This document shows positions 1-64,000 of a stretch of 64,000 nucleotides of DNA, piece after piece. The stretch is from the NCBI GenBank assembly GCA_963666215.2, contig CAXWPL010000005.1:32001-96000 (forward strand). The letters run 5' to 3'. Each line of letters begins with the position of its first letter. The first letter of the stretch is position 1. Source of the stretch: Acidobacteriota bacterium. GTDB taxonomy: Bacteria; Acidobacteriota; UBA890; WLXD01. The position numbers were made by a program, and so were the translations under genes. The notes beneath the pieces were generated by a model, which had not been told where the DNA came from, searched no databases, and worked only from the letters and a program-made list of their open reading frames with translations.

Positions 1-107
1 TTGCCGATGGCCGCGGTCGTGAACACCAGCAGGCCCGGATCGACCGCGCCCGCGACTTTCGGCGGTGCGGCCGCCGTTGGCGTGCTGATATCTGCTGTAT
101 CGCTCAT
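1..107 (-). CDS. N-terminus of a CDS running off the window; possibly an A-type Fe-S carrier (HesB/IscA-like)
   Basis: ATG at 107 with GGAG upstream; MSDTADISTPTAAAPPKVAGAVDPGLLVFTTAAIG weakly recalls the IscA 'ITLTxxA' start. Too short to be sure. Confidence 0.3.
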   Translation of the reverse strand, partial: MSDTADISTPTAAAPPKVAGAVDPGLLVFTTAAIG

Positions 108-190
108 CTTGTTGTTGGCTCCATCGTGGGCAGTTGCTCGTTGATCTGAGCTCAGGATAGCGGCCGGTGCAGGAACCGACAAGACCGATG

Positions 191-1252
191 TCACAACAGC
201 ACAACGCCGAGATCCATCTGCTCCGCGATGTTGGCGGCCACAAGCAGCGCCCCCAGATCCGCGAGCGCCGTACCGACACTCTTGAACAGAGTGATCTCGT
301 TGCCGGCACAGCGGCGTGGCCTCGAGCCCGTGCCACCACCCACCATCGTCTGCAGGTCCGCCTCGATTCCCTCCCGGCCTGGCTCGATCAGGCCCTCCTC
401 GGCCGTCAGCAAGAGCTCGCCCGCCTCATGCAAAGCACCCTCGTAGGTATCGACGAAACGGCGCGCTCGGGCCACCGTCTCGCTGGCGAGCTCGCGACCG
501 GTCACGGAAAAATTACCCACGGCGTTGATGTGCGCGCCGTCGGCAATCGCCGCGTCGGCGACAACCGGCAGCAGCGATGTTGTGGCGCAAGTCAGCACGT
601 CGGCCGCGGCGGCAACGTCGGCGGCGTTGTCGAAGACCTCGACGGCGAGATCCGGCAGATCGCGTTCCAGTTGCACCGCAAGGGCACGCGCTTTGTGCAG
701 ACTCCGACTGTTCAACAAGACCCGCTCGATCGGTCGCACGGCCAGCACCGCTGCAACAAGGTCGTCGGCCAGCGCGCCGGTACCAATCAGTCCGAACGTC
801 GAAGACTCCGGTCGCGCGAGAATGTCGGTGGCGAGACCGGTGAGTGCTCCCGTACGCCGTGTCGTCAGCAGCCCGCCGTCCACCATCAAGCGCGGAGCCC
901 CGGTGGCCGCATCGATCAGCATCGCCGTACCCTGGATGGCGGGCAGATCTCGGCTCGGGTTGCCCGGCAAAAAGCTCGCCGACTTCACGGCGAAGCCGTG
1001 GCCAACCCACGAAGCGGCCATCGACACGAACACGGCCCTGAGCTCGGCGGGGATCTCGGCCGGGACCTCAGCGTCGCCCATCACCGACGCGGGGAGTTCC
1101 GCACGCGGTGGCTTCACCGTCTCCACCAGGTGGGTGCGCGGAGGCGACGCGGTCTCGCCTGCAGCCGCGGCCTCGGAAACGGTCTTCAGCGCGCCGATAG
1201 CCGTCGCCATCGGAAGAGCTCGATCCAGCTGCGCGGGGGTGAGATACCGCAT
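191..1252 (-). CDS. Ornithine cyclodeaminase / mu-crystallin family protein
   Basis: Motifs LTTRRTGA, GLIGTGALA (Rossmann), CATTS, GAHINAVG, ITLFKSVGTALADL. Confidence 0.9.
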   Translation of the reverse strand: MRYLTPAQLDRALPMATAIGALKTVSEAAAAGETASPPRTHLVETVKPPRAELPASVMGDAEVPAEIPAELRAVFVSMAASWVGHGFAVKSASFLPGNPSRDLPAIQGTAMLIDAATGAPRLMVDGGLLTTRRTGALTGLATDILARPESSTFGLIGTGALADDLVAAVLAVRPIERVLLNSRSLHKARALAVQLERDLPDLAVEVFDNAADVAAAADVLTCATTSLLPVVADAAIADGAHINAVGNFSVTGRELASETVARARRFVDTYEGALHEAGELLLTAEEGLIEPGREGIEADLQTMVGGGTGSRPRRCAGNEITLFKSVGTALADLGALLVAANIAEQMDLGVVLL

Positions 1253-1314
1253 AACCGATAACCTCTCACCGGTGCTTGGCGAGCAGAGAAGAGTGAACCT
1301 GTCGGCGAACCTGA

Positions 1315-3573
1315 CTATGGATCCTGCTGCTCGCGCTGCAGTTGCACACGGTCTACTTGCGCCAAGCGGGCTCGCGCGCGCGGAGCCACCAGCGGACCGT
1401 CGTTGTGGAACAGAGTGGCGTGTGGGTTGGCCGCGGCACGCTGGAACGCGGACCGCGCCGCGTCCAGGTCGCCTCCCTCGGCGGCCAAGAGGGCCAACCC
1501 CAGCCAGTAATCAACCGCGGCATTCCCGAAGGGAGCATCCTGCGGCGCGTCGATGCTCTGCAAGACGCTCGCGGCCTCGCCCCACGACCCGGCGCGCATC
1601 AATACACCTGCCATCGTCATGCGCAGAATCCAGCGTGGAACGATACCGGCGTCGCGTTCGTCGGCCGTGCGCGCCGCCGCCCAGACCACCGCTTCTGCGC
1701 GGCTGCGATCGGTCAAGGGCGCAACCTGCGGGCCGCTACGCAGCGAAACGGTGAGGCTGCCGCGATCTTCGCCGCGGCGATACTCGAAGCGCAGCGCTGA
1801 AAACGCGTCGTGACCGTCGAGCGCGTCGAGCACGGCGGCGACGGTAGCTGTCCGAGCGCTGTCGACTGTCAGAATCTCGTCGCCCACCTCGAGGCCCGCT
1901 CTCTCTGCCGGCCCGTTGGGTGCAACGTCGACGACGATCGGACCAGCGCCCAACTCGCTATCGATCATTCGCGCTCCGAGCCAGATCAACGGGCCCGGCA
2001 GCGCTCGATCCAGATCGGCGACGAATGAGCGCAGCGCGTCGCGATCGTCGAACGGCAACACCTTTGCGCTCGGCGAGCCTACCGCGCCGCCGGCTGCCCA
2101 TGTCCAGAGCGTGTAGCTCGAGCTGGACCGCTCGTCCGAAAGCTCGGCGAACACCAGCAGGGCCGCTGAAACCTGCGCTTCGATGCGCTCTCGTGCCCCG
2201 CGCCACTGTCGCGTGTTGCCGCGTCGCACGCTGCCGAGCATATCGGCGTCGACTCCCACCTGCCGCAGCGCCCGGCCAGCGCTTCGATCGAGGAGGAACC
2301 ACTCCTCGCTGGCCGAAAGCCCTCGGGCAATCTCGCCGCGCACCGAGTCGCGGCCGATCTCGTCGCCGCCGACGACACCGATGAAGGCCAGTCCGGCGCG
2401 CAGATCGATATCGATCGTCAGCGTGTCGCCCTCGCCAATCGATACGTCGCGCTCGAACACATCGCTGTTGTGCGACACGACGATCTGATGATCACCAACC
2501 GAAAGGGTCACGCGCGGCGGTGTGCCGGCCGCTCCCTGCGGCTGCACCTGCTCGCCGTCGATCACCAGGCGTGCGCCCTCGGGTAGACCACGAAGCACCA
2601 CAAGCCCTTCCGACCGGGCCAGCGACACGACCCCCAAGCTGTAATCGGCCAGGTCGGGAAAATCGGCGCGCGAGCGGTATGTTCGATAGCCGTCGCGACG
2701 CAGCTCCACCTCGTGTGACCCGGGCAAAAGACCGTCGATGCGCAACGGCGCCGACGCCGCTCCCGCCGCGCTGTCGGCCGTGTCGACCAGCCGCCAATCG
2801 GGCGTCGCCGGTCGAGTCTCGCCGACCGGCTGGCCATCGATCAGCACCGTCACGCCGGCAGGAATGGTGGCAATCTGCACCGCCGTGCTGGAGCGCTCCA
2901 GAACAAGGCCGACTGCTTCCACGCGATTGGCCGTCACCTCGGCCTCGACGCGCAGGGAGGCATGGCCGGATCTTTCGGCGACAATCACGTGGTCGCCGGC
3001 GAGCACCGACAGAAGGTCGGGGATCGGCTCGAGCACGCGTCCGTCGATCTCGACCTCCGCGTCGGCCGGGAGAACCGAGATCCGCAGGAAGCCCACCTTG
3101 CGCTCGCGGCGCACCTCCATGCGGTCGGCGAGACGCGCCGGCGTGGTGTCGTTGTTGAACTCGAACGTCGGATCGAGATCGATGATGCGGTCGAGCTGCG
3201 CGTCGGTCTCACGGCTATCGCGCTCGCCGCTTTCCCAGCGCGCCACTGTTCGATAAACCAGGCTACGCCGTAGCAAGAGCTGCCCTTCGTCGTCGAGCGA
3301 AGACTCGCGCTCCAACGTTTCGACGATGCGATCGAAGAACTCGATCGAATCCTCCCGGCTCGACCGATACACCGTCTCGGCCCGCGCGAACAAAACCCGC
3401 AGGCTCTCCGAAACGAAGCGCTGGCCCGGCTCGGACGTCACCGCGGAGACTGTGGGCGCAAGAACCGGCGGCAGCGCGGCGATGCTAGCCAGCAGGGCCA
3501 CCATCGACCACCGCAAGACTGTCGATCGCCGGCCGCGGCTCGGGTTGGTTCCTGTCGGAATCATCGGGCTCAT
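1315..3573 (-). CDS. Exported PEGA-repeat and PDZ domain protein
   Basis: Signal peptide; PEGA-like repeats (ISVLPADAEVEIDG, IATIPAGVTVLIDG, LPEGARLVIDG); PDZ (VVDVAPNGPAERAGLEVGDEILTVD); helical/TPR-like C-terminus. Confidence 0.75.
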   Translation of the reverse strand: MSPMIPTGTNPSRGRRSTVLRWSMVALLASIAALPPVLAPTVSAVTSEPGQRFVSESLRVLFARAETVYRSSREDSIEFFDRIVETLERESSLDDEGQLLLRRSLVYRTVARWESGERDSRETDAQLDRIIDLDPTFEFNNDTTPARLADRMEVRRERKVGFLRISVLPADAEVEIDGRVLEPIPDLLSVLAGDHVIVAERSGHASLRVEAEVTANRVEAVGLVLERSSTAVQIATIPAGVTVLIDGQPVGETRPATPDWRLVDTADSAAGAASAPLRIDGLLPGSHEVELRRDGYRTYRSRADFPDLADYSLGVVSLARSEGLVVLRGLPEGARLVIDGEQVQPQGAAGTPPRVTLSVGDHQIVVSHNSDVFERDVSIGEGDTLTIDIDLRAGLAFIGVVGGDEIGRDSVRGEIARGLSASEEWFLLDRSAGRALRQVGVDADMLGSVRRGNTRQWRGARERIEAQVSAALLVFAELSDERSSSSYTLWTWAAGGAVGSPSAKVLPFDDRDALRSFVADLDRALPGPLIWLGARMIDSELGAGPIVVDVAPNGPAERAGLEVGDEILTVDSARTATVAAVLDALDGHDAFSALRFEYRRGEDRGSLTVSLRSGPQVAPLTDRSRAEAVVWAAARTADERDAGIVPRWILRMTMAGVLMRAGSWGEAASVLQSIDAPQDAPFGNAAVDYWLGLALLAAEGGDLDAARSAFQRAAANPHATLFHNDGPLVAPRARARLAQVDRVQLQREQQDP

Positions 3574-4916
3574 TCGATCACCACCACAGACGACGAAGAG
3601 CGGTCGACCACATACACCCGCCCACGCCCGTCAACGGCGACGTCACGCGGGCCACGGAGCTCGAGACCGCCCGGCAAGAACGGACCCAAGCGCGCCAGCG
3701 TCTGCCCGTCTGGACCCATCACTTCAATCGATCGGGTATCGCGGTCGAGCACGTACATATTGCCCAGACCATCAACATCGAGCGCCTCGGCGCGCCGCCA
3801 GGGACGCGTGGTCACGACAGCACGATCGCCGCCGCCCACTCCGAACCGGAGCACGGCATTGGCGCGGCGATCGAGCACGTAGAGTCGACTGGTGGCGTCG
3901 ACGGCGAGGTCGACGGGCTGACGGTCTCTGCCGCCGACGACAACGCCTTGGAAGCTGCCATCGGGGCCGAACCGCAAGACCCGCTCCGGATCGTTATCGA
4001 GCAGGTACCACAGGCCGCTGGCCTCGCGCGCGCCAGCCAGCAGAGCCTTCAAAGGCACTGCGCGGCCATTTTGGATTTGCAGGAAACCGACGCGCGGCCC
4101 CCCGAGGGCGATGACGCCAGCCTTCTGGGTCGGCAGGTAGGGCAGTCCATCGATACCCCACCAAGGTCGCCCGTGGTCGTCGTAGCGTAGCCGGCTCACC
4201 GCGTTCCGTTCGACATCGACCAAGGCGACGAACGGCACGCCCTCGTCGATAACCAACAGCTGGCCGTCGCCGCTGGCGGCAATATGCACCGGCTCCTCGA
4301 GATCGAGGCCCGATACCGCTAGCCGGCGCGACGAAGTCCACGGCGCCTCTGCGAGTCGCGGCCGCAGGCGAAAGCGGTGCAGCAGCGTGAGCAAACGCAG
4401 GGCGTCGGCGGCGATGTTGGGGTCCGACTCGGCCGTGTGCCGCGCCGCTGCTGTCACCACGCGCTGCAAGCTGTCGGCCGCGGCCTGCCAGTGCTCGTCG
4501 GCCAACAGCGCGCGCGCCAGCCCGAAGCGCGCGCGACTCGTCCAGGCCGACGGGGGCTCCTCCTCGATGACGACGACGTAGGCCACCACGGCAAGGCTGT
4601 GCTCAGCACTCCTCCAGTGCAGATCTCCGCGCCGCAGGCGCGCCGCCGCGCGCCACTCCAGATCGGGATAGGCGGTGGCCGGAAAGTCCGCGAGAATGCG
4701 ATCGAGGCGTTCCAGCGCCGCCGCCGCGTCGCCGGCGCGTAGCAGGTCCTCGGCTTCCACGAACAGAGCCTCGGCCTCGGCGCCATCGCGTTGACCCGAC
4801 TGGGGAGCCGGCGCCGGCCCGCGCAGAGCAAGGGGGCCCGGCGGCACCGGCTTCATGGCGGCAATCGACACCAGCGCCGCGCACAGGATCGCGCGGCGCC
4901 GCAGCCCTACTCTCAA
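3570..4916 (-). CDS. Exported TPR + NHL-repeat (beta-propeller) protein
   Basis: Likely TTG start overlapping the PP2C stop; signal-like N-terminus, BamD-like TPRs, NHL repeats (PVDLAVDATSRLYVLD, ALDVDGLGNMYVLD, PRDVAVDGRGRVYVVD). Confidence 0.75.
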   Translation of the reverse strand: MRVGLRRRAILCAALVSIAAMKPVPPGPLALRGPAPAPQSGQRDGAEAEALFVEAEDLLRAGDAAAALERLDRILADFPATAYPDLEWRAAARLRRGDLHWRSAEHSLAVVAYVVVIEEEPPSAWTSRARFGLARALLADEHWQAAADSLQRVVTAAARHTAESDPNIAADALRLLTLLHRFRLRPRLAEAPWTSSRRLAVSGLDLEEPVHIAASGDGQLLVIDEGVPFVALVDVERNAVSRLRYDDHGRPWWGIDGLPYLPTQKAGVIALGGPRVGFLQIQNGRAVPLKALLAGAREASGLWYLLDNDPERVLRFGPDGSFQGVVVGGRDRQPVDLAVDATSRLYVLDRRANAVLRFGVGGGDRAVVTTRPWRRAEALDVDGLGNMYVLDRDTRSIEVMGPDGQTLARLGPFLPGGLELRGPRDVAVDGRGRVYVVDRSSSSVVVIE

Positions 4917-5668
4917 ACGTCCTCGCACATTACAACCACTACGGTGATGTTGTCGTGACCGTCGCGGTCGCAGGCGCGGTCGACGAGCGTCCGGCACGCC
5001 GCCGCCGCGTCGGACGCTTCACCCACCACCTCGGCGATCTCGTCGGCGTCGACCGACGGTGACATGCCGTCTGAAGCCATCACGTACACATCACCGGCCG
5101 CCACGTCGCCGGTAAGCATATCGACCTCGAGCTCGTCGCTGACGCCCAAACAGCGACTCAGCAGGTTGCGCATGGGGTGTATCGCCGCGTCCTCCAAGGA
5201 CAGCACTCCGTCGCGAACCTGCGGGGCTACGACGGTGTGATCTTGGGTGAGCTGGTGAATCTCGCCGTCGCGAACCCGCCAGGCCCGGGTGTCGCCCACA
5301 TGTCCGATCAACAGGGCATGGGGTTCCAGAACGATCGCGGTGAGCGTGGTCCCCATCCCTTCCCGGTCAGGGTCTTCGGCCTCCTCGAGAATCTGCCGGT
5401 TCGCCTCGCCAAATGCGTCGAGCAGGACCTCGGAGTCGACCGCGCGGCCGCTGTTGAATGCATTACGTAGAGTCTCGTTGACAATGTCGATCGCCAACCC
5501 ACTCGCGACCTCCCCGGCGTTGTGTCCGCCTAGGCCATCAGCCACTGCGAACAGGCCCACGCGCAGGTCGATACGCGAATAGTCCTCGTTGTGCTCGCGA
5601 ACCTTGCCGACTGTGGAGTACGAGCCGGCATTGATTCGCCAAGGTAACGCCCAACCGTTTTCACGCAT
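4913..5668 (-). CDS. PP2C-family Ser/Thr protein phosphatase (Stp1/PrpC type)
   Basis: REHNED, VADGLGGH, GMGTT, HVGDTR, SDG, DGHDNIT motifs. Confidence 0.95.
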   Translation of the reverse strand: MRENGWALPWRINAGSYSTVGKVREHNEDYSRIDLRVGLFAVADGLGGHNAGEVASGLAIDIVNETLRNAFNSGRAVDSEVLLDAFGEANRQILEEAEDPDREGMGTTLTAIVLEPHALLIGHVGDTRAWRVRDGEIHQLTQDHTVVAPQVRDGVLSLEDAAIHPMRNLLSRCLGVSDELEVDMLTGDVAAGDVYVMASDGMSPSVDADEIAEVVGEASDAAAACRTLVDRACDRDGHDNITVVVVMCEDV

Positions 5669-5863
5669 ACTCGAGGTTTCGTGACACTTTCGGGCAAACT
5701 GGTTTGCGTACAGGAGGGCGATTCAAACGATCTTCTTGCGGCCTGCACCACCTGTCAATCACACACGATGGAAGCGACGGGCTGATATTCTGGCGCCTGC
5801 CAGATGCGAAGCTGACGACAGCGTGCAGGGTAGGATCCTAGCCTGCGCGGTAGGAGAGCACTC

Positions 5864-6277
5864 ATGCCCAGCGACGAAGCGCCTGTCGGCGCCGCCGCGG
5901 ATGCCGCGGCAAGCACCGGACCGCCCCCCGCCGATCCGGCGACGTGTAGGGCGATCGCCATCTCCCAGGAGGCGCTCGAGACGTCGGTTCTCGACGGCGA
6001 GTGGAAAGACACCGACTTCCTCTTCTACCTGGAGCCTGCCGGCGTTTTGAACGTGCGGCTCGTTTGCTCGCGCACGCCACGCGACGAAAAGCTCCCGGCC
6101 GGCATTCTCATGACCCGAGCTGGCCGTGAGGCAAGAACCGTCTTCTTCGATGACGGCGTCAACCCCGAGTCCTACGAGCTGAGCTTTCCCAAGGAATTCG
6201 GGTATGTGAAGTCGATTCAGCACTACGAGCCTGAGTCGCGCGAACACGCGAAATACCCCTGGGCCAAGAAGTACTGA
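5864..6277 (+). CDS. Hypothetical protein
   Basis: AGGAG RBS before ATG, host-like codon usage, no recognised motif. Confidence 0.6.
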   Translation: MPSDEAPVGAAADAAASTGPPPADPATCRAIAISQEALETSVLDGEWKDTDFLFYLEPAGVLNVRLVCSRTPRDEKLPAGILMTRAGREARTVFFDDGVNPESYELSFPKEFGYVKSIQHYEPESREHAKYPWAKKY

Positions 6278-6341
6278 TCGCTCGACGCCTCCGACCCGCG
6301 CCGCCTGGCTAGCAGCGGAGGAAGCGCGGAGCTCGGAAAAG

Positions 6342-6372
6342 TTGAGAAAAGTGTCAGGATTTCGTATCCTGA
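6342..6372 (+). promoter_or_regulatory. Putative sigma70 promoter of the suf operon overlapped by a palindromic operator
   Basis: TTGAGA(6342-6347)-N17-TATCCT(6365-6370); perfect inverted repeat TCAGGAT-ttcgt-ATCCTGA at 6354-6372. Confidence 0.6.
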
Positions 6373-6500
6373 TAGCTACTGACGAGTCCGAGCACTCCCT
6401 TTCGACTTCTAGTGGCCTGCCGGGCTCTTGTTCTTCGGCCGCCGTCCGGGCGCGCTTCTCGCCCCTGGCCGCGCTCGCAACCACATCGGGAACGATCGAA

Positions 6501-7043
6501 GTGAAAATCACCGCACTGGAGAAGTACGGTCTCCGCTGCATGATTCAGCTCGCGACCGCCGAACCGGGCCAACCGATCACGGTGGCCTATGTGGCCGAGC
6601 GCGAAGGCCTTTCGCCCGAGTACGCTGGCAAGCTCCTGAATCTCTTGGGCCAGGCACAGCTGGTGAGCAGCGTCCGAGGTCGCAACGGCGGCTTTGTGCT
6701 CACCAAGACCGCCGACGAGATCAGTCTCGCCGAGATCGTCGGCGCGCTGTCGGACGGCCTGTTCGACGCCCAGTACTGTCAGCGCTACAGCGGCATCGAG
6801 GACAACTGCGTGCACCTGTCCTCGTGCTCTCTCCGTCCCGTGTGGTGGACGCTCTCGCAGATGATCCAGCGGACACTAGAACGCGTCAGCTTGATAGATC
6901 TCATGCAAACGGAGCGTCAAGTCCGGCGCGGACTTCGCACACACCTCGAGACCACCGAGGCCACGATCGACATCGCTCGCCCCAGGTCCCTTTCGGATGG
7001 GGCACCGAGATTGCACGAGTTGCAGATCAGCGACGAACGCTGA
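6501..7043 (+). CDS. Rrf2-family transcriptional regulator of the SUF operon
   Basis: GTG start MKITALEKYGLR; wHTH with SVRGRNGGFVL; three C-terminal Cys (CQRYSGIEDNCVHLSSC). Confidence 0.9.
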   Translation: MKITALEKYGLRCMIQLATAEPGQPITVAYVAEREGLSPEYAGKLLNLLGQAQLVSSVRGRNGGFVLTKTADEISLAEIVGALSDGLFDAQYCQRYSGIEDNCVHLSSCSLRPVWWTLSQMIQRTLERVSLIDLMQTERQVRRGLRTHLETTEATIDIARPRSLSDGAPRLHELQISDER

Positions 7044-7172
7044 GGCGATTCGGAGCGCTACGGCGCGAAGTTGCGCCGATTCCGCCCGAGCTCACCTCAA
7101 CACAACGCCGCAGCGTTCGAACCACGACCCAACCCCCCAGAAAACAAATCCACGAAGTTCTAGGAGCAGTTC

Positions 7173-7997
7173 ATGAGTGACGAGGGGCCACTGTTCGAAG
7201 CGCGCGGCCTGCGTGTGGCGATCGAGGGCAAAGAGATCCTGCGCGGCGTCGATCTGACGATCAACCGCGGCGAGGTGCACGCGCTGATGGGCCGCAACGG
7301 CTCGGGCAAGAGCACCCTCGCCTACGTCGCGTTGGGTCACCCCCACTACGAAGTACTCGGCGGTCAGATTCTCTACAAGGGCGTCGACGTGACCGAGCTC
7401 GACACCGACGTGCGCGCCCGCATGGGGATGTTCCTGGCCTTCCAGTACCCCATGGCGATTCCCGGCGTGACCGTCTCCAAGTTCATGCACTCGGCCCTGA
7501 AGGCGCGTGCCACAGACAACGGCGACGACTCCAACAGCTCCAATGGTCAGGGCTCTTTCAAGACCGCCGGAACCATACCGATCCGCGAATTCCGCCAGAA
7601 CCTCACCAAGGCAATGGACCTGCTTGGCGTCGACAAATCGTTCACCGGACGCTACGTCAACGACGGCTTCTCGGGCGGCGAGAAGAAGCGTCTCGAGATC
7701 CTGCAGATGTTCATGCTGCAGCCCGAGTTCTCGATTCTCGACGAAACCGACTCCGGCCTCGACATCGACGCCCTCAAGACGGTCGCCGAGGGCGTCAACG
7801 CGACGCGCTCGCCCGAACGCTCGCATCTGGTCATCACGCACTACCAACGCGTTCTCAACTACATCGAGCCCGACGTCGTGCACGTGATGATGGACGGCAA
7901 GATTGTGCGCACCGGCGGTCCCGAGCTGTCGCAAGCGCTCGAAGAGCAAGGCTACGAGTGGCTCGAGGATGAGCTGCTCCAACCCGCGGGGAAATAA
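7173..7997 (+). CDS. sufC: Fe-S cluster assembly ATPase SufC
   Basis: [35 protein letters not shown]. Confidence 0.97.
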
Positions 7998-7999
7998 AC

Positions 8000-9439
8000 A
8001 TGGCCCAATCTCAAGAGACCCAAGAAGTGGTCGACAAGACCGACGTCAGCGGCATCAACGACGACTACAAATACGGCTTTCACGATCCCGAGGTCTCGGT
8101 CTTCAAGGTCGACAAGGGCCTTACCGCCGACACCGTGCGTGCGATATCCGCCAAGAAGGAAGAGCCCGCCTGGATGACCGAATTCCGTCTCGAGGCGTTC
8201 AAGACCTTCCAGGAAAAACCGATGCCGAAGTGGGGCAACACCAGCCTCCTCAACAGCATCGACTTCGACGAGATCTACTACTACCTCAAGCCCGCCGAGC
8301 AGATGGAAAACTCGTGGGACGACGTCCCGGAGTACATCAAGAACACCTTCGAGAAGCTCGGGATTCCCGAGGCCGAGCGCAAGTTCCTCGCCGGGGTGTC
8401 GGCGCAGTACGAGTCGGAGGTCGTCTACCACTCGCTGCAGGAAGAGATCGAGAAGCAGGGTGTCATCTTCACCGACATGGACACCGGGCTACGCGAGTAC
8501 GAGGACCTCGTCAAGAAGTACTGGGCGACGGTCATTCCGCCGGCCGACAACAAGTTCGCGGCGCTGAACTCGTCGGTGTGGTCGGGCGGCTCGTTCGTCT
8601 ACATCCCACCCGGCGTCGAGGTAACGATGCCTCTGCAGGCCTACTTCCGCATCAACTCCGAGAACATGGGCCAGTTCGAGCGCACGATGATCATCGCCGA
8701 CGAAGGCTCGCGGGTTCACTACATCGAGGGCTGCACGGCGCCGACCTACGTCGCCGACTCACTCCACTCTGCCGTGGTTGAGTTGATAGCCCTGCCCGGC
8801 TCGCACCTGCGCTACACCACCATTCAGAACTGGTCGAAGAACGTCTACAACCTGGTCACCAAGCGCGCGATCGCATACGAGAATGCCACGGTCGAGTGGG
8901 TTGACGGCAATCTCGGATCGAAGCTGACGATGAAGTTCCCCTGCGTCTACCTCGTTGGCGAGGGCGCCCACGGAGAGATTCTTTCGGTGGCGTTCTCCAA
9001 CGCCGGGCAGCACCAGGACGCCGGCGCCAAGATCTACCACGTCGCCCCCAACACCACGTCGAGAATCACGTCGAAGTCGATCTCCAAGGGCGGCGGGCGC
9101 TCGTCGTACCGCGGCATGGTGAAGGTTTACCCGGGTGCGGTCGGCTCGAAGGTGCACGTCGAATGCGACGCCCTGCTGATGGACAAGGACTCGCGCTCCG
9201 ACACCTACCCGACGATGGAAATCGCCGAGGAGCAGGTGCAGGTCGAGCACGAGGCCAGGGTCTCGAAGGTCGGCGACGAGCAGCTGTTTTATCTGATGAG
9301 CAGGGGCCTAACTGAAGAAGAAGCCTTGGTCATGGTGGTGAACGGCTTCATCGAGCCCTTCGTCAAGGAGCTCCCGATGGAGTACGCCGTGGAGCTCAAC
9401 CGTTTGATCCAGCTCGAGATGGAAGGATCCGTCGGATGA
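8000..9439 (+). CDS. sufB: Fe-S cluster assembly protein SufB
   Basis: [22 protein letters not shown]-terminal LEMEGSVG. Confidence 0.97.
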
Positions 9440-10863
9440 CTGTGGCGTTGGAGGAAACCGAGCCGGCCCGCTCGCAGAATTCGACGGGGTCGCCCGATCC
9501 GGCGGCCTCGACGAAGACCGGGCCCGACGCCGTTCGGGCGCTCGCCCAATCGGGTGGAGAGCCCGTGTGGCTGGCCGAGCGCCGTTTGGCGGCGTGGGAC
9601 AGCTACGAGGCGGCCCCCCTACCCGACCGCGTGACCCATCTGTGGCGATACAGCGAGCCCGAGCGATTTCTGCTCGACAGGGCCAAGTCGCTGGAGCTGC
9701 TGGGCTCGTCGGGGGAATCGGGCACCGACGACGGTCTGGGCGATAACGGCCAGCCTGTGGCCGATGAAGCCTCCGGCAACGGACTGGCGGGCGAGATTAC
9801 CGTCGACAACGGCAACGTCACACGCCTGGCGCTGGCCAGCGAGCACTGGGACGCCGGCGTCGTGCTCAGCGACCTGCGAACCGCGGCCACGACCCACGAA
9901 GAGCTCGTGCAGCGGCATCTCGGGTCGATCATCGACGGCGACGCTGACGGAGCCGGAAAGTTCGAGGCCCTCAACGCCGCCCTGTTCGAGCGTGGAGTTT
10001 TTCTGTACATCCCGCGCAACGTAACGGTTGAAGCACCGATCCGGCTGCGCTGGAGTGTCGATCGCGACCTTTCGGCCGCCTTCCCGCGACTGCTGATCGT
10101 CCTCGAAGAGGGCGCCCAGGCCACACTGATCGACGAGTACGGCAACAGCGGCGCCGGCTCAGCGGCGAGCACGGCCCCTCGCTGCCTGGCGAACTGCGTT
10201 GTAGAGGGCTCGCTCGGTGCCAACTCGCGATTGACCTACGTGAACATCCAGCGCTGGGGAAACCGGACACGGAGTCATGCGCGACAGCGATTCGAGGTCG
10301 GGCGCGACGCGGCCGTCGCCACGATCAATCTCGGCCTCGGCGGGCGCTACAACAAGTCCGACATCAGCAACGTGCAGGCCGGCCCGAACGCACAGGCCGA
10401 GATGATTGGCGTGGTTTACGGTAGCGGCGGTCAGCATTTCGACTACCGCACCGAGCACATCCACCGCGCCAGCCACAGCCGCTCCGACATGGACTTCAAG
10501 GTGGTGCTCGAAAACGAGGCGCACTCGGTCTACACCGGCCTGATCCGCATCGACCTCGAAGCCGCCCATTGCGAGGCCTATCAGGAAAACCGCAATCTGA
10601 TGCTCGACCCGACCTGCCGAGCCGAGTCGATCCCCGAGCTCGAGATCCTCAACGAGGAGGTGCGCTGCACGCACGGCGCCACGGTGGGGCCGATCGACGA
10701 GGACCAGGTCTACTACCTGCGCACCAGAGGCCTGTCGCTCCGTGAAGCCGAGCGCTTGATCGTCGAGGGCTTCTTCGGCCCGGCGCTCGACCGCATCGAC
10801 GACGAGAGCCTGCGCACGGAGCTCTGGGACATGATCGATGCCAAGATCGAGGGGCGGCTGTGA
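9436..10863 (+). CDS. sufD: Fe-S cluster assembly protein SufD
   Basis: [26 protein letters not shown]; follows sufB. Confidence 0.93.
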
Positions 10864-11234
10864 TGGCGACTGCGAGCGCAGAGTTGGCCACATGGGTGGA
10901 TGTTGCGGCGTCCGAAGATATTCCGGAAGGCGAAGCACGGCCGTTCACCGCGGGCGACGAGCGCGTTGCCATCTGTCGCGCTGAGGGCAACCTGTACGCT
11001 GTGCAAGACCTTTGCAGTCACGACGACGGCCCGCTCGGCGAAGGCCAGCTCGAAGACTTCTGGATCGAGTGCCCGCGCCACGGGGCACGCTTCGATGTCC
11101 GAGACGGATCGGTGGCCTCGATGCCGGCGATCGTCCCGATAGGGACGTTCGAGGTCCGCGAACAGGGCGGGCGCGTGCAGGTGGAGGTGGCGGTAGCAAC
11201 CGCAGCTGCGGCTCGAACCGACGACGACTGGTAA
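10863..11234 (+). CDS. Rieske-type [2Fe-2S] ferredoxin
   Basis: CSH...CPRH ligands. Confidence 0.92.
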   Translation: MATASAELATWVDVAASEDIPEGEARPFTAGDERVAICRAEGNLYAVQDLCSHDDGPLGEGQLEDFWIECPRHGARFDVRDGSVASMPAIVPIGTFEVREQGGRVQVEVAVATAAAARTDDDW

Positions 11235-11252
11235 GGTCGAGTCCCCGAGGCC

Positions 11253-12611
11253 ATGAGCATCGTCGACGCTAAAGCTCAGAAAGATATCGAGACAGATATC
11301 GAGGCGAGCATCGAGCTCTCTCCGCCCCCCGCAGGCGACGGCCACGCGGCCCGGCTCGGACTCGATGTGGCGGCCATCCGTGCCGATTTTCCGATCCTGC
11401 AGAGGAAGGTGCACGGCGAGCCCCTCGTTTATCTCGACAACTCCGCCACGACGCAACGGCCCGAGGTGGTGATCAGCGCGATTGCCGACTTCTATCGAAC
11501 CTCGAACGCCAACGTCCACCGCGGCGTGCATGCGCTTTCAGAGGAGGCCACCGCCGCCTACGAGGGCGCCCGCGAAAAGGTGGCGGCGTTCATCAACGCC
11601 GACCAGACCCAAAGTGTGGTCTTCACCCGTAATACGACAGAGTCGATCAACCTCGTAGCCCACGCCTGGGGCCGCAAGCACCTCGGCGAGGGCGATGAGG
11701 TGCTGCTGAGCGTGTTGGAGCATCACTCCAACCTGGTGCCCTGGCAGATGCTCGCGCAGGCCACGGGTTGCACGCTGCGTTTTCTGGACATCGACGACGA
11801 GGGTCGGCTGCGACTCGATCAACTCCACGAGCAGGATCTGGATCTGCTCAACGACCGCACCCGCCTGGTGGCCATCACCCATGTCTCGAACGCTCTGGGG
11901 GCGATCAACCCGGTGCGCGAGATCGCCGATGCGGCCCACGCCAAGGGGGCTCTGCTGCTGGTTGACGGCGCCCAGGGAGTGCCGCATGCGCCGGTTGACG
12001 TGCAGGCGCTCGGAGCCGACTTCTACGCGTTCTCGCCGCACAAGGCGTGCGGCCCGATGGGCATCGGCGTGCTGTGGGCCAAGCGCGACCTACTGGAACA
12101 GATGGACCCGTTCCTCGGCGGCGGCGAGATGATCCGCGACGTCACGCTCGAGCGCAGCACCTGGGCCCAGGTTCCCTCCAAGTTCGAGGCCGGCACGCCG
12201 AGCGTCGCCGACGCGGTCGGACTGGGCGCCGCCATCGACTACCTGAGCGCGCTCGGCATGAACAACGTCCGCGCCCACGAGCAGCGTGTGGTGACATATC
12301 TGCTCGAGCGGCTCCAGGAGCTCCCGTTCCTGACACTGTACGGCCCGCGCGACCCGCAGGATGTGACGACCCGCTGCAGCGTGGCGTCGTTCAACGACAA
12401 CGACATCCACCCGCATGACCTCGGCACCATCCTCGATCGCTCGGGCATTGCGATTCGTGCCGGACACCACTGCGCCAAGCCACTCATGCGCCGACTCGGC
12501 GTGATGGCCACGGCGCGTGCTTCGTTCTACATCTACAACGACATCGATGAAGTCGATCTCTTGATCGACGCTTTGCGCGGGGCACGCAAGGTCTTCGGAC
12601 TGCCTGCGTAG
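11253..12611 (+). CDS. sufS: Cysteine desulfurase SufS
   Basis: YLDNSATTQ, EHHSNLVPW, FSPHK, RAGHHCA. Confidence 0.97.
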   Translation: MSIVDAKAQKDIETDIEASIELSPPPAGDGHAARLGLDVAAIRADFPILQRKVHGEPLVYLDNSATTQRPEVVISAIADFYRTSNANVHRGVHALSEEATAAYEGAREKVAAFINADQTQSVVFTRNTTESINLVAHAWGRKHLGEGDEVLLSVLEHHSNLVPWQMLAQATGCTLRFLDIDDEGRLRLDQLHEQDLDLLNDRTRLVAITHVSNALGAINPVREIADAAHAKGALLLVDGAQGVPHAPVDVQALGADFYAFSPHKACGPMGIGVLWAKRDLLEQMDPFLGGGEMIRDVTLERSTWAQVPSKFEAGTPSVADAVGLGAAIDYLSALGMNNVRAHEQRVVTYLLERLQELPFLTLYGPRDPQDVTTRCSVASFNDNDIHPHDLGTILDRSGIAIRAGHHCAKPLMRRLGVMATARASFYIYNDIDEVDLLIDALRGARKVFGLPA

Positions 12612-12670
12612 CGAACGCAGGAAAACGTTCCGCCAACCCGCGCTCCCGCGGAGCGGAAAGCAAGAAACTC

Positions 12671-13213
12671 ATGCAAGGACTCGACGAGCTCTATCGCGAG
12701 GTCATCCTCGACCACTACCGGACTCCGCACGGATCACAGGACGTTAGCGACCCCGACGTGGAAGTCGAAGGCTTCAATCCGCTGTGTGGCGACGAGCTCA
12801 AGATGCGTCTGCGTCTCGAGGCGCCGGCGGGGGCGGCAGACGGTGGAAACGGCCGCGTAGCGCGTGCGGTTGGTGCCGATCATCGGATCGCCGAGGTGCA
12901 GATCGAGCCCAACGGATGCTCGATCTCCGTCGCCTCGGCCTCGATGCTGGCTCAGCAGCTCACCGGGCGCACCATCGCCGAGGTCGTGACTCTCAAGGAG
13001 ACCTTCAAGGAGGTCATGCGCGGGGGCGATTGGCCCGAAGGAACCGACTTCGGCGATCTGGAAGCCCTCGAGGGCGTAAAGAACTTCCCCGTGCGCATCA
13101 AGTGCGCGCTGCTCGCCTGGATGACGCTCGAGCAGGCGCTCGCTCAGCTTGCCCCCGACGCTGTGGGGGAAATCGAAATCGACGCCGATATCGAGGTCCG
13201 AACGGCGGGCTGA
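12671..13213 (+). CDS. sufU: SUF sulfur-transfer protein SufU
   Basis: LYREVILDHY, NPLCGD, GCSIS, RIKCALLAW. Confidence 0.93.
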   Translation: MQGLDELYREVILDHYRTPHGSQDVSDPDVEVEGFNPLCGDELKMRLRLEAPAGAADGGNGRVARAVGADHRIAEVQIEPNGCSISVASASMLAQQLTGRTIAEVVTLKETFKEVMRGGDWPEGTDFGDLEALEGVKNFPVRIKCALLAWMTLEQALAQLAPDAVGEIEIDADIEVRTAG

Positions 13214-13284
13214 TCCGCCGCTGCCGATTGTCCCAATTCTCCCGCTTGTGAAGAGACCGAAAACGCGGCCGACAGGAGGCTGAT

Positions 13285-13602
13285 ATGCCGATTCCATCCA
13301 AAGAAGACATCATCGAGTCGCTCAAGCCGATCATCGACCCCGAGCTTGGCATCTCCATCGTCGACCTTGGGCTGATCTACGACGTCGAGCCGGATGACGA
13401 GAAGAAGGCGGTGCGCGTGAAGATGACACTCACCTCACCCGCCTGCCCCGTGGGCCCGCAGATCATGGGCGCGATCCACTCGCAGTGCTTGCAGCTCGAG
13501 GACGTCGACGACGTCGACCTGCAGCTCGTCTGGACACCACCATGGGATCCGCGGACCATGGCCACCGAGGATGTCCGCATGATGCTGGGGATCTGGGAGT
13601 AG
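13285..13602 (+). CDS. sufT: DUF59 / SufT metal-sulfur cluster maturation protein
   Basis: [30 protein letters not shown]. Confidence 0.9.
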
Positions 13603-13720
13603 CCGACCCGGGGCAGTGCCCGCAGCGCGGCCGTGTCAATATTCGACCGGCTCGGCGCGACACGCGTCGCGTCTCGAGAACCTTGCCGCGTACGAGCAAG
13701 GCCAACCACGGAGCTGCGGA

Positions 13721-15587
13721 ATGATCGGCAAGACTTCCGCGCACTACAAGATCCTCGAGAAGATCGGCGCCGGCGGGATGGGCGCGGTTTATCTCGCCGA
13801 GGACACCAACCTCGGACGCCGCGTGGCGGTCAAGTTCCTCTCTGAGGACCTCGAGCTCGACCCCGAGATGCTCGAGCGCTTCAAGCGCGAGGCACGCGCC
13901 GCCTCGGTACTCAACCACCCGGGGATCTGCACGGTCCATGTCGCCGGAGCAAGCGCGCGGCAAGCTCACCGATTCGCGTACCGACATCTTCTCGTTCGGC
14001 ACCGTGCTCTATCAGATGGCGACAGGCTCGGTGCCGTTTCAGGGCGACACGCAGGCGGTCGTCTTCGAAGCCATCCTCAATCGGGATCCGCGCCCGCTCG
14101 CCGAGCTCAGCTCCTCGGCGCCTCCCGCGCTCGGTCGCATCCTCGACAAGGCGCTCGAGAAAGACCGCAACCTGCGCTACCAGACCGCGACCGAGCTGAA
14201 GACCGATCTGCTGCGCCTCAAGCGTGATCTCGACTCCGACCGTCGGCGAGCAACCGAGCTATCCGACTCCAAAGGCAGCGTCGCGAGGCAGGCGGAGAGA
14301 TCGATCGCCGTTCTCTACTTCGAGAATCTGAGCGGCGCGAAGGACGACGAGTACTTCCACGACGGCATCACCGAGGACATCATCACCGAGCTGTCGAAGA
14401 TCAGAGGCCTGAACATCTTCTCGCGGCCCACGGTGCTCGCCTACCGCGACAAGCCGGTGACCCCCGCCCAGATCGGCCAGCAGCTGCAGGCGAGTCACGT
14501 ACTGGCCGGAAGCCTGCGCCGCGCCGGCAACCGTCTCCGTATCACGACCCAACTCGTCGACACCCAGACGGATTTCCCACTCTGGTCGGAGCGCTACGAC
14601 CGCGAGATGGAGGACGTCTTCGAGCTGCAGGACGAGATCGCCCGCAAGATCGCCGAGGCGCTGCGCATTACGCTCTCGCCACAGGAGGAACAGGAGCTCG
14701 CGGCCAAGCCCACCGACAACCTGCAGGCGTACGACCTCTACCTTCGCGGCCGCAGCTACGCCCGCCGGCTGACCCGCCAGGACATGGAGTTCGCGCTCCA
14801 GATGTTCGAGAACGCGGCCACTCAGGACGCGAATTTCGCCTTGGCCTATGCCGCGATCGCTCAAGCCTCCGCCTACTACCACTGCCACTATTCTCGCGAA
14901 GAGGTCTGGATCGATCGCGCCCGGGTTGCTTCGCAGCGCGCGGTCGCATTGCAGCCCGAAGTACCGGAGGGCATGGTCGCCCAGGCCTGGATCCTCTACG
15001 CCAAGGGGGAGTACGCCGAGGCGATCCAGATCGTGCGAGCCGTCATCGAGCGCAAGCGCGACTGCGAGGGCGCCTACTACCTGCTGCTGCGCGCGCTCTT
15101 TGCCTCGGGCAACTACCAGGAGGTCGCGAACCTGGCCGACACGGCGCTCGAGGCCGCCGGCGACGACTACAACGTTTACGTTCCGATCAAGAACTCGCTG
15201 CACGCCCTGGGCAAGGAGGAAGCGTTGAAGAACCTCCGCCAGCGGACCATACAGGTATACGAGACTCACCTTCGCCAGGTACCCGAAGACGCCCGAGCGC
15301 GGATCCTCCTGTCGAGCGACTATGCCGAGGAGGGCAGATCCGACGACGCCATGCGGGAGGCGAATCTGGCCATGCTGCTGCGCCCCAACGAGGCCTCGGT
15401 TCACTACAACGCCGCTTGCACCTTCTGCGCTCTCAACAAGAGAGACGAGGGCATGGACGCCATTCGTAAGGCGTGGCGCGCCGGCTTCAAGGACGCCGAT
15501 TGGGCGCGGAACGATCAGGATCTACAGCTGCTGCACAGCCTGCCGGAGTTCGACGAGCTCTATCCCGAGAAGAGCGCCGACGGCTGA
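13721..15587 (+). pseudogene. Ser/Thr kinase-TolB-like-TPR gene with an internal deletion of the catalytic core
   Basis: N-lobe ([22 protein letters not shown]) joins out of frame at CATG 13937-13940 to MSPEQARG; HRD and DFG are absent. The downstream SIAVLYFENLS/TPR part is open (13938-15587). Confidence 0.85.
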
Positions 15588-15606
15588 GGCGCTCCGCCAC
15601 GGCGGG

Positions 15607-18600
15607 CTAGCGCCGTCCGTCCTCGCCGGCGACTCCCGGCAATCCCACCGGCTCGTCGTCCCACCACCACAGCGCCGGCAACGGCCGCTGCCGCGGGTAG
15701 GTTTCGTCGAGGGTGTCGCCCTCGTGGAGACGTCCGTTGATCATCACATGCTCGATGGTGTTGGTGTTGCGGATGTCGTCGAGCGGGTTTTCTTGAAGAA
15801 TCACGAGATCGGCGAGCTTGCCCGGCTCGATGGAGCCTAGGTCGTTGTCGAGCCCGATGGCCTCGGCGCCGAAGATCGTGGCAATTCGCAGGGCGTCGTG
15901 CTCGCTGAGGCCGCCCGACTGCAGCGCCCACAGCTCCCAGTGGTAGCCGAGGCCCTGGAGCTGGCCGTGGCTGCCGACGCCCGCCCTACCACCCGCCTCG
16001 ACGAGGTCGCGCACGAACTGTGCGTGACGGCTGAAGACGTGCTGATCGGTACGGAACCACTGACCACGCCGCATCGTGCGGACGTCGACCTCGTCGTGCG
16101 GCGTGAAGCGGCGCAGCTTGGCGCTGTCGTGCGGGTTCTCGCGGCTGTAGAAGTAGTTCTCGGCCCAGGGGCCGCCGTACGACACCAGTAGCGTGGGCGT
16201 GTACACCCGCCCGCTCTCGACGAAGAGCTTCACCACGTCGTCGTAGAGCGGGAAGATCGGCAACGAGTGCTCGAGCCCCGGGTAGCCGTCGATGGTCTCG
16301 GTGAGGTTCTGCTTGATGTTGAGCGAGCCCTCCGTGGTGGGCATGAGCTTCAGCTCGCGGGCCGCCATGATGATCCACTGGCGCACCTTGCGAGTGCCGG
16401 CGACGTACATCTTGATGGTGTTGGTGTCGAAGTAGTCGGAGTACCGCGACAGCAGCTTCTTGGCCTCCTCTTCGCTGCTGATCGCGTCTTGCCAGAAAAC
16501 TCCGGGGCCTGTGGAGTAGATCCGCGGCCCCAGAACGCTCCCGGCGCGCACCATGTCGGAGTACGACAGCACCTCGGTGTTGCCGGTCTGCGGGTCGCGT
16601 GTGGTGGTGACACCGTACGCGAGGTTGGCGAGAAACGGCCAAACGTCGGTGCGATGCAGGCCATCGCGCGCCCGCAAATGGGCGTGCGCATCGACGAAGC
16701 CGGGCACGATGGTCCGGCCCGAGACGTCGATGACCTCGGCGTCGGACGGCACGTCCACGCTGCCGCGCGCGCCAACCGCCGCAATGCGGTTGTTACGCAC
16801 AACGATGTCGGCGTTCTCGATGACCTCTCGATCTTTCGACGGATCCATCGTGATGACTCGCGCACCGCGCAACACGGCGACCGACGAAGGCATGTCGCGC
16901 TCGGCCTCGATGGCGACACGCACCTCGATCGGCTCGTAGCGCGGCTCTTCGTCCTCATCCTCGTCCTCGCCCTCGTCGGAGTCGTCGGCGGTGGCCGGCT
17001 CATCCGCGTCGTCGGCGTCGGCGTCGGCGCCGCTTTCCTCCTCAGCCTCCTTTGCCTCCTCCGCGGCCTTCTTCTCGGCTTCGACTCGCTCCTCGAACGC
17101 CCTGGCCGCGTCCACGTCGTAGGTGAAGAAGGCGTTGCCGAGCGACCAGTGGACCTTACGGCCGTCGGCGCCCCAGGCCGGAAACTCGCCACCAATCTCG
17201 GTGAGCTGGCGAGCCGGCAGCGCCGCGCTGTCGGGGTCGCCAACGTTGATCGTTGGAGTGGAGCCGATCTGCGTCACCGTCAGCGTGTACAGCTGGTTCT
17301 GAATCAGCGCCATCGCCTGGTCGCCGCGTGGTGCCATACGAATGGTGTCGGGCGACAGCGCCTGCGGGGAAGCCGGCGGCGTAGGGCCACGAACCTTGAC
17401 GTGCTCCCGCTCATCGGTGCCGTCCCAGCGGATTGAGACGAGCGTGTCGGGAGACTTGAAGAGGTAGATGCGGTCGTCGGACGCTTGCCCGGCCTGCGCG
17501 GCTTGGACGAAGTGGGGGTCGCCACGGTCATCGCTCGGGGCGATCAGGGTCGCCGGCCCGCCGCTATCGGCGTCGGGCGGGTTGGAGTCGACCCAAACGA
17601 TCTCGTTGACCGGCGCGCCCGCCGCACCAATCGTCTTGAACGCCTGGGCGAAGCCACGCAACGCCACAACGCGCCCGTTCGGCGCCCAGGCGGGCGAGAA
17701 ATAGGTGCCCGGATCACGCGTTAGTCGTGTACTCGTTCCACCGCTTGCCGCGACCTTGTAGAGGTGACCCGCCTCGCCGTCCCAGGTGGCATAAGCAATC
17801 GACGTTCCGTCGGGCGACCAGGCCGGAAAGTGCTCCGACATGTCCGCCGACGTCAGCCGCCGAGGGCCCGTGCCGTCGGCGTTCGCCACCCAGAGGCGAT
17901 CGAGCGCCGTGAAGGCAATCGAGCCTCCATCGGGCGAAGGCACGGCGTCGCGGATCTGACGCACGGTGAAGGTCGGGCTGTCGTCGATCGGGTAGTCGAA
18001 GTCGAGCCGCGCGCCGAGCTCCAGGTCGAAACGCACGCGGAACGGGATTTCCACGGAAGAGCCGGCGGTGCTGGCATCTGCATTCACCGCGAGCCTCCAG
18101 ATCTTGCCGCCGTACGAGGCAACGAGATGCCGTGAGTCGGGCGTGAACGACATCCCCGGCAGCACGTCGAGAGCGGCACGCGACTCCTGGTCGTCGTGCT
18201 GAACGGGGTACGCGAGCCAGCGCTCGACGCCGCTCTCGAGATTCCGCAGCACGAGACCCGTCTGGTCCTCGTGGCGGGTGCCGTACACCAGCCAGCGGCC
18301 GTCGTCTGAGAGCGTTGGCCGAAAGCCCGAACCGTAGCGCAGAGATCGCGGGTAGCGGTTGCCTGTCTCGCGATCGTAGACCTCCAGCTGGTACTGCGGC
18401 ATCGGGGCGTTATAGGTCCAGTCGCCCGTGCGGCGGGCATACCAAATGTGACGACCGTCCGGCGCGGCGGCGAGGCCGGTGACCTTCAGGTTCTCGGGTT
18501 CGCTGAACAGCTGTACGCCGCTGCCGCCGTCGACGTGGTACAGCCACGGCTTTGGAAGCGCTCCGCCTCGAAAAGACCCCTTTGCCACAACGATGTACTT

Positions 18601-19125
18601 GCCGTCGGGGGTCCAGTCCGGAGACTCGACGCGGTTCGTCTCTCCCTTCGAGACCTGCTTCGGATCCGAACCGTCTGCGTTGATCAGCCAGATGTTCTGA
18701 CCACCGTCGCGATCCGACGTGAACACGATGCGCTCGCCGTCGGGCGAGTAGCGCGGCTGGGCATCGAACGCCATGCCCGAGGTCAAGCGCGTGGCGTCGC
18801 CTCCGCCGATCGGAATCGAGAACAAATCGCCGAGGTAGTCGAAGACCATCGTTTGCCCGTCGGGGCTGACGTCGATCGACAGCCAGCTTCCTTCGGTCAG
18901 GTCGATGGCGACCGTGCGATCGACCGGCAGTGGCAGATCGCCGTTCTTGTCTTCCTCGCCCTCTTGATCGTCGTGGTTGTTCCGATGAGCCTCGTCGGCG
19001 TCAACGCGACCGCGAGTAGGCGAGCCGTGCAGTCGCTGCCCGACGGCCGGCGTTGCCAAGGCCTGCAGCACCATGGCGACGAACAAGAGAAGAGACGTTG
19101 GCTGTCGGAAGCGAAGCGAATGCAT
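15607..19125 (-). CDS. Secreted amidohydrolase with PD40/TolB-like beta-propeller repeats
   Basis: GGAGAA RBS and signal peptide; repeated P-x-W/Y-SPDG; PGFVDAHAH, GSHGQLQG, GSIEPGKLADLVIL; acidic linker between the domains. Confidence 0.9.
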   Translation of the reverse strand: MHSLRFRQPTSLLLFVAMVLQALATPAVGQRLHGSPTRGRVDADEAHRNNHDDQEGEEDKNGDLPLPVDRTVAIDLTEGSWLSIDVSPDGQTMVFDYLGDLFSIPIGGGDATRLTSGMAFDAQPRYSPDGERIVFTSDRDGGQNIWLINADGSDPKQVSKGETNRVESPDWTPDGKYIVVAKGSFRGGALPKPWLYHVDGGSGVQLFSEPENLKVTGLAAAPDGRHIWYARRTGDWTYNAPMPQYQLEVYDRETGNRYPRSLRYGSGFRPTLSDDGRWLVYGTRHEDQTGLVLRNLESGVERWLAYPVQHDDQESRAALDVLPGMSFTPDSRHLVASYGGKIWRLAVNADASTAGSSVEIPFRVRFDLELGARLDFDYPIDDSPTFTVRQIRDAVPSPDGGSIAFTALDRLWVANADGTGPRRLTSADMSEHFPAWSPDGTSIAYATWDGEAGHLYKVAASGGTSTRLTRDPGTYFSPAWAPNGRVVALRGFAQAFKTIGAAGAPVNEIVWVDSNPPDADSGGPATLIAPSDDRGDPHFVQAAQAGQASDDRIYLFKSPDTLVSIRWDGTDEREHVKVRGPTPPASPQALSPDTIRMAPRGDQAMALIQNQLYTLTVTQIGSTPTINVGDPDSAALPARQLTEIGGEFPAWGADGRKVHWSLGNAFFTYDVDAARAFEERVEAEKKAAEEAKEAEEESGADADADDADEPATADDSDEGEDEDEDEEPRYEPIEVRVAIEAERDMPSSVAVLRGARVITMDPSKDREVIENADIVVRNNRIAAVGARGSVDVPSDAEVIDVSGRTIVPGFVDAHAHLRARDGLHRTDVWPFLANLAYGVTTTRDPQTGNTEVLSYSDMVRAGSVLGPRIYSTGPGVFWQDAISSEEEAKKLLSRYSDYFDTNTIKMYVAGTRKVRQWIIMAARELKLMPTTEGSLNIKQNLTETIDGYPGLEHSLPIFPLYDDVVKLFVESGRVYTPTLLVSYGGPWAENYFYSRENPHDSAKLRRFTPHDEVDVRTMRRGQWFRTDQHVFSRHAQFVRDLVEAGGRAGVGSHGQLQGLGYHWELWALQSGGLSEHDALRIATIFGAEAIGLDNDLGSIEPGKLADLVILQENPLDDIRNTNTIEHVMINGRLHEGDTLDETYPRQRPLPALWWWDDEPVGLPGVAGEDGRR

Positions 19126-19473
19126 GGAACTTCTCCAGGGAGATCTGCAACGAAGCCTTCGAGGTCGGCCCGTCCGTCGGAGCTCGACACTCGTCACCGG
19201 CAGGCGAAAAGCGCGACACGAGGGCGCGCACGCAGCGCCCGTGAGGGCATGAAATCGATCGGCGTCGCGTGTGTCAATTCGGCGTCGGCGGTCGCCCACG
19301 ACGAATGCCAGTCAATCTGTCCGCCGGGAGATCGCCAACGACCCCTGCGGTCCACAGGCCACTTTCCGGAGGCTCCTCAGGGTCTACGGATGCCGTATAG
19401 TTTGCGAGCTTGGGACAGTGGTGCGCGACTCAGCGCCAGTTCCGTCGAATCGACTCGGGAGGCCGCGGGTAAG

Positions 19474-20836
19474 ATGGGGCGCAAGAAGTACGGCCGCTAT
19501 GAGGTGCTCGAGACGCTCGGGCGCGGTGCCATGGGGGTGGTGTACCTGGCGAAAGACCCGGTCATCGGCCGCCGTGTCGCCCTCAAGATCATCCGCGAAG
19601 ACATCGACCTCGAGGAAGCCGATCTCGAACAGCTGGAGGCTCGCTTCCGACGCGAGTTCCACTCCGCCGGGATCTTGTCGCACCCCAACATCGTCACCGT
19701 TTTCGATGTCGGCGTCGAAGACAGCGCCTCGTACATCGCCATGGAGTACATCGACGGCGACAGTCTCGAAAAGATCTTGAAGTCCAGCAGAAAGCTCACG
19801 GCGGCCGAGATTGGCGACCTCGCCAAACAGATCGGTAGCGGACTCGACTACGCCCACAAGAATGGCGTGATCCACCGCGACATCAAGCCCGCCAACATCA
19901 TGATCGACGACCACTTCCGACCGAAGATCAGCGACTTCGGCGTGGCCAAGCTCGACTCCACCGGCATGACACAAACCGGCACCTTGCTCGGCACGCCGGC
20001 CTACATGTCACCCGAGCAGGTCACTGGCAGGAAGGTCGCGGCGGCGTCGGATCAGTTTTCAATGGCCGTGATTCTGTTCGAGTTGCTCACCGGCGACCGC
20101 CCCTTCGAGGGCACGACTCCGACAACTCTCATGTAGTCAGATCGTCCACGAGCAGCCGCGATCGGCGCGCTCGGTGAACGCCCAGCTGTCGCAGCAGGCC
20201 GATGAGGTGTTGGCGCGTGGGCTCGCCAAAGACGCGTCGCATCGCTTCCCCGGTTGCGAAGCGCTCGGCGAGGCCATCGACGCCGCGCTGCGCGGCACCT
20301 ACGTTGAAGCTCCGGCGACGAGCGCGTCATCCGTGGGCGTCGACACCCGCCCCGATGACGCCACGCAGGTGCTGTCGGGCGTGACGATGCCCGCAGCGCC
20401 GGCCGCAATGGCGCCACCATCAGGCACGCCGGCCGCCGGCCCGATGACCGCCCCCGGCGTGGGCCAAACCGCATCAAGGCGGACGCCACGCCCCATCGAT
20501 AGCACCAGCCCCGTGCAGAAGGCGCGTCGCGGTAAAAAGCCCGTGCGCTACTACCTGGGTGACGTCGTTAGCAGACGGCGCAAGCAGCGCCGGCGCATCG
20601 TGTGGGTGCTGCTGGCGGTGGTGCTGACGGGTGGCTACTTCATGTGGCGGCAGGGCATGCTGCCCATGGAGCGGCTGCAGCCGTACCTCGACGCGGCAAT
20701 CACGCGCACAGAGTCGCTGCTCGGAGTGGAGATCCCTCGTGGAGAGGCCGAAAGCGAGTCGACCAGCGAGTCGGTCAGCGAAGATGCCGCGATCGACTCA
20801 GATCCGGCCGAAGGCGACGGCGCCGCGCCGCAATAA
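19474..20836 (+). pseudogene. Membrane-anchored Hanks-type Ser/Thr kinase with a 1-bp frameshift (or sequence error)
   Basis: LGRGAMG, HRDIKPAN, DFG, YMSPEQ. ATGTAGTCAG at 20131: removing G20136 gives M-Y-Q-I-V-H-E and joins ORF 20174-20836, which has a TM segment. Confidence 0.85.
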
Positions 20837-21054
20837 GCGCGCGGCGGGTCGCGGGTGTGGACGGCACCGCACAGCGTCAGCTCGCCGGATTGACAGCTCG
20901 CCAACTCGTCGCCGCACAGCGCGGCTCCGAAGCATCGTTGAGCCCACGCGCGTGGGCCAAATGCCCGCCAACGGCGCGAGGCGTTGTGGTAATCTCAATC
21001 GAACTCGCGGCACACGTAACAGCCCTGCCAACTGTCGCCCGTTTTCGAGCCTCA

Positions 21055-21666
21055 ATGATGTCCGGAATTAGCCTCCGTCCACGTTTCCACGCCCCAGGTG
21101 CAGCTCGAGTGGCGGGCGCGTGGCTCCTCGCTGTCATCGTCGGCCTCGTGGCTGGCGCCCTCCTGCCCGGCGCCCTAGCTCAATCGGCTGTGGCACCGAG
21201 CGGCGACGAGGTGCTGTTCGCACTTCGGGACGTCAGCCTCGGGCTGGATGCCTTGCGGGTGCGCAGCGCACTGGCAACCGAGGCCGGCGGTAGCGCACTC
21301 CTGCAGCTCGACGACGGCACTCTGGTTGGCGTGCAACTCGTATCGGTCGCCGACGGCTGGTCGGTACGCGATATCTCGCTGGTGGCTGGCAACCCCGACT
21401 CGTTCCACTCATGGCGCGAACCATGGGAGCAACGCGTGGCGGCGGCCGAGACGCTGCTGTCGGTGCTCGACTCCGGAGGCGGGCCGGCGAGCACTCGAGA
21501 GGCGCGCGAGCTCGCCCCGCTGGCTTGGTTCGAGGATCCGAACGAGAGCCAACGACTGTGGGGCATGAACCCGGTCACGTTCCGCATGATGCAGGCACTG
21601 CGCATGATGCCGGCAACGCCGATGAGCGGCGGCAGCGCAACGAACCCGGTTCCGCGCAATCAATAG
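21055..21666 (+). CDS. Hypothetical exported protein
   Basis: Hydrophobic signal ending ALA-Q; no known motif; start uncertain. Confidence 0.5.
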   Translation: MMSGISLRPRFHAPGAARVAGAWLLAVIVGLVAGALLPGALAQSAVAPSGDEVLFALRDVSLGLDALRVRSALATEAGGSALLQLDDGTLVGVQLVSVADGWSVRDISLVAGNPDSFHSWREPWEQRVAAAETLLSVLDSGGGPASTREARELAPLAWFEDPNESQRLWGMNPVTFRMMQALRMMPATPMSGGSATNPVPRNQ

Positions 21667-21784
21667 ACTCCGTCGGCGGCAGTCTCCGCGACCTGTGAGC
21701 TCCGAAGGCCAGCGCCGGGCGAACGGGAATCGGGTCATCATGCTCACCGCGTCGGTTCTGATCCCGCTCTTTTTCGGCGCTTCT

Positions 21785-23233
21785 CTAGCGCCGCCGCCGG
21801 ACCCCTTCGAGCGTGCGCGGTAGATTCGGGCTGAGCTCGATGTGGGTGCGGTAGACCGATCGACCGGTCCACGTCGAGAGCCGGTGTGCCAGCGGCAGAC
21901 GCGGGTCGTTTTCAGAGCCTGCCTGAGGTTGCGGCGTTCCCCCGAAGCCGAATCCACCCAACGCGCTTTCCTCGCCGTTGGCGATCAGAGTCGCCACTTC
22001 GCCAGGACGCACCTCGAGCTCATCGGGCGCGCGCACGACGCAGTGGTTGCTCGTCACCGGCCCCACGAGCGGACACGGTGTGCCCCGAATCCAGGCGTAG
22101 GCGCCGGCGTCGCCCGCCTCAACGGGGTAGCCATCCGAGTGTCCGACCGGCAGTGTCGCTACGGTTTGTTCAGAGCTCGCGACATAGCCGCGGTGATAGC
22201 CGACGCTGTCGCCCTGGCGCAGCCGCTTGACCTGCACCACGCGACAGCGCAGCGCGGCAACCGGCATCAGGCCAACTTCGGAGTCGACAGCCCGCGAGCG
22301 ATCCGACGGGTAGTGGCCGTACAACGCGATTCCCACGCGAACCATATCCAGGTGCGCGTCGGGGAAATCCATCAACGCCGCGCTGCTGGCCGCGTGCCGC
22401 CGCCCGATCTCGATCCCCGCGGCGCGCGCGCTATCGCAGATCTCCAAAAACCGCCGCAGCTGCACGCGATCGAATTCCGGATCTTCTGTGAAGGTCGTGC
22501 TGACGCCGGCAATCTGCACCCGAGCGCGCCCACCGACGTACTCGATAACCTCGAGCGCCTCGCCATGCGGGACGCCAATGCGCCCAAGACCGGTGTCGAT
22601 GTGAACGTGGAGTCGCAGCGTGCGTTGCTGCATCGCCGCCGAGGCAACGAGGCCCGACACCGATTCGCGTCCGAAGATCACCTGCTCGATGTCGTTCTCA
22701 ACCACGAGGTCCGCGTCGCTGGCGGTCACCACCCCGAAATTCATGATCGGCAACTCGATGCCCGCCTCACGCAGCTGCATCACCTCCTGCGTGTTGGCCA
22801 CCATGAGCGCATCAACTCCAGCTTCGCCCAGAACCCGCGCCATCTGCACGAGCCCATGTCCGTAGGCGTTGGCCTTGACCACCCCCATCACCGGCCGACC
22901 ACCCGCCTTCACGCGCACGGCCTCGAGATTGGTCCGCGCGTTGGGCACGTGGAGGCCAACCCAAGCATCGGATCGCCGCCCCGACGGACCGCCCTGGAAA
23001 CCGAACTGTGATGCCGAGGAGGAGGCCGGCCCCGCCGAAGTGACGTTGGAGCCCGACTCGTTGCCGGCGCCGCGGGTCGTGGCGTCGGCGCTGCCAGGCA
23101 GCACCGCGCCGCTGCCCGCCGCGCCCGCGATCAGCGCGCCACTACCGGCGGAGCGCAGCAGGTCGCGTCGGTTGAGCTTGTTGAGTCGATCGAGCCGGCT
23201 CTTTGCAGCTTCATCGTCGCTTCGCCGCTTCAT
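21785..23233 (-). CDS. alr: Alanine racemase-family PLP enzyme with a twin-arginine signal
   Basis: VVKANAYGHG, HIDTGLGRIG, DMVRVGIALYG, SVGY; N-terminal NRRDLL plus hydrophobic stretch and ADA. Confidence 0.85.
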   Translation of the reverse strand: MKRRSDDEAAKSRLDRLNKLNRRDLLRSAGSGALIAGAAGSGAVLPGSADATTRGAGNESGSNVTSAGPASSSASQFGFQGGPSGRRSDAWVGLHVPNARTNLEAVRVKAGGRPVMGVVKANAYGHGLVQMARVLGEAGVDALMVANTQEVMQLREAGIELPIMNFGVVTASDADLVVENDIEQVIFGRESVSGLVASAAMQQRTLRLHVHIDTGLGRIGVPHGEALEVIEYVGGRARVQIAGVSTTFTEDPEFDRVQLRRFLEICDSARAAGIEIGRRHAASSAALMDFPDAHLDMVRVGIALYGHYPSDRSRAVDSEVGLMPVAALRCRVVQVKRLRQGDSVGYHRGYVASSEQTVATLPVGHSDGYPVEAGDAGAYAWIRGTPCPLVGPVTSNHCVVRAPDELEVRPGEVATLIANGEESALGGFGFGGTPQPQAGSENDPRLPLAHRLSTWTGRSVYRTHIELSPNLPRTLEGVRRRR

Positions 23234-23272
23234 TCGTCGCTCCTCGTCAGCCGTGCGCTGTCGGCCAGTCCG

Positions 23273-23641
23273 CTAGTGGACGAAGCCGATATCTTCGGAG
23301 TTCGGCGCGCCACCCTGCGGGTCGTGAATCTCGCCGAACTGCTCCTGGTACTTCACCAGGTTGTCCTGCAGCGCCGCCACGATCCTCTTGTAGTGCGACG
23401 GCGACACGATCACACGCGACACCAGAGTCCCGCGCGGCCCCTCCCCCGCCGGCGTGACGGCTAAATAGTCGAGCACGAACTCCTCCGCCGTATGGCTGAC
23501 CGACATCAGGTTGGCGTAGCGCCCCTTCAGGTCCTCGTCGCTGGCAGAGATCTGTATCTGGCCAGGGCCGCGGCCCCGCCCCCCGGCGTCGGTGGGCGCG
23601 CTCGGGTTCGTCGGGTCAGCGGGTTCGTCGTCTTGATCCAT
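23273..23641 (-). CDS. DUF3467 family protein
   Basis: GRYANLMSVSHTAEEFVLDY, SRVIVSPSHYKR, YQEQFGEI. Confidence 0.8.
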   Translation of the reverse strand: MDQDDEPADPTNPSAPTDAGGRGRGPGQIQISASDEDLKGRYANLMSVSHTAEEFVLDYLAVTPAGEGPRGTLVSRVIVSPSHYKRIVAALQDNLVKYQEQFGEIHDPQGGAPNSEDIGFVH

Positions 23642-23826
23642 CGGCTGCTCGCTTGTCTGGAAACGCGTGTCGAGATGTAGGGATGAGGAACCACCATGGT
23701 GAACCAGCGCACCCACGCGGTCTACCCGGCGCCGCGACGGCCGCCGCGCGCCCCGGATTGTCGGACCACGAACCGTCCCGAGCCGTCACTCGAGTTCGCA
23801 ACCCCACCCACCGACCACGCGCGCAA

Positions 23827-23855
23827 TTGGCGATCGGCACCCCAGCCGCTATGAT
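23827..23855 (+). promoter_or_regulatory. Putative sigma70 promoter for tRNA-Val
   Basis: TTGGCG-N17-TATGAT about 80 bp upstream of the tRNA. Confidence 0.45.
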
Positions 23856-23937
23856 CAAGTGCTGGCTGAGCACCGTGCCAGGCACTCGACAATCAAACGG
23901 ACCCTCAAGGTCCGGACCCCGCCCCAGAGGCTCTGGT

Positions 23938-24009
23938 GGGCGCATAACTCAGCGGTAGAGTGCCATCTTCACACGGTGGAAGTCGCAGGTTCGAACCCTG
24001 CTGCGCCCA
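23938..24009 (+). tRNA. tRNA-Val (anticodon CAC), no encoded CCA
   Basis: Acceptor GGGCGCA/TGCGCCC, D-arm ACTC/GAGT, anticodon arm CCATC-TTCACAC-GGTGG, T-arm GCAGG-TTCGAAC-CCTGC. Confidence 0.95.
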
Positions 24010-24013
24010 CTCT

Positions 24014-24042
24014 TGTAAGTCTTGTTAAGTTATGGACTTACA
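24014..24042. repeat. AT-rich inverted repeat immediately after the tRNA
   Basis: TGTAAGTC-N13-GACTTACA. Confidence 0.7.
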
Positions 24043-24232
24043 GATACGGAGCCCTTGAGACAGGCGGCTCGACTAACGTCATTGGCGTAATCACGGCGTA
24101 ACTTCGGCCGGCAGATCCGTGGCCTAGCGAGTATCGGTGGCGCCCCCTTCGGGGGTCAGCGACCTCAGCGGGACCGACCATTCCGGAGCGGGCGTCGCGC
24201 CAGCCCCGCACGCCGCACAATCAGCGGTAGGG

Positions 24233-24600
24233 CTACCGAGAGCCGCGGTGGAGCTTCGCTGCCGCCTTACGCAAACGGTCGACGACATCGTCGATTTCGA
24301 CACCGAGCTGCTCGGCTTCCTGCGCCAGCCGATCGACAGACTCTCGGATACGCGCTCGCTTCTCCCTCGCTGTTAGCCTTCGAGGCCCCTCAGCGACGGA
24401 GCTGCCGCCTCCGCTGCGCGTGACAATCAGACCTTCCTCTCGCAGCAGGCCATAGGCTCTCGCCACAGTGTTGCGATTGATTCCGAGGTTAGCCGCAAGC
24501 TTGCGCACGGTCGGCAGACGGTCACCGGGCTTGACCACGCCGCTGGCCGCCATCACGCGAATCTGGGCGACGAGCTAATCGGATATCGGAGTCCCGTCGT
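24233..24600 (-). pseudogene. GntR (YtrA-like) regulator pseudogene
   Basis: DGTPISD*LVAQIR..KPGDRLPTVRKLA..INRNTVARAY; in-frame TAG at 24575-24577; 5' end replaced by an IS3 remnant. Confidence 0.85.
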
Positions 24601-24759
24601 GTCGACACTCGTCGATCGGAGACGTGTCGCCGGCTCAGTACGAGAGGAGGTTCCTGGTCGACCCGGACATCGAGGTGGAGACTGACGCGTCCACCTCTCT
24701 ACTGCTACGACCACCCAAACTCCAAGCGCTCAGGTGTCCACCGAAGTGAGGTAACTCCA
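24601..24759 (+). mobile_element. IS3-family right-end remnant
   Basis: Encodes RHSSIGDVSPAQYERR (OrfB C-terminus) followed by IRR-like GTGTCCACCGAAGTGAGGTAACTCCA ending in CA. Confidence 0.75.
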
Positions 24760-25276
24760 ATCTAATGAGTTACCAAGTGGCCCAAACACATGGGGCAGGT
24801 CAAGCGCTCGCGTAACTACTTCTCGCCCAACCGGGGGGCGGGCCGATCGACTGACCGGCTCGGCCTCGGCCAACCGCGCGAGCGGGATGGATTCGCGCCC
24901 GGGCACCGACGAGGTGCCGAGCCCGACTACTCCTCACCCAATACTGGGGGGCCGGGGGCTCGGCCTGGGCTGGGAGGCCAGCTCCGGTGCTGAGGGTGAG
25001 GCCGGTGGAGGGCGGGACCAGCTGCGCGGCCAGGATAGATGAGCGCCCGAACCTAGAGCGCTGCCGCGTCAACGGACGGCTTCGAGACGAATGCCTCAAC
25101 GCCGTGCTTCCACGCGCCCCCAGAACTCCCGCCGCCGATTTCGGCCTCCTTCGTGAACACCTCGGCGCCGGCGAAGGGCAAGGTCCGATCCGCAGCTCGT
25201 TTCAGATCATCGGCGAGCGACGCGTTTTCATCGGGAGACGCAGTCCTCGACTTGGCGTGGACATGCTCTTGCAAAG

Positions 25277-26723
25277 GGGGATGTCACAGGCTCCGTTGAA
25301 AAAGGGTGACGGTGATCCGACCTCGATAGTGTGTCGGGGTCAATCCACTGGCATGGAGGATCACCGTCATGAGCAAGAGTCGCAGAACAGAGACAAGTAG
25401 GAAAGCGGAGCGCCAAGAGAACCCGCTCCTGGAGGCAGTGGTAGCGGCGCGATCGGATCTACGAGCGCTGGTCATGGACGCGGGCTTCGGGGTGTTGGGT
25501 TCGCTGCTGGAAGAAGACCGGGCGGAGCTCTGCGGAGAGCGCTACGCGCGGTCACAGCAGCGGCGGGCGTACCGACACGGCTACGACGAGGGCTCGCTGG
25601 TGATGGGCGGCCGGCGGGTCAAGGTACGCAAGCCGCGGGCTCGACACGGCTACGAGAGGGCTCGCGTCAAGGTCAAGCCGCGGGCTCGGATGGCCAAGAG
25701 CTGCCGCTGCCGCACTGGGAGAGGTTCAAGGCAACAGATCCGCTCGAAGAGCGCGCCGTAGAGCAGATCCTGTGCGGCGTCACGACGCGCAAGTACGAGC
25801 GCTCGTTAGAGCGGCTCGACGACGGGCGAGCTTCGTCGGGAACGAGTCGCTCGAGTGTGTCGCGGCGGTTCGTAGCGCGTACAGCCAAGCAGGTGCAGCA
25901 GTACCTGGCCCAACCGCTCAATGAAGTGGACCTGCCGGTGCTGGTGATCGACGGCACGCACATGGGCAAGCACTTGTTGGTGATCGCCATGGGCATCGAC
26001 GCGGACGGCGTCAAGCATGTGCTGGGTGTCGTAGAGGGCACCACGGAGAGCTCCCACGTGTGCCGGTCGCTGCTGCGGCAGTTGATCGAGCGCGGCATGC
26101 CCGTCGAACGGGCGCGGTTGGTGGTAATCGATGGCTCCAAGGGCCTCCGTAAAGCAGTGCGCGACACGTTCGGCGAGTGGGCCCTGATCCAGCGCTGCCG
26201 TGTCCACAAGATCAAGAATGTATTGGAGCATCTGCCAGGGCATATCCGGCCCTGGTTCGCAGCCAAGATCCGCAAGGCGTGGAAGGCGGAGACGGCCACG
26301 GCAGCGACCAAGCAGCTCGACGCCGTGGTCAAGGAGCTGGAGACCGATCACCCCGGTGCAGCGGCCTCGCTCAGAGAAGGAATGCAAGAGACGCTCACCG
26401 TCACTCGGCTCCGAGTTCAGGGGCCGCTGCTTCGGACGTTACGTTCAACGAATACGATCGAGAACCTGAACGGGACGATCAAACACGTCAGCCGCAACGT
26501 AAAGCGGTGGCGCTCCGGGAGCATGATCGTTCGATGGGCGGTTACTGCACTCATCGAGGCCGAGAGCAAGTTCCGGAGGGTTCGTGGCTACCGCGACATC
26601 GCCAAGCTCGATGCCGTACTCAACACCGCCGTCGACGTTCCCCTTGAGCAGGAGCGCCGTACTGCGTAACAATCCCCAACCACTTCACCGTCGCCTTAGT
26701 TCAACGGACGGTGGGACATCCCC
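25277..26723 (+). mobile_element. IS256-family element, copy A (transposase 25369-26669 frameshifted)
   Basis: IRs GGGGATGTCACAGGCTCCGTTGAA / TTCAACGGACGGTGGGACATCCCC; 8-bp TSD TTGCAAAG (25269-25276, 26724-26731); net +38 bp versus copy B at ~25644-25690. Confidence 0.93.
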
Positions 26724-27354
26724 TTGCAAAGCGTCGAATAATCTTTAAACATATCAAAAATCAGCATAGACTAGGAACCGATATCAAGACTCATAGTATT
26801 GACCGGTTCTTGGAAACCGTGACGAGAGGCTTCGAGCCCGGGGTCGTGCTCTCCCGCTACCGCGATAACGCGAGCAGCCGCACGCCCGACGAGCAGAGAC
26901 GCCGGCCGAACCATGATCTCGACACCGAATCGTGTACTCAGGTCTTCTCGAATCGAGGTTTCCACGCACACTGCGACACTCCCGGTCCTGCGGCCGGTGC
27001 TGCCGCTCGCGCCTCTCAGCCGACCTGCCCGCTCCAGTGTGAAGCGCGCGATCGACATCGTGGGTGCCTCCTCGCTGCTGTTGCTGACGCTCCCCATGCT
27101 CGTTATTGCCTTCGTGCTCGTGAAGCTGAGCAAGCCCGACGCTTCTGGGTTCTACCTTCAGAAACGCATCGGCGGTGGCGCGAGGCCGTTCATGATGTGG
27201 AAGCTGCGGACGATGGTCGCGGATGCTGAACACTCCGCGGTCGAGCTGCACCGCGTTTCCGGACGTGTCTTCCTGAACCCTCTCTGCCAACGTGGGGTGA
27301 GACGATGGAGGTTGGATAATTACTGAGGAAGAGGGCGAGGTCGGAGACACAAGA

Positions 27355-27846
27355 ATGTCGGAGTTGAGCAACAACGGTGCAGGAGACCACGAGGCCACCG
27401 GACGTCCGGTGCAGGGAGCCGGAGGCGACCGAAAGCGGACGTCGCGCGAGCCCGCGGTCCCGGCCCCCGACCCCCAGTTGGTCGAGCGATCACGGCGCCG
27501 CAAGTTCACCGCCGAGTACAAGGTCCGGGTGGTGCGCGAGGCGGACGGGTGCTCGAAGCCCGGCGAGGTCGGCGCGCTGCTGCGGCGCGAGGGGCTGTAC
27601 TCGTCGCATCTGTCGGTGTGGCGCAAGCAGCGTGACGCCGGGGCATTGGTGGCGCTGGCTAAGCTACGCGGCCGGCCGGCGCCCGATCCCCGAGACGCGC
27701 AGCTTGCCAACCTGCGTCGCCGAGCCGAGCGGGCCGAGGCGGAGCTCGAGAAGGCACGGCGAGTAATCGAGGTGCAGGGAAACGTCTCCGCGCTTCTGGG
27801 AGAGCTGCTCGAGCCCAGGGGCGCCAACGCGACTACCAAGCGATGA
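27355..27846 (+). CDS. IS3-family transposase OrfA
   Basis: RRRKFTAEYKVRVV, LLRREGLYSSHL, coiled coil. Confidence 0.9.
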   Translation: MSELSNNGAGDHEATGRPVQGAGGDRKRTSREPAVPAPDPQLVERSRRRKFTAEYKVRVVREADGCSKPGEVGALLRREGLYSSHLSVWRKQRDAGALVALAKLRGRPAPDPRDAQLANLRRRAERAEAELEKARRVIEVQGNVSALLGELLEPRGANATTKR

Positions 27847-28847
27847 TCGAGCAGACCGTCGAACAACTCACTCCCATCATCGGGACTCGCCCGGCGTGCC
27901 GGACGCTGGGCGCCTCGCACGCGACGATCTACCGCCGCCGTCGGCCGCCTGCGCGCCGACCGAGCCGTCCGCGGCCCAAGCCGGCGAGGGCGCTGTCGGA
28001 GCCTGAACGTCACGAGGTGCTCGCCGAGTTGCATAGTGAGCGCTTCGTCGACTGCGCTCCTGCCCAGGTATGGGCGACGCTGCTGGACGAAGGCCGCTAC
28101 CTGGCATCGGAGCGCACGATGTACCGGATCCTCGCCGCCCAGGGCGAGGGCGGCGAGCGGCGCAACCAGCTCGTGCACCCGCCCTACAACAAGCCCGAGC
28201 TGCTCGCCGAGCGAGTCAATGAGGTGTGGTCGTGGGACATATCCAAACTGCGAGGCCCTGCCAAGTGGACCTACTTCTACCTGTACGTCATCCTCGACGT
28301 GTTCAGCCGCTACGTGGTGGGCTGGACTCTCCAGCACCGCGAGAGCGGTCCCTTGGCCGAGCAGCTCATCGACCAGGCGCTGCTCCAGCAACGCATCGGA
28401 CCTGATCAGCTCACCATCCACGCCGACCGCGGCAGCTCGATGACCTCCAAGCCGGTCGCCTTCCTGCTCGCCGATCTCGGGGTCACCAAGACACACTCGC
28501 GGCCCTACACCTCGTCGGACAATCCCTACTCGGAGGCCCACTTCAGGACGCTCAAGTACCGACCCGAGTTCCCTGCTCGCTTCGAGTCGATCGAACACGC
28601 CCGTCTCTTTTGCCGCATGTTCTTCCACTGGTACAACCACCAGCATCGCCACTCGGGCATCGGCCTGATGACTCCGGCGACGGTGCAGTATGGGCTCGCC
28701 CAGCAGACCCGCGACCGGCGTGCCGAAGTCCTGCTGGCCGCCTACCGGGCGCGACCTGAGCGCTTCGTCAACCACCCGCCCCGACCGCCGGCGATCCCCA
28801 CCGCCGTCTGGATCAACAAGCCTGCCACCCTCGAGAATGCTCACTAA
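27843..28847 (+). CDS. IS3-family transposase OrfB (DDE)
   Basis: WSWDIS, LDVFSRYVVGW, HADRGS, DNPYSEAHF; ATGA overlap with orfA. Confidence 0.92.
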   Translation: MIEQTVEQLTPIIGTRPACRTLGASHATIYRRRRPPARRPSRPRPKPARALSEPERHEVLAELHSERFVDCAPAQVWATLLDEGRYLASERTMYRILAAQGEGGERRNQLVHPPYNKPELLAERVNEVWSWDISKLRGPAKWTYFYLYVILDVFSRYVVGWTLQHRESGPLAEQLIDQALLQQRIGPDQLTIHADRGSSMTSKPVAFLLADLGVTKTHSRPYTSSDNPYSEAHFRTLKYRPEFPARFESIEHARLFCRMFFHWYNHQHRHSGIGLMTPATVQYGLAQQTRDRRAEVLLAAYRARPERFVNHPPRPPAIPTAVWINKPATLENAH

Positions 28848-29249
28848 TTACTCGTGACCACCGTCTCATCCGCGTTGACAGGCACCGGAAGATCGAGAAC
28901 GATCCGCGCGTCACACCGATCGGCAAGCTTCTTCGCCGTTACAGCGTGGACGAGCTTCCCCAGCTTTGGAATGTGCTCTGTGGCGAGATGAGCCTGGTCG
29001 GACCGCGACCGCTCTTACCAACGGATCTCAACGGATTGCCACCGGATGTCGCGCGGGTGCGCTTCGCCGCGCCTCCAGGTCTAACTGGCCTTTGGCAGGT
29101 CAGCGGACGAAGCGCGACGACGGACGTGCGCCGGATGCAGCTGGACGTTGCTTATGTCCGTCATTGGAGCCTTTGGCTCGACCTTCGGATTCTCGCTCGG
29201 ACCGGCCGAGCAGTTCTGCGCGGAGACGGCGCAAGCTAGGGATCGACGC

Positions 29250-29891
29250 ATGACTACCGCAATCCCCTCGACATCCGAGCAACTGCACGGGCGCTGGTGG
29301 CTCGTCGTCGTTGTCGTACTCGTATCGATTGGAATCGCCGCTCTTCTCACCACCCAACAGGTTCCCGTTTACGGCGCTCAAGCAACCTGGGCCGTGGTGC
29401 CGAACTCCGAAGTCCAGGATACAGGAGACATTCTCCGGAGCATCGAGACACTGGAGCGCCGAACACTTCTGGCAACGTTCGCTCGACTGCCCGGAACTCG
29501 AACGGCACGCGCCGAGCTTGAGGAACGATTGGGGCTGGATCCTGGGGGCCTCACCGGCTATCAGCTCAGAGGGACGGTCGTCCCGTATACGAACTTGATC
29601 CGGTTCGAGGTCGAGGGCCCAGACCACCAGATGGTGGCGGAAGCCGCCAACGAACTCGCCCGAAGGATCCGTACATCCGCACGGCCCCTCTATCGTCTCT
29701 ACTCGCTGCGCGAGGTCGAACAGGCGCGGGCCTCGCGGCGACCGCTTAGCCCGGATTGGCGGCGCAATCTCGTGGTCGGTGCGTTGATCGGCATGTTCCT
29801 CGGTACGGGCCTGCTGGTCGGCTCATCGTTCGCCGCGAGCAAGTCAGGTGGCGCAAACGACGGGCCGCGGCTATCCGATCACGAAGCCTGA
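29250..29891 (+). CDS. Wzz/CapA-like polysaccharide chain-length protein
   Basis: Two TM segments flanking a loop; PVYGAQA, PLSPDWRRNLVVG..G..G. Confidence 0.65.
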   Translation: MTTAIPSTSEQLHGRWWLVVVVVLVSIGIAALLTTQQVPVYGAQATWAVVPNSEVQDTGDILRSIETLERRTLLATFARLPGTRTARAELEERLGLDPGGLTGYQLRGTVVPYTNLIRFEVEGPDHQMVAEAANELARRIRTSARPLYRLYSLREVEQARASRRPLSPDWRRNLVVGALIGMFLGTGLLVGSSFAASKSGGANDGPRLSDHEA

Positions 29892-31386
29892 GGCCACGGA
29901 CGTGCTCCCTAGTGGCTCCTCGATGGCCTCGGCGGACAGTCAGCGCTGGGTGCTCACGTCCGCTTCGGTGGCCATCGCACTGGTGGTCGCGAACGCGATC
30001 CAGGTAACACGACCGGAGCTCGTCGAGCTCACCATCTCCGGGTGGGGCAGCGCGGTCGTGGTCTTCACGGCTGGGGCGGCGATTGTTTTGGTTGCGTTGC
30101 GGCTACCCTCCGCAGCGCTCATTGCCCTGTCGCTGGTTGTAACGACCGGCTTCTCACAGGTGCTGGTGCGCCGTTACGGTTTTCCTTCCTTCTTCCAGCT
30201 CCTCGCACCGCCGCTCGCCCTGGTCGCCCTAGCAGAGCTGCCGCGAGGCGGGAGTCGGGCAGTGACGCGGCCCGCGTCACTGTTCGGACTGGGTTTCCTG
30301 ACTTGGCAGCTGCTCTCGAGCACGTGGGCCGCCTCCGCAGCCTACGCTGACAGCGTGGTCGCCGAGACGGGCCGCGGGTTCCTGATCTTCGTGTTCGTCG
30401 TGCTCATCGTACGAAGTGAAGCGCGCTTCCAACTAGTTGCAGGAGCCACCGTAGCAGCGTCTGCTGCGCTTGCCCTCGTGGGCGTCCTGCAGGCGACGAC
30501 AGGCGCCGATTTTGGCGAGTTCTTCGGTTTCGGCCGAATCAAGCTGGCGCAAATCTACGGCGATGTCTTCGAGGCTCGCATCGCCGGACCCTATGGGGAT
30601 CCGAACTTCTTCGCGCAGAGCCTACTGCTTGTGCTACCGCTGGCTATCGGCTTGCTGTGGTCGGCTCGAAGTCGCCGAGCGCGGATCGCCGCGGGCGCGG
30701 CGGCAGCAGTGATCCTGGCCGCGATCATCCTGACCTACTCCCGCGGCGCCGCACTCGCGCTCGGAGTGCTTTCGTTCGTTGTCGTCGCCGCGTTCGGGGT
30801 GCGCAATCGAAGGCGTGCTCTCGCCATCCTCGTGCTTGCGTCCTTACTCTTCGCCGTCTTGCCGAGCGGGTTCGTCACTCGTCTCGCCACGGTGACCGAG
30901 TTCCTGCCCGGTGTGGTCGTCGAGGATCCTGACAGCTCGTTCGAAAAGCGCCGAGTGGTCACCACGGTCGCGTGGCTCATCTTCCTCGACCATCCATTCC
31001 TCGGCGTGGGAGTTGGGAACTACGCGCATCACTTCCAGGACTACGCGCTCCGCATTGGCTCAGACGCGCGCGACTACCTCGCGGCGACCGAGGGGGAGCG
31101 GCAGTACCCGCACAACTTGTACCTGGAGCTTCTTGCGGAGGGCGGACTGGTCGGCCTGTCACTGTTCCTGGGTCTAGTCGGGACGATACTGGGCAGACTG
31201 GCGAGCACCGCAAGCTCCGCAGGAACCTCGAGTCGACAAGTGCTCGTCCGGGCGGTCGGGCTGGGGCTTGTCGGCTACCTGATCTCCGCGCTTTTCCTGC
31301 ACGGGGCCTTCCAGAGACTCCTTTGGATGTTTCTAGCGCTCGCCGTGGCTACGGATCGTCTTGAGGGGCCGGAAGCGGAAGCGTGA
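29848..31386 (+). CDS. O-antigen ligase / Wzy-like polymerase (start may be 29923)
   Basis: Multi-TM; GPYGDPNFFA, TYSRGA, HPFLGVGVGNY, PHNLYLELLAEGG. Confidence 0.85.
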   Translation: MAQTTGRGYPITKPEATDVLPSGSSMASADSQRWVLTSASVAIALVVANAIQVTRPELVELTISGWGSAVVVFTAGAAIVLVALRLPSAALIALSLVVTTGFSQVLVRRYGFPSFFQLLAPPLALVALAELPRGGSRAVTRPASLFGLGFLTWQLLSSTWAASAAYADSVVAETGRGFLIFVFVVLIVRSEARFQLVAGATVAASAALALVGVLQATTGADFGEFFGFGRIKLAQIYGDVFEARIAGPYGDPNFFAQSLLLVLPLAIGLLWSARSRRARIAAGAAAAVILAAIILTYSRGAALALGVLSFVVVAAFGVRNRRRALAILVLASLLFAVLPSGFVTRLATVTEFLPGVVVEDPDSSFEKRRVVTTVAWLIFLDHPFLGVGVGNYAHHFQDYALRIGSDARDYLAATEGERQYPHNLYLELLAEGGLVGLSLFLGLVGTILGRLASTASSAGTSSRQVLVRAVGLGLVGYLISALFLHGAFQRLLWMFLALAVATDRLEGPEAEA

Positions 31387-33611
31387 TGATCGAGTTGGCT
31401 CAACCTTCCGAGCTCGAAGCTCGGCATTCGTCCGCATCTAACCGGCCGACGCTCATGCCCATCGCGGTGATCGTCTCCCGATTCCCGAAGTTGACGGAGA
31501 CCTTCATCGTCCGCGAGCTCGATGAGCTCGACAGAGCGGGAATTCCCGTACTTCTCGTGCCCCTGATTCGACATGCGGAGCAACGGCTGCATCCTCGATC
31601 CAGCGCGTGGATGAGACGTGCGTTGTGGACGCCGTGGCTGGATGCGGCGACGTTGCGGTCGTGTGCCTACTGGTTGCGCTCTGAGCCGGGTCGGGTGGTG
31701 CGAATCCTTGCCCGAGTTCTGGCTGCCGAAGCGAGCTCGCCCGTGCGTCTCGTCAAGACGCTAGGACTGGTTCCGAAGGGCTTGCACCTTGCTCGCCTTC
31801 TCGAGGGCAAGGGCGTTATCCACGTTCACGCTCACTTTGCCACCTATCCAACGGCGATGGCTCGGTTGGTCGCAGCGCTCAGCGGAGCTACGTACAGCGT
31901 CACCGCCCACGCACACGACATCTTCGTGGACGCTCGAGGACTTCGCGCGAGGCTCCGGGACGCCTCCTTCGTTCGCTGCATCTCGCGCTACAACGCCGAC
32001 TACGTCGCGCGGATCTTCGAGTCAGGGGACGGTCCCGAGCTGCGAGTCGGGTACCTGGGCGTCGACACGCGTCAATTCGTCGCCCGAGACGGCAGGCGAG
32101 CCGGCGACACGCCCTGCCTCGTATGCGTTGCGGGTCTCCGCCCCTACAAGGGAGTGGACGTCTTGCTGAAGGCGTGCGCGCTGCTGCGCGAGCGCGGCGT
32201 CGACTTCAAGGTGAGAATCGTGGGCGACGGTCCAATGCGAGCGCGGCTAGAGAGAGAGGCCGAGCGTAAGGGCCTGACGCCGAGGCTCCAGTGGGAGGGC
32301 GATCGCACCGAGGGGGAAGTCGCCGCGATCCTCCGCGACGCGGACATCTTCGCGCACCCGAGTGTGGTCGCGCCCGACGGGCAGATGGACGGCGTGCCGG
32401 TCGCTATCATGGAAGCGATGTCAGCTGGAATACCGGTCGTCAGTTCGCGCCTTTCGGGGATCCCCGAGCTCGTGGTGCACGAAGAAACGGGACTCCTGGT
32501 GGACGCGGATAACCCTCCGGCGCTGGCCGATGCAATCGAGCGTCTGCTCGCAGACCCGGCAGCCCGAGCGAGCATGGGGCGCCGCGGCCGGGCTCGGATC
32601 GAGACCAGATTCGATCTGAGAGCCAACTCGCTCGTCTTGGGCTCGTGGTTGGCAGAGGAGTCGGCGGCACCCGAAAGGGCGCTTGCTCGAAGGATCCCCG
32701 CTTTTGTGGACGCCAGGTCAGTAGCCGTCGTCGAGGTGCGCTCAGGGCCCGATTCTCACGTCGAAGTGGTCAGCTGCCAGACGAACGAAGGCAAGCAGGA
32801 TCTCGTCCTCAAGGAGCATCTGCCGCGAGAAGGAGAGTCGGCCGCACCGGCAGCACGAGCCGCCCAAGAAGCCGCCGAGCTTCGAAGAGCAGCTGACCAC
32901 CTCAGGGCGTACTCGGGGCTCGGGGTCCCGACAGTCTTGGCTCGCGACGGCGGCCTGCTGGTCCTCACTCGTAGCACCGGCCGTCGGCTCGACGAGCTCT
33001 CGCTGGACAGTCACTGTTCGCCCAACGTGCTTGCGTCCGGCGCGCGGACGGCCGGTCGCTGGCTCAGGGCATACCACCGCCCAGAATCGGAGAGGCCAGC
33101 AGCAGGCCGGTCAACGACGGAGCTTCTCGAGGTGCCTACCGCCGACTTGGCCGCCGCGACCGGCCTACTCGGCCGATCACTGACTCGCGCGGCTACTACG
33201 GCGGTCAAACAGCTCGCGGAGCGGCTCATGGCGCGCGACGGCGATCCCCTCGCTCGACCGACCACGGTTCACGGCGACTACTGGCCAGGAAACATCCTAC
33301 TCGACAGGGATCGTGTCGAGGTGATCGATTTCGAGGGCTCGCAGACGGGCCTCGCGGCCTACGACATCGAGTATTTCCTCGTCCATCTCGAGCGTGTCGG
33401 GCGGCGCCGCGGACGGGCTGAGCTGGAGCTTGTGAGTCAGAGCTTGCGATCCGGATATGGCTCCTGGTCGACCGGCGGTTGGCGAAGCTGGGGGCGCTTT
33501 GCAGTCGCGGCGCGGCTCGCCGCCGTGGCTGCCGGACGTCACCACTCCTTCCGGCAGGCCCGCTGGATCCGACGGATCGTGCGCAACACTCTTCGTGGAG
33601 AGATCCCATGA
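31383..33611 (+). CDS. GT4 glycosyltransferase (WcaL-like) fused to an APH/choline-kinase-like phosphotransferase
   Basis: FPKLTETFI, HVHAHFA, DGVPVAIMEAM; C-terminal LVLK, HGDYWPGNI, VIDFE. Confidence 0.85.
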   Translation: MMIELAQPSELEARHSSASNRPTLMPIAVIVSRFPKLTETFIVRELDELDRAGIPVLLVPLIRHAEQRLHPRSSAWMRRALWTPWLDAATLRSCAYWLRSEPGRVVRILARVLAAEASSPVRLVKTLGLVPKGLHLARLLEGKGVIHVHAHFATYPTAMARLVAALSGATYSVTAHAHDIFVDARGLRARLRDASFVRCISRYNADYVARIFESGDGPELRVGYLGVDTRQFVARDGRRAGDTPCLVCVAGLRPYKGVDVLLKACALLRERGVDFKVRIVGDGPMRARLEREAERKGLTPRLQWEGDRTEGEVAAILRDADIFAHPSVVAPDGQMDGVPVAIMEAMSAGIPVVSSRLSGIPELVVHEETGLLVDADNPPALADAIERLLADPAARASMGRRGRARIETRFDLRANSLVLGSWLAEESAAPERALARRIPAFVDARSVAVVEVRSGPDSHVEVVSCQTNEGKQDLVLKEHLPREGESAAPAARAAQEAAELRRAADHLRAYSGLGVPTVLARDGGLLVLTRSTGRRLDELSLDSHCSPNVLASGARTAGRWLRAYHRPESERPAAGRSTTELLEVPTADLAAATGLLGRSLTRAATTAVKQLAERLMARDGDPLARPTTVHGDYWPGNILLDRDRVEVIDFEGSQTGLAAYDIEYFLVHLERVGRRRGRAELELVSQSLRSGYGSWSTGGWRSWGRFAVAARLAAVAAGRHHSFRQARWIRRIVRNTLRGEIP

Positions 33612-35113
33612 GCGGCGCGCCTGCGGATCTGAGCGCTCGTGTGACAGCCGATGCTGCTCGCGGCGTCGGTTGGGTGGCGACGACGGCGCTGGTGACTCGG
33701 GTATTGGGGTTCGTGGCCCTCGCTATCTTGGCACGGATCATCGCGCCCGAGTACTTCGGTCTGGTCGCGATCGCGACGGCTGTCCTTATCTTTGTCGATG
33801 CTCTCGGGGACGTAGGCGTCAGCGCGGCGCTGGTCTATCTGCCATCTCGCGTAGCTGCAGCCGTCCGCGTCAGTCTCGTCGTGAATTGCGCGTTGTCGGC
33901 GGCGTGGTTGCTCGCCGGCTGGCTGTCTGCCCCGTGGCTTGCCCGGTTCTTTGACGAGCCGGATGCAACGATGGTCCTCCGCGCGATGCTCTGGATCGTC
34001 CCGCTTCGATTCCTCGGCAACACGCCAGATGCGTTGCTCCGGCGAGATCTGCGATTTCGCGCGAGGGTGCGGCCGGAGCTCGCCGGCGCCCTCCTCAGGG
34101 CGGTGGTCTCGGTCGGTGCTGCGGTCGGCGGCGCGGGTGTTTGGAGCCTGGTGGTGGGTCATCTCGTTGGCCAGGCGGTCACCACGGCTCTTCTGTGGCG
34201 CGCTGTGACGTGGCCGCCGCGGGCTCGCCTCGAGGCAGGCGTCGCGCAGACGATGCTGACCTATGGCGTCGGCATCACCGCGGTCGACGTCCTGGCGGCG
34301 TTGACCCACCATTTCGACCTTCTCGTCGTCGGCCGCACGCTCGGTGCCACGGCCCTCGGCTACTACCAGATCGGGGCCCGCGTGCCGGAAGTGAGCCTCG
34401 GGCTGCTCGCCTGGGTCACGGCCAAGGTCCTTTTCCCAGCGTTCTCTCGACTGCACGCCGGAGGAGTTGACACCGGTCCATTGTGGCTGGGCGCGCTTCG
34501 GGCGATGGCGTCGATCGCCCTCCCGGTAGGGATCACGCTGGCGATTCTGGCCGAGCCAATCGTTATGCTCCTTTTCGGCGAAGCCTGGCGGCCTTCGGTC
34601 CCCGTGGTGCGCGCTCTGGCGCTTTACTTAACGGTCCGTGCGCTCGGCACGCATGCCGGCGATGTCCTGAAGGGTACGGGCCGAACGGGTCTTCTAGCGA
34701 TGCTCGGAGTGATCAAGGCGGCAATGCTGATGCCACTGCTGATAGCGCTGGCGCCGCACGGCATCGCAGCCGTAGCGACCGGTCTGGCGGCCATAGGCGC
34801 GGTAGGGTCGCTTCTTACCGTGGCGGTCGTCGCCCGGCTCTCGAACGTGCGGGCGGCTCAGATCGTCCGAGCGCTGGCGCCTTCCTCTGTCGCGACGGCG
34901 GGGCTTGCGGTCTGGCTTGGCGGAGCCGTGTTTCTCCGATGGTCGTCAGGCGCGTACCTGATCCCGACCGTGATCGCCGGGATGCTGCTGTACGCACTAG
35001 TCCTTCGGATCTCCGACCCCCGACTGTATGAACGGATCGTCGACGGGATTGTCAGTGTCACCGCGCCAGCCTTCGCGATCGTGCCTGCCGGTTCGGGTGG
35101 TGGCAAGTCATGA
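33608..35113 (+). CDS. Wzx-type polysaccharide flippase
   Basis: ILARIIAPEYFGLVA, DLLVVGRTLGATALGYY, VLFPAFSRL; multi-TM. Confidence 0.9.
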   Translation: MSGAPADLSARVTADAARGVGWVATTALVTRVLGFVALAILARIIAPEYFGLVAIATAVLIFVDALGDVGVSAALVYLPSRVAAAVRVSLVVNCALSAAWLLAGWLSAPWLARFFDEPDATMVLRAMLWIVPLRFLGNTPDALLRRDLRFRARVRPELAGALLRAVVSVGAAVGGAGVWSLVVGHLVGQAVTTALLWRAVTWPPRARLEAGVAQTMLTYGVGITAVDVLAALTHHFDLLVVGRTLGATALGYYQIGARVPEVSLGLLAWVTAKVLFPAFSRLHAGGVDTGPLWLGALRAMASIALPVGITLAILAEPIVMLLFGEAWRPSVPVVRALALYLTVRALGTHAGDVLKGTGRTGLLAMLGVIKAAMLMPLLIALAPHGIAAVATGLAAIGAVGSLLTVAVVARLSNVRAAQIVRALAPSSVATAGLAVWLGGAVFLRWSSGAYLIPTVIAGMLLYALVLRISDPRLYERIVDGIVSVTAPAFAIVPAGSGGGKS

Positions 35114-36150
35114 GCGGGTACGCAGCGAACTCGTGCGCCCCGCGCCTCTCGGTCTGGCCGCCCAGGCCGCCGTTGGATCCGAGCTTCGTGAGCGATCTGC
35201 AACCTGCGCACGGCGTGCGCGCCCGGGTTGGCCGGGTCTTCCGGCAGCAGCTCTCGGCGAGTCTGGCCCGGCGGCTCGCACAACCTCTGCCGAGCGCAGT
35301 GCCCTCCGACCGCGAGCTGCTAGGCGCGGCGCTCGAGTTGCTGCCGGAAGATCGTGCGACGCGGGGCCACGTCATTGTCGCGGACGTGCACGATCCCGAA
35401 CGCCAGCGACTGCTCGCGTTTGCGCTCGACGACGATGGCAGGCCGCAAACGGTTCTGAAAGCGGCCGCCAGCGCGGCCGGTCGCGCCACGATTCGGGCTG
35501 AAGCCGAGGCTCTCCTACGGCTCGGCAGGAGTAGGCGTCTCCAGCGCAGCGCGCGCGCTCCGCGAGTCTTGGGGTTCACCGAAGGGGCCGACATGACAGC
35601 GCTCAGACTTTCGGGCCTGAACGGACCTTCCCAATACGCGCAACTGCATTCCGGGCTGTTCCCGGCAGGCAATATCGAGTCTCACTTACTGCAGGCCTGC
35701 CGCTGGTTGATCACGTTTCAGGACGCGACGATCTGTGATTCCCAGGACGGCGAACTGCCCGCCGCCGCGGCACACGGCGACTTCTGGCCAGGGAACGTCC
35801 TGGCGCTCCGCGATGGCGTGGGTGTGGTCGATTGGGAGAGATTCTGGCCCGCCGCGCCCGTGACGCAGGATCTCTTCCACTATCTGATCTCGTACGCCTT
35901 CGTCCTTCCAAGCCTCGCGTGTCGGCGTAGAGAGCCGGCCGCAGCTCTGCACGCCGCCTTTGTCGCAAACGGCCCGCTCGGGCGCGCCACGAGGCTGGCG
36001 GTCGACATGTTCGGCAGCGCGAGGGGAATCCCGAGGCGCCGAATTTGGCGAGCGCTCGCCGCTCAGCTCAGGTGCCCGTCCGCCGTCCCCGAGCTCCGAC
36101 TGCGGGACGCCGAGCTGCTCGCAAACGCGATCGTAGGAGGGCGAGCATGA
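35110..36150 (+). CDS. APH-like phosphotransferase
   Basis: VLKA, EAEAL, HGDFWPGNV, VVDWE, DLFHY. Confidence 0.75.
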   Translation: MSGYAANSCAPRLSVWPPRPPLDPSFVSDLQPAHGVRARVGRVFRQQLSASLARRLAQPLPSAVPSDRELLGAALELLPEDRATRGHVIVADVHDPERQRLLAFALDDDGRPQTVLKAAASAAGRATIRAEAEALLRLGRSRRLQRSARAPRVLGFTEGADMTALRLSGLNGPSQYAQLHSGLFPAGNIESHLLQACRWLITFQDATICDSQDGELPAAAAHGDFWPGNVLALRDGVGVVDWERFWPAAPVTQDLFHYLISYAFVLPSLACRRREPAAALHAAFVANGPLGRATRLAVDMFGSARGIPRRRIWRALAAQLRCPSAVPELRLRDAELLANAIVGGRA

Positions 36151-38564
36151 AGGTAGCTTGGGTGATTGACGCCCTCGGCAGGGGAGGTGCTGAGGCTCTC
36201 GTGGCCCAGTACGCCGAGGCCGCGCGCTTCACGGGTATCGAGCTGCACGTGTTTGCCCTTCGGGCGTCGGGTGGCTCGGCCAACGCCACGCTGCTGCGCG
36301 ACAACGGGATCCCCTTGACCTGGATCAACTCTCGCAACCTGCGAGATCTCCGCGCCTGGCGCCTGCTGGTCGCCGCGCTCGAGGCGGCTGAGGTCGAGTT
36401 CATCCACGCGCACCTGACCTACGCCACGATTTGGTCGGCCCTGGCATCCTGGAAACTGCGCGTGCCGATGACGGCTTCGCTTCACGTCATGCCTGGTGGA
36501 AAGGACTCGACATGGGCGGATCGCGCGAGAGAACGCCTGATGTGTGCTCTGCTGCGTGCACGGGCACAGAAGACGGTCGCCGTCTCAGAGGCGACCGCGC
36601 GGGCATATGTCGAGCGCGGACTTCTTCGCCGCGAGGGGCTCGAGGTGGTTCGGAACGGCGTGCAATTGCGCGCTCCGGCGACCGCCGCGCAGCGCGCCGA
36701 AGCTCGCGCACAGTTCGGGATTCCGGAAGGCGCCCGGGTTCTTGTGAGCGTCGCGCTACTTCGGGAGGCAAAGGGCATCGGCGATCTGCTCCAGGCGATG
36801 CCACGCGTGCTCCGTACCCATCCCCGGACCATCGCCCTCATCGCCGGCGACGGACCCGATCGGCAGCGCCTTGAGGCGATAGCAAACCAGTTGGGGCTGC
36901 GCGACTGCTGCCGGTTCGTCGGTTTTCTCGAAGACGTCAGCCCGGTCCTGAGGGCAGCGGATGCGTTCGTTCACCCGTCGCGCGAAGAGGCCATGCCGGG
37001 CGCTGTCCTGGAGGCGCTGGCGGCGGCCGTCCCCGTCGTTGCAACCGCGGTCGGTGGCACGCAAGAGATCCTGACAGATGGTTCCGGAACGCTCGTGCCG
37101 CCCCGCTCGCCAGCCGCACTGGGAGAGGCCATCGTCGCGGCGTTCGACGATCCGCAGGGCACGGCGACGACGGCTCAAGAGGGGAGAGCGCGTGTGGCTG
37201 CCCGCTTCTCCGTCGGCCAGTGGGCGAAAGACCTCGCGGATCTCTACGGCCGGCTGGCGTCGGGCTGCCGACCGGCACCCGAGCAAGCCGATCGAGGCAT
37301 CGCGGCGGGATTAAGGGTGGCGGTGGTCGAGCCGGTCGGTCGCGGAGGCCTGATTCAGTACGCGTTCCAGCTTTGTCGCGCGCTCGCCGAGCAGCGCCTA
37401 CAGGTGGAGCTCATTACGTGCCGCGACTGGGAGCTTGCCAATGTCCCCAGGACCTTCGAGGCCACGACCCTGTTCGGCGAATCCGACGTGAAGCGGCGCC
37501 CTGGGCAGACCGGTGTGCGGGTGCGGCCATTCCTCCGCCTGCGCAGAGCGTTCTCGCACTACGGAAGATGGCTGCGGCTGTTGGGCTACGTCGGTTTGCG
37601 CCGGCGATACGACGTCGTCCAGCTCGGCGACATCCGCTTTCCCTTCGATGTCGTCCCGATCGTCTGCCTTCGGCTGCTGGGAGTGCGGCTGACCGATATC
37701 TGTCACAACGTCGAGCCCTTCGCCGTTGGCGGCCCGCGAGGGGGATCCTTCGGATTTGGAAGCTGGAGCCAACCGCTGTTGCGCTTGGCGTACCGGCAGT
37801 TTTCAACCGTCTTCGTCCACTATGCGGTCAATCGAGATCGCTTCCTCGCCCGGTACGAGGTCGACCGGGATCGAGTCGTCGAGATACCGCACGGCAACGA
37901 AGCGATCCTTGAGGAGGTCGCCAGCGGAGAGGGTGCCGGCGCCCTGCGGGCGGATCTCGGGATTGGCGTCGGTGATCCGGTCGTGCTGCTTCCGGGGACG
38001 CTCTCGCGCTACAAGGGCGTCGATACGTTGATCGAAGCCCTGCCGTCCCTTCTGGACCGCTTTCCCGACGCCCGAGTCGTGATTGCCGGCCATCCGTTGC
38101 CCGACTTCGATTTGGCCCGTCATAAGAGCCTGGCAGCAGCTCTCGGCGTGCATGACAGCGTCTCCTGGAACACCCGCTACCTGGAGGCCCAGGAGATCGC
38201 CTCCTGGTTGCAGATGGCGCAGTTGGTCGCGCTGCCCTACAGGCAGGCCTACCAATCCGGTGTCGCTCACCTGGCGCAAACGTTCGGCGTTCCCGTCGTC
38301 GCCACGCGAACGGGCGCGTTCGCCCAGATCCTCGAGGACACCGGATCAGGCCTCTTGGTTCCGCCCGACGATCCGCCAGCGCTGGCCAAGGCTCTGAGCG
38401 GGCTGCTCGCGGACGACCAGCTGCGGCGCGAAAAGGCACGGAACGCGACGCGCGCGGCGCACGGCCCCTTCGCGTGGTCAGAGGTCGCCGGCATCGTTCG
38501 CCGCCGCTACGAGGAGCTGCTCGCGGACGCCATCCCCCCACTCACGCGGGAGGGTTCGTCGTGA
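36147..38564 (+). CDS. Tandem double GT4 glycosyltransferase
   Basis: Two GT-B units: RGGAE..EAMPGAVLEA and GGLIQY..YKGVD..QSGVAHLA. Confidence 0.9.
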   Translation: MKVAWVIDALGRGGAEALVAQYAEAARFTGIELHVFALRASGGSANATLLRDNGIPLTWINSRNLRDLRAWRLLVAALEAAEVEFIHAHLTYATIWSALASWKLRVPMTASLHVMPGGKDSTWADRARERLMCALLRARAQKTVAVSEATARAYVERGLLRREGLEVVRNGVQLRAPATAAQRAEARAQFGIPEGARVLVSVALLREAKGIGDLLQAMPRVLRTHPRTIALIAGDGPDRQRLEAIANQLGLRDCCRFVGFLEDVSPVLRAADAFVHPSREEAMPGAVLEALAAAVPVVATAVGGTQEILTDGSGTLVPPRSPAALGEAIVAAFDDPQGTATTAQEGRARVAARFSVGQWAKDLADLYGRLASGCRPAPEQADRGIAAGLRVAVVEPVGRGGLIQYAFQLCRALAEQRLQVELITCRDWELANVPRTFEATTLFGESDVKRRPGQTGVRVRPFLRLRRAFSHYGRWLRLLGYVGLRRRYDVVQLGDIRFPFDVVPIVCLRLLGVRLTDICHNVEPFAVGGPRGGSFGFGSWSQPLLRLAYRQFSTVFVHYAVNRDRFLARYEVDRDRVVEIPHGNEAILEEVASGEGAGALRADLGIGVGDPVVLLPGTLSRYKGVDTLIEALPSLLDRFPDARVVIAGHPLPDFDLARHKSLAAALGVHDSVSWNTRYLEAQEIASWLQMAQLVALPYRQAYQSGVAHLAQTFGVPVVATRTGAFAQILEDTGSGLLVPPDDPPALAKALSGLLADDQLRREKARNATRAAHGPFAWSEVAGIVRRRYEELLADAIPPLTREGSS

Positions 38565-39727
38565 CGAGCTCGCAAGCGCTTATGTGGGCCGGCCTGATCC
38601 TGACGGCTTACCTGTACGTCGGGTATCCATTGATACTTGCGCTCCTCGCGTGGCTTCGTCCTCGACCCGTGCGACGGGCTGACGCCCGCCCACGGATGAC
38701 GGTGATCATCGCCGCCCATAACGAGGAGCGGTGGATCGGTCAAAAGGTCACCAACACGCTTTCGCTCGATTACCCTCCTGAGCGCCTCGAGGTCGTGGTC
38801 GCGTCGGATGGCTCGACCGATCGCACGGAGTCGATCGTCGCCTCCTGCCGTTCTCCACGTGTACGGCTTCTTCGTCTCGCCCGGCTTGGCAAGGCGAACG
38901 CGCTCAACGAGGCCGTCGCAGCGGCCGAAGGCGACGTCGTGGTGTTCACCGATGCCAACTCCAGAGTGCGCCCGGACGCCCTGCGCAACATCGCCAGGAA
39001 CTTCGCCGACCCGGATGTGGGCGGAGTGTGCGGGGCGAAAGTGACCTTGGCCACCGACGGTGATAGCACGCAGGTCGGGGAAGGTCTGTACTGGAGATAC
39101 GACCAGTGGCAGAAATCTCTCGAGACCCGCGTCGGCAGTGTCTTCGCTGCAGACGGGACTCTCTACGCTGTCCGTCGGTCACTCTACGTGCCGCTCGTGG
39201 AGCTGGCGCAGGCAGACGACATCGCTATCTCCGCTCGGGTTGTTTTACAAGGCCGACGACTGGTCTTCGAGCCTGAAGCGATTGCCGAGGAACCGGCCCC
39301 CGGGCATGGCGTCTCGGAGCTCAGGCGCAAGATCCGCGTAACCAATCACAGTCTCCGAGCGCTGCTCGGCCTCGGAGCTCCGCTTTGGACTCGAGGCCTC
39401 TATTCGTTCGAGGTCATCTCGCACAAGCTGCTGCGCCATCTGTCGCCGTTCTTTCTTCTGGCCGTTCTGCTCGGTGCCGGCGGCGCGGCCATAAGCGACG
39501 GCTTCGCGCGGCTCGTGCTCGTCGCTGCCGCGGGCTTCGCGGCGCTGGCTCTCTTCGGTGCGGCAGTCAGGGAGCGGAGCTGGGGGAGCGCGCAGCTCCT
39601 GTCGTTTCCGTACTACTTCGCGCTGGTGAATCTGGCCGCCTTTCTGGGAACGATCAGTGTTGCTCGAGGGGTTCGAGTGGCGAGCTGGTCGCCCCGCGGT
39701 GGTCTCGAAAGGGGAGGATGCACATGA
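38561..39727 (+). CDS. GT2 glycosyltransferase (CESA-like)
   Basis: IIAAHNEE, SDGSTD, FTDAN, ADD; terminal TM segments. Confidence 0.9.
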   Translation: MTSSQALMWAGLILTAYLYVGYPLILALLAWLRPRPVRRADARPRMTVIIAAHNEERWIGQKVTNTLSLDYPPERLEVVVASDGSTDRTESIVASCRSPRVRLLRLARLGKANALNEAVAAAEGDVVVFTDANSRVRPDALRNIARNFADPDVGGVCGAKVTLATDGDSTQVGEGLYWRYDQWQKSLETRVGSVFAADGTLYAVRRSLYVPLVELAQADDIAISARVVLQGRRLVFEPEAIAEEPAPGHGVSELRRKIRVTNHSLRALLGLGAPLWTRGLYSFEVISHKLLRHLSPFFLLAVLLGAGGAAISDGFARLVLVAAAGFAALALFGAAVRERSWGSAQLLSFPYYFALVNLAAFLGTISVARGVRVASWSPRGGLERGGCT

Positions 39728-40641
39728 TGGCAAGAAGCCTGGCTCGCTGGACCGTGTGGGCGACCGCAGTCACCATGGTCGGGGCGCTCTGCAGCCCCGA
39801 GACAGCAATGGCGCAGCAACAGTCCGTCGGGGTCGAAGTGAAGGTCCAAGGCAGCATCAACGACAACTTCTTCCAATCGCCCGACGACGACGCGCCGACC
39901 GAGGTACGCGCTCTCCGTGTCGAAGCGCGTGCCTTGTTCAAGCCCGTCGCCAGGGGAGCGGTGACCTTCGTGCTCGGCGGTGGTGGTACGGGATACGAGG
40001 GAGATACTCTCACTGCGACTTCGATCTTCGGCAGTTTCGTAGTCAATAGTCGCGCGCATGATCTCACGGCGACGGTAGGGCGCGAACAAGATCGGTTGAT
40101 CTTCGATGTCGGCGATGGCGTCGGCACTGCCGACATCTTGTTCGTGGTTGCAGACTACGGCGTACGTGTTCCGGGTGGCTTCGAGCTCAAGGCCCGGCTC
40201 ACGCTGCAGTCTCAAAGCTTCGAAACACCCGAGCACGACAACACGCTGATCGGCGTCGGGTCCGCGCTTCGCTTTCATGGGTTCGGCAGATCCTTTTCGC
40301 CTGAAATCGGCGTGTTGTTCGGAGGACGCTCGGCCACCGATCGCGGGGACGATCACGATCAGACCGATTACTACGTCAAGGTGCGTTCGGCTCCGACCGC
40401 CGGCATCTACATGAGCTTCCGCTACCGACACCGTTTGAGGGAGTACTCGATCACGGACTCGCTGGATCGGAACTTCGGCCGCGAGGACTCGCGCGATCAG
40501 TTCACCGCTCTCGCGGTGTTCCCGGCCAACAAACCACTCGCTGCGACGGCCTACTTCGCGCGACAGGACGCGACGTCCACTCTCCCGACTCGGACGTTCG
40601 AGACCACCGTGCTCACCCTGGGGCTCCGCGTGCGGTTCTGA
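39724..40641 (+). CDS. Putative outer-membrane beta-barrel protein (EPS export-associated)
   Basis: Signal peptide (AMA-Q), alternating beta-strand pattern, C-terminal LGLRVRF. Confidence 0.65.
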   Translation: MMARSLARWTVWATAVTMVGALCSPETAMAQQQSVGVEVKVQGSINDNFFQSPDDDAPTEVRALRVEARALFKPVARGAVTFVLGGGGTGYEGDTLTATSIFGSFVVNSRAHDLTATVGREQDRLIFDVGDGVGTADILFVVADYGVRVPGGFELKARLTLQSQSFETPEHDNTLIGVGSALRFHGFGRSFSPEIGVLFGGRSATDRGDDHDQTDYYVKVRSAPTAGIYMSFRYRHRLREYSITDSLDRNFGREDSRDQFTALAVFPANKPLAATAYFARQDATSTLPTRTFETTVLTLGLRVRF

Positions 40642-40670
40642 AGGAAACCGTAGAACGGGCACTGAAGCTC

Positions 40671-41759
40671 CTATAGATCGCAAGCGGGGGAGAGAGATTC
40701 TTCCGTGTCGCGTGGTGGTGGGAGGAGGTTGTAGACCTCGCGGGCAACGTAGCGCTTGAGGCAGCGGATGATTTCCTTCTTGGAGAGGCCTTCGGTGGTG
40801 CGGCGCTCCACGTAAGCGATGGTTGGCACGTGCCATCGCATCCGGACGATCACAGCGCGGTAGAGGGCGGTATTGGCCTGCCGGTTTCCCCCTCGGTTGA
40901 GCCGATGGCGGCCGCCGGTCTTGCCGGATCCGGCCGGTATTGGGCAGACGCCACAGAGCTTGGCGAAGGCCGCTTCGGAGCGGATCCGGTCGGTGTTGTC
41001 GCCGGCAGTCACGAGGAGCTCGCCGGCGATATCGGGCCCGATCCCGAACGCGTCGAGCAGGCGGGGTGCAGTCGCGGTAGTGAGTTTCTCCAGGCGTTTG
41101 GTGTGGGTCTTGATCTCCTCGTGCAGATCAAGCCACCGTCGGGCGAGCGAGCAGAGCACGTGACGCATCGTCACGTTGGGATCAGCCGGGTCCCCGTCGC
41201 CGTCGAGCCCGACACAGGTCGTCATCAGCTTATGGTCGCTGAGCGGTTCCAGCTTCGCTCGCAACTCATCGGAGGCCGTCACCAACGTCGCCTTGAGCGT
41301 CACGATCGCCTGGGTATGGGCTTTCACGGCAGTGTTGCGGGCGATCCGGGTGAGGCGGATCGCCTCAACGGCACCGTCGGAGACCTTGGGAGTTGCCGTG
41401 GCCTGCCCGGCCAGGACCTGACGGGCTGCATGTTCGGCGTCGATCGGATCGCTCTTACCGGCGAGGCGGCGTTGCCCTGCTCGAGGTGGCCGACTGACCT
41501 CGATCACTGTCTGTGCGTGGCGCCGCAAGAACCTGGCAAGGCCCATTCCGTAGCTGCCGGTCCCCTCCACCCCGAAGACGTGGACACGACCCAAGGTCTT
41601 GGCCCACGCCAACAGCCCCGCGTAGCCGCTGTTTGTGACCGAGAGGTAGTACTCGCCGAGACGGCCACCAAGGCCGTCAATCACGACGGCGACGTGTTCG
41701 TCCTTGTGAGTGTCGACACCGACGATGACATCGGTGCGCTCGAGTGCGATGCTGGACAT
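40671..41759 (-). CDS. IS110-family DEDD recombinase/transposase, intact
   Basis: GVDTHK, GVEGTG, KSDPIDA (DEDD), PAGSGK serine, RLNRGGNRQAN; AGGAGG RBS. Confidence 0.95.
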   Translation of the reverse strand: MSSIALERTDVIVGVDTHKDEHVAVVIDGLGGRLGEYYLSVTNSGYAGLLAWAKTLGRVHVFGVEGTGSYGMGLARFLRRHAQTVIEVSRPPRAGQRRLAGKSDPIDAEHAARQVLAGQATATPKVSDGAVEAIRLTRIARNTAVKAHTQAIVTLKATLVTASDELRAKLEPLSDHKLMTTCVGLDGDGDPADPNVTMRHVLCSLARRWLDLHEEIKTHTKRLEKLTTATAPRLLDAFGIGPDIAGELLVTAGDNTDRIRSEAAFAKLCGVCPIPAGSGKTGGRHRLNRGGNRQANTALYRAVIVRMRWHVPTIAYVERRTTEGLSKKEIIRCLKRYVAREVYNLLPPPRDTEESLSPACDL

Positions 41760-41935
41760 GGCTGTTGGCCTCCTTCACGGGTCAATGGTCCAGCTCGTCG
41801 GTCGGGCGGCCAGGACAAGACTGTGATGGGACCTGTTCAGATCAGGCTCCTATGAGGTCACTGCCCGTCCGGCTGGCGAGCAGCCTGATCGGTGCGCCAC
41901 CCCAGCCGACCGACAGGTCAGTGCAAGGACACCAC

Positions 41936-43344
41936 GGGGATGTCCCACCGTCCGTTGAACTAAGGCGACGGTGAAGTGGTTGGGGATTGTTACGCAGTAC
42001 GGCGCTCCTGCTCAAGGTGAGCGTCGACGGCGGCGTTCAGTGCGGCATCGAGCTTGGCGATGTCGCGGTAGCCACGGACCCTCCGGAAGTGGCTCTCGGC
42101 CTCGATGAGCGCGGTAACCGCCCATCGAACGATCATGCTCCCGGAGCGCCATCTCTTTACGTTGCGGCTGACGTGTTTGATCGTGCCGTTGAGATTCTCG
42201 ATCGTGTTCGTTGAACGCAACGTTCGAAGCAGCGGCCCCTGCACTCCGAGCCGGGTGACGGTGAGCGTCTCTTGCATTCCTTCTCTGAGCGAGGCCGCGG
42301 CACCCGGGTGATCCGTCTCCAGCTCTTTGGCCACGGCGTCGAGCTGCTTGGTCGCTGCCGCTGCCGTCTCCGCCTTCCAGGCCTTGCGGATCTTCGCCGC
42401 GAACCAGGGCCGGATATGCCCTGGCAGATGTTCCAAGACGTTCTTGATCTTGTGGACACGGCAGCGCTGGATCAGGGCCCACTCGCCGAACGTGTCGCGC
42501 ACTGCTTTACGGAGGCCCTTGGAGCCATCGATTACCACCAACCGCGCCCGTTCGACGGGCATGCCGCGTTCAATCAACTGCCGCAGCAGCGATCGGCACA
42601 CACGTGAACTCTCGGTGGTGCCTTCTACGACGCCCAGAACATGCTTGACGCCGTCCGTATCGATGCCCATGGCGATCACCAACAGGTGCTTGCCCATGTG
42701 CGTACCGTCGATCACCAGCACCGGCAAGTCCACCTCGTTGAGTGGTTGGGCCAGGTACTGCTGCACCTGCCGGGCGGTACGCGCTACGAACCGCCGCGAC
42801 ACACTCGAGCGACTCGTCCCGGATGAAGTTCGGCCTTCGGGCAGCTGCTCCAACGAGCGCTCATACTTGCGCGTCGTGACGCCGCACAGGATCTGCTCCA
42901 CGGCGCGCTCTTCGAGCGGGTCGGTGGCCTTGAACCTCTCCCAGTGCGGCAGCGGCAGCTCTTGGCCATCGACGCTCCGAGCCCGCGGCTTGCGTACCTT
43001 GACCCGCCGGCCGCCCATCACCAGCGAGCCCTCGTCGTAGCCGTGTCGGTACGCCCGCCGCTGCTGTGACCGTGCGTGGCGTTCTCCGCATAGCTCAGCT
43101 CTGTCTTCTTCCAGCAGCGAACCCAACACCCCGAAGCCCGCGTCCATGACCAGCGCTCGTAGATCCGATCGCGCCGCTACCACTGCCTCCAGGAGCGGGT
43201 TCTCTTGGCGCTCCGCTTTCCTACTTGTCTCTGTTCTGCGACTCTTGCTCATGACGGTGATCCTCCATGCCAGTGGATTGACCCCGACACACTATCGAGG
43301 TCGGATCACCGTCACCCTTTTTCAACGGAGCCTGTGACATCCCC
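41936..43344 (-). mobile_element. IS256-family element, copy B, intact
   Basis: Same IRs as copy A; 8-bp TSD GACACCAC (41928-41935, 43345-43352). Confidence 0.95.
41990..43252 (-). CDS. IS256-family transposase
   Basis: LVIDG, VIDGSKGL, QRCRVHK, STNTIENLN. Confidence 0.93.
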   Translation of the reverse strand: MSKSRRTETSRKAERQENPLLEAVVAARSDLRALVMDAGFGVLGSLLEEDRAELCGERHARSQQRRAYRHGYDEGSLVMGGRRVKVRKPRARSVDGQELPLPHWERFKATDPLEERAVEQILCGVTTRKYERSLEQLPEGRTSSGTSRSSVSRRFVARTARQVQQYLAQPLNEVDLPVLVIDGTHMGKHLLVIAMGIDTDGVKHVLGVVEGTTESSRVCRSLLRQLIERGMPVERARLVVIDGSKGLRKAVRDTFGEWALIQRCRVHKIKNVLEHLPGHIRPWFAAKIRKAWKAETAAAATKQLDAVAKELETDHPGAAASLREGMQETLTVTRLGVQGPLLRTLRSTNTIENLNGTIKHVSRNVKRWRSGSMIVRWAVTALIEAESHFRRVRGYRDIAKLDAALNAAVDAHLEQERRTA

Positions 43345-43465
43345 GACACCACGGTCGGTCAACTTATCGGTCAGGCCGACCGGAGCAGCGCCCCAGCATC
43401 ATCACAGTCAACTTAACTTTCCGAACCTTGTCCCCGGGCAATCTTGCTTCGAGGCAGACCGCTCT

Positions 43466-44164
43466 TCAAGGGGTGGTGGCCACCTGCCAATCCATCAACG
43501 ATCGGGTACGCAGCAGTCGGTAGTGTGCTGCTCGCAAGCGGTGTCGTCCGAGTCGGAAGAGGTTGAGGATGACACCTTGCACAGCCAAAAACTGTTGAGC
43601 TTGCGACGCTGACTTGAATCTCCGCATCTGGCGTTCTCGTTGTCGAGTGGGCTGGTGCGAGGCCTCGCATCGGTTGTTCGCGTAGCGCGCAGTGACATGC
43701 TCGACCGAAGGCATCACGACATGGTGCGCGGCCCCATAACTTCTGAGCTTGTCGGTAATCAACCATCGGGGTGCACTCCCCTGCCCTTTCAGCAACTTGC
43801 GGAAGAAGCGCTTGGCCGCGCGAGCGCTACGTCGCCGCTGGACCAAGATATCGATCACATCTCCGTCCTGGTCGACCGCTCGCCACAGGTAGTGGCGCCG
43901 GCCGCGGATCCTCACGAAGACCTCGTCCAGGAACCAAGTGTCACCCAGACGACCTTGCCGCCGCCGTAGCTTGCGAGCGTAGTCAGGGCCGAACTTCGCA
44001 CACCACCGTCGAATCGTCTCGTAGGTGACCTCGACTCCGCGCTCGGCTAGGAGATCTTCCACGTCTCGGAAGCTCAGGCAGAACCGGTGGTAGAGCCAGA
44101 CGGAGTGGCTGATGATCTCGATCGGGAAACGGTGTCTGCGATATCGGCTGACGGCGTTGCTCAT
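43466..44164 (-). CDS. IS6-family transposase
   Basis: YRRHRFP, WFLDE, YLWRAVDQDG, ITDKLRSY, NNRCEASHQP. Confidence 0.95.
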   Translation of the reverse strand: MSNAVSRYRRHRFPIEIISHSVWLYHRFCLSFRDVEDLLAERGVEVTYETIRRWCAKFGPDYARKLRRRQGRLGDTWFLDEVFVRIRGRRHYLWRAVDQDGDVIDILVQRRRSARAAKRFFRKLLKGQGSAPRWLITDKLRSYGAAHHVVMPSVEHVTARYANNRCEASHQPTRQRERQMRRFKSASQAQQFLAVQGVILNLFRLGRHRLRAAHYRLLRTRSLMDWQVATTP

Positions 44165-44204
44165 GGCCGTACTCTGTCAGCAGCGCCTTTAAGTTGACAG
44201 TGCC

Positions 44205-44413
44205 CCTCGAACGGCCCCCGTCGGCAGCTTCCCATCCCCGCTCGATGTCGGCGACGATCGCTCCAGGGCAGCGGGATCCATGGGCGCCGCGGACGACGCT
44301 TCCTCGTCAGGGATAGGTACCGCCTGACACGCCGCCGCTGCGATCATCGCCAACCCGAGCAACGATCCAGCGAGGTCTCTTGGCTTCACGCTCATTCCCA
44401 CCATCTCCTTCAT
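44205..44413 (-). pseudogene. 5' remnant of a lipoprotein gene truncated at the IS6 end
   Basis: Lipobox-like LAMIAAAAC; an adjacent frame reads IVADIERGWEAADG (NTF2-like by my reading) and stops at the IS6 IR. Confidence 0.4.
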
Positions 44414-44603
44414 GGTCCCCGGGTTGTCCAGAGCAGGCGGCCCATTCGACGGGCAAGTTCGCGCCTCACCCAAGCTATCAGAGCCGTGCGACGTCGCCCA
44501 CGGAGCGGCACACGGCGTGCGTACCTTGAAAGAGGACGTCGCCGGAGCTGGTGCTTTCGAGACAAACGCATCGACGATCGCACACCCGGTCGGTGACCCA
44601 CGG

Positions 44604-44798
44604 CTACCCGAAATGGCCCACGAGACGAGGACCCCGTGCCGTGGCCACCCGCAGGGGCAGCTTGCGCCACAGTCCGATCGCAAGCCGGTAGCGCGAATTG
44701 TCTGGAGAGATTCGAGGCAGCTCGGATCCCTTGGCCACGCGGTAGCGGTAGCGTGCCGGTTCGGGGTCGAAGCCGAAGCGACGTTTGAAGTGGTAGGC
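44604..44798 (-). pseudogene. 3' remnant of a FemAB-related (PEP-CTERM/EPS-associated) gene
   Basis: AYHFKRRFGFDPEP..ISPDNSRYRLAIGLWRKLPLRVATARGPRLVGHFG*; begins exactly at an IS256 end. Confidence 0.7.
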
Positions 44799-44819
44799 GG
44801 GGATGTCACACCGTCCGTT
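44799..44819. mobile_element. Isolated IS256 terminal IR remnant
   Basis: GGGGATGTCACACCGTCCGTT matches the copy B end at 41936 (GGGGATGTCCCACCGTCCGTT) at 20/21. Confidence 0.8.
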
Positions 44820-45335
44820 CTTGGCCTCGGAAGTCTTGGCGGGGTCGTCGCCGAGCGGCTCAGCGCCCTCGGCGTGAACGTGCTCGGCCTGTGCCGCAGC
44901 GGTAAGCCGCGCCCGCACGTTTCGCGCGTTTTTTCGCCGGACAACTGGCGCAGCATGCTTCCCTTGTGCGACGCACTGGTGCTCACCACGCCGCTGACAC
45001 CCCAGACCCACGGCATGCTCGACGCCGCGGCGCTCGCCGCACTCCCAGCGGGAGCGGTGTTGGTGAACGTCGCTCGCGGCGAGTTGGTTGACGAGCGTGC
45101 TCTGCTCGAGAGTGTTCGCCAGGGGCGCCTGCGCGCCGCCGTACTCGACGTCTTCGACCGCGAGCCCCTACCAGCAGACAGCCCGCTTTGGACCGAACCG
45201 CGGATCTGGGTGACGCCTCACGTGGCCGCCCCGAGCGAGGTCGATCTAGTGGCCGACGAGTTCGCCATCAACTACAGCCGGTTCATCGATGGCGCGCCGC
45301 TCGTAAATCTCGTCGACAGAGAGCGCGGCTACTAG
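44817..45335 (+). pseudogene. 5'-truncated D-2-hydroxyacid dehydrogenase (NAD-binding part)
   Basis: VLGLGSLG, PLTPQT, LVNVARG, LDVF, TPHVA; N-terminal domain missing. Confidence 0.8.
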
Positions 45336-45355
45336 CCCGGTAGGCGCTGCGGAGA

Positions 45356-46639
45356 CTAACCCCGCGCCTGGACCTGTTCGGCGATGGTCTCGATCGCACG
45401 GTCGATCTCGTCATCGGTGCTGTAGAAGTGGGGCGACAGACGGATGCCGGCACCCGGACGATGATCGACCATCACGCGTCGCTCGAGCAAGGCGGCCGCG
45501 ACTTCCTCCGAATGCGGCACGAGCAGCGAGACGGCCCCACCGCGGACCGCCGGGTCGAGCGGCGTGTTCACTTTCCATCCATGCCCGAGCGCGGCCTCGA
45601 CGAGTCGTTGCGTCTGACGCTGCGACTTGCGCCGAACGGCTCTCAGGTCGAGCTCGCCGATAATCTCCAACCCGGGCTCCGCTGCCGCCAGAGCGGGTAC
45701 AACCGTCGTTCCATTCAGGAAGCGCCAGCTCGCGTCGTCGCGATAGCGCTGCGACGCCGCCTTGAAGGCGAACGGATCTTGATTGGCGAACCAGCCGGTA
45801 AGCGACGGCTCCAGGGACGGCGCGAGATCGGGGCGCACGTAGAGGTAGGCGACACCCGGTCCGCCGCACAGCCACTTGAGCGTCCCTCCTACGGCCAGAT
45901 CGACACCGGTGGCGGTGACGTCGATCGGCATGATGCCTGCCGACTGGTACGTGTCCAGAAGGACGTGGGCGCCCACAGAATGCGCGCGCTCGACGATGGC
46001 GGCGACGTCTTGGCAGTAACTGCTCCTGAAGATCACGTGTGAGATCGGAACGAGCTGGGTTTGCTCGTCGATTGCCGCCAGCATGGCTTCAAGCGGCACC
46101 GTCAATCCGTCCTGCGACGGCACCAACTCGAGCTTCGCGCCTAGGCGCTCCTGCTGACCGTAGAGGTACAGCATCGACGGGAAGTTGAGCTCGGAGCAGA
46201 CGATCTTATTCCGCGGCCCGGTGAAGTCGAAACACGAGGTGACGACGGCGGACGCCGTTGTCACGTTGGGGTGGGTCGAAACACTGCCGGCCGGCGCGCC
46301 GATCAGCGGCGCCACCTTGTTGCCGACACGCTCGGCCGCCATGAACCAGCTCTCCTCCCAGGCACAAACACCGAGCTCCTCCCATTGCTGGACGTAGCTC
46401 GCCAGCGCCGGACGAACGCCCCGCGGCATGGCACCCAGGGAGTTGGAGATCAGATACGTCGACGTCTCCAGGATCGGAAATTCGTTACGCCGGGCGAGCA
46501 GCGCCGCTTCGGCCGCAGCGTCGTCCTGGGCGATCGGCTGCCGGCCCGGGCTCGACATCACCGGCTCGACGATGACTTGTGATCGAACACCGGCAAGCGC
46601 TTGCGGCGCTGCCGACGCATCGTCACGGTCCAAGCTCAT
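45356..46639 (-). CDS. Kynureninase-like class V PLP enzyme
   Basis: YLISNSLGAMP, LNFPS, DTYQSAG, GGTLKWLCGGPG, TGWF. Confidence 0.8.
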   Translation of the reverse strand: MSLDRDDASAAPQALAGVRSQVIVEPVMSSPGRQPIAQDDAAAEAALLARRNEFPILETSTYLISNSLGAMPRGVRPALASYVQQWEELGVCAWEESWFMAAERVGNKVAPLIGAPAGSVSTHPNVTTASAVVTSCFDFTGPRNKIVCSELNFPSMLYLYGQQERLGAKLELVPSQDGLTVPLEAMLAAIDEQTQLVPISHVIFRSSYCQDVAAIVERAHSVGAHVLLDTYQSAGIMPIDVTATGVDLAVGGTLKWLCGGPGVAYLYVRPDLAPSLEPSLTGWFANQDPFAFKAASQRYRDDASWRFLNGTTVVPALAAAEPGLEIIGELDLRAVRRKSQRQTQRLVEAALGHGWKVNTPLDPAVRGGAVSLLVPHSEEVAAALLERRVMVDHRPGAGIRLSPHFYSTDDEIDRAIETIAEQVQARG

Positions 46640-46830
46640 GGCGATGTCTCCGAAAGGGTGCGGGTGGGGTTTCGACAGGGCTGTGAGGCAATCGGCCGAC
46701 GCCTGCCGAGCCGGTAAACTACTGTGCGAGTGGCGACAAGCCAACCGCCAATCCGCGCGGGACATGCCGAATCTAACGGCCGCGGGGGCTCACCCACCGG
46801 CGAGCTTCATCTGCTCGCGCGGAGTTGTCG

Positions 46831-47739
46831 ATGGACTCAGCGAACGAGATGGGCGCCAAGAGCGGGCAAAGCGCACAGCGCGCCCCGGCGGAGCACCCGG
46901 CACTGCGCATTGGTCAGAGCGCCGATCCCGACGACGCCTTCATGGCCTGGGGTCTCGAGCGCTGCCTTGCGGAGCGCGGACTGCGGGTCGACCTGACCTT
47001 CGGCGACATCGAGCAGCTCAACCGCTCGGCACTCTCCGGTGATAGCGACCTCACGGCAATCTCTTTCGCCGCGTACGCCGAGCTCGCACCGCGATATCGA
47101 CTGCTGCGATGTGGCTCGAGCTTCGGCGACGGCTACGGACCGATCGTCGTCGGGCGCTGTCCAGCGAAGGCTGAAGGCATCGAATCGCTCGCCGGCCTGC
47201 GCGTGGCGATTCCGGGGCAGCACACCACCGCCTACTTGCTGCTGCGCATCTACGCCAGCCGTGCCGAACAGACCTTCGAAGCGATCGAGATGCCGTTCGA
47301 TCGGATCCTCGATGCAGTAGCGGAGGGAACGGTCGATGCCGGCCTGATTATCCATGAGGGGCAACTGACCTACCGCGAGCTAGGGTTCGAGCTTCTGTTC
47401 GATCCACCAGCCCGCTGGGCGAAAGAGGAAGAGTTACCTCTGCCGCTGGGAGGCGTTGTGGTCCGCCGTGGTCTCGACCCACAGATCCAGCTGGCACTCA
47501 GCGCGGCGTTCCGCGAGAGCATCGACGCTGCTTTCGATAACCGGGACGAGGCGCTGCGCTTCGCGGCCGGCTACGCCCGTGACCTGCCGTGGAGCACGCT
47601 GAAGGAGTACGTGGAGCGTTACGTCAATCGGGCAACAGCCGACATGGGCGCTGACGGCGAAGCCGCCCTTCAGCGGCTATACGAACGGGCCACGGCAGCC
47701 GGGATCATCCAACGTTCTCCGCCGCTCGATCTTCTCTGA
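46831..47739 (+). CDS. mqnD: 1,4-dihydroxy-6-naphthoate synthase (futalosine menaquinone pathway)
   Basis: DPDDAFM, DIEQLN, GYGP, IPGQHTTAYLL, GLIIHEGQLTY, LPLPLG. Confidence 0.88.
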   Translation: MDSANEMGAKSGQSAQRAPAEHPALRIGQSADPDDAFMAWGLERCLAERGLRVDLTFGDIEQLNRSALSGDSDLTAISFAAYAELAPRYRLLRCGSSFGDGYGPIVVGRCPAKAEGIESLAGLRVAIPGQHTTAYLLLRIYASRAEQTFEAIEMPFDRILDAVAEGTVDAGLIIHEGQLTYRELGFELLFDPPARWAKEEELPLPLGGVVVRRGLDPQIQLALSAAFRESIDAAFDNRDEALRFAAGYARDLPWSTLKEYVERYVNRATADMGADGEAALQRLYERATAAGIIQRSPPLDLL

Positions 47740-47748
47740 GCGCTGCCC

Positions 47749-48429
47749 GTGACTCTGCCGCCAAAGCTCGTTCTGTTCGACCTCGATGGCACCCTTGTCG
47801 ATTCGCAGCGCGACCTTGCCGCCGCGGCCAACGCGCTGATCGCACGCTACGACGGCACGCAGCTCGACGAGGCGACGATCGGCGCAATGATCGGCGAGGG
47901 CGCAGCGGTGCTGGTTCGACGAGCGCTGACGGCGGCCCTTCAAGAGGTCGATGGAAGCGCGATGACCGAAGTCGGCGAGCAGCAGTTCCACGAGTTCGAT
48001 CGCCTGTACGCCGACCGAATCCTCGACACTACTTGCCCCTACGCCGGCATCCGCGAGCTTCTCGAGCGCCTGTATCCGATACTCCCGCTCGCCGTGCTGA
48101 CCAACAAGCCGGCGCGGCCCGCCCGTCAGATCCTCGACGGACTCGACCTCAGTCGTTACTTCCAGGCGGTCGTTACGGGGGACGACGGCGCTCGCAAGCC
48201 GGACCCTGCGAACCTGCTGCGGCTCGCCAACACCGCAGGCTACGAGGCAGCGCAAACGTTGCTGGTCGGTGACTCGTTCATCGACTTCAACACGGCTCGC
48301 CGCGCCGGTGCCGGAATCGCGATGGCGCGTTACGGCTTCGGCTACGAGAATTTCCCGGCCGAACACCTGCAAGGCGACGAGCTCCTACTCGACGCGCCGC
48401 TCGAGTTGGCAAGCGCGCTCGACGTCTAG
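47749..48429 (+). CDS. HAD hydrolase, phosphoglycolate phosphatase-like
   Basis: FDLDGTLVDS, LTNKP, KPDP, VGDS..D. Confidence 0.85.
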   Translation: MTLPPKLVLFDLDGTLVDSQRDLAAAANALIARYDGTQLDEATIGAMIGEGAAVLVRRALTAALQEVDGSAMTEVGEQQFHEFDRLYADRILDTTCPYAGIRELLERLYPILPLAVLTNKPARPARQILDGLDLSRYFQAVVTGDDGARKPDPANLLRLANTAGYEAAQTLLVGDSFIDFNTARRAGAGIAMARYGFGYENFPAEHLQGDELLLDAPLELASALDV

Positions 48430-48601
48430 CGGCCTGCGCCACACTTCCGGCGCCGCCTTCCATTGCTTCCCAGGCGTCGAGCGCGTCCTGCGACGCCGGC
48501 CTGATGAGTCTTCGGAAGCACCCCTGCCATTGCTAGACTTTCCTGGTCGTCATGACCCGCTGAAACTCTGCTAACCATTTCTGAAGTCAACTGGAGACAA
48601 C

Positions 48602-51520
48602 GTGAGACTCCTGACTGCCGCGCGACGTTTCCGGCCGGGCCGGTGCCTGTTGGTGTTCGTCGCGGTCGCACTGGCTGGCAATACCGGGGCACTTCCGGCG
48701 AGCGCGGCGGCACAAGAGCGGCTGTCGATACCTCTGCGTCTCCAAGAGCCCGCCGGTATTGCGCGGAACTCCGAACCTGTGACCGCTGGGGTGCCGCTGC
48801 CACGCAGCGCCGCCCTGCGCGACGTGGGGACGCTCGGTCTGCTCGACGAGCGCGGGCGCGACGTCGCAGTGCAAGCCCGCGTCCTGTCGCGCTGGGACGC
48901 GCCTGTGGGCGACGAGCGGGCTCCGATTCGCTGGTTGCAACTGCATTTTCAGGCCGACGTTCCCGCACATGGCGTGCGCGCATTCCAGGTCGTTCGCCTG
49001 GACGCTGACGGCGCCTATCGCCCGCGCGCGCAGGTCGGCATTGCGAGCGCCGAGCGTGGCGGCGTTGTTGTGAGAACCGGCCCTCTGTCTTTTTACGTCG
49101 ACGACGGGCCGTTCCGGCTGCTCGATGCCGTCCAGCTCGACCTCGATGGAGACGGCCGCCCCGACGTCGAACCGCTGCAACGCGGACACACCGGCGGCGT
49201 TCAGATCGGCCGGGTTGACGGCACCATCTACGAGTCGCGGCTCGACACTGCGTCGCGCACGCAGGTGCGCGTCGAGGAGAACGGCCCCCTGCACTCCGTG
49301 GTTCGCGTTGACGGAATCTTTCACTCTGCTACCAACGCTCGGGCCCGGCGAGACGACGGTTCGGCGGCTCTCGAGCATCTCGAGTACACCGCTCGCATCC
49401 ACGCCTATGCCGGCAAGTCGTGGGTGCGCGTTTTCCTTGCCGTGCGCAACCCCGACCGTTTTCTCACCACCCGGCACAACAACGGCGGCGAGCCGCTCGA
49501 ACATCAATTCGAGAGCTTCGAGCTACGGCTGCCGCTATCGAGCGGAGATTCTCGAGGCACGGCGCTCGCAAGCATCGGCGGCGAGGCTGTAACCGAGCGG
49601 GAGTTCCCCGCCAAGCAACGCGTTCAGCCACTCATCTCCGAGGCGTCGCTCGAGCACGGCGAGGAGCTGAGCGTCTACCAGGATTCGAGCGGCGGGCCGA
49701 ATTGGCAGGATAGCGACGACGGCTCGTGGGGCACTCGATTCGCGGGCTACCGAATTCGGCACACCACCGACGCGGCAAACCAGGGCAGCCGCGGCGTTGC
49801 CGGCGCCGCACGGGAAGTCAGCACTGGTGCCCAGGCAAGCGGCTGGGCCAACCTCGAATTCGGCAGTTGGGGCGCCGCTATCGCCATGCGCCACTTCTGG
49901 CAGAACTTTCCCAAGGGACTGCGGGTCGGCGGCGATGGGACCCTGATCCTCGAACTGTGGCCGGCCGCCTGGAGCGACACACATCGACTCGCCGGTGGCC
50001 GCCAGAAAACGCACGAGATCCTGCTCGACTTTCACGGCGACGTACCCCCCGGCCCCGGCAATCCGGATCGCAGCGCTGTAGCCGTGGCGAGACGCGGTCC
50101 GGCCGACCTCTCCGCGAGCTTCGCGGAGCCTCTCTACGCCACCGTACCGCCCACCTGGACGCGCGAGTCTTTGGCTCTGGGACCGATTTCGGTGCGCTCG
50201 AGCCCGCACGGATCTCTGGGCAACGATCCACTGCTGACTCGACTCGAGGCCACTGCCGACGCCGCCGCCGGGTTAGCCAGCGGTGCCGACGGGGTTTATT
50301 CCGAGCGCAGCAAAACCGACGCCTACGGCTGGCGCAACTGGGGCGACAGCTACCGCGACGGCAGCAAGAGCCGGCGGTCGTTCGGCAACAACGAGTTCGA
50401 CTTCGCCTACGGCCTGCTGCTCGAGTACGTCCGCAGTGAACGGCCGGAGAGACGTTTCTTCGACCTCGCCGAGTCGATGGTGCGCCATCTATCGGATATC
50501 GACATCTACCACACCGACGAGGACAGCTCGGCGTACTCCCGAGGCATCAGGCAGCACGACTACAGCGGCGCCAGGAACCACAGCGCCGCCCCACTACTGA
50601 GCCATGCGTGGATCCGCGGACTGCTGACCTACTACCTGCTAACCGGCGACCGTCAGGCGCTCGAAGCCGCCCAGGAGGTCGGGGGCTGGATCGAGGGGAT
50701 GATCGACGACAGCGGCGAGCTCGACTTCAACAAACAAAGCCGCTCACAGGCCTGGGCGGCGCTAGCACTGACCGAGCTCTGGGAGGTCACCGGAATCGAG
50801 CGCTATCGCGAGCGCGCACGTAGCCTGCTGCGGGCCGAAATTGTCGACGAGCAGAGCCTGAGGGGCGCGCTCTACCCGTGCGCGGCGCTCGACTGGGAGG
50901 GCGAGCCTGGCGACGTTGCCAAGCACGAGGTAGCCATCTGGCACAACGGCTACGTTGCTGAAGCGCTCGGGCGCTATGCCTTCGATGTGCGTATGGCGGG
51001 CCGTCCAGACGGGGAAATCGAGCACGCCCTGTCCCGCTTGCTCGACGCAATTAGCCGCTGCGGCTTCGCCACCGACGCCAATGGGCTCTTTGTCGACGGC
51101 GACTCCAAGCGCGACAACTCCATCGGAAGCCGGCGCTACGCCGCCCTCGTCATCGACCGTCTGTACGACGACGGCACCTATCGCATGGAGCTGCCCAACA
51201 ACCATCTGCTAACCAACGGCTACGCCTACGGTGCTCTGCTGAGCGAGAGCCGCGAGCGCCAAGGCGAGTACTTGCGGATGGCATACGAGACCTGGCGCTG
51301 GACGATGGGGCCCACCAGCGCTCCGGGCGTACCACGTGATCCGCCGCGCTACTGCTGCCCCGCCACACCAGCCAAGAACGCCGCTATGCGCATGCGCTTC
51401 GGTCAGGTCTTCCTGTGGCTGGCGCAGAGGCTCGGTCCGAACGGTCTACCAACCAAGCCCAACACACCTGCACAGCGTTCCTGCAGCGAGCCGTCGAGCA
51501 CTTCGCTTCGATGGGAGTAG
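48602..51520 (+). CDS. Large secreted protein, exo-rhamnogalacturonan-lyase/YetA-like architecture; C-terminus runs into an IS481 remnant
   Basis: Signal peptide; PVTAGVPLP, VEENGPL, FWQNFPK, YGWRNWGD, NNEFD, RHLSDID, WIRGLLTYYLLTGD. Confidence 0.55.
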   Translation: MRLLTAARRFRPGRCLLVFVAVALAGNTGALPASAAAQERLSIPLRLQEPAGIARNSEPVTAGVPLPRSAALRDVGTLGLLDERGRDVAVQARVLSRWDAPVGDERAPIRWLQLHFQADVPAHGVRAFQVVRLDADGAYRPRAQVGIASAERGGVVVRTGPLSFYVDDGPFRLLDAVQLDLDGDGRPDVEPLQRGHTGGVQIGRVDGTIYESRLDTASRTQVRVEENGPLHSVVRVDGIFHSATNARARRDDGSAALEHLEYTARIHAYAGKSWVRVFLAVRNPDRFLTTRHNNGGEPLEHQFESFELRLPLSSGDSRGTALASIGGEAVTEREFPAKQRVQPLISEASLEHGEELSVYQDSSGGPNWQDSDDGSWGTRFAGYRIRHTTDAANQGSRGVAGAAREVSTGAQASGWANLEFGSWGAAIAMRHFWQNFPKGLRVGGDGTLILELWPAAWSDTHRLAGGRQKTHEILLDFHGDVPPGPGNPDRSAVAVARRGPADLSASFAEPLYATVPPTWTRESLALGPISVRSSPHGSLGNDPLLTRLEATADAAAGLASGADGVYSERSKTDAYGWRNWGDSYRDGSKSRRSFGNNEFDFAYGLLLEYVRSERPERRFFDLAESMVRHLSDIDIYHTDEDSSAYSRGIRQHDYSGARNHSAAPLLSHAWIRGLLTYYLLTGDRQALEAAQEVGGWIEGMIDDSGELDFNKQSRSQAWAALALTELWEVTGIERYRERARSLLRAEIVDEQSLRGALYPCAALDWEGEPGDVAKHEVAIWHNGYVAEALGRYAFDVRMAGRPDGEIEHALSRLLDAISRCGFATDANGLFVDGDSKRDNSIGSRRYAALVIDRLYDDGTYRMELPNNHLLTNGYAYGALLSESRERQGEYLRMAYETWRWTMGPTSAPGVPRDPPRYCCPATPAKNAAMRMRFGQVFLWLAQRLGPNGLPTKPNTPAQRSCSEPSSTSLRWE

Positions 51521-51843
51521 CGGTGCGCCGAGTGATGACAGACAACGGGCCTGGCTACGTCTCGAAGCGCTTCAATCGCCTATGCCATCAACTCGAGATC
51601 CGGCACATTTACACCCGGCCCTACACCCCCAGAACCAACGGCAAAGCCGAACGCTTCATCCGCACACTCAAGGAGCAGTGGGCCTACGGCACCTGCTACC
51701 AGACCTCAGCTCGACGTACTCGAGCTCTACGGCCCTGGCTCAACCACTACAATCGTCACCGTCCCCACGCCGGCATCGGCATGACACCGCCGATCGCTCG
51801 GCTCTCAGGGGTGAGTTCGTGAACAACCTACCTAGAACTCACA
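51445..51843 (+). mobile_element. IS481-family 3' remnant
   Basis: RVMTDNG, RPYTPRTNGKAERFI, YNRHRPH; right end GTGAACAACCTACCTAGAACTCACA then TCTAG. Confidence 0.85.
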
Positions 51844-51892
51844 TCTAGTGCGGATCGGCCGACCCGTCAACCGCCTTAACCACCAAAGTTCT

Positions 51893-52798
51893 CTACATCA
51901 TGCGGGCGAGGATTCTTTGCGACTGCTCGGAAGTCAGCGCTGGGTCGCGGAAGCAGAGAGGACCGCCGTCCTCGAGCACCGGTTCGCGGTCTTCAAGCGC
52001 TGGCTTTTGGTGCTCGAAGAACTGGCCGATGTAGATATCGTCGCCCCAGATCAGCGCCTTCTCGCAGGCGGCCTTCCAATCGCTCACGTCGTGGCCCTCG
52101 TCCTCGAGCTTGCGCACGCGAGGGCGGAAGAAGGCGTAGTCGTTGTCGTGGTTGAAGGTCACACAAGGACTGAAGATGTCGATGAGCGAGAAGCCTCGAT
52201 GCTCGATGGCCTTGCGCATGAGCATGGCGAGGTGCTTCGGATCACCCGAGTAGCCACGGGCCACGAATGTTGCTCCGGCCATGATCGCCGACGTGATGGG
52301 ATTGATCGGAGCCTCGACGTTGCCGAACGGGGTCGACTTGGTCTTCATCCCCTCGCGGCTCGTGGGTGAGACCTGGCCGGTGGTCAGGCCGTAGATCTGG
52401 TTGTTCATCACGAAGTAGTTGATGTCGATGTTGCGCCGCGCGATGTGGGTGAGGTGGTTGCCGCCAATCCCGTAGCCGTCGCCGTCACCGCCGGTGGCGA
52501 TGACCGTGAGCTCATGGTTGGCGAGCTTGGCTCCCGTAGCGTGCGGTAGCGAGCGTCCGTGCAGCGTGTGCATGCCGTACGCGTTGAAGAAGCCCGGGAA
52601 GTTCGACGAGCAACCGATTCCACTCACAACCAGCATGCGGTGGGGTTCGAGCCCCATTTCAGCGGCCACGCCGGCGAGCGTTTTCAGCACGCCAAAATCG
52701 CCACAACCGGGGCACCAGTCGGGCTCGACCTTGCCCTTGAAGTCCTTCGCGGTCAGCTGAACCATCGTCGAATCAGGCACGTCGGCCTCCTCGGGCAT
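51893..52798 (-). CDS. korB: 2-oxoacid:ferredoxin oxidoreductase beta subunit
   Basis: WCPGCGDF, SGIGCSS, HGR, GGDGDG, SPCVTFN; substrate not determinable. Confidence 0.9.
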   Translation of the reverse strand: MPEEADVPDSTMVQLTAKDFKGKVEPDWCPGCGDFGVLKTLAGVAAEMGLEPHRMLVVSGIGCSSNFPGFFNAYGMHTLHGRSLPHATGAKLANHELTVIATGGDGDGYGIGGNHLTHIARRNIDINYFVMNNQIYGLTTGQVSPTSREGMKTKSTPFGNVEAPINPITSAIMAGATFVARGYSGDPKHLAMLMRKAIEHRGFSLIDIFSPCVTFNHDNDYAFFRPRVRKLEDEGHDVSDWKAACEKALIWGDDIYIGQFFEHQKPALEDREPVLEDGGPLCFRDPALTSEQSQRILARMM

Positions 52799-52900
52799 CG
52801 CATTCGTTAGTCATCATATCTTGATCACTCGAGCTCACCGTTGACGCTTCCGGGTGTGACCGAGCGTCGTGGGTTTTCTGAGGCGCGACGTCGAACCGGC

Positions 52901-54730
52901 TCATACGACGATCTCCTGCTCTGGCACGAACACGCCGTCCGCGCCTACGTCGCCGGCCAGGTGCTCGAGCACGCCGGCCACGATGTGATGCGGCTGGAAG
53001 GGCTCACCGTCGTACTTGCGGATGTGGCCATCGGCGGAAAATCCGGTCTCGCTGCGCAGGTAGCGGGCGAACTGGCCGGAGAAGTTGTTCTCGACGATGA
53101 GCGTCTTGGCTGCTCCGCCTAACGCCGCCATCACGGCCTTGCCGTCGAACGGCACGATCCACTTGATCGACAGATGATTGGCGCTTGTGCCCATCACGGC
53201 GAGTTGGCCGATCGCCTCCTGGATCACGCCGTGGGTCGAGCCGAAGCCAATCAGAGTTACGCTGGCGTCCGACTCCCCCTCGAGCGCTGGCGTCTCTAGC
53301 ATCTTCAGAACATCGTCCATCTTGCGGGCGCGTTTCTCGACCATCGCGCGCCGCTTGTGAGGGTTGGTGTACTCGTCGGAGATCAGCACGCTGTCCTCGT
53401 CGTGCTCGTCGGTGGCGACAACATGCACGTAGCCCGGCACGCCCGGGATGGCCCGTGGCGAGATTCCCGATTCGGTCATCTCGTAGCGCTTGTAGCCCGC
53501 GCCCTCGCGAGTGGCCGGGTCTGCGGGACCGTCACCGTCGTTGGCTCGGCCTTCGGTGATCAGCAAACCGCGATTGATCTCCGGCTGCATGTTGATGTCG
53601 GCGGGATCAACGCTGAACGTGCCCTCGGAAATCAGCAAGTCCGAGAGCAACATGCCCGGGCACTGGCAGTGATCAACGAGATCGAACAGCTCGGGAACCG
53701 TGTTGTAGGCATCGAGCGCGTCGCGCGGCGCAACGATGAACTTCTCGAAATCCCCCTGGCTCGCACCCAGCATCTGCCAAAGGTCGGCCTGCTCTGTCTT
53801 CGTGGGAACTCCTGTCGAGGGACCGGCCCGCATCACGTTGATGAAGACCACCGGAATCTCCATCATCGCCGCGGCGCCCACCGCCTCGGTCATCAGAGCG
53901 AAGCCGCCGCCGGCAGTGGCGCACATCGAGCGTACGCCCGCATGGGCAGCACCAATCGCCATGTTGGCGACGCTGATCTCGTCCTCCACCTGGCGCACCA
54001 TGATGCCGCACTCGTGGGCGTTCTTGGCCATCCAGTGCAGCACCCCCGTCGCCGGGCTCATTGGGTAGGCACAGTAGAACTTCACGCCCGCCGCGGCGCC
54101 GCCCATGGCAAGCGCTTCGTTGCCTGTCCACACGGCCTGGGGCGTGCCGAGCTGCGGAATCGGCGTCGGGAACGACTCGAAGTTCGCCTTGGCGTAGTCG
54201 TAGCCAGCGCGGGCGACGTCGACGTTCTGCTTGACCACCTCGTCCCCCTTCCGTCCGAACAGCAGCCTCAGACCGTCCTCGAGCACATTGAAGTCGATTC
54301 CCAGCAGCGCGTTGATCACACCCACCGCGATCGTGTTCTGGATGAGCTTGTTGGTGCTGCCGTCGGCCAGCTCCTTGACCGGGACACCGCACATCCCGAC
54401 CCCATCGTGAGCCGGGGTGCCGGGCGCGATGGCGTCGCTGTTGAACACGACGCGTGTGCCGTCACCCATGTGGCGCAGATGGCGATCCATCGTGTCTTGG
54501 TTGAGGCACACGAGTAGATCCATCTTGTCGCCATGCGTGGCCACCGGCTTGTCGCTCACGCGCAGCGTCAGGAAGATGTGTCCGCCGCGAATAATCGACT
54601 GGTAGGCGTTGTAGGCGTACAGGTGAAGGCCGCGCCTGACGATCGTCCGAGCGATCAAGTTTCCGGGCGTCGCGATGCCCTGCCCGGCGGCACCGCCGAT
54701 CGCGATCGCCAGGTCGTAGGTGTTCGACAT
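52901..54730 (-). CDS. korA: 2-oxoacid:ferredoxin oxidoreductase alpha subunit
   Basis: GGAAGQG, IRGGH, YPMSPA, EDEI, RAGPSTGVPTKTEQ. Confidence 0.9.
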   Translation of the reverse strand: MSNTYDLAIAIGGAAGQGIATPGNLIARTIVRRGLHLYAYNAYQSIIRGGHIFLTLRVSDKPVATHGDKMDLLVCLNQDTMDRHLRHMGDGTRVVFNSDAIAPGTPAHDGVGMCGVPVKELADGSTNKLIQNTIAVGVINALLGIDFNVLEDGLRLLFGRKGDEVVKQNVDVARAGYDYAKANFESFPTPIPQLGTPQAVWTGNEALAMGGAAAGVKFYCAYPMSPATGVLHWMAKNAHECGIMVRQVEDEISVANMAIGAAHAGVRSMCATAGGGFALMTEAVGAAAMMEIPVVFINVMRAGPSTGVPTKTEQADLWQMLGASQGDFEKFIVAPRDALDAYNTVPELFDLVDHCQCPGMLLSDLLISEGTFSVDPADINMQPEINRGLLITEGRANDGDGPADPATREGAGYKRYEMTESGISPRAIPGVPGYVHVVATDEHDEDSVLISDEYTNPHKRRAMVEKRARKMDDVLKMLETPALEGESDASVTLIGFGSTHGVIQEAIGQLAVMGTSANHLSIKWIVPFDGKAVMAALGGAAKTLIVENNFSGQFARYLRSETGFSADGHIRKYDGEPFQPHHIVAGVLEHLAGDVGADGVFVPEQEIVV

Positions 54731-54888
54731 CAAGGTCTCCGATCTTGCTTCGTGAAGTTCGATCTTCGCGTACGTCGCGCTTCGTCTGGTTTGGTTACTT
54801 GGTCATTTCTTCTGAGGGCCGACAGGCCACCGATTCGCCTCGGCGCAGTTGTCCGCGCAGCTGTCCGCGACGCAATTGTCTCTCGGCC

Positions 54889-55980
54889 TCACCCGGATGG
54901 CAACGTGGGTTCGGCTGATCGCGACTCGGCTCGAACGTCGCGGCACGTTCTCGACACCCAACGGAGCGCGGCCAGGATGGCGCATGCATACGTCAAAGCC
55001 GCCAGAGTGGCTACCGCTGGCGGCAGCCGCGACACCCTCCAGCCGAGCACAGCCGCCGCGATGGCCACGATCCAGAGCAAACGCGCCGTCGCCGCCATTC
55101 CGAAGCGTCGGGCCAGCTTGTGGGCAACGTGGTCTGACCCGCCGCCGACGAACGGACTGAAGCCACGGCGAAGCCGACCGACGACAACGAATCCCGTGTC
55201 GGCGAGTGGCACCGACAGGATGAGAAGCGGCGCGATCCAGCTGCTTGCCGGATGATCGCCAGGCTGCCGAGCTGCGATCCCCAGGACCGCCAGGCACATA
55301 CCGATGGGCAAACTGCCCGCGTCGCCGAGAAAAACGCGTGCTGGGGCGACGTTGTAAAGAAGAAAGCCGATGCAGGCGCCCGCGAGAACCGCACCCAGCC
55401 GTTGCGCCAGCTCACCCCCCGGCGCCGACGACAGGGCAACGAAACCGAGCCCGGCGATCGCCGCCACCCCAGGGGCAACGCCATCGCTGTTGTCGAGCAG
55501 GTTGAGCGCGTGAGTGATCGTCAGAATCCAGAGTAACGACAGCACCCAGGCCAGCCAGGCGGGCAGCGGCAAGCTCACGCGGACGCCCATCCCGACCAGC
55601 GCCCCGGCGGCGACGAACGTGGCGCCGAGCTTGGCCCACGCTCGCAGACGCGCGTGGTCGTCCCACACTCCGATCGCGCACATTGCTGCCCCGAGGCCCA
55701 CGATTACCCCTACAACCCCGCGTTCGCGCGCCGGTGTGATGGCGGCCATCGCCACGGCCACGGCCGTCCAAACCGCGACCCCTCCCAGTAGCGGGATTCC
55801 CGCTGACTCCTCAACTGCCGTTGCCGCGACCGGTCGCTGGGTGCCGCCAATCACGACGGGCCTGTCGCATGCACCCGACCGGTCCACCACGCCGAGTCGT
55901 CGTGCCAGGGCGGCGAACAGTGGCGTGAGCAGCAGCGAGAGCCCGCACGCCGCCAGCAACCCGGTAACCTGGTCGCTCAT
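54889..55980 (-). CDS. WecA/TagO-like undecaprenyl-phosphate sugar-1-P transferase (MraY family)
   Basis: IPLLGG, GVWDD, LNLLDNSDG, VFLGDAGS, DHVAHKL. Confidence 0.88.
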   Translation of the reverse strand: MSDQVTGLLAACGLSLLLTPLFAALARRLGVVDRSGACDRPVVIGGTQRPVAATAVEESAGIPLLGGVAVWTAVAVAMAAITPARERGVVGVIVGLGAAMCAIGVWDDHARLRAWAKLGATFVAAGALVGMGVRVSLPLPAWLAWVLSLLWILTITHALNLLDNSDGVAPGVAAIAGLGFVALSSAPGGELAQRLGAVLAGACIGFLLYNVAPARVFLGDAGSLPIGMCLAVLGIAARQPGDHPASSWIAPLLILSVPLADTGFVVVGRLRRGFSPFVGGGSDHVAHKLARRFGMAATARLLWIVAIAAAVLGWRVSRLPPAVATLAALTYACAILAALRWVSRTCRDVRAESRSAEPTLPSG

Positions 55981-57893
55981 CGCGGCTCGGGCTCGGGCGC
56001 CGGTTCTTGCGAGCCAGGCACATCGTCCAGTGCCTGGCTCTGTGAGCTGATCTCGATCTCGAGCTGTTGCACACGGCGTTCGAGAACCCGGCGCTCTGGC
56101 ACCGTCACCGACCTGGCCAGCGCGGCCTGGAGCTGCTGCAGCGCGCGCGCGGACTGGCCCAGGCGATAGAACAGCTCACCACGCGCTCGGAATCCGACCG
56201 ACGACTGGGGCCGCAGCAGGCTCAGCGCCTCGGCGGCCCGCAACGCGCGCCGCAGCTGTCCAGCTCGGGTGAAATGGCCGACCAGTGCGCTGTAGGCACT
56301 CGCCGAATCGATCCAGGCCGGCAACCGACCTCCCAGCTTCGACAGCCCGTCGACGCTCACGACTCCGGTTCCGAGCCACTCGATGTCGAGCAGCTGTTCA
56401 GTCTCGAGGTACGTGCGCCCATCGTTAGGGTTCAGCCGCAGGGCGGTCTGGAGATGCGCACTGGCCAAAAGTCGATCGTCGCGTGCGAGCGCCAGGCGAC
56501 CGAGCTCTCTGGCCACCGAAGCCGAGCTCGGCTGCAGGGTACGCGCGATCTCCAGATTGCGGGCTGCCTCGCCGAGCCCTTCCGACCCTGCATCCACGCC
56601 GGCAGCGATCTGCAGGCGGGCAAGCTCGAGATAGGTACTTGGATCCAACGGCTGCAGGTCAACGGCGTGGGCAAGCGCCGCCATTGCCCGATCGCGATTC
56701 GCGCGACGCTCACGCCCAGTGGGCAGCCAACGCGTCCTGCGGTCGAGCAGGTTGGCCATCGACGCCCAGTACACCGCCTCCCTGGGCTGAAGATCGAGCG
56801 CCAGCTGCTCGAGAGTGACGGCGTGCGCCACGACCGGCGGATCGCCGCTATCGGAGAGGGACATCGCCTGCGCGTGCAACACGTCGGCGCGAACTGACCT
56901 GAGCGGCCCCCAGCGTGGCAGTAGCCAGCCAACAAACAAAATCAGAGCCGTCATCGCGACCGAAGCGACGACACGGCTCAGCGACGCCCTCAACCGCTGG
57001 CGGGCCTGGCGAACCTGCATGCTACTCAACACCAGACCGAGACCGAGTGTGAACAGCAGAAGTAGAGCCTGGTGGCGGTCGAACACTCGTGAGGCACCGA
57101 CTGCCGCTCGTACGATGTCAGCCTCGGCGCCGGCCCCATCGATCGCGCGGAGCTGCATCGCGTGCCAGGCAGTGTAGCCGCCTAACGCGATCGCCGCCGA
57201 AGTCGCCGCTGTCGATGAACGGATCGATCTGCTCCATTGTGTCGGACGCGGCGCCCGAGCCGACACAGCGGCGCCACGCCACCACGCGATCCAGCCCCAC
57301 GCCACGAACAGTGACGCCAAAGGCACAGCGACAACCGCCAGGGAAACGCCAAACACCGAAGGGAGCCGCAGAGCGAACACGAGATTGGCCGCGATCATCG
57401 CAACAACCAGTCCTTCGGCCACGGCGCTCGGCCGTCCGCGGTCGACCGCGCGTTGACGGTCAAGGGCGAAAAGAACCCGCCGGCCATGACGGCAGCCCGC
57501 CGAAGAGCTCGCCACAGCAACCACGACGCCGAGCAAGACCCACCGATAGAGTCGGTCTGTTGTCACCGTCACACCCAGCTGAGCGGCGATCAGGTGTCCG
57601 AGCAACGCTCCGCCGACGAGGCACACCAGTCTGCGCTCGTAGCTCAGAGCGCCCAAATCGCTCAGACAGGCGAGACCGGGGATGCGGCGCTGCCGAACGT
57701 CGGAGACTTCGGGAGGCGCTTCCGACATACCCGTGAGGATCATGCAAATTGAAAGCACAAAGAACGCGGCGATAACACCGGCCACCGCACCGATAGGGAC
57801 GAACGACGCTCCAACCCCTGCATACAACGCGGTGCCGCCTTGCGCATGTTGCTTCGCGGCGCCGCGCTCGCCATCGCATCCGACCTGACGCAC
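55977..57893 (-). pseudogene. Membrane + TPR protein, probably the 3' part of an O-antigen-ligase-TPR gene
   Basis: TM helices including LLGHLIAAQLG..RLYRWVLLG, then TPRs; no convincing start; abuts a GT4 stub. Confidence 0.5.
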
Positions 57894-57914
57894 GAGATGC
57901 TGCTCGAAGCCGGC

Positions 57915-58014
57915 TCGGCTGACCCGCCGCCTGCGCGCCGGCCAGAAGGCGTACGTGGTGCTCGATCCCGCCGAACACCGGTGGGTAGTCCTTGAAGACG
58001 TGGAGGATCCGCAC
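57915..58014 (-). pseudogene. GT4 N-terminal stub
   Basis: MRILHVFKDYPPVFGGIEHHVRLLA, then similarity is lost after ~32 codons. Confidence 0.75.
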
Positions 58015-58016
58015 GA

Positions 58017-59177
58017 TCAGGATTCCGAGCCTGCGGGTCGCGAACGGAGGGCGTCCTCGTAGGCTTCGAGCGAGCGGCGAGCCACTTCCGCCCAGCTCCC
58101 CTTCGCTGCGCGCTCCCTTCCCCGCCGAGCGAGCGCCGCGCGACGCCCATCGGCAGCCAGAAGGCTGGCCAGAGCGCTGGCGAGAGCGTCGCTCGAACGT
58201 GGGTCGAAGACCTCCGAGACCTCGCCCAGGACTTCGTCGAAGACGGCGATCGATGAGCGCAACACGGCCGTGCCACTCGCCATCGCCTCGAGCGCGGGGA
58301 ATCCGAAGCCCTCCTGAAGCGAGGGCATGATGAACAGAGCGGCTCCGGAATAAGCAGCCCGCAGCTCAGCCTCGCTCAGCACTCCGAGCAGCACGACGCC
58401 TGCGCGCTCCGCTATCGCCTGCTCTTCACGCCGAATGGCGCCAACGATCACCAGGGAATGACCGCGGCGCGTCCTGGTATCCAACGTCGCCCAGGCCCCC
58501 AACACGCTGCCGATGTTCTTGTGCCGGCGCACGTTTCCGAGAGTCAGCACATACCGCTCTGGCAAGTCGAGCCCTCGATTGCCCTCGACACCGTGCTCCG
58601 CCAGGAAGCGCGGATCAACTGCGGCAGATGTGACGCGCAGACGATCGCGCACGCCCGGACGGTAGCGGAGCAACTCGCGTGCGGTCGAGGCTGACAACGT
58701 CAGCAACGAGTCCGCGCGTCGCAGCACGGCGTTCAGCAAGAGCCGATACGCCTGCCTCCGCAGGCCGCCCAGTCCGAACGCGCGGTCGAGCGCGACAAGG
58801 TCATACACGGTAACTGCCAGCGCACACTTGAGCCTCAGCGGCGCCATCAGGAAGGGAACGTGCAGGAGATTCCAGCCGTGCCGGCGCGCCAAGTGCGGCA
58901 TCTCGCGCTGCTCGAGAACGGTGCGCGTAGGGCAGTTGGTGGGAAGCGTTCGGACCCCGGCGTCAGCGAGCTCCTCGAGGTCGTAGCGCGCGCTCCAACG
59001 GCTGGGGTCGTAGAGAAACTGCAGCTGCAAGCTCTGGGGAAGCTCGGCGAGAGCGAGCGCGAGGTTGAACGTATAGCGCGCAATACCCGGGTATCCATCG
59101 GCAACGTATCGCCCATCGAGGCAGACGCGAGCGGAGACGGCCGGATGTTTCCTCCGAGGTTGCCGATTACCGCCCAA
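58017..59177 (-). CDS. GT4 glycosyltransferase (MtfB/WbaZ-like)
   Basis: GIARY, VTVYDL, HKN, PSLQEGFGFPALEAMASG. Confidence 0.9.
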   Translation of the reverse strand: MGGNRQPRRKHPAVSARVCLDGRYVADGYPGIARYTFNLALALAELPQSLQLQFLYDPSRWSARYDLEELADAGVRTLPTNCPTRTVLEQREMPHLARRHGWNLLHVPFLMAPLRLKCALAVTVYDLVALDRAFGLGGLRRQAYRLLLNAVLRRADSLLTLSASTARELLRYRPGVRDRLRVTSAAVDPRFLAEHGVEGNRGLDLPERYVLTLGNVRRHKNIGSVLGAWATLDTRTRRGHSLVIVGAIRREEQAIAERAGVVLLGVLSEAELRAAYSGAALFIMPSLQEGFGFPALEAMASGTAVLRSSIAVFDEVLGEVSEVFDPRSSDALASALASLLAADGRRAALARRGRERAAKGSWAEVARRSLEAYEDALRSRPAGSES

Positions 59178-59256
59178 ATCTCAGAGTGCTCCCCGGTGAA
59201 CAAGCTGGCCACGGCCAGGCAACTGGCCCTGGGCCGGCATGATCACCTGCGGTTTC

Positions 59257-59271
59257 CTTACGATTCTTTAC
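59257..59271 (-). promoter_or_regulatory. CpxR-type box
   Basis: Minus strand GTAAA-GAATC-GTAAG, between the divergent GT4 and the response regulator. Confidence 0.6.
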
Positions 59272-59350
59272 CTTCGGACCTCGCTGCCAACGTCCGCGGC
59301 TCTGCTAGGCTCAATTGAGCACAACTACGGTCGGGCGAGCACACTACGAC

Positions 59351-60088
59351 ATGGCCGAACAGACCATCCTGATCATCGACGATGATACCGAGCTCTGCGA
59401 GCTGGTTGGCGAGTACGTCGGCGCCGAAGGCTTCGAGACTCTCGCCGAGCATGACGGCGAGCGCGGGATGCAGATGGCAGTTGCCGGCGCCGCGTCGCTG
59501 GTGTTGCTCGACGTCATGCTGCCCGGCTCGAACGGCTTCGAGCTGCTGCGCCGGCTACGCGCAGAGTCTGACATTCCGGTGATCATGCTGACGGCGCGTG
59601 GCAACGACATCGACCGCATCGTCGGTCTCGAGATCGGCGCCGACGACTACCTGCCCAAGCCGTTCAACCCCCGCGAGCTCGTCGCCCGGATCCGAGCCGT
59701 CTATCGACGCTCCGAAGCGGGTCTCGGCCGGCCGCCAAACCGCCTGCTGACCGTCGGCGATCTTACCCTCGACGTAGGAGCCCGAACCGTACGGCTCGAG
59801 GGAGAGCAGGTCACCGTCACGGCAGTGGAATTCGATCTGCTCGAGCGCCTCTTGCGGGTCGCCGGGACGGTTGTGTCGCGCGACCGCCTTGCCCGTGACG
59901 TGCTCGACCGTGAGTACTCCGTGATCGACCGGAGCATCGACATGCACGTCAGCAACCTGCGCAAGAAGCTCGGCCCGGTGCTAGGAGAAACAGAGCGAAT
60001 CAAAACCGTGCGCGGAGTCGGCTACCTGTACACGAACCCCTCCGTGCCAACGACCGAGCGGCCCGCGCCGCTCCTGGCCAGCGGCTGA
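59351..60088 (+). CDS. OmpR-family response regulator, CpxR-like
   Basis: LIIDDD, LLDVMLP, GADDYLPKPFNPREL, DRSIDMHVSNLRKKL, IKTVRGVGY. Confidence 0.92.
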   Translation: MAEQTILIIDDDTELCELVGEYVGAEGFETLAEHDGERGMQMAVAGAASLVLLDVMLPGSNGFELLRRLRAESDIPVIMLTARGNDIDRIVGLEIGADDYLPKPFNPRELVARIRAVYRRSEAGLGRPPNRLLTVGDLTLDVGARTVRLEGEQVTVTAVEFDLLERLLRVAGTVVSRDRLARDVLDREYSVIDRSIDMHVSNLRKKLGPVLGETERIKTVRGVGYLYTNPSVPTTERPAPLLASG

Positions 60089-60093
60089 CCACC

Positions 60094-61566
60094 ATGAACA
60101 AGCTGTTTGTGAAGATTTTCCTCTGGTTCTGGCTGGCGATGGCGTTGGTGGCGGCGGCCCTCTTCCTGCCCACCGAGCTCGTCCAGGCGCAACGAGTGTC
60201 GAGCGAGTGGCGGGCGTTCAGTCGTCAGCGCATGGTCGTGTTCGGCCGTACCGCCGTCCATGCTCTGCACGTTGGAGGTCAACAGGGACTCCGCGACTAC
60301 ATCCAAGATGCAGAGGAGGAGACGTCGGGTATCTTCCCCTACGTCTTCGACGCGGAGCTCAACGAGCTCGCGGGCCGCAGGGTGCCGCCCGAGGCGCAAG
60401 AGGTGGCCTCCCTGTCTCTCGAGGGTGGCGAGGAACGCCCCACGGCCCGAGCCGCGGGAGAGCTCGGAGGGGTCTTTGCCGGAGGCACGTTCCTCGACCG
60501 TCGCGGACACCGCCACGTAATCGTCCAGTGGTTCCCGCCGCGTCTCAACCCGCCGGGGGCTCTGTCGCTGGCCGGCAGCTGGGCGGCCGTCGTGCTGATA
60601 TCAGGATTGGTCTGCTACGGGCTGGCCAGCTACCTGGCTGCACCCGTCTCCAAGCTCGGAGAAGCCACCCGTCGCTTCGCGGAGGGCGACTTGCAAACTC
60701 GAGTCGGACCGGAGCTCGGCACGCGCACCGATGAGATCGCCGACCTGGGCCGCGACTTCGACGACATGGCCGGACGTATCGAGTCGCTGTTGAACAAGCA
60801 GCAGCAGCTGTTGAGCGACATCTCGCACGAGCTACGCTCGCCCCTCGCACGTCTCTACGTCGCACTTGGCCTGGCGAGGCGGCGGTCTGGGCCGGAGGCG
60901 CGAGAGGCCCTCGACCGGATCGAGCGCGAGACCGAGCGACTCAACGAGTTGATCGGCCAGTTGCTGACGTTGACACGCCTCGAATCGGGCGATCCCGCAG
61001 CCAGGCTCGCTCCTGTCGAGCTTTCGGCCCTCGTCGGACAGATCGCCTCCGACGCCAACTACGAGGCTAGCGGTCGTGACCGCGGCGTACGTGTGATCGA
61101 GAGCGAGCGTTGCGAGTCGATGGCGATCGTCGAGTTGCTCGAGCGGGCGGTGGAGAACGTCGTCCGCAACGCCGTGCGCTACACCCCGGCGGGGACGTCC
61201 GCCGAGATCTCACTGCGCAAGCAAAACAACGGCGGCGGCGCGGCAGGCGAAGCGATCATCTCGGTACGCGACCACGGCCCGGGCGTGCCCGACGAGGCGT
61301 TGAGCGAGCTATTCCGTCCCTTCTACCGGACCGGTGACGCACGCGACCGCGGCAGCGGCGGAACCGGGCTCGGGCTCTCCATCTCGGAGCGCTCGATTCG
61401 TCTCCATGGCGGCACCATCGCCGCCGAGAATGCCAGCGGCGGCGGCCTACGCGTAGAAATGCGCCTGCCGCTAACTCTTCCGACCGCTGGTGGCGAGCGC
61501 CGCAACGGCGCGGCGAGCGCCGCATCGGCGCCCCACACGTCGTCAATCGCCGAGCCGGTCGACTAG
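60094..61566 (+). CDS. HAMP sensor histidine kinase, CpxA-like
   Basis: KLFVKIFLWFW, DISHELRSPLARL, ENVVRNAVRY, DHGPG, GGTGLGL. Confidence 0.92.
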   Translation: MNKLFVKIFLWFWLAMALVAAALFLPTELVQAQRVSSEWRAFSRQRMVVFGRTAVHALHVGGQQGLRDYIQDAEEETSGIFPYVFDAELNELAGRRVPPEAQEVASLSLEGGEERPTARAAGELGGVFAGGTFLDRRGHRHVIVQWFPPRLNPPGALSLAGSWAAVVLISGLVCYGLASYLAAPVSKLGEATRRFAEGDLQTRVGPELGTRTDEIADLGRDFDDMAGRIESLLNKQQQLLSDISHELRSPLARLYVALGLARRRSGPEAREALDRIERETERLNELIGQLLTLTRLESGDPAARLAPVELSALVGQIASDANYEASGRDRGVRVIESERCESMAIVELLERAVENVVRNAVRYTPAGTSAEISLRKQNNGGGAAGEAIISVRDHGPGVPDEALSELFRPFYRTGDARDRGSGGTGLGLSISERSIRLHGGTIAAENASGGGLRVEMRLPLTLPTAGGERRNGAASAASAPHTSSIAEPVD

Positions 61567-62615
61567 CTACGCTCCAAGTCCGACAGCCACGCCTCAACGA
61601 GTCCCAGCTCACGCTGGGGAAAGAAATCGCCGGCGATCAGCGCCGCGTAGCACCTGCTCAGATTGACTCCGACCGCATCCACGCCAGCATCGAGGTCGAG
61701 GTCTCCGAGAGTTTCTACGAGCTCCTGGTTGCGCGTGTATCCAGGAATTTCGTCACGAAAATCACGCATCAGATCGTGCTCGTTGCGTTCCTGCACCATC
61801 TCAGCGGCGTGAAAAACGACGCCGACTCCGAGCTCCCAGACGCATCTCTGCGCGATGAGTCCACGCCAGATGTCGGTCATCCGGAACGAGCAGTAGCTGG
61901 GCAGGTAGAGCAGCGGATAGGCGTCTGGCCACCACCACGTGCACTGGCTGTTGAACGGGCACCAACTGCCTGGCGCCAAGGTCACGCTGGGGCCGCGCTC
62001 GAACTCGAACGGGCGATCCAGAACAAGGCGCCAAACCGCGTCGACGTCGGGCGACCCGTCCGCAAGCCCCTGCTGAATCGGCGCACGCACGACCGAAGGC
62101 TGCTCCAGATTCGCGCGGTCGGGCTGGCCGCGAACCTCTTACAGAGGCAGTCCCCGGGGCCAGATCAGCGCGTCGCTGAACAAGCCGTAGACGTTGACCC
62201 AGCCCTCTCGAGCGAACGTCCGCGCTTCGGTCTTCTGTGACCTCGGCGCCCAGTGCGACAGCGGAGCGTTGTCGTCGTCGGTCTCGAAAATGCAGCCGGC
62301 GTTGTCGTGGATTGCGCGCAGGTAGCCGAGGTTCTTACGGGCGTAGTGCCCGGTTGGCAGATCGCTCACCAGCTCGTAGGGCAGCCGCTGCTGTGCGGCG
62401 AGCGTCAGAAGGCGAGCGCTCGGCAGATCATAGCTGTCGGGCCCCTTCTGGTCGCCAATGATGTGCAGCGGCCGACCAGACCCGCGTAGCCGCGCCTCGA
62501 GCGCGACGACACTCGGCGTCGGAGGGTGAATCGTCGTGATGACGACGTGGAGACCGCTATCGGCCCCGACGGGCGCTGGGGTTGGGCCCGCGCCGCTGTC
62601 GAATCGCGCCACCAT
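61563..62615 (-). pseudogene. STELLO/DUF288-like glycosyltransferase with an in-frame TAA (62139-62141)
   Basis: VITTI, IGDQKGP, YARKNLGYL, ETDDDN, WPRGLPL*, QQGLADGSPDVDA, PFNSQ, RMTDIWRG; both ORFs share one frame. Confidence 0.8.
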
Positions 62616-63382
62616 CAGGCCCGCCTCGCCTCGCGACGCAGTATCAGGAGATTGCGCAGAGCCTCGCCGAGGTTCGCACTACCGATGCTGCTGCTCGGAT
62701 TGCGATAGCTGATCGGTACTTCCACCCAATTGAGCTCGTGCATGAGGTAGCGAATCTCGGTCTGGAAAAAATGCGCTCGGCTGCGGACCCCCCGATCGAG
62801 CACGCGTTGCAGCGCCGCCCGAGTGAAGCACTCGAAGCCGCTGGTCATATCGCGCATCCGCGTGCCGAGCATCAGGTTGGCGAGAATCGTACCTCCACGG
62901 CTCACGACGAACCTCCAGGGAGTCGTCTGCATGTCGGAGCCTGACATGAAGCGGCTGCCGGCTACGAAGCTCGCTCCTCTGGCCATGGCGTCCAGAAAGC
63001 GCGGTATCTCTGCAGGCGCGTGGCTCAGGCCGCCGTCCATCTCGAGAATCCATTCGCATTCATCGTCCATCGCCTCGCGATACCCGCGGAAGTAGGCGTC
63101 GACGACGCAGCGATTCTCGGGAGCCCACACCAGCCGCACGCGCTCGTCGCGTTGCCCATGCTCCTCCACCAGGCCACGCGTGCCATCACGACTGACGTTG
63201 TCGAGAACGCAGTAAATCCGGTCGCCGCTGTCGAGGTGCTCGAGAACACCTGCGAGCAACGTCTCGATGGTGTTCTGCTCGTTGGCCAGCGGTACGACCA
63301 CACCAAGCTTGGGTCGTTGCAACGGTGCGTTCTCCGGAGACAGAGGCGTCGGCCAAGCGGCGTCGTCCCGCGAGGATTCCAC
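62615..63382 (-). CDS. GT2, polyprenol-phosphate mannose synthase-like
   Basis: VVVPLANE, DNVSRDGT, MDGGLSH, GSRF, DMTSGF. Confidence 0.85.
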   Translation of the reverse strand: MESSRDDAAWPTPLSPENAPLQRPKLGVVVPLANEQNTIETLLAGVLEHLDSGDRIYCVLDNVSRDGTRGLVEEHGQRDERVRLVWAPENRCVVDAYFRGYREAMDDECEWILEMDGGLSHAPAEIPRFLDAMARGASFVAGSRFMSGSDMQTTPWRFVVSRGGTILANLMLGTRMRDMTSGFECFTRAALQRVLDRGVRSRAHFFQTEIRYLMHELNWVEVPISYRNPSSSIGSANLGEALRNLLILRREARRA

Positions 63383-63482
63383 AAGGTGACGAAGAGTCGG
63401 TCCGCCTGGGTTCTTCTCTCGCTCGCGGCTCTTTCTCGGAGCAACAACCAGCTCAAAGGCCCCACGGTAAGCGCCGCTACCG

Positions 63483-64000
63483 CTAGACGTTCAGAGCTGC
63501 CTCGGAGTCGACCGTCTGGAAACTGGCTTCAGGCGTTGCTTCGGCTTTGCCGGCCCCATCGGCGCCATTCGCGAGAAACCACTCGTAGGTCCTTTGGAGT
63601 CCTTGTGGCAGCTCGACGCGATGGTTCCACCCGAGATCATGCAGCCGTGTGACGTCGAGCAGCTTGCGCGGCGCCCCATCCGGCTTGCCGGTGTCGAAGC
63701 GCAGGCTCGCCTCCGGGTAAACAACCGCGGCTACCCGTAGCGCGAGGTCGGCAATGGTCAGGTCTTCGCCGGTACCCACGTTGAGATGGGGCTCGCCGTC
63801 GTAGGCATCCATCAAGAACAGGCAAGCATCGGCGAGGTCGTCAACGTAAAGAAACTCGCGCCGCGGACTCCCCGTGCCCCAAATCGTGACCTCTGGCTCC
63901 CGCGCCAGCTTGGCATCGTGGAACTTTCGGATCAGCGCCGGGATGACGTGTGAGCTCTGCAGATCAAAGTTGTCGTGCGGCCCATACAGGTTCGTCGGCA
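63483..64000 (-). CDS. fcl: GDP-L-fucose synthase (3' part; start outside the window)
   Basis: PTNLYGPHDNFDLQSSHVIPALIRKF, WGTGSPRREFLYVDDLA, LNVGTG, KPDG. Confidence 0.93.
   Translation of the reverse strand, partial: PTNLYGPHDNFDLQSSHVIPALIRKFHDAKLAREPEVTIWGTGSPRREFLYVDDLADACLFLMDAYDGEPHLNVGTGEDLTIADLALRVAAVVYPEASLRFDTGKPDGAPRKLLDVTRLHDLGWNHRVELPQGLQRTYEWFLANGADGAGKAEATPEASFQTVDSEAALNV

Follow-up and report, generated by a model that had tools for sequence, protein, structure and literature searches.

How did an IS110-group element come to lie inside the terminal inverted repeat of an IS6 element, and does its own RNA spell out that site? We addressed this question in a stretch of 64,000 nucleotides (the window). 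We propose, with a probability of roughly 0.85, that the insert is an ISEc21-type IS110-group element that was guided into the IS6 repeat by its bridge RNA (seekRNA). The first-pass annotation had described an RNA-guided IS110 element aimed at IS6 ends, and this description was supported in every test that we ran (covariation, flanks and kinship with ISEc21).

Three nested insertions

Read along the minus and plus strands of the window, the locus consists of an IS256-family element (1408 bp) within an IS110-group element (1326 bp), which itself lies in the terminal repeat of an IS6 element (804 bp without its insert). All three transposase families were confirmed by both Pfam and NCBIfam. The features are as follows.

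40658..40664, no strand assigned: outer piece of the IS6 repeat, GGCACTG, 7 bp; together with 43408-43416 it rebuilds the 16-bp repeat
40665-43407, minus strand: whole IS110-family element including the IS256, delimited by its junctions with the split IS6 repeat
40665..41936, minus strand: part of the IS110 element right of the IS256, with the right end (...ATAGGAGC-TT), recombinase gene, donor loop and right target guide
40671..41759, minus strand: IS110-family recombinase, open reading frame of 362 aa (PF01548 and PF02371; NF033542)
41821..41853, minus strand: donor-binding loop, with left donor guide AUAGGAGCC at 41853-41845 and right donor guide CAUCACAG at 41828-41821
41919..41924, minus strand: right target guide GCACUG, 6 nt, reverse complement of the CAGTGC found at the right junction and in the intact repeat
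41937..43344, minus strand: IS256-family element, transposase at 41990-43252 (PF00872, NF033543)
43354..43407, minus strand: left end of the IS110 element (CTGTGATG...) and 5' piece of the bridge RNA, comprising the 5' strand of the outer stem, the UGACC motif and the left target guide
43366-43358, minus strand: left target guide UAAGUUGAC, 9 nt, identical to the 9 bases left of the insertion
43408..44204, minus strand: remainder of the IS6 element, with the inner part of the split repeat (43408-43416), the transposase and the intact repeat (44189-44204)
43466-44164, minus strand: IS6 transposase (PF13610; NF033587)
44190..44203, plus strand: intact, unoccupied 14-nt target TAAGTTGACAGTGC in the other IS6 repeat, one of four exact copies in the genome

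The outermost element has an IS6/IS240-type DDE transposase, a length of about 0.8 kb and short terminal inverted repeats beginning with GG, as is typical of the IS6 family, which includes the IS26-type elements prominent in plasmid evolution. One of its ends is intact (TAAGTTGACAGTGCC at 44190-44204, plus strand), and the other is interrupted 7 bp from the tip by the IS110-group element. Joining GGCACTG (40658-40664) to TCAACTTAA... (43408 onward) restores GGCACTGTCAACTTAA, and comparison of both ends identified this as a perfect 16-bp repeat. Read on the minus strand, GGCACTG represents the right half of the IS110 target (C-AGTGCC). An 8-bp target duplication around the IS6 element was absent, its flanks GTAGAACG and CCTCGAAC being different. 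Such duplications are often lost following cointegrate resolution; therefore, the absence is no argument against IS6 membership.

The placement of the IS110 element inside the IS6 inverted repeat had been claimed previously, and all parts were found at the positions given. The proposed start at 40658 is, however, the first base of the IS6 repeat, while the IS110 element itself starts at 40665 (plus strand). The two junctions have exactly one base in common (C on the minus strand), which leaves the IS110 boundary ambiguous by 1 nt.

The IS110 recombinase combines an N-terminal DEDD RuvC-like domain with a C-terminal Tnp domain carrying the catalytic Ser. It scored 170 bits against NF033542 ("IS110 family RNA-guided transposase", cut-off 140) and is 43% identical to an annotated ISEc21 copy over 338 residues. 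The match to the IS621 structure 8wt6 was distant (E = 5.5e-6); its alignment covers the stretches of the D/E/D/D and Ser motifs (GxDT.K, EgTGsY, K.D..DA and SG). We take the roles of these residues to be those described for IS621.

The innermost element shows the characteristics of the IS256 family, namely a Mutator-type transposase, imperfect ends that read GGG(G)ATGTC... at either side, and a duplication of 9 bp (GACACCACG, located at 41928-41936 and 43345-43353). It is inserted into the inner hairpin of the target loop and separates the left from the right target guide by 1.4 kb.

A two-loop RNA and its guides

Upstream of the recombinase gene lies a structured non-coding RNA with two internal loops. 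We rebuilt it by script, removing the IS256 and one copy of the duplication, and the resulting left non-coding end reads exactly as the first-pass annotation gave it. A profile of the relatives' non-coding ends matched the window twice, on either side of the IS256 (43407-43345, E = 7e-7; 41934-41811, E = 1.2e-29), and the two matches share model positions 57-63, corresponding to the stretch duplicated by the IS256. The one contig from an RNA run covering the loop region 41840-41880 carried three differences and then continued unlike the window, and thus derives from a relative.

RNAalifold and pair counts were run on the non-coding ends of 83 relatives. Pairing was found in 94.3% of cells, a level reached by none of 500 shuffles (81.4%); it dropped to 29-45% when the partners were slid. 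Two-sided changes amounted to 268 cells versus 92 in shuffles. The rebuilt RNA makes 27 of the 27 pairs of this covarying structure, consistent with the earlier description of a structured target loop holding both guides. A fold and a covariance analysis of homologs had both been suggested as checks, and only the latter was clear: covariation was strong in the 83 relatives, whereas the fold energy of the single rebuilt sequence was unremarkable (z = -1.6 against 200 dinucleotide shuffles), and the opposite strand folded about equally well. We therefore credit the RNA structure because of the covariation in relatives and not because of its fold energy.

The target loop contains TAAGTTGAC and GCACUG. 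As had been noted, these are a copy of the left target (9/9, in sense orientation) and the reverse complement of CAGTGC (6/6, antisense), and as a pair they define a 14-base stretch of the IS6 terminal repeat (TAAGTTGAC/AGTGC). The window contains the 9-mer TAAGTTGAC three times, where 0.06 occurrences are expected and none of 100 shuffles reached three: in the guide (43358-43366, minus strand), at the left junction (43407-43415, minus strand) and in the intact repeat (44190-44198, plus strand). In the alignment, the right guide falls in the columns that hold the relatives' right guides. A published IS6-repeat target for such guides was not found in the literature searched.

The donor loop addresses the ends of the element itself. 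The left donor guide AUAGGAGCC matches the right end ATAGGAGC at 8 of 9 positions with a 2-nt offset, and CAUCACAG, the right donor guide, is complementary throughout to the left end CTGTGATG (8/8). Across relatives, left donor guide and right end agreed in 93 of 94 loci, and the left end changes together with the right donor guide (UA 51, CG 29 and UG 3 of 83). Two bases separate the left-donor-guide match from the C shared by donor and target (TT in the window; AT, GT or CT in relatives). This C is the sole base common to both junctions in the window and in all 94 relatives with a right end, and an identical core dinucleotide such as the CT of IS621 was found in none of them. The surrounding bases are A-C-A in the target and T-C-T in the donor. 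Across all guide programmes, the crossover is almost invariably preceded by GAC and followed by A.

Guide programmes and insertion sites of relatives

We examined 159 loci of related elements, 131 of which had both loops and 94 both flanks, yielding 87 distinct sites. The guides of 25 sites are of the IS6-repeat type and those of 57 are directed against IS3 transposase codons. As predicted for guided insertion, guides and targets covary across these sites: guides matched their own flanks at a mean of 12.0 of 15 positions, compared with 9.1 for the flanks of loci with other guides, and IS6-type guides scored 12.2 on IS6-type flanks versus 6.4 on IS3-type flanks. The individual matches vary, with the left guide matching 9/9 at only 22 of 87 sites and at six or fewer positions at 36, and the right guide matching 6/6 at 40 of 87. 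The covariation spans at least six different guide programmes in elements whose proteins are 56-76% identical. Within the IS6 class it extends to single bases, with TAAGTTGAC in the window, TAACTTGAC in L060 and CAACCTGAC in L068, each present in both guide and flank.

Relatives with IS6-type guides sit in IS6 repeats, as had been anticipated for other copies. An IS6 transposase was detected in the flank of 14 of 26 IS6-class loci, 0 of 67 IS3-class loci and 0 of 24 others; among the 12 of 26 IS6-class loci lacking one, some flanks are very short, and seven have a left flank of 1.2 kb. PF13610 was found for L060 and L061 on opposite strands, indicating that both IS6 repeats are used, and the 14 copies of one relative genome occupy both repeats of its IS6 elements. 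A quick tree required at least three switches to the IS6 programme. A close copy with a left end was not found among the relatives, the nearest (L023, 92% identical) ending at a contig edge.

Another transposon's terminal inverted repeat has reportedly served as a landing site before, since the IS110-family elements IS4321 and IS5075 are said to enter the 38-bp terminal repeats of Tn21-family transposons. They resemble the window element in this choice of site and in their single orientation, but belong to the IS1111 group, have subterminal inverted repeats, carry the RNA downstream of the gene and target the Tn3/Tn21 family instead of IS6.

The closest well-studied system is ISEc21, whose non-coding end matches the same profile (E = 3e-12). 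Both loops of ISEc21 and of the window element follow the order UGACC, left guide, hairpin, right guide, CUGUC. The right end has the same form (8-nt match, 2 nt, shared C), and an ISEc21 copy shows the same one-base (C) pattern at the right junction. According to the ISEc21 study (Siddiquee 2024, PMC11187229), its RNA was required and could be reprogrammed at the bench, and it likewise targets another insertion sequence, although its target comprises the codons around the second D of IS3-family transposases, whereas that of the window element is the non-coding IS6 terminal repeat. For ISEc21, the guides read in L161 spell H-S-D/Q-G codons. As ISEc21 belongs to the same RNA family and was tested at the bench, the mechanism is already known; between the two elements, the bench work covers ISEc21 only.

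IS621 (Durrant et al. 2024, PMC11208160; Hiraizumi et al. 2024, PMC11208158), for which, as for ISEc21, transcription of the RNA, its binding by the recombinase and its need in recombination were shown at the bench, shares the two-loop RNA at the left end, with a left guide of 9 nt in sense orientation and an antisense right guide that is shorter, a donor loop that fits the two ends, a DEDD and Ser recombinase and the lack of a target duplication. Its protein is only distantly related to the window recombinase, its natural targets are REP sequences instead of an IS6 repeat (PMC11208160, PMC11208158), and its CT core dinucleotide is common to donor and target, while the window element shares one C only and, unlike IS621, has a left donor guide match offset by 2 nt. 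The CT core is a feature of IS621 and its near relatives, and our set of relatives hints that the "identical CT core" rule is not general.

Alternatively, the recombinase alone might recognise the IS6 repeat in the manner of a classical site-specific enzyme, with the RNA-like structure serving translation control or as a promoter and the guide matches being incidental. The often imperfect guide-flank matches of the relatives would fit such recognition, the near-constant bases around the crossover could reflect protein contacts, and the guide role in the window element is itself read from sequence. We nevertheless regard this explanation as very unlikely, given that at least six flank motifs each come with a matching loop sequence in the same columns while the proteins remain 56-76% identical, that single bases covary inside the IS6 class, and that ISEc21, a member of this RNA family, depends on its RNA and was reprogrammed by way of it (PMC11187229). 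The guide-like IS6 copies could also be target DNA captured by imprecise excision or recombination with an IS6 end, their position being a relic of co-transfer, and the 9-mer in the RNA does copy the flank exactly. This we consider extremely improbable: the right guide lies 16 nt away from the left one and in reverse complement, the form that pairing with the opposite strand would call for, both guides occupy unpaired loop columns of a covarying structure in which relatives hold other sequences, a split and inverted arrangement is not expected of captured DNA, and no contiguous IS6-derived sequence beyond both guides was seen inside the IS110 element.

For insertion guided by a bridge RNA, we infer that this RNA is produced and required, and an order of strand exchange as follows. 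Judging from the relatives, the 5' non-coding end would encode a two-loop RNA, the target loop of which would present UAAGUUGAC in target sense and GCACUG in antisense, while the donor loop guides would address the two ends of the element. The recombinase, with its DEDD and Ser motifs, would then use the RNA to insert the element, as a circle, by recombination 7 bp from the tip of the IS6 repeat, in one orientation and without duplication, the crossover occurring at the single C common to donor and target. Later, the IS256 would have landed in the small hairpin between the target guides, cutting the RNA in two.

Fate of the copy and reach of the clade

The genome contains a single copy of the IS110 element next to four exact and seven one-mismatch targets. 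Contigs from three runs of three studies showed the same junctions with zero differences, and none joined across the IS256, although contigs can hide rare variants. The element could still be mobile, by means of two RNA pieces, RNA supplied in trans or loss of the IS256, in which case the single copy would be a recent arrival. In agreement with this, the recombinase reading frame is open, its motif stretches align to IS621, and the ISEc21 RNA acts in trans, a 58-nt form being enough (PMC11187229). We consider continued mobility unlikely, however, as the target guides lie 1.4 kb apart within one loop, the genome holds no second copy or other source of the RNA, the exact and near-exact targets are unused and the junctions agree among the three studies. 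Our preferred reading is that the IS256, by cutting the RNA in two, stopped the spread and probably left a single, immobile copy, fixed as far as the contigs show, while exact empty targets remain. The functional part of the earlier interpretation is thus retained for the guide reading of the 14-nt target, but not for the present copy, which is a clear yet inactive example of a known mechanism.

The relatives show that the IS6 terminal repeat is a recurrent landing pad for RNA-guided IS110 elements; targeting of this repeat recurs within the clade, and the window element is not singular. The odds appear evenly balanced on a wider interpretation, taken as a whole, in which the window element is one tip of a widespread ISEc21-like clade (Actinomycetota, Acidobacteriota and others) that parasitises insertion sequences and whose target loop was repeatedly rewritten, with at least three switches to the IS6 repeat from the Y-D-N-A codons of IS3 transposases, recombination through a single shared base and a "handshake" rule. 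IS6-repeat and IS3-codon targets share TGAC/A around the crossover. For the handshake, pairing could form between the fixed UC that follows the right donor guide and the GA constant in all targets, and likewise between the fixed A behind the right target guide and the donor's constant T; if true, this rule limits the reachable sites.

The window copy offers no activity to exploit and is a fossil recording three successive insertions. It adds a clean natural bridge RNA (seekRNA) case in which both target guides can be read and the landing site is known. Its relatives provide a comparison set for specificity, with one scaffold, guides differing at single positions and matching targets. Should the clade indeed parasitise insertion sequences in this manner, it would offer a series of guides reprogrammed in nature, together with a different core rule that engineering could use.

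Nested insertion elements and their guides

Reading positions 40000-45000 and slicing the junctions confirmed the three-level nest that the first-pass annotation had described on the minus strand: an IS256-family element lies in an IS110-family element, which in turn lies in the terminal repeat of an IS6-family element. The assignments were borne out by Pfam and NCBIfam families.

Features of the nest and of the IS110 non-coding end
44204 down to 43408, then 40664-40658, minus strand: IS6-family element, with its transposase at 43466-44164 (PF13610, NF033587)
44189-44204: intact IS6 repeat
40665-43407, minus strand: IS110-family element, 1326 bp without the IS256
40671-41759, minus strand: IS110 recombinase, open, 362 aa (PF01548, PF02371 and NF033542, "IS110 family RNA-guided transposase")
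41937-43344: IS256-family element (PF00872, NF033543) in the IS110 5' non-coding end
43366-43358, minus strand: left target guide, reading TAAGTTGAC
41924-41919, minus strand: right target guide, GCACTG
41853-41845: left donor guide, ATAGGAGCC, equal to the right end ATAGGAGC; 3' of the target guides
41828-41821: right donor guide, CATCACAG, complement of the left end CTGTGATG; 3' of the target guides

The IS6 element carries an identical 16-bp repeat, GGCACTGTCAACTTAA, at both ends; the second copy is interrupted after GGCACTG by the IS110 element. Only one base (C, minus strand) is common to both IS110 junctions, no IS6 sequence was duplicated at the insertion, and the target on the minus strand reads TAAGTTGAC/AGTGCC. 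A 9-bp duplication (41928-41936 and 43345-43353) accompanies the IS256. The IS621 structure 8wt6 is a distant match to the recombinase, and the stretches of the catalytic motifs align. The IS6 element itself shows no 8-bp target duplication (flanks GTAGAACG versus CCTCGAAC, window 40650-40664 and 44198-44215). Shortly before it ends an ORF (39385-40641, plus strand, 418 aa, ...GLRVRF) with no Pfam or NCBIfam match, which is located downstream of glycosyltransferase genes (36045-39727) and may encode an outer-membrane protein of a polysaccharide cluster.

Both guides proposed earlier, a 9-nt copy of the left target and the reverse complement of CAGTGC, are present in the non-coding end. The left-guide 9-mer occurs three times in the window (0.06 expected): as the guide, at the left junction and in the intact repeat. 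This layout matches that of IS621 as given in the accessible text of PMC11208160 and PMC11208158, where a 9-nt left guide pairs with the bottom strand and a shorter right one with the top strand, while a second loop serves the donor ends.

RNA structure and guide covariation in relatives

Folding the rebuilt RNA (the non-coding end with the IS256 and one duplication copy removed), a check suggested with the first-pass annotation, was unconvincing on its own: z was -1.6 to -1.7 and the guides paired with other parts, so the single-sequence fold was dropped as evidence. An Rfam scan of 40000-45000 (E up to 1) gave two chance-level matches only and no bridge-RNA family. The structure is backed instead by covariation in homologs. 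Protein-guided scans yielded loci of relatives in genomes (79) and metagenomes (80), which are 56-78% identical, apart from one cut copy at 92%, and 83 distinct non-coding ends were aligned. RNAalifold recovered a long outer stem, invariant GAC/GUC closing pairs around the target loop and a small inner hairpin; the donor loop has the same closing pairs and hairpin. We fixed 27 pairs from this result, leaving out the outer stem of the donor loop and the linker hairpin, and counted them in the 83 sequences. Paired cells amounted to 94.3%, compared to 81.4% after shuffling (0 of 500 as high) and 29-45% with the partners slid, and cells changed on both sides numbered 268, compared to 92 and 61-83, respectively. 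The rebuilt window RNA makes all 27 pairs. It is the relatives, not the single fold, that decide in favour of the structure.

Further, the 83-sequence profile matched the window twice, with model positions 1-63 at 43407-43345 (E = 7e-7) and 57-178 at 41934-41811 (E = 1.2e-29). The two matches overlap at the duplicated 9 bp, which places the IS256 in the inner hairpin that separates the two target guides.

Guides and flanks were compared in 159 loci, of which 131 had both loops found by patterns and 94 had both flanks, giving 87 distinct sites. Guides matched their own flanks at a mean of 12.0 of 15 positions, compared to 9.1 of 15 for flanks of loci with other guides (7014 pairings), so the guide-target covariation expected from the first reading is seen among the homologs. 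IS6-type guides matched IS6-type flanks at 12.2 of 15 positions on average and IS3-type flanks at 6.4. The fit is imperfect: the left guide matched 9/9 at 22 of the 87 sites and at most 6 at 36, and the right guide matched 6/6 at 40.

At least six guide programmes exist, each with its own flank. The majority (57 sites) has guides TG(C/T)TA(T/C)GAC and GCGTTG and a site ...TACGAC/AACGC, located where the rve domain of IS3-type transposases ends (PF00665 in 6/6 tested flanks, HTH_21 in 5/6). We take this site to be the Y-D-N-A codons immediately before the catalytic E. Its variants read ...TA(C/T)GAC/AA(C/T)GC (loci L003-L031 and L082-L160, e.g., L011:466-1269 and L005:462-1277). Another 25 sites have guides (T/C)AAC(T/C)TGAC with CTACTG, CTATTG or GTACTG and a site ...AAC(T/C)TGAC/CAGTGCC or variants. 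Covariation reaches single positions: position 4 of the left guide, at which TAAGTTGAC and TAACTTGAC targets differ, is G in guide and target of the window element and C in both for the relative L060, and position 5 is C in guide and target alike in L068 and L144. Further programmes with matching left flanks (GCCGCAGAC, GCCTTGGAC, TCCGACGAC, TAATATGAC, CGAAGTGAC, TTTTGTGAC) were seen in L032-L047, L051 and L054; L048 and L053; L055 and L139; L012 and L013; L091; and L117. The programme of L032-L047, L051 and L054 has the left flank ...TTGCCACCGCAGAC and many copies in two Vicinamibacterales genomes.

On the donor side, 93 of 94 loci have a left donor guide that starts with 8 bases identical to the right end, A and G versions switching together. 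Covariation is likewise seen between the right donor guide and the left end (UA 51, CG 29 and UG 3 of 83). Two bases separate the matched right end from the shared C: AT in 40 loci, GT in 33, TT in 19 and CT in 2. Since target (A-C-A) and donor (T-C-T) have the C alone in common, the CT core dinucleotide of IS621 is not applicable here. An invariant UC follows the right donor guide and is the complement of the constant GA that all targets have ahead of the C, while the A that follows the right target guide complements the donor's constant T; both features resemble the handshake guides of IS621 (accessible text of PMC11208158). Handshake pairing is nonetheless only something we infer, because those positions never vary. 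The second base after the right target guide showed no covariation with the variable donor base, and agreement is confined to invariant positions.

IS6 repeats as targets and the state of the window copy

A tblastn search with the window IS6 transposase found the gene in a flank of 14 of 26 IS6-class loci and in none of the 67 IS3-class loci or the 24 others. One Vicinamibacterales chromosome carries 14 copies. In L060 the ORF adjoining the IS110 encodes an IS6 transposase on the same strand, and in L061 it does so on the opposite strand; both IS6 repeats are thus used, and the IS110 left end always points towards the IS6 interior. Solo repeats or chance sites may account for the 12 IS6-class loci without an IS6 gene (some with flanks below 100 bp, seven with 1.2 kb). 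Among the 14 Vicinamibacterales copies, one (L067:1150-1260) lacks the left end and first stem and adjoins an ORF with an rve_3 domain, indicating a 5'-truncated copy.

Relatives with IS6-type guides lie in flanks of the IS6-repeat type, as predicted for other copies. A second copy with the same guides was found neither in the genome nor in genome contigs nor in metagenome contigs (best in the latter 78%). The relative with 92% protein identity, L023, is cut at a contig end and has the right junction only, ATAGGAGC-AT-CAATGCC followed by non-IS DNA, which might fit a variant of an IS6-like repeat. Against plasmids, megablast with the IS110 produced only matches of 55-65 nt, to the donor-loop region conserved in relatives.

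In a quick IQ-TREE analysis of 94 recombinases (LG+G4, SH-aLRT only; row L024, end branch 10, is a mis-called ORF), the IS6 programme requires at least three changes, three being forced by well-supported branches. Shuffled labels gave a mean of 12.4 changes, with 0 of 500 as low as observed. Its three lineages (the window lineage, L107-L109 and a 9-row clade) are all nested among IS3-targeting rows. IS6 and IS3 targets have TGAC/A in common around the crossover, so that a switch between them may perhaps be easy.

The window genome holds one copy of this IS110, 19 IS6-like stretches with 71-88% identity to the window IS6 (e.g., C4:599783-600579, C2:760221-760914 and C5:1335048-1373619), and the 14-nt target four times exactly, seven times with one mismatch and 34 times within two mismatches, compared to 6 for the reversed control. 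The genome is target-rich, with many empty near-matches, yet contains only a single, broken IS110 of the window type.

The share of the 41700-43500 words present in sequencing runs was 40-58%. For X1, X2 and X6, contigs span 40500-41963 and the stretch from 43317 on without differences and break inside the IS256. In three runs from three studies, contigs carry the flank-IS110-IS256 and IS256-IS110-IS6 junctions unchanged. No run contig joins across the IS256, although contigs can miss rare variants and do not reveal expression or RNA ends, and uncovered stretches carry no weight. To the extent that contigs can tell, the copy is therefore fixed; we infer that it is also immobile, for which the split RNA offers the simplest explanation. 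The five short pieces obtained from an RNA run, X15, fell mainly within the IS256 and in regions conserved among relatives, and are no sign of expression.

Summed contig depth in three runs, which is not copy number, was about 100-800 over the IS256 (41937-43344), 3200-6000 over the IS6 5' part (44037-44167) and 5-18 over unique flanks; those samples are rich in relatives of both elements. Additionally, 39 nt at the recombinase 3' end (40733-40771, ...LKRYVAREVY motif) had high depth in DNA and RNA run contigs, where the sequence on either side was dissimilar, and are conserved among many IS110 relatives there.

Relation to ISEc21

An E. coli plasmid copy annotated ISEc21 encodes a protein 43% identical to the window recombinase. 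Its non-coding end matches the 83-sequence profile (E = 3e-12); the order of the loops and the form of the right end are also the same. Its guides spell H-S-D/Q-G codons, in keeping with the published target, namely the codons surrounding the second D in IS3 transposases; the IS3 site of most relatives, at the end of the rve domain, is a different site in the same gene family. According to the accessible text of Siddiquee 2024 (PMC11187229), the source of that target, the ISEc21 RNA is bound, can be reprogrammed and is needed either in cis or in trans, and ISMch6 represents a natural redirection. Protein identity, profile match and loop order together place the window element in a family with a bench-tested mechanism. 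A blastn ("distant") search against E. coli genomes gave no match.

IS4321 and IS5075 reportedly target Tn21 repeats. The mechanism is already published, as is the habit of aiming at other mobile elements. IS110 targeting of IS6 repeats was not found stated in the accessible text of the literature searched, including PMC11208160, PMC11187229, 10.64898/2026.08.14.744561, 10.1101/2024.06.21.599552 and 10.64898/2026.10.21.760802; such motifs may appear in the supplementary target lists of Durrant 2024 and Siddiquee 2024. The part worth following up is the clade-level picture.

Follow-up and report, generated by a model that had tools for sequence, protein, structure and literature searches.

Among the insertion sequences of the IS110 family, those of the IS1111 group encode a seekRNA at their 3' side, that is, a guide RNA downstream of the gene, and IS4321/IS5075 insert in the terminal repeats of Tn21-type transposons. 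The bridge RNA and the recombinase of IS621 are a system of Escherichia coli (PMC11208160, PMC11208158), of which the two reports give the following picture. The top strand is cut after position 9; each right guide is followed by two bases that can pair with the other DNA, the so-called handshake; and before each guide there are a flipped-out A, at seven bases, and a syn G, at two bases, which are read by Tnp domains (PMC11208158). The donor sequences of IS621 are reported to be more conserved than its targets, and in the IS110 family a promoter is described as being re-formed across the end-to-end junction (PMC11208160). For ISCro4 / IS622 (PDB 9t56) a CT or GT dinucleotide core at positions 8-9 and a requirement that the cores of donor and target match are reported (bioRxiv 10.1101/2025.05.14.653916), and for CazIS110-1 of Caloranaerobacter azorensis integration mainly via the top strand is reported (bioRxiv 10.1101/2025.10.25.684509).

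We analysed a stretch of 64,000 nucleotides from an Acidobacteriota bacterium, hereafter the window, to which all coordinates refer; the features described below lie on its minus strand. This strand holds a three-level nest, with an IS256-family element inside an IS110-family element inside an IS6-family element. In the left non-coding end of the IS110-family element, upstream of a gene for a recombinase of the DEDD/serine type, positions 41796..41878 very probably represent the donor-binding module of a bridge RNA, as delimited by the consensus fold of 37 relatives. A previous sequence-only reading of the locus had proposed a donor-binding loop matching both ends of the element, and this is supported here by the end matches themselves, by the fold of the 37 relatives, by target guides that track the flanks of each insertion, and by the resemblance of the recombinase to that of IS621.

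The outermost element of the nest comprises an IS6-family transposase gene (44164-43466, Pfam DDE_Tnp_IS240), an intact left terminal repeat, GGGCACTGTCAACTTAA (44205-44189), which matches the rejoined flanks of the IS110-family element at 17 of 17 positions, and a right repeat split by that element (43416-43408 and 40664-40657). The whole IS110-family element occupies 40664..43406 (2,743 bp), as given by the reconstruction of the IS6 repeat and by the junctions of the family, with the single shared C assigned to its right end; without the IS256 insertion and one 8-bp duplication it measures 1,326 bp, and it is present as a single copy in its genome. The IS256-family insertion (41936..43344, 1,409 bp) carries a Mutator-type transposase gene (43252-41990). 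Its terminal repeats match each other, and the 8-bp duplications GTGGTGTC flank it on either side (43352-43345 and 41935-41928). It splits the left end of the IS110-family element directly after the small inner hairpin of the target loop, so that the left target guide lies on one side of it and the right target guide, donor module and recombinase gene lie on the other. The IS256 insertion is the last of the three, and it split the guide RNA and stranded the IS110 element: this copy is disabled in its target loop, with the donor loop and the recombinase gene intact.

The genomic context was also surveyed. The 4.65-Mb genome (contigs C1-C5) holds 27 further near-full-length copies of the IS256-family element, each aligned over at least 1,390 bp and with approximately 94-99% identity. 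The 14-base target of the IS110-family element has four exact copies in the genome, at 44189-44205 of the window (the intact IS6 repeat), C2:760907, C4:599777 and C4:963255, and 11 copies within one mismatch; none of these exact or one-mismatch sites is occupied by IS110. Two more IS110-family recombinase genes were identified in the genome (C5:1579507-1579929 and C5:1320316-1320735, PF01548 above the cut-off), with open frames of 416 and 419 aa and no DNA similarity to the IS110 element of the window. The stretch is present in public runs of 12 studies, whose readable labels are marine or sediment metagenomes. Among the joints listed for four public runs there was none skipping IS256 or IS110 and no end-to-end joint, and no intact or circular form was seen in them, the reach of the contigs being uninformative either way: in runs X2, X4 and X6 the contigs enter IS256 by 28 letters from each side, the bridging rule being 31 letters, and in run X10 one contig piece ends at 43408 and another at 41822.

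The recombinase gene (40671..41759) encodes 362 aa with matches to Pfam PF01548 (E 1.4e-17) and PF02371 (E 8.5e-17), and its product aligns to PDB chains of IS621 (E 5.5e-6) and ISCro4. The candidate catalytic residues are D16, E65, D104, D107 and S278. In the alignment to the IS621 chain 8wt6_A the D, E, D and D positions as well as the serine of the SG pair are preserved, the comparison using what we presume to be the catalytic residue numbers of IS621. Additionally, a candidate -35 box, TTGCGA (40678..40683), precedes the right end, and a candidate -10 box, GATGAT (43403-43398), lies in the left end; after circularisation of the window copy the two would be separated by 17 nt. A box of the TTGAC or TTGCG type is kept approximately 14-15 nt before the right end in the relatives, in which GAKSAT is conserved in the left end. 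By analogy with what is reported for the family, a promoter may be rebuilt over the joined right and left ends.

The donor module is closed by an outer stem (5' strand 41878-41857, 3' strand 41816-41796) that encloses the donor loop. From its 5' side the loop presents TGACC (41856..41860; as GTGACC, 41861-41856, invariant in 37 of 37 relatives), TC (41855-41854) and the left donor guide ATAGGAGC with an invariant C (41845..41853; the 8-mer at 41853-41846, the C at 41845). There follow the inner hairpin (41830..41843), whose 3' strand ends in GGTCC (41833-41829), the right donor guide CATCACAG (41821..41828), UC (41819..41820), which is a candidate handshake guide, and the closing TTGTCC (41818-41813). 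The right end of the element is composed of ATAGGAGC, TT (N and T in the family) and the shared C (40664..40674, namely 40674-40667, 40666-40665 and 40664), and the TAG stop codon of the recombinase gene (40673-40671) falls inside this ATAGGAGC. The left end, CTGTGATG, spans 43400..43407, the C at 43407 being the shared base. Thus, ATAGGAGC at 41853-41846 is identical to the right end at 40674-40667 and, having the same sense, would bind the bottom strand; the left end at 43407-43400 recurs in reverse complement as CATCACAG at 41828-41821. The strings of the donor loop as originally read, which span 41870-41813 within 41800-41875, and the four coordinate claims made with them were all correct.

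Relatives of the element were collected in two scans. A genome collection yielded 79 loci with 56-92% protein identity, nearly all from environmental MAGs, and metagenomes yielded 80 more loci with a maximum of 78% identity; proteins at 89-93% identity to the recombinase also exist (P0001-P0004). In the first set plus the window the donor-loop pattern was found in 76 of 80 loci, corresponding to 63 distinct rows, and in the metagenome set a stricter pattern matched in 48 of 80 loci, or 43 distinct rows. All these counts derive from a pattern-based extraction in which some rows are mis-anchored and in which the left-end pattern presupposes GA. The left donor guide 8-mer equals the right-end 8-mer in 54 of 55 distinct rows of the first set, and its one variable position (A/G) is concordant with the right end in 55 of 55; in the metagenome set guide and end are equal in 33 of 38 rows, some of the misses being mis-anchored pattern matches. 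With respect to the right guide, its variable R position is concordant with the Y of the left end in 60/61 rows (first set) and 34/37 rows (metagenome set). The complementarity to the left end that had been claimed for the whole of the right donor guide holds at 8 of 8 bases in the window copy, but six bases alone are conserved in the family, TCACAG (41826-41821), complementary to the shared C and TGTGA. An eight-base guide was rejected, as positions 1-2 match the left end in only 4/61 rows of the first set and 10/37 rows of the metagenome set. These two positions look like a linker, and the full match of the window copy is probably in part fortuitous.

A FastTree tree of 78 recombinases was used to count independent switches of guides and ends. 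The state of the right guide and that of the left end each require 10 parsimony changes on this tree, and the switch of the right guide is represented by three well-supported independent pairs only, which is not significant: in most of 200 random pairings all three pairs were concordant, and in none did the left end change the opposite way. The A/G switch of the left guide is a single event on the tree. Single-base variants of the left donor guide are rare, occurring in four loci, and show no covariation with the ends; the visible right end is still ATAGGAGC in L117 and L134 and is disturbed after ATAGGAG in L111, and a search for the right end of L169 did not find it. A relation of the right donor guide, through its first three bases, to the three bases that close the right end was considered and discarded as inconsistent across loci. 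The connection of the donor loop to the ends therefore rests on identity and a few events, not on rich covariation, and such thin covariation of the donor guides fits the higher conservation of donors than of targets reported for IS621 (PMC11208160). In several loci from Vicinamibacterales (L051, L052, L054, L058, L064, L065 and L070) the right end lies more than 260 nt past the stop codon, leaving an unusually long 3' non-coding stretch.

The target-binding module is found on both sides of IS256. Its 5' half (43345..43390) includes one strand of the outer stem (43390-43370), the TGACC of the target loop (43373-43369), the left target guide and the inner hairpin (43356-43345). The left target guide, the 9-mer TAAGTTGAC (43366-43358), begins two bases after TGACC and is identical to the left flank (43415-43408) followed by the shared C. 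In the 3' half (41895..41927) are the other strand of the outer stem (41914-41895) and the right target guide, the 7-mer GCACTGA (41924-41918), whose reverse complement, T, C and AGTGC, is read across the right junction (40665-40659). Across the first set the left target guide matches its flank at a mean of 6.88 of 9 positions, against 4.57 when shuffled (maximum 5.25 in 1,000 shuffles), and the right target guide at a mean of 5.89 of 7, against 4.71. The match is perfect in 20 of 59 rows, distributed over at least seven different target classes, and the pattern is replicated in the metagenome set. The guides TGYTAYGAC and GCGTTGA go with an IS3-type site, and GCCGCAGAC, TCCGACGAC, CAACTTGAC, TAACTTGAC and AGTAATGAC each match their own left flank, as do the matching right guides their right flanks. 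At the level of comparative sequence, this tracking shows the architecture to be that of a working guide system in the clade, of which the donor loop would be the twin.

The insertion sites of the relatives are themselves informative. Most of them (L021-L099 and L100-L179; for example L037:1977-2771 and L046:1690-2754) sit at one YD/NA codon boundary, the slash marking the junction, and this boundary is where, in IS3-type transposase genes, the rve domain ends. To judge from these flanks, the clade looks like one of insertion sequences preying on other insertion sequences. A second group, formed by L079-L099 (Vicinamibacterales MAGs) together with L126 and L127, occupies sites like GTTAACTTGA/C/AGTGCC in many copies per genome, and such sites are almost identical to the IS6 repeat hit in the window.

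An alignment of 37 distinct left ends produced a two-module consensus (RNAalifold), from which four pairs, joining the left donor guide to UCCU after the right guide, were removed and 41 were kept. These 41 pairs form 6 helices and are paired in 93.5% of cells, versus 27-42% when the partners are slid. Compensatory change is seen in 26 of the 41 pairs, in 183 cells versus 66.6 expected, and none of 500 shuffles reached any of the fold measures. The left end of the window copy, once rejoined across IS256, agrees with 43 of 45 consensus pairs; in its first module 43390-43370 pairs with 41914-41895 to give an outer stem that spans IS256. The inner hairpin of the donor loop corresponds to helix 6, with 4 pairs of which 2 show compensatory change, and helix 5 (GAC/GUC) is paired in 100% of cells, without variation. 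A single-sequence fold of 41775-41905 was unremarkable (z -0.73), its minimum-energy structure missing the consensus, and an Rfam search gave no bridge-RNA match, only a chance snoRNA-like hit inside the recombinase gene. Regarding the four pairs removed, 37 of 37 relatives allow pairing between AGGR, in the left donor guide, and the invariant UCCU that follows the right one (columns 190-193 with 232-235 of alignment A1, corresponding to 41850-41847 with 41820-41817 in the window), and the A-to-G change in AGGR retains a G-U pair. Such pairing may reflect a free loop that closes on itself, or may be coincidental.

A different explanation of the end-sequence repeats is that they act as DNA, either as subterminal protein sites or as a regulatory 5' leader, without a guide RNA. 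The donor-loop sequences are nearly invariant, as a protein site would also be. However, the flanking helices maintain their pairing through the compensatory changes described above, and these, occurring on both sides of the helices, argue for RNA structure; moreover, the target loop swaps both guides along with the insertion site, and use of such an RNA by the homologous IS621 has been demonstrated experimentally (PMC11208160, PMC11208158). We consider an action as DNA to be improbable, and retain the bridge RNA as the preferred interpretation.

Within this RNA, the sequence-only reading had drawn attention to TGACC as a motif shared by both loops two bases before the left guides, and expected its conservation among relatives. 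Both points are confirmed: the motif occurs at 41860-41856 and 43373-43369, and each of the two loops keeps TGAC unchanged in 37 of 37 aligned relatives. The notion of a free loop motif did not stand, since the predicted fold pairs GAC with an invariant GUC at the 3' side of each loop, that of the donor loop being in UUGUCC (41818-41813), with the U predicted as bulged. The GAC/GUC closing helices are without variation across relatives, and so the pairing is predicted only. When all guides are considered, TGACC-NN precedes the left target guide and the left donor guide, TGTCC-TT precedes the right target guide, and GGTCC-CN precedes the six conserved bases of the right donor guide. On the predicted fold, TGACC is one of four related [U/G]G[A/U]CC motifs located at the helix ends that frame the loops. 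By analogy with IS621 the four are likely to be recombinase contacts; the first base of [U/G]G[A/U]CC also stands seven bases before the guide, as the flipped-out A of IS621 does.

The boundaries of the element can be established from its host. Read in reverse complement, the intact IS6 left repeat agrees at 17 of 17 positions with the succession of left flank (43416-43408), one C and right flank (40663-40657). From this reconstruction it follows that the IS110 element carries ...ATAGGAGC-TT at its right end and that exactly one C is common to the joined ends and the target. In the relatives, the flanks rejoin mostly as ...G-D-S-Y-D/N-A-L-A-E across the insertion point, which includes the YDNA motif that we take to be typical of IS3-family transposases; in 6 of 6 relatives tested, the left flank codes for HTH_21 and rve, with rve ending at the junction. 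The one-nucleotide core suggested in the sequence-only reading is thus upheld by the IS6 repeat and by the gene frames of the IS3-type sites, and the circle junction predicted in the same reading is the one that the boundaries found here would give. Terminal inverted repeats are absent, the ends CTGTGATG and ATAGGAGCTTC being unrelated, and so is a target-site duplication, given that rejoining the flanks restores the IS6 repeat with just one C. An identical CT dinucleotide core of the IS621 kind, which takes part in all four guide pairings, is likewise absent: one C is shared, preceded by T in the donor and by A in the target. The donor T was found in 38 of 38 rows of the metagenome set, in which this position was unconstrained, and the target A in 59/59 and 36/36 rows, a count partly fixed by the search pattern. 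Also, the stop of the left donor guide 3 nt short of the junction, first remarked in the window, is a family trait: the 8-mer is followed by N, T and C in 38 of 38 metagenome rows, for which the search pattern left these three bases free, and the first set has N, T and C after the 8-mer throughout, with N being G in 27 rows, A in 19, T in 8 and C in 1.

In an opposing interpretation, an IS621-like CT core would be present: the right end would stop at ATAGGAG, the core would be at 40667-40666, the right flank would start with TCAGTGC, and the left donor guide would reach the core. The window copy does have CT at both junctions (43407-43406 and 40667-40666), and its right target guide GCACTGA is complementary to TCAGTGC. 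Nevertheless, the intact IS6 left repeat gives a target of ...GTTGA-C-AGTGCCC without the extra TT (17/17), and the base after ATAGGRGC varies in the relatives in the proportions just given, so that CG, CA and CC are found as well. Furthermore, counting the extra bases as target would add a codon inside the conserved YDNA motif of the IS3-type flanks. The CT core was rejected on the IS6 repeat reconstruction and the variable base after the right-end 8-mer, and we regard it as very improbable, the single shared C being the boundary adopted here. That the end matches arose by chance in GC-rich non-coding DNA is scarcely conceivable: in 100,000 mononucleotide shuffles of 41800-41875, compared with a 41-nt segment around each end, single 8-mer matches were not rare (direct to the right end in 3,408, or 3.4%; inverted to the left end in 4,149, or 4.1%), but both in the observed order appeared in 67, and the same arrangement recurs in 76/80 and 48/80 loci of other organisms.

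The possible working of the element can be envisaged by analogy with IS621. Upon excision, the right and left ends would join. The left donor guide stops two bases short of the shared C, and the crossover would occur just 3' of this C. A second module upstream would read the target likewise, here the IS6 terminal repeat. The UC after the right donor guide would have to await strand exchange before pairing, its partner being the GA located ahead of the crossover in each target. At the left junction T replaces C in four rows of the first set and three rows of the metagenome set, and the right junction has C in every row with that end located (55 and 38); the variants on one side and the constant C on the other indicate that the retained crossover lies immediately 3' of the shared base. 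The left flanks end in GA in 59/59 and 36/36 rows, a result that is partly circular because the left-end pattern begins with GA. The UC after the right donor guide is invariant and complementary to the GA of the target, and with both partners invariant there is no covariation. By analogy, UC is a candidate handshake guide for the invariant target GA.

In the numbering of IS621, position 9 is the shared C and position 8 is A in the targets and T in the donors. The terminal A of the right target guide is complementary to the donor T but not to the target A; for the U that follows the right donor guide it is the target A, and not the donor T, that is complementary. From these pairings we infer that position 8 would behave as a handshake base and not as core. 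The N of the right end showed no consistent complementarity to the second base after the right target guide in the first set. A two-base staggered exchange would leave a mismatch at position 8, and half of the descendants would then have the other base. Junction products with that other base were not seen, among rows for which the left-end pattern and the first right-end pattern would have missed them. The natural junctions located are of the top-strand product only (59 and 36 at the left, 55 and 38 at the right), their uniformity being partly fixed by the search patterns. We arrive at a tentative proposal, which may well prove wrong: the clade, widespread and found in Actinomycetota, Vicinamibacterales and other MAGs, might recombine at a single shared nucleotide, with the deliberately unlike neighbouring base (T in the donor, A in the target) read only by the opposite loop once exchange has taken place, with the left donor guide set back by two bases, and with replication completing an integration that involves the top strand alone.

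As regards this genome, the outcome is one of ordinary annotation. Bridge RNAs are in development as programmable recombinases, with design rules derived almost wholly from IS621 and its close CT-core relatives. The clade could relax these rules, if one shared base suffices, and could refine them, if the adjacent base acts as a handshake position and if a gap of two bases between the left donor guide and the crossover is tolerated. It also bears on whether integration ends by bottom-strand exchange or by replication; the top-strand-only reading, if true, would constitute comparative evidence against a two-base staggered Holliday resolution in the clade. The prey of the clade would comprise the YD/NA codons of IS3-type transposase genes and IS6-type terminal repeats.

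How does this system relate to those already described? As in the IS1111 group and in IS4321/IS5075, the element of the window belongs to the IS110 family and has a fixed insertion place in the terminal repeats of other elements. In contrast to the IS1111 group, its guide RNA lies upstream of the gene, which places the element in the IS110 group. ISCro4 / IS622 and the system of the window have the same recombinase fold family and the same logic of loops and, as proposed here, of the handshake, although the clade of the window is without the dinucleotide core. Its junctions fit a top-strand crossover 3' of the shared C, a likeness to CazIS110-1 suggested by the junction sequences. The closest parallels are with IS621. 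Both systems have a recombinase of the DEDD plus serine type, a left-end RNA that contains two internal loops, left guides in the top-strand sense and complementary right guides, a left target guide of 9 nt and a left donor guide of 8 nt, and conserved nucleotides that recur four times before the guides; both are without terminal inverted repeats or target duplication. Yet the similarity of the proteins is weak (E 5.5e-6), and the two differ around the crossover. Donor and target share one C in the clade of the window and CT in IS621; the base before the shared C differs (donor T, target A), and it is the non-cognate loop that matches it; and the left donor guide stops two bases short of the shared base, that of IS621 extending to core position 8. 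Where IS621 has a flipped-out A and a syn G, the clade presents the four-fold motif [U/G]G[A/U]CC. Judged by its junctions and loops, the core geometry of the clade differs from the IS621 model, and the system is a variant of the bridge-RNA kind.

Follow-up and report, generated by a model that had tools for sequence, protein, structure and literature searches.

In the 64,000-nucleotide stretch of DNA from an Acidobacteriota bacterium that was analysed here (the window), three transposase genes follow each other on the minus strand: an IS110-type gene (40671-41759), a Mutator/IS256-type gene (41990-43252) and an IS6-type gene (43466-44164). They are bordered by a glycosyltransferase cluster on one side and by a truncated-looking 2-hydroxyacid dehydrogenase gene on the other. 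A previous reading, made from the letters only, had placed the IS256-family element between the two target guides of the bridge RNA encoded by the IS110-group element. The locus raises the question of whether an RNA-guided transposon has been immobilised here by a single insertion into the gene of its guide RNA.

Structure of the nest

The outermost element (40657-44205, minus strand) is split by the IS110-group element. The outer 8 bp of its left inverted repeat (GGGCACTG, 40657-40664, plus strand) are severed from the remainder (43408-44205, minus strand), which contains the transposase gene and an intact right repeat (44189-44205). The other half of the left repeat (TCAACTTAAC, from 43408) lies 2.7 kb away, and GGGCACTG rejoined to the sequence from 43408 onward is the same as the right repeat (GGGCACTGTCAACTTAA, reverse complement of 44189-44205) over 17 nt. 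The DDE_Tnp_IS240 transposase (PF13610), the length of about 806 bp without the nest and the 17-nt terminal repeats identify the element as a member of the IS6 family, in which IS26-like terminal repeats start with GGCACTG. No 8-bp target duplication was found around it, the flanks (CGTAGAAC and CTCGAACG) being different. Since the lack of a duplication is common in IS6 elements after cointegrate resolution or recombination, the differing flanks are no argument against this membership.

The IS110-group element occupies 40665-43406 plus one shared C (minus strand), as defined by its junctions in the IS6 repeat, and would be about 1,326 bp long without the IS256-family element. Its right end, the left donor (ATAGGAGCTT, 40665-40674, minus strand), overlaps the stop codon of the recombinase gene; it was assigned by the guide match and by comparison with relatives, which end with ATAGGAGC(A/T)T. 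The left end starts with the right donor (C-TGTGATGA, 43399-43407, minus strand), the reverse complement of the right donor guide, and homology to relatives begins at this point. The core is CT at the left junction and CA at the right one (CA also in 15 of 16 relatives), and only the C, which is 40664 or 43407, is common to both ends. There is no target duplication around the element.

The recombinase gene (40671-41759, minus strand) is intact, as had been claimed. It encodes 362 aa, compared with 351-371 aa in the reading frames of 20 relatives (counted from the start codon in the alignment up to the first stop); in one further relative (L044) the frame is open for 281 aa only. The RuvC-like DEDD domain (PF01548, 64.4 bits) and the Ser-containing Tnp domain (PF02371, 61.8 bits) both score above the cut-offs, and the protein can be aligned, with weak similarity (E 5.5e-6), to the IS621 transposase 8wt6. 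Residues D16, E65, D104, D107 and S278 are present and are kept in 20-22 of 22 aligned proteins; by our mapping of the numbering they would correspond to the DEDD and Ser motifs of IS621.

The innermost element (41936-43344, minus strand, 1,409 bp) was delimited by its repeats, its PF00872 transposase and its duplication. The transposase (41990-43252, 420 aa, E 1.5e-45) is of the Mutator type and co-directional with the other two. The terminal inverted repeats are imperfect (arms 41935-41974 and 43306-43345, 40 nt, 80% complementary), and an exact 8-bp direct repeat, GACACCAC, is found at both ends (41928-41935 and 43345-43352). Elements of the IS256 family are usually around 1.3-1.5 kb long and duplicate 8-9 bp, and all these features agree with membership in this family. 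The genome contains 38 matches to the element, 19 of them end-to-end copies; perfect 8-bp duplications flank 5 of the 19, the copy at 41936-43344 included, and the 8-bp duplication can therefore be regarded as a signature of the IS256 family in this genome.

These data confirm a three-level nest, with the IS256-family element in the left non-coding end of the IS110-group element and the latter in the left inverted repeat of the IS6-family element. The order of arrival proposed earlier (IS6, IS110, IS256) is the parsimonious one, because the guides of the IS110-group element correspond to the IS6 repeat, and it is IS110 sequence that is duplicated at the IS256 ends.

Guides and fold of the bridge RNA

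Guides were located by the published rule (PMC11208160), that is, by matches to the flanks and ends of the element. As described there, the left target guide (LTG) has the sense sequence of the left flank and core, the right target guide (RTG) the complement of the core and right flank, and the left and right donor guides (LDG and RDG) follow the same rule for the ends of the element. The LTG, TAAGTTGAC (43366-43358, minus strand), is identical in 9/9 positions to the left flank plus the first core base, which belong to the IS6 repeat, and the RTG, GCACTG (41924-41919, minus strand), is complementary in 6/6 positions to CAGTGC of the same repeat. The LDG (ATAGGAGC(CT), 41853-41846, minus strand) and the RDG (CATCACAG, 41828-41821, minus strand, extended by a handshake TC to 41819) match the element's own ends, and their positions are conserved in 21 relatives. 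The donor-binding loop, with its guides between 41819 and 41853 (minus strand), was thus correctly described as intact. The RTG is followed by an A, the pairing partner of the final T of the IS110 right end, and the RDG by TC, which pairs with the GA at the end of the left flank; both fit the handshake positions that the IS621 paper describes after these two guides (PMC11208158). The two target guides flank the IS256-family element together with its duplication, and the span 41919-43366, given earlier for the insertion between the guides, runs from the RTG first base to the LTG last base.

For comparison, a scan of genome contigs yielded 410 relatives, and 79 loci were retained from these. The sample consisted of L020-L044 plus L087 (55-72% protein identity); L045-L098, more distant and multi-copy, were otherwise outside it. 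Five loci were dropped: L022 (5' part unalignable), L031 and L037 (duplicates of L030 and L036), L032 (short flank) and L041 (cut). In L042 the protein alignment was poor (29%) and the left end aligned. The relatives have TG(Y)TA(Y)GAC as LTG and GCGTTG as RTG, the latter against CAACGC. Of the 15 loci with a located right junction, 10 have an RTG that is complementary to the right flank over its whole length; in the LTG of the relatives 4-9 of 9 positions match, plus wobbles. Their flanks translate as ...GDSYD / NALAES... in 14 of the 17 loci with a located left end, and an IS3-type transposase gene (HTH_21 + rve) was detected in 6 of the 7 left flanks scanned, with the insertion at position 100-102 of the 102 positions of the rve profile. 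The guides therefore co-vary with the flanks, which are an IS6 repeat here and an IS3-type gene in the relatives. Taking into account that the guides of the IS110-group element match the relatives' site in 4/9 and 4/6 positions only, as against 9/9 and 6/6 for the IS6 repeat, the target loop has been naturally rewritten while the donor guides remained unchanged. The rewriting of one loop next to constant donor guides gives independent support to the guide assignment.

The left ends of 21 uninterrupted relatives align across the break, collinear with the two pieces found here, and carry the guides at the same positions. Aligned with L024, the two pieces meet to the base, one ending at 43353 and the other starting at 41935, and removal of the IS256-family element with one copy of the repeat makes the sequence collinear with the uninterrupted relatives. 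When the genome was searched with a profile of the 21 left ends, two pieces only were obtained, 43396-43345 (profile 11-62, E 0.0014) and 41937-41786 (profile 53-199, E 4e-33), the next match having an E value of 0.69; the two abut at the repeat and overlap by the duplication.

Homologous forms lacking the IS256-family element, which the previous reading had suggested looking for, do exist. An exact-match scan of metagenome contigs with 29 nt of the LTG side yielded two contigs, L115 and L116, in which the target loop is contiguous, with a single GACACCAC and without the IS256-family element. They read ...GCAAGGACACCAC-GGTCGGTCAAC... across the break, with ...AAGGACACCAC-GGTCGG... contiguous, and their identity to the window is 96-100% in the pieces flanking it. 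Both are remnants: in L116 the left end is preserved over its initial ~135 nt only, and L115 is without the start of the stem and without the whole donor loop.

The alignment of the 21 left ends folds into two stem-closed loops (RNAalifold). The basal stem of the target loop is formed by a 5' strand at 43370-43391 and a 3' strand at 41894-41914 (both minus strand), each assigned by the consensus fold and covariation. The complete distal hairpin of this loop (GACC GUG G(U)GUC, 43345-43356, minus strand) has four pairs with 100% of the cells paired; 13 relatives have A-U and 8 have G-C as the middle pair. In the other distal hairpin 98.8% of the cells are paired. Covariation was tested in the 21 relatives on a bridge-RNA-like structure specified by the analyst, with 500 shuffles and slid controls. 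In the specified fold 95.9% of the cells were paired, compared with 85.2% in the shuffles and 31-52% in the slid controls; 19 pairs had compensatory changes, and none of the 500 shuffles reached any of the five measures. Covariation supports the fold of the target loop, in whose basal stem 17 of 23 pairs show compensatory change. The basal stem of the donor loop, GGGCAG/CUGUCC, is conserved and has compensatory change in 0 of 6 pairs; the donor-loop part is therefore supported by its conservation and by the guide matches.

Two features proposed by RNAalifold were rejected. The pairing of LTG columns with RTG columns (52-54 with 78-80) shows no covariation and was regarded as an artefact of the conserved guides, and a donor-loop stem running through the LDG (155-158 with 198-201) was replaced by the conserved stem. 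In Rfam no family matched the left end, either here or in the intact relative L024, beyond chance level (E 0.3-0.4).

Read in the sense of the RNA, the 8-nt duplication, GUGGUGUC, corresponds to the loop and 3' arm of the distal hairpin. The hairpin next to the LTG is complete, its end coinciding with the boundary of the IS256-family element, which follows immediately 3' of it; a second copy of the loop and 3' arm precedes the RTG. The identification of the duplication with the small inner hairpin thus holds for 8 of the 12 nt. The insertion places 1,417 bp between the LTG with the 5' basal-stem strand on one side and the RTG with the 3' strand, the donor loop and the recombinase gene on the other.

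Mobility of the interrupted element

In IS621 a single recombinase dimer holds the target loop, which consists of a stem, the LTG, a stem loop and the RTG; the Tnp domains read conserved bases of the stem loop and of the linker that precedes the RTG (PMC11208158). Excision as well as insertion is described as using both loops (PMC13626964). If one dimer holds the target loop and both loops are used in both steps, then a separation of LTG and RTG by 1,417 bp should block excision as well as insertion. By analogy with IS621, we infer that the IS110 copy is unable to retarget in cis and has probably lost its mobility, and that the IS256 insertion most likely immobilises the RNA-guided element.

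The course of events can be envisaged as follows. An IS6-family element would have arrived first, and an IS110-group element, guided by TAAGTTGAC and GCACTG, would have entered its left inverted repeat. A member of the genome's abundant IS256 family would then have entered the left end of the IS110-group element, duplicating GACACCAC. This insertion hit the target-binding loop at its distal hairpin and moved the LTG far from the RTG, and the IS110 copy would no longer be mobile by itself, its recombinase and donor loop being still intact; the IS6-family element would have been crippled by its split repeat. This account as a whole, a nest in which the IS256-family element splits the target loop and self-mobility is lost, is in our judgement highly probable.

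By DNA, protein and left-end profile searches the IS110-group element is single-copy in the genome. Two other PF01548 genes did not reach the E 0.001 threshold in the search with its recombinase, and are therefore distant from it; no other bridge RNA of the same clade was detected in the 92%-complete assembly. Rescue in trans is thus without a visible source in this genome. DNA searches in 60 relatives gave partial matches only (a 92% copy cut by the contig end in G013, short pieces elsewhere), and no DNA matches were found in 10 genomes of the same family.

An unoccupied cognate target, TAAGTTGACAGTGC, is present as an exact match in the IS6 right repeat (44190-44203, plus strand). The genome contains four exact copies of this target, one of them in this other end of the host IS6, and all are empty. 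The single copy number of the IS110-group element in the presence of four free cognate targets speaks for a loss of mobility, but could also reflect recent arrival or naturally low activity instead of an effect of the IS256-family element.

A related explanation is that the IS110-group element was already inactive, or inactive in this host, before the third insertion, which then hit a neutral site and does not explain the copy number. In an IS-rich genome with 38 IS256 matches random hits in dead DNA are expected, and IS621 itself is described as excising inefficiently, with the bridge RNA weakly expressed from integrated copies (PMC13626964). However, the element shows no signs of decay: the reading frame is full-length with the catalytic positions, the four guides fit perfectly and the stems are intact. 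We consider prior inactivity unlikely.

Somewhat less probable still is that the split guide RNA continues to work, the target loop being reassembled, in a read-through transcript or from two separate RNAs, by pairing of the 21-bp basal stem. The IS256-family element would then be a giant insert beside the distal hairpin, all three elements being co-oriented. When the 1,647-nt natural transcript was modelled, probabilities of 0.94-0.98 were obtained for the formation of the 10 outermost basal-stem pairs across the insert, and two pieces folded together reach -104.6 kcal/mol, compared with -19.5 and -73.9 kcal/mol apart, which is about 11 kcal/mol better. Moreover, a preprint on IS622 (10.1101/2025.05.14.653916) reports that a bridge RNA split between the two loops works and that the donor loop alone supports donor-donor recombination. 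Several observations speak against a functional split RNA. The inner 8+3 stem pairs, which lie next to the guides, have probabilities of 0.11-0.22 only, and the stretch of stem loop and RTG linker, whose conserved bases are read by the recombinase in IS621 (PMC11208158), is no longer continuous here. A translated 1.4-kb mRNA would occupy the loop. The published splits fall between the loops and none is within a target loop, and the IS110-group element is still single-copy with four free targets. Residual activity of the split RNA would be a long shot.

In a further variant the locus would be a naturally split target loop, whose halves reassemble through the 21-bp stem and retain some RNA-guided activity, with rare loss of the IS256-family element through the 8-bp repeat as an on-switch; this model must be regarded as far-fetched. 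Precise excision of IS256 is documented in staphylococci, where it is reported for the ica insertion (Hennig and Ziebuhr 2008). The element described here resembles staphylococcal IS256 in its Mutator-type transposase, its length of about 1.4 kb, its imperfect terminal repeats and its 8-bp duplication, but it resides in a host of another phylum and is a relative within the same family only. The 8-bp duplication could template precise loss. In the contigs of four runs neither the empty-site form nor a joint skipping the IS256-family element was detected, contigs being prone to drop rare variants.

In short-read contigs of three runs (X1, X2 and X5), on record under three studies, the regions 40400-41963 and 43317-43805 (43317-44116 in X2) are covered with 0 differences. 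These contigs reproduce the IS6/IS110 junctions and both IS256 junctions, with 28 nt of each IS256 end, which is less than the 31 nt demanded by the bridging rule; no single record spans the whole nest. Depth amounts to 5-10 outside the IS256-family element and to about 100-300 within it. Contigs of a seawater run (X9) stop at 41822 and restart at 43408 and do not cover the IS256 junctions, and the RNA-labelled runs X15-X20 contain 0.05-0.23 of the words. A mis-join between repeat copies, conceivable with some 38 IS256 copies and no record across the whole element, is hardly credible in view of the exact 8-bp duplication, the junctions reproduced without differences in three runs recorded under three studies, and flanks that are the halves of one conserved RNA gene.

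Relation to known elements

The IS110-group element shares with IS621 and its group (as described in PMC11208160 and PMC11208158) the DEDD + Ser recombinase, the long left end encoding a two-loop RNA upstream of the gene, target guides matching the flanks, donor guides matching the element's ends and handshake bases after RTG and RDG. In the uninterrupted form the distance between LTG and RTG is 16 nt, compared with 18 in IS621. Unlike IS621, it has no 5' stem loop before the target loop, shares only one core base between the two junctions (CT left, CA right), has an LDG that matches the donor with two DNA bases looped out, and uses another IS instead of a REP sequence as target, with an RNA gene that is broken by IS256. 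It is a new, probably disabled member of the bridge-RNA group of IS110 elements.

A known IS110-family member that homes to the terminal repeat of Tn3-family elements likewise cripples another transposable element through its repeat, but belongs to a different group, carries its guide RNA in the right end and has a Tn3-family element as victim instead of an IS6 repeat. The engineered split bridge RNA of IS622 (preprint 10.1101/2025.05.14.653916) is similar in that the RNA need not be one molecule; the cut reported there separates target from donor loop, whereas the break described here is within the target loop, between the guides.

The locus is a probable natural knock-out of an IS110 bridge RNA, but the event is of an ordinary kind, and the known mechanism of bridge-RNA elements is unchanged by it. 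It offers a clean natural example of the probable silencing of an RNA-guided transposon, in which a single insertion between the target guides spares the enzyme and the donor loop. A trio for testing the need for a continuous target loop is available in the interrupted form, its uninterrupted counterpart in the metagenome contigs and the 14-bp cognate target. In a wider sense, this IS110 clade homes to other insertion sequences, the relatives being found in IS3-type transposase genes and the present element in an IS6 repeat; IS-directed target motifs may already be contained in the supplementary tables of PMC11208160.

Scans of 40500-44400 in the integrated state gave 0 promoter-like sites (0.5 in shuffles) and 1 terminator-like site (1.9 in shuffles), numbers that are uninformative in G+C-rich DNA. 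The IS110 right end contains TTGCGA, 13-14 nt from the tip, facing GATGAT in the left end; the -35-like TTG and the -10-like GATGAT would fit the junction promoter of IS621 circles. Among the relatives TTG is found 13-14 nt from the right end in 14 of 15, as TTGAC[AG] in nine, and the motif of the left end is GA(T/G)(G/C)AT.

Target choice of the IS110 clade

Among the 17 relatives of the window's IS110 (IS110-group element 40665-43406, minus strand) whose left end could be located, 14 are inserted in flanks encoding ...GDSYD|NALAES... (loci L021-L087, junctions), and in six of the seven flanks scanned the insertion point coincided with the end of the rve domain. Judged by these flanks, IS3-type transposase genes are the homing sites of the clade. 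The window's IS110 splits the left inverted repeat of an IS6-family element; compared with the relatives, its left and right target guides (LTG and RTG) are, by their sequences, rewritten for the IS6 repeat, with the donor guides (LDG and RDG) unchanged.

In the window's IS110 the core dinucleotide was CT at the left junction (43406-43407) and CA at the right junction (40663-40664), the right-hand CA being present in 15 of 16 relatives as well. The two junctions thus share just the first base of the core, whereas in IS621 both carry CT. At the core positions of the window's IS110 the LTG has CC; the RTG is complementary to CA and the RDG to CT.

Other copies and free targets

The same retargeted loop was found uninterrupted in two contigs of one metagenome (L115:1585-1838 and L116:1216-1346), both with the RTG GCATTG as opposed to GCACTG in the window. 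Both copies are decayed: L115 is devoid of the donor loop, and L116 is a solo left-end stub of approximately 135 nt following the stop codon of a gene.

The element's own genome (G000) contains four unoccupied exact 14-nt targets cognate to the IS110 guides, each within an IS6-type repeat (window 44190-44203, C2:760907, C4:599777 and C4:963255). Two more IS110-family recombinase genes are present (C5:1579507-1579929 and C5:1320316-1320735; open reading frames 416 and 419 aa long), neither of which reached E 0.001 in the genome search with the window's IS110 recombinase.

Surroundings of the IS6 and IS256 elements

No perfect 8-bp target duplication was found at the IS6 element (CGTAGAAC at 40649-40656 versus CTCGAACG at 44206-44213). 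The adjoining 2-hydroxyacid dehydrogenase ORF (44412-45335) matches, from residue 135, just positions 40-178 of the NAD-binding domain profile, and its N-terminal part has no profile match, so that truncation or rearrangement of the gene is possible.

Only five of the 19 full-length IS256 copies in the genome have kept a perfect 8-bp duplication, and the flanking 8-mers GTTATGCG, CGGCTGCC and CCCGTGGG each recur next to different copies; taken together, these observations point to rearrangement through recombination between IS256 copies. Another IS256 copy lies in the window at about 25277-26723.
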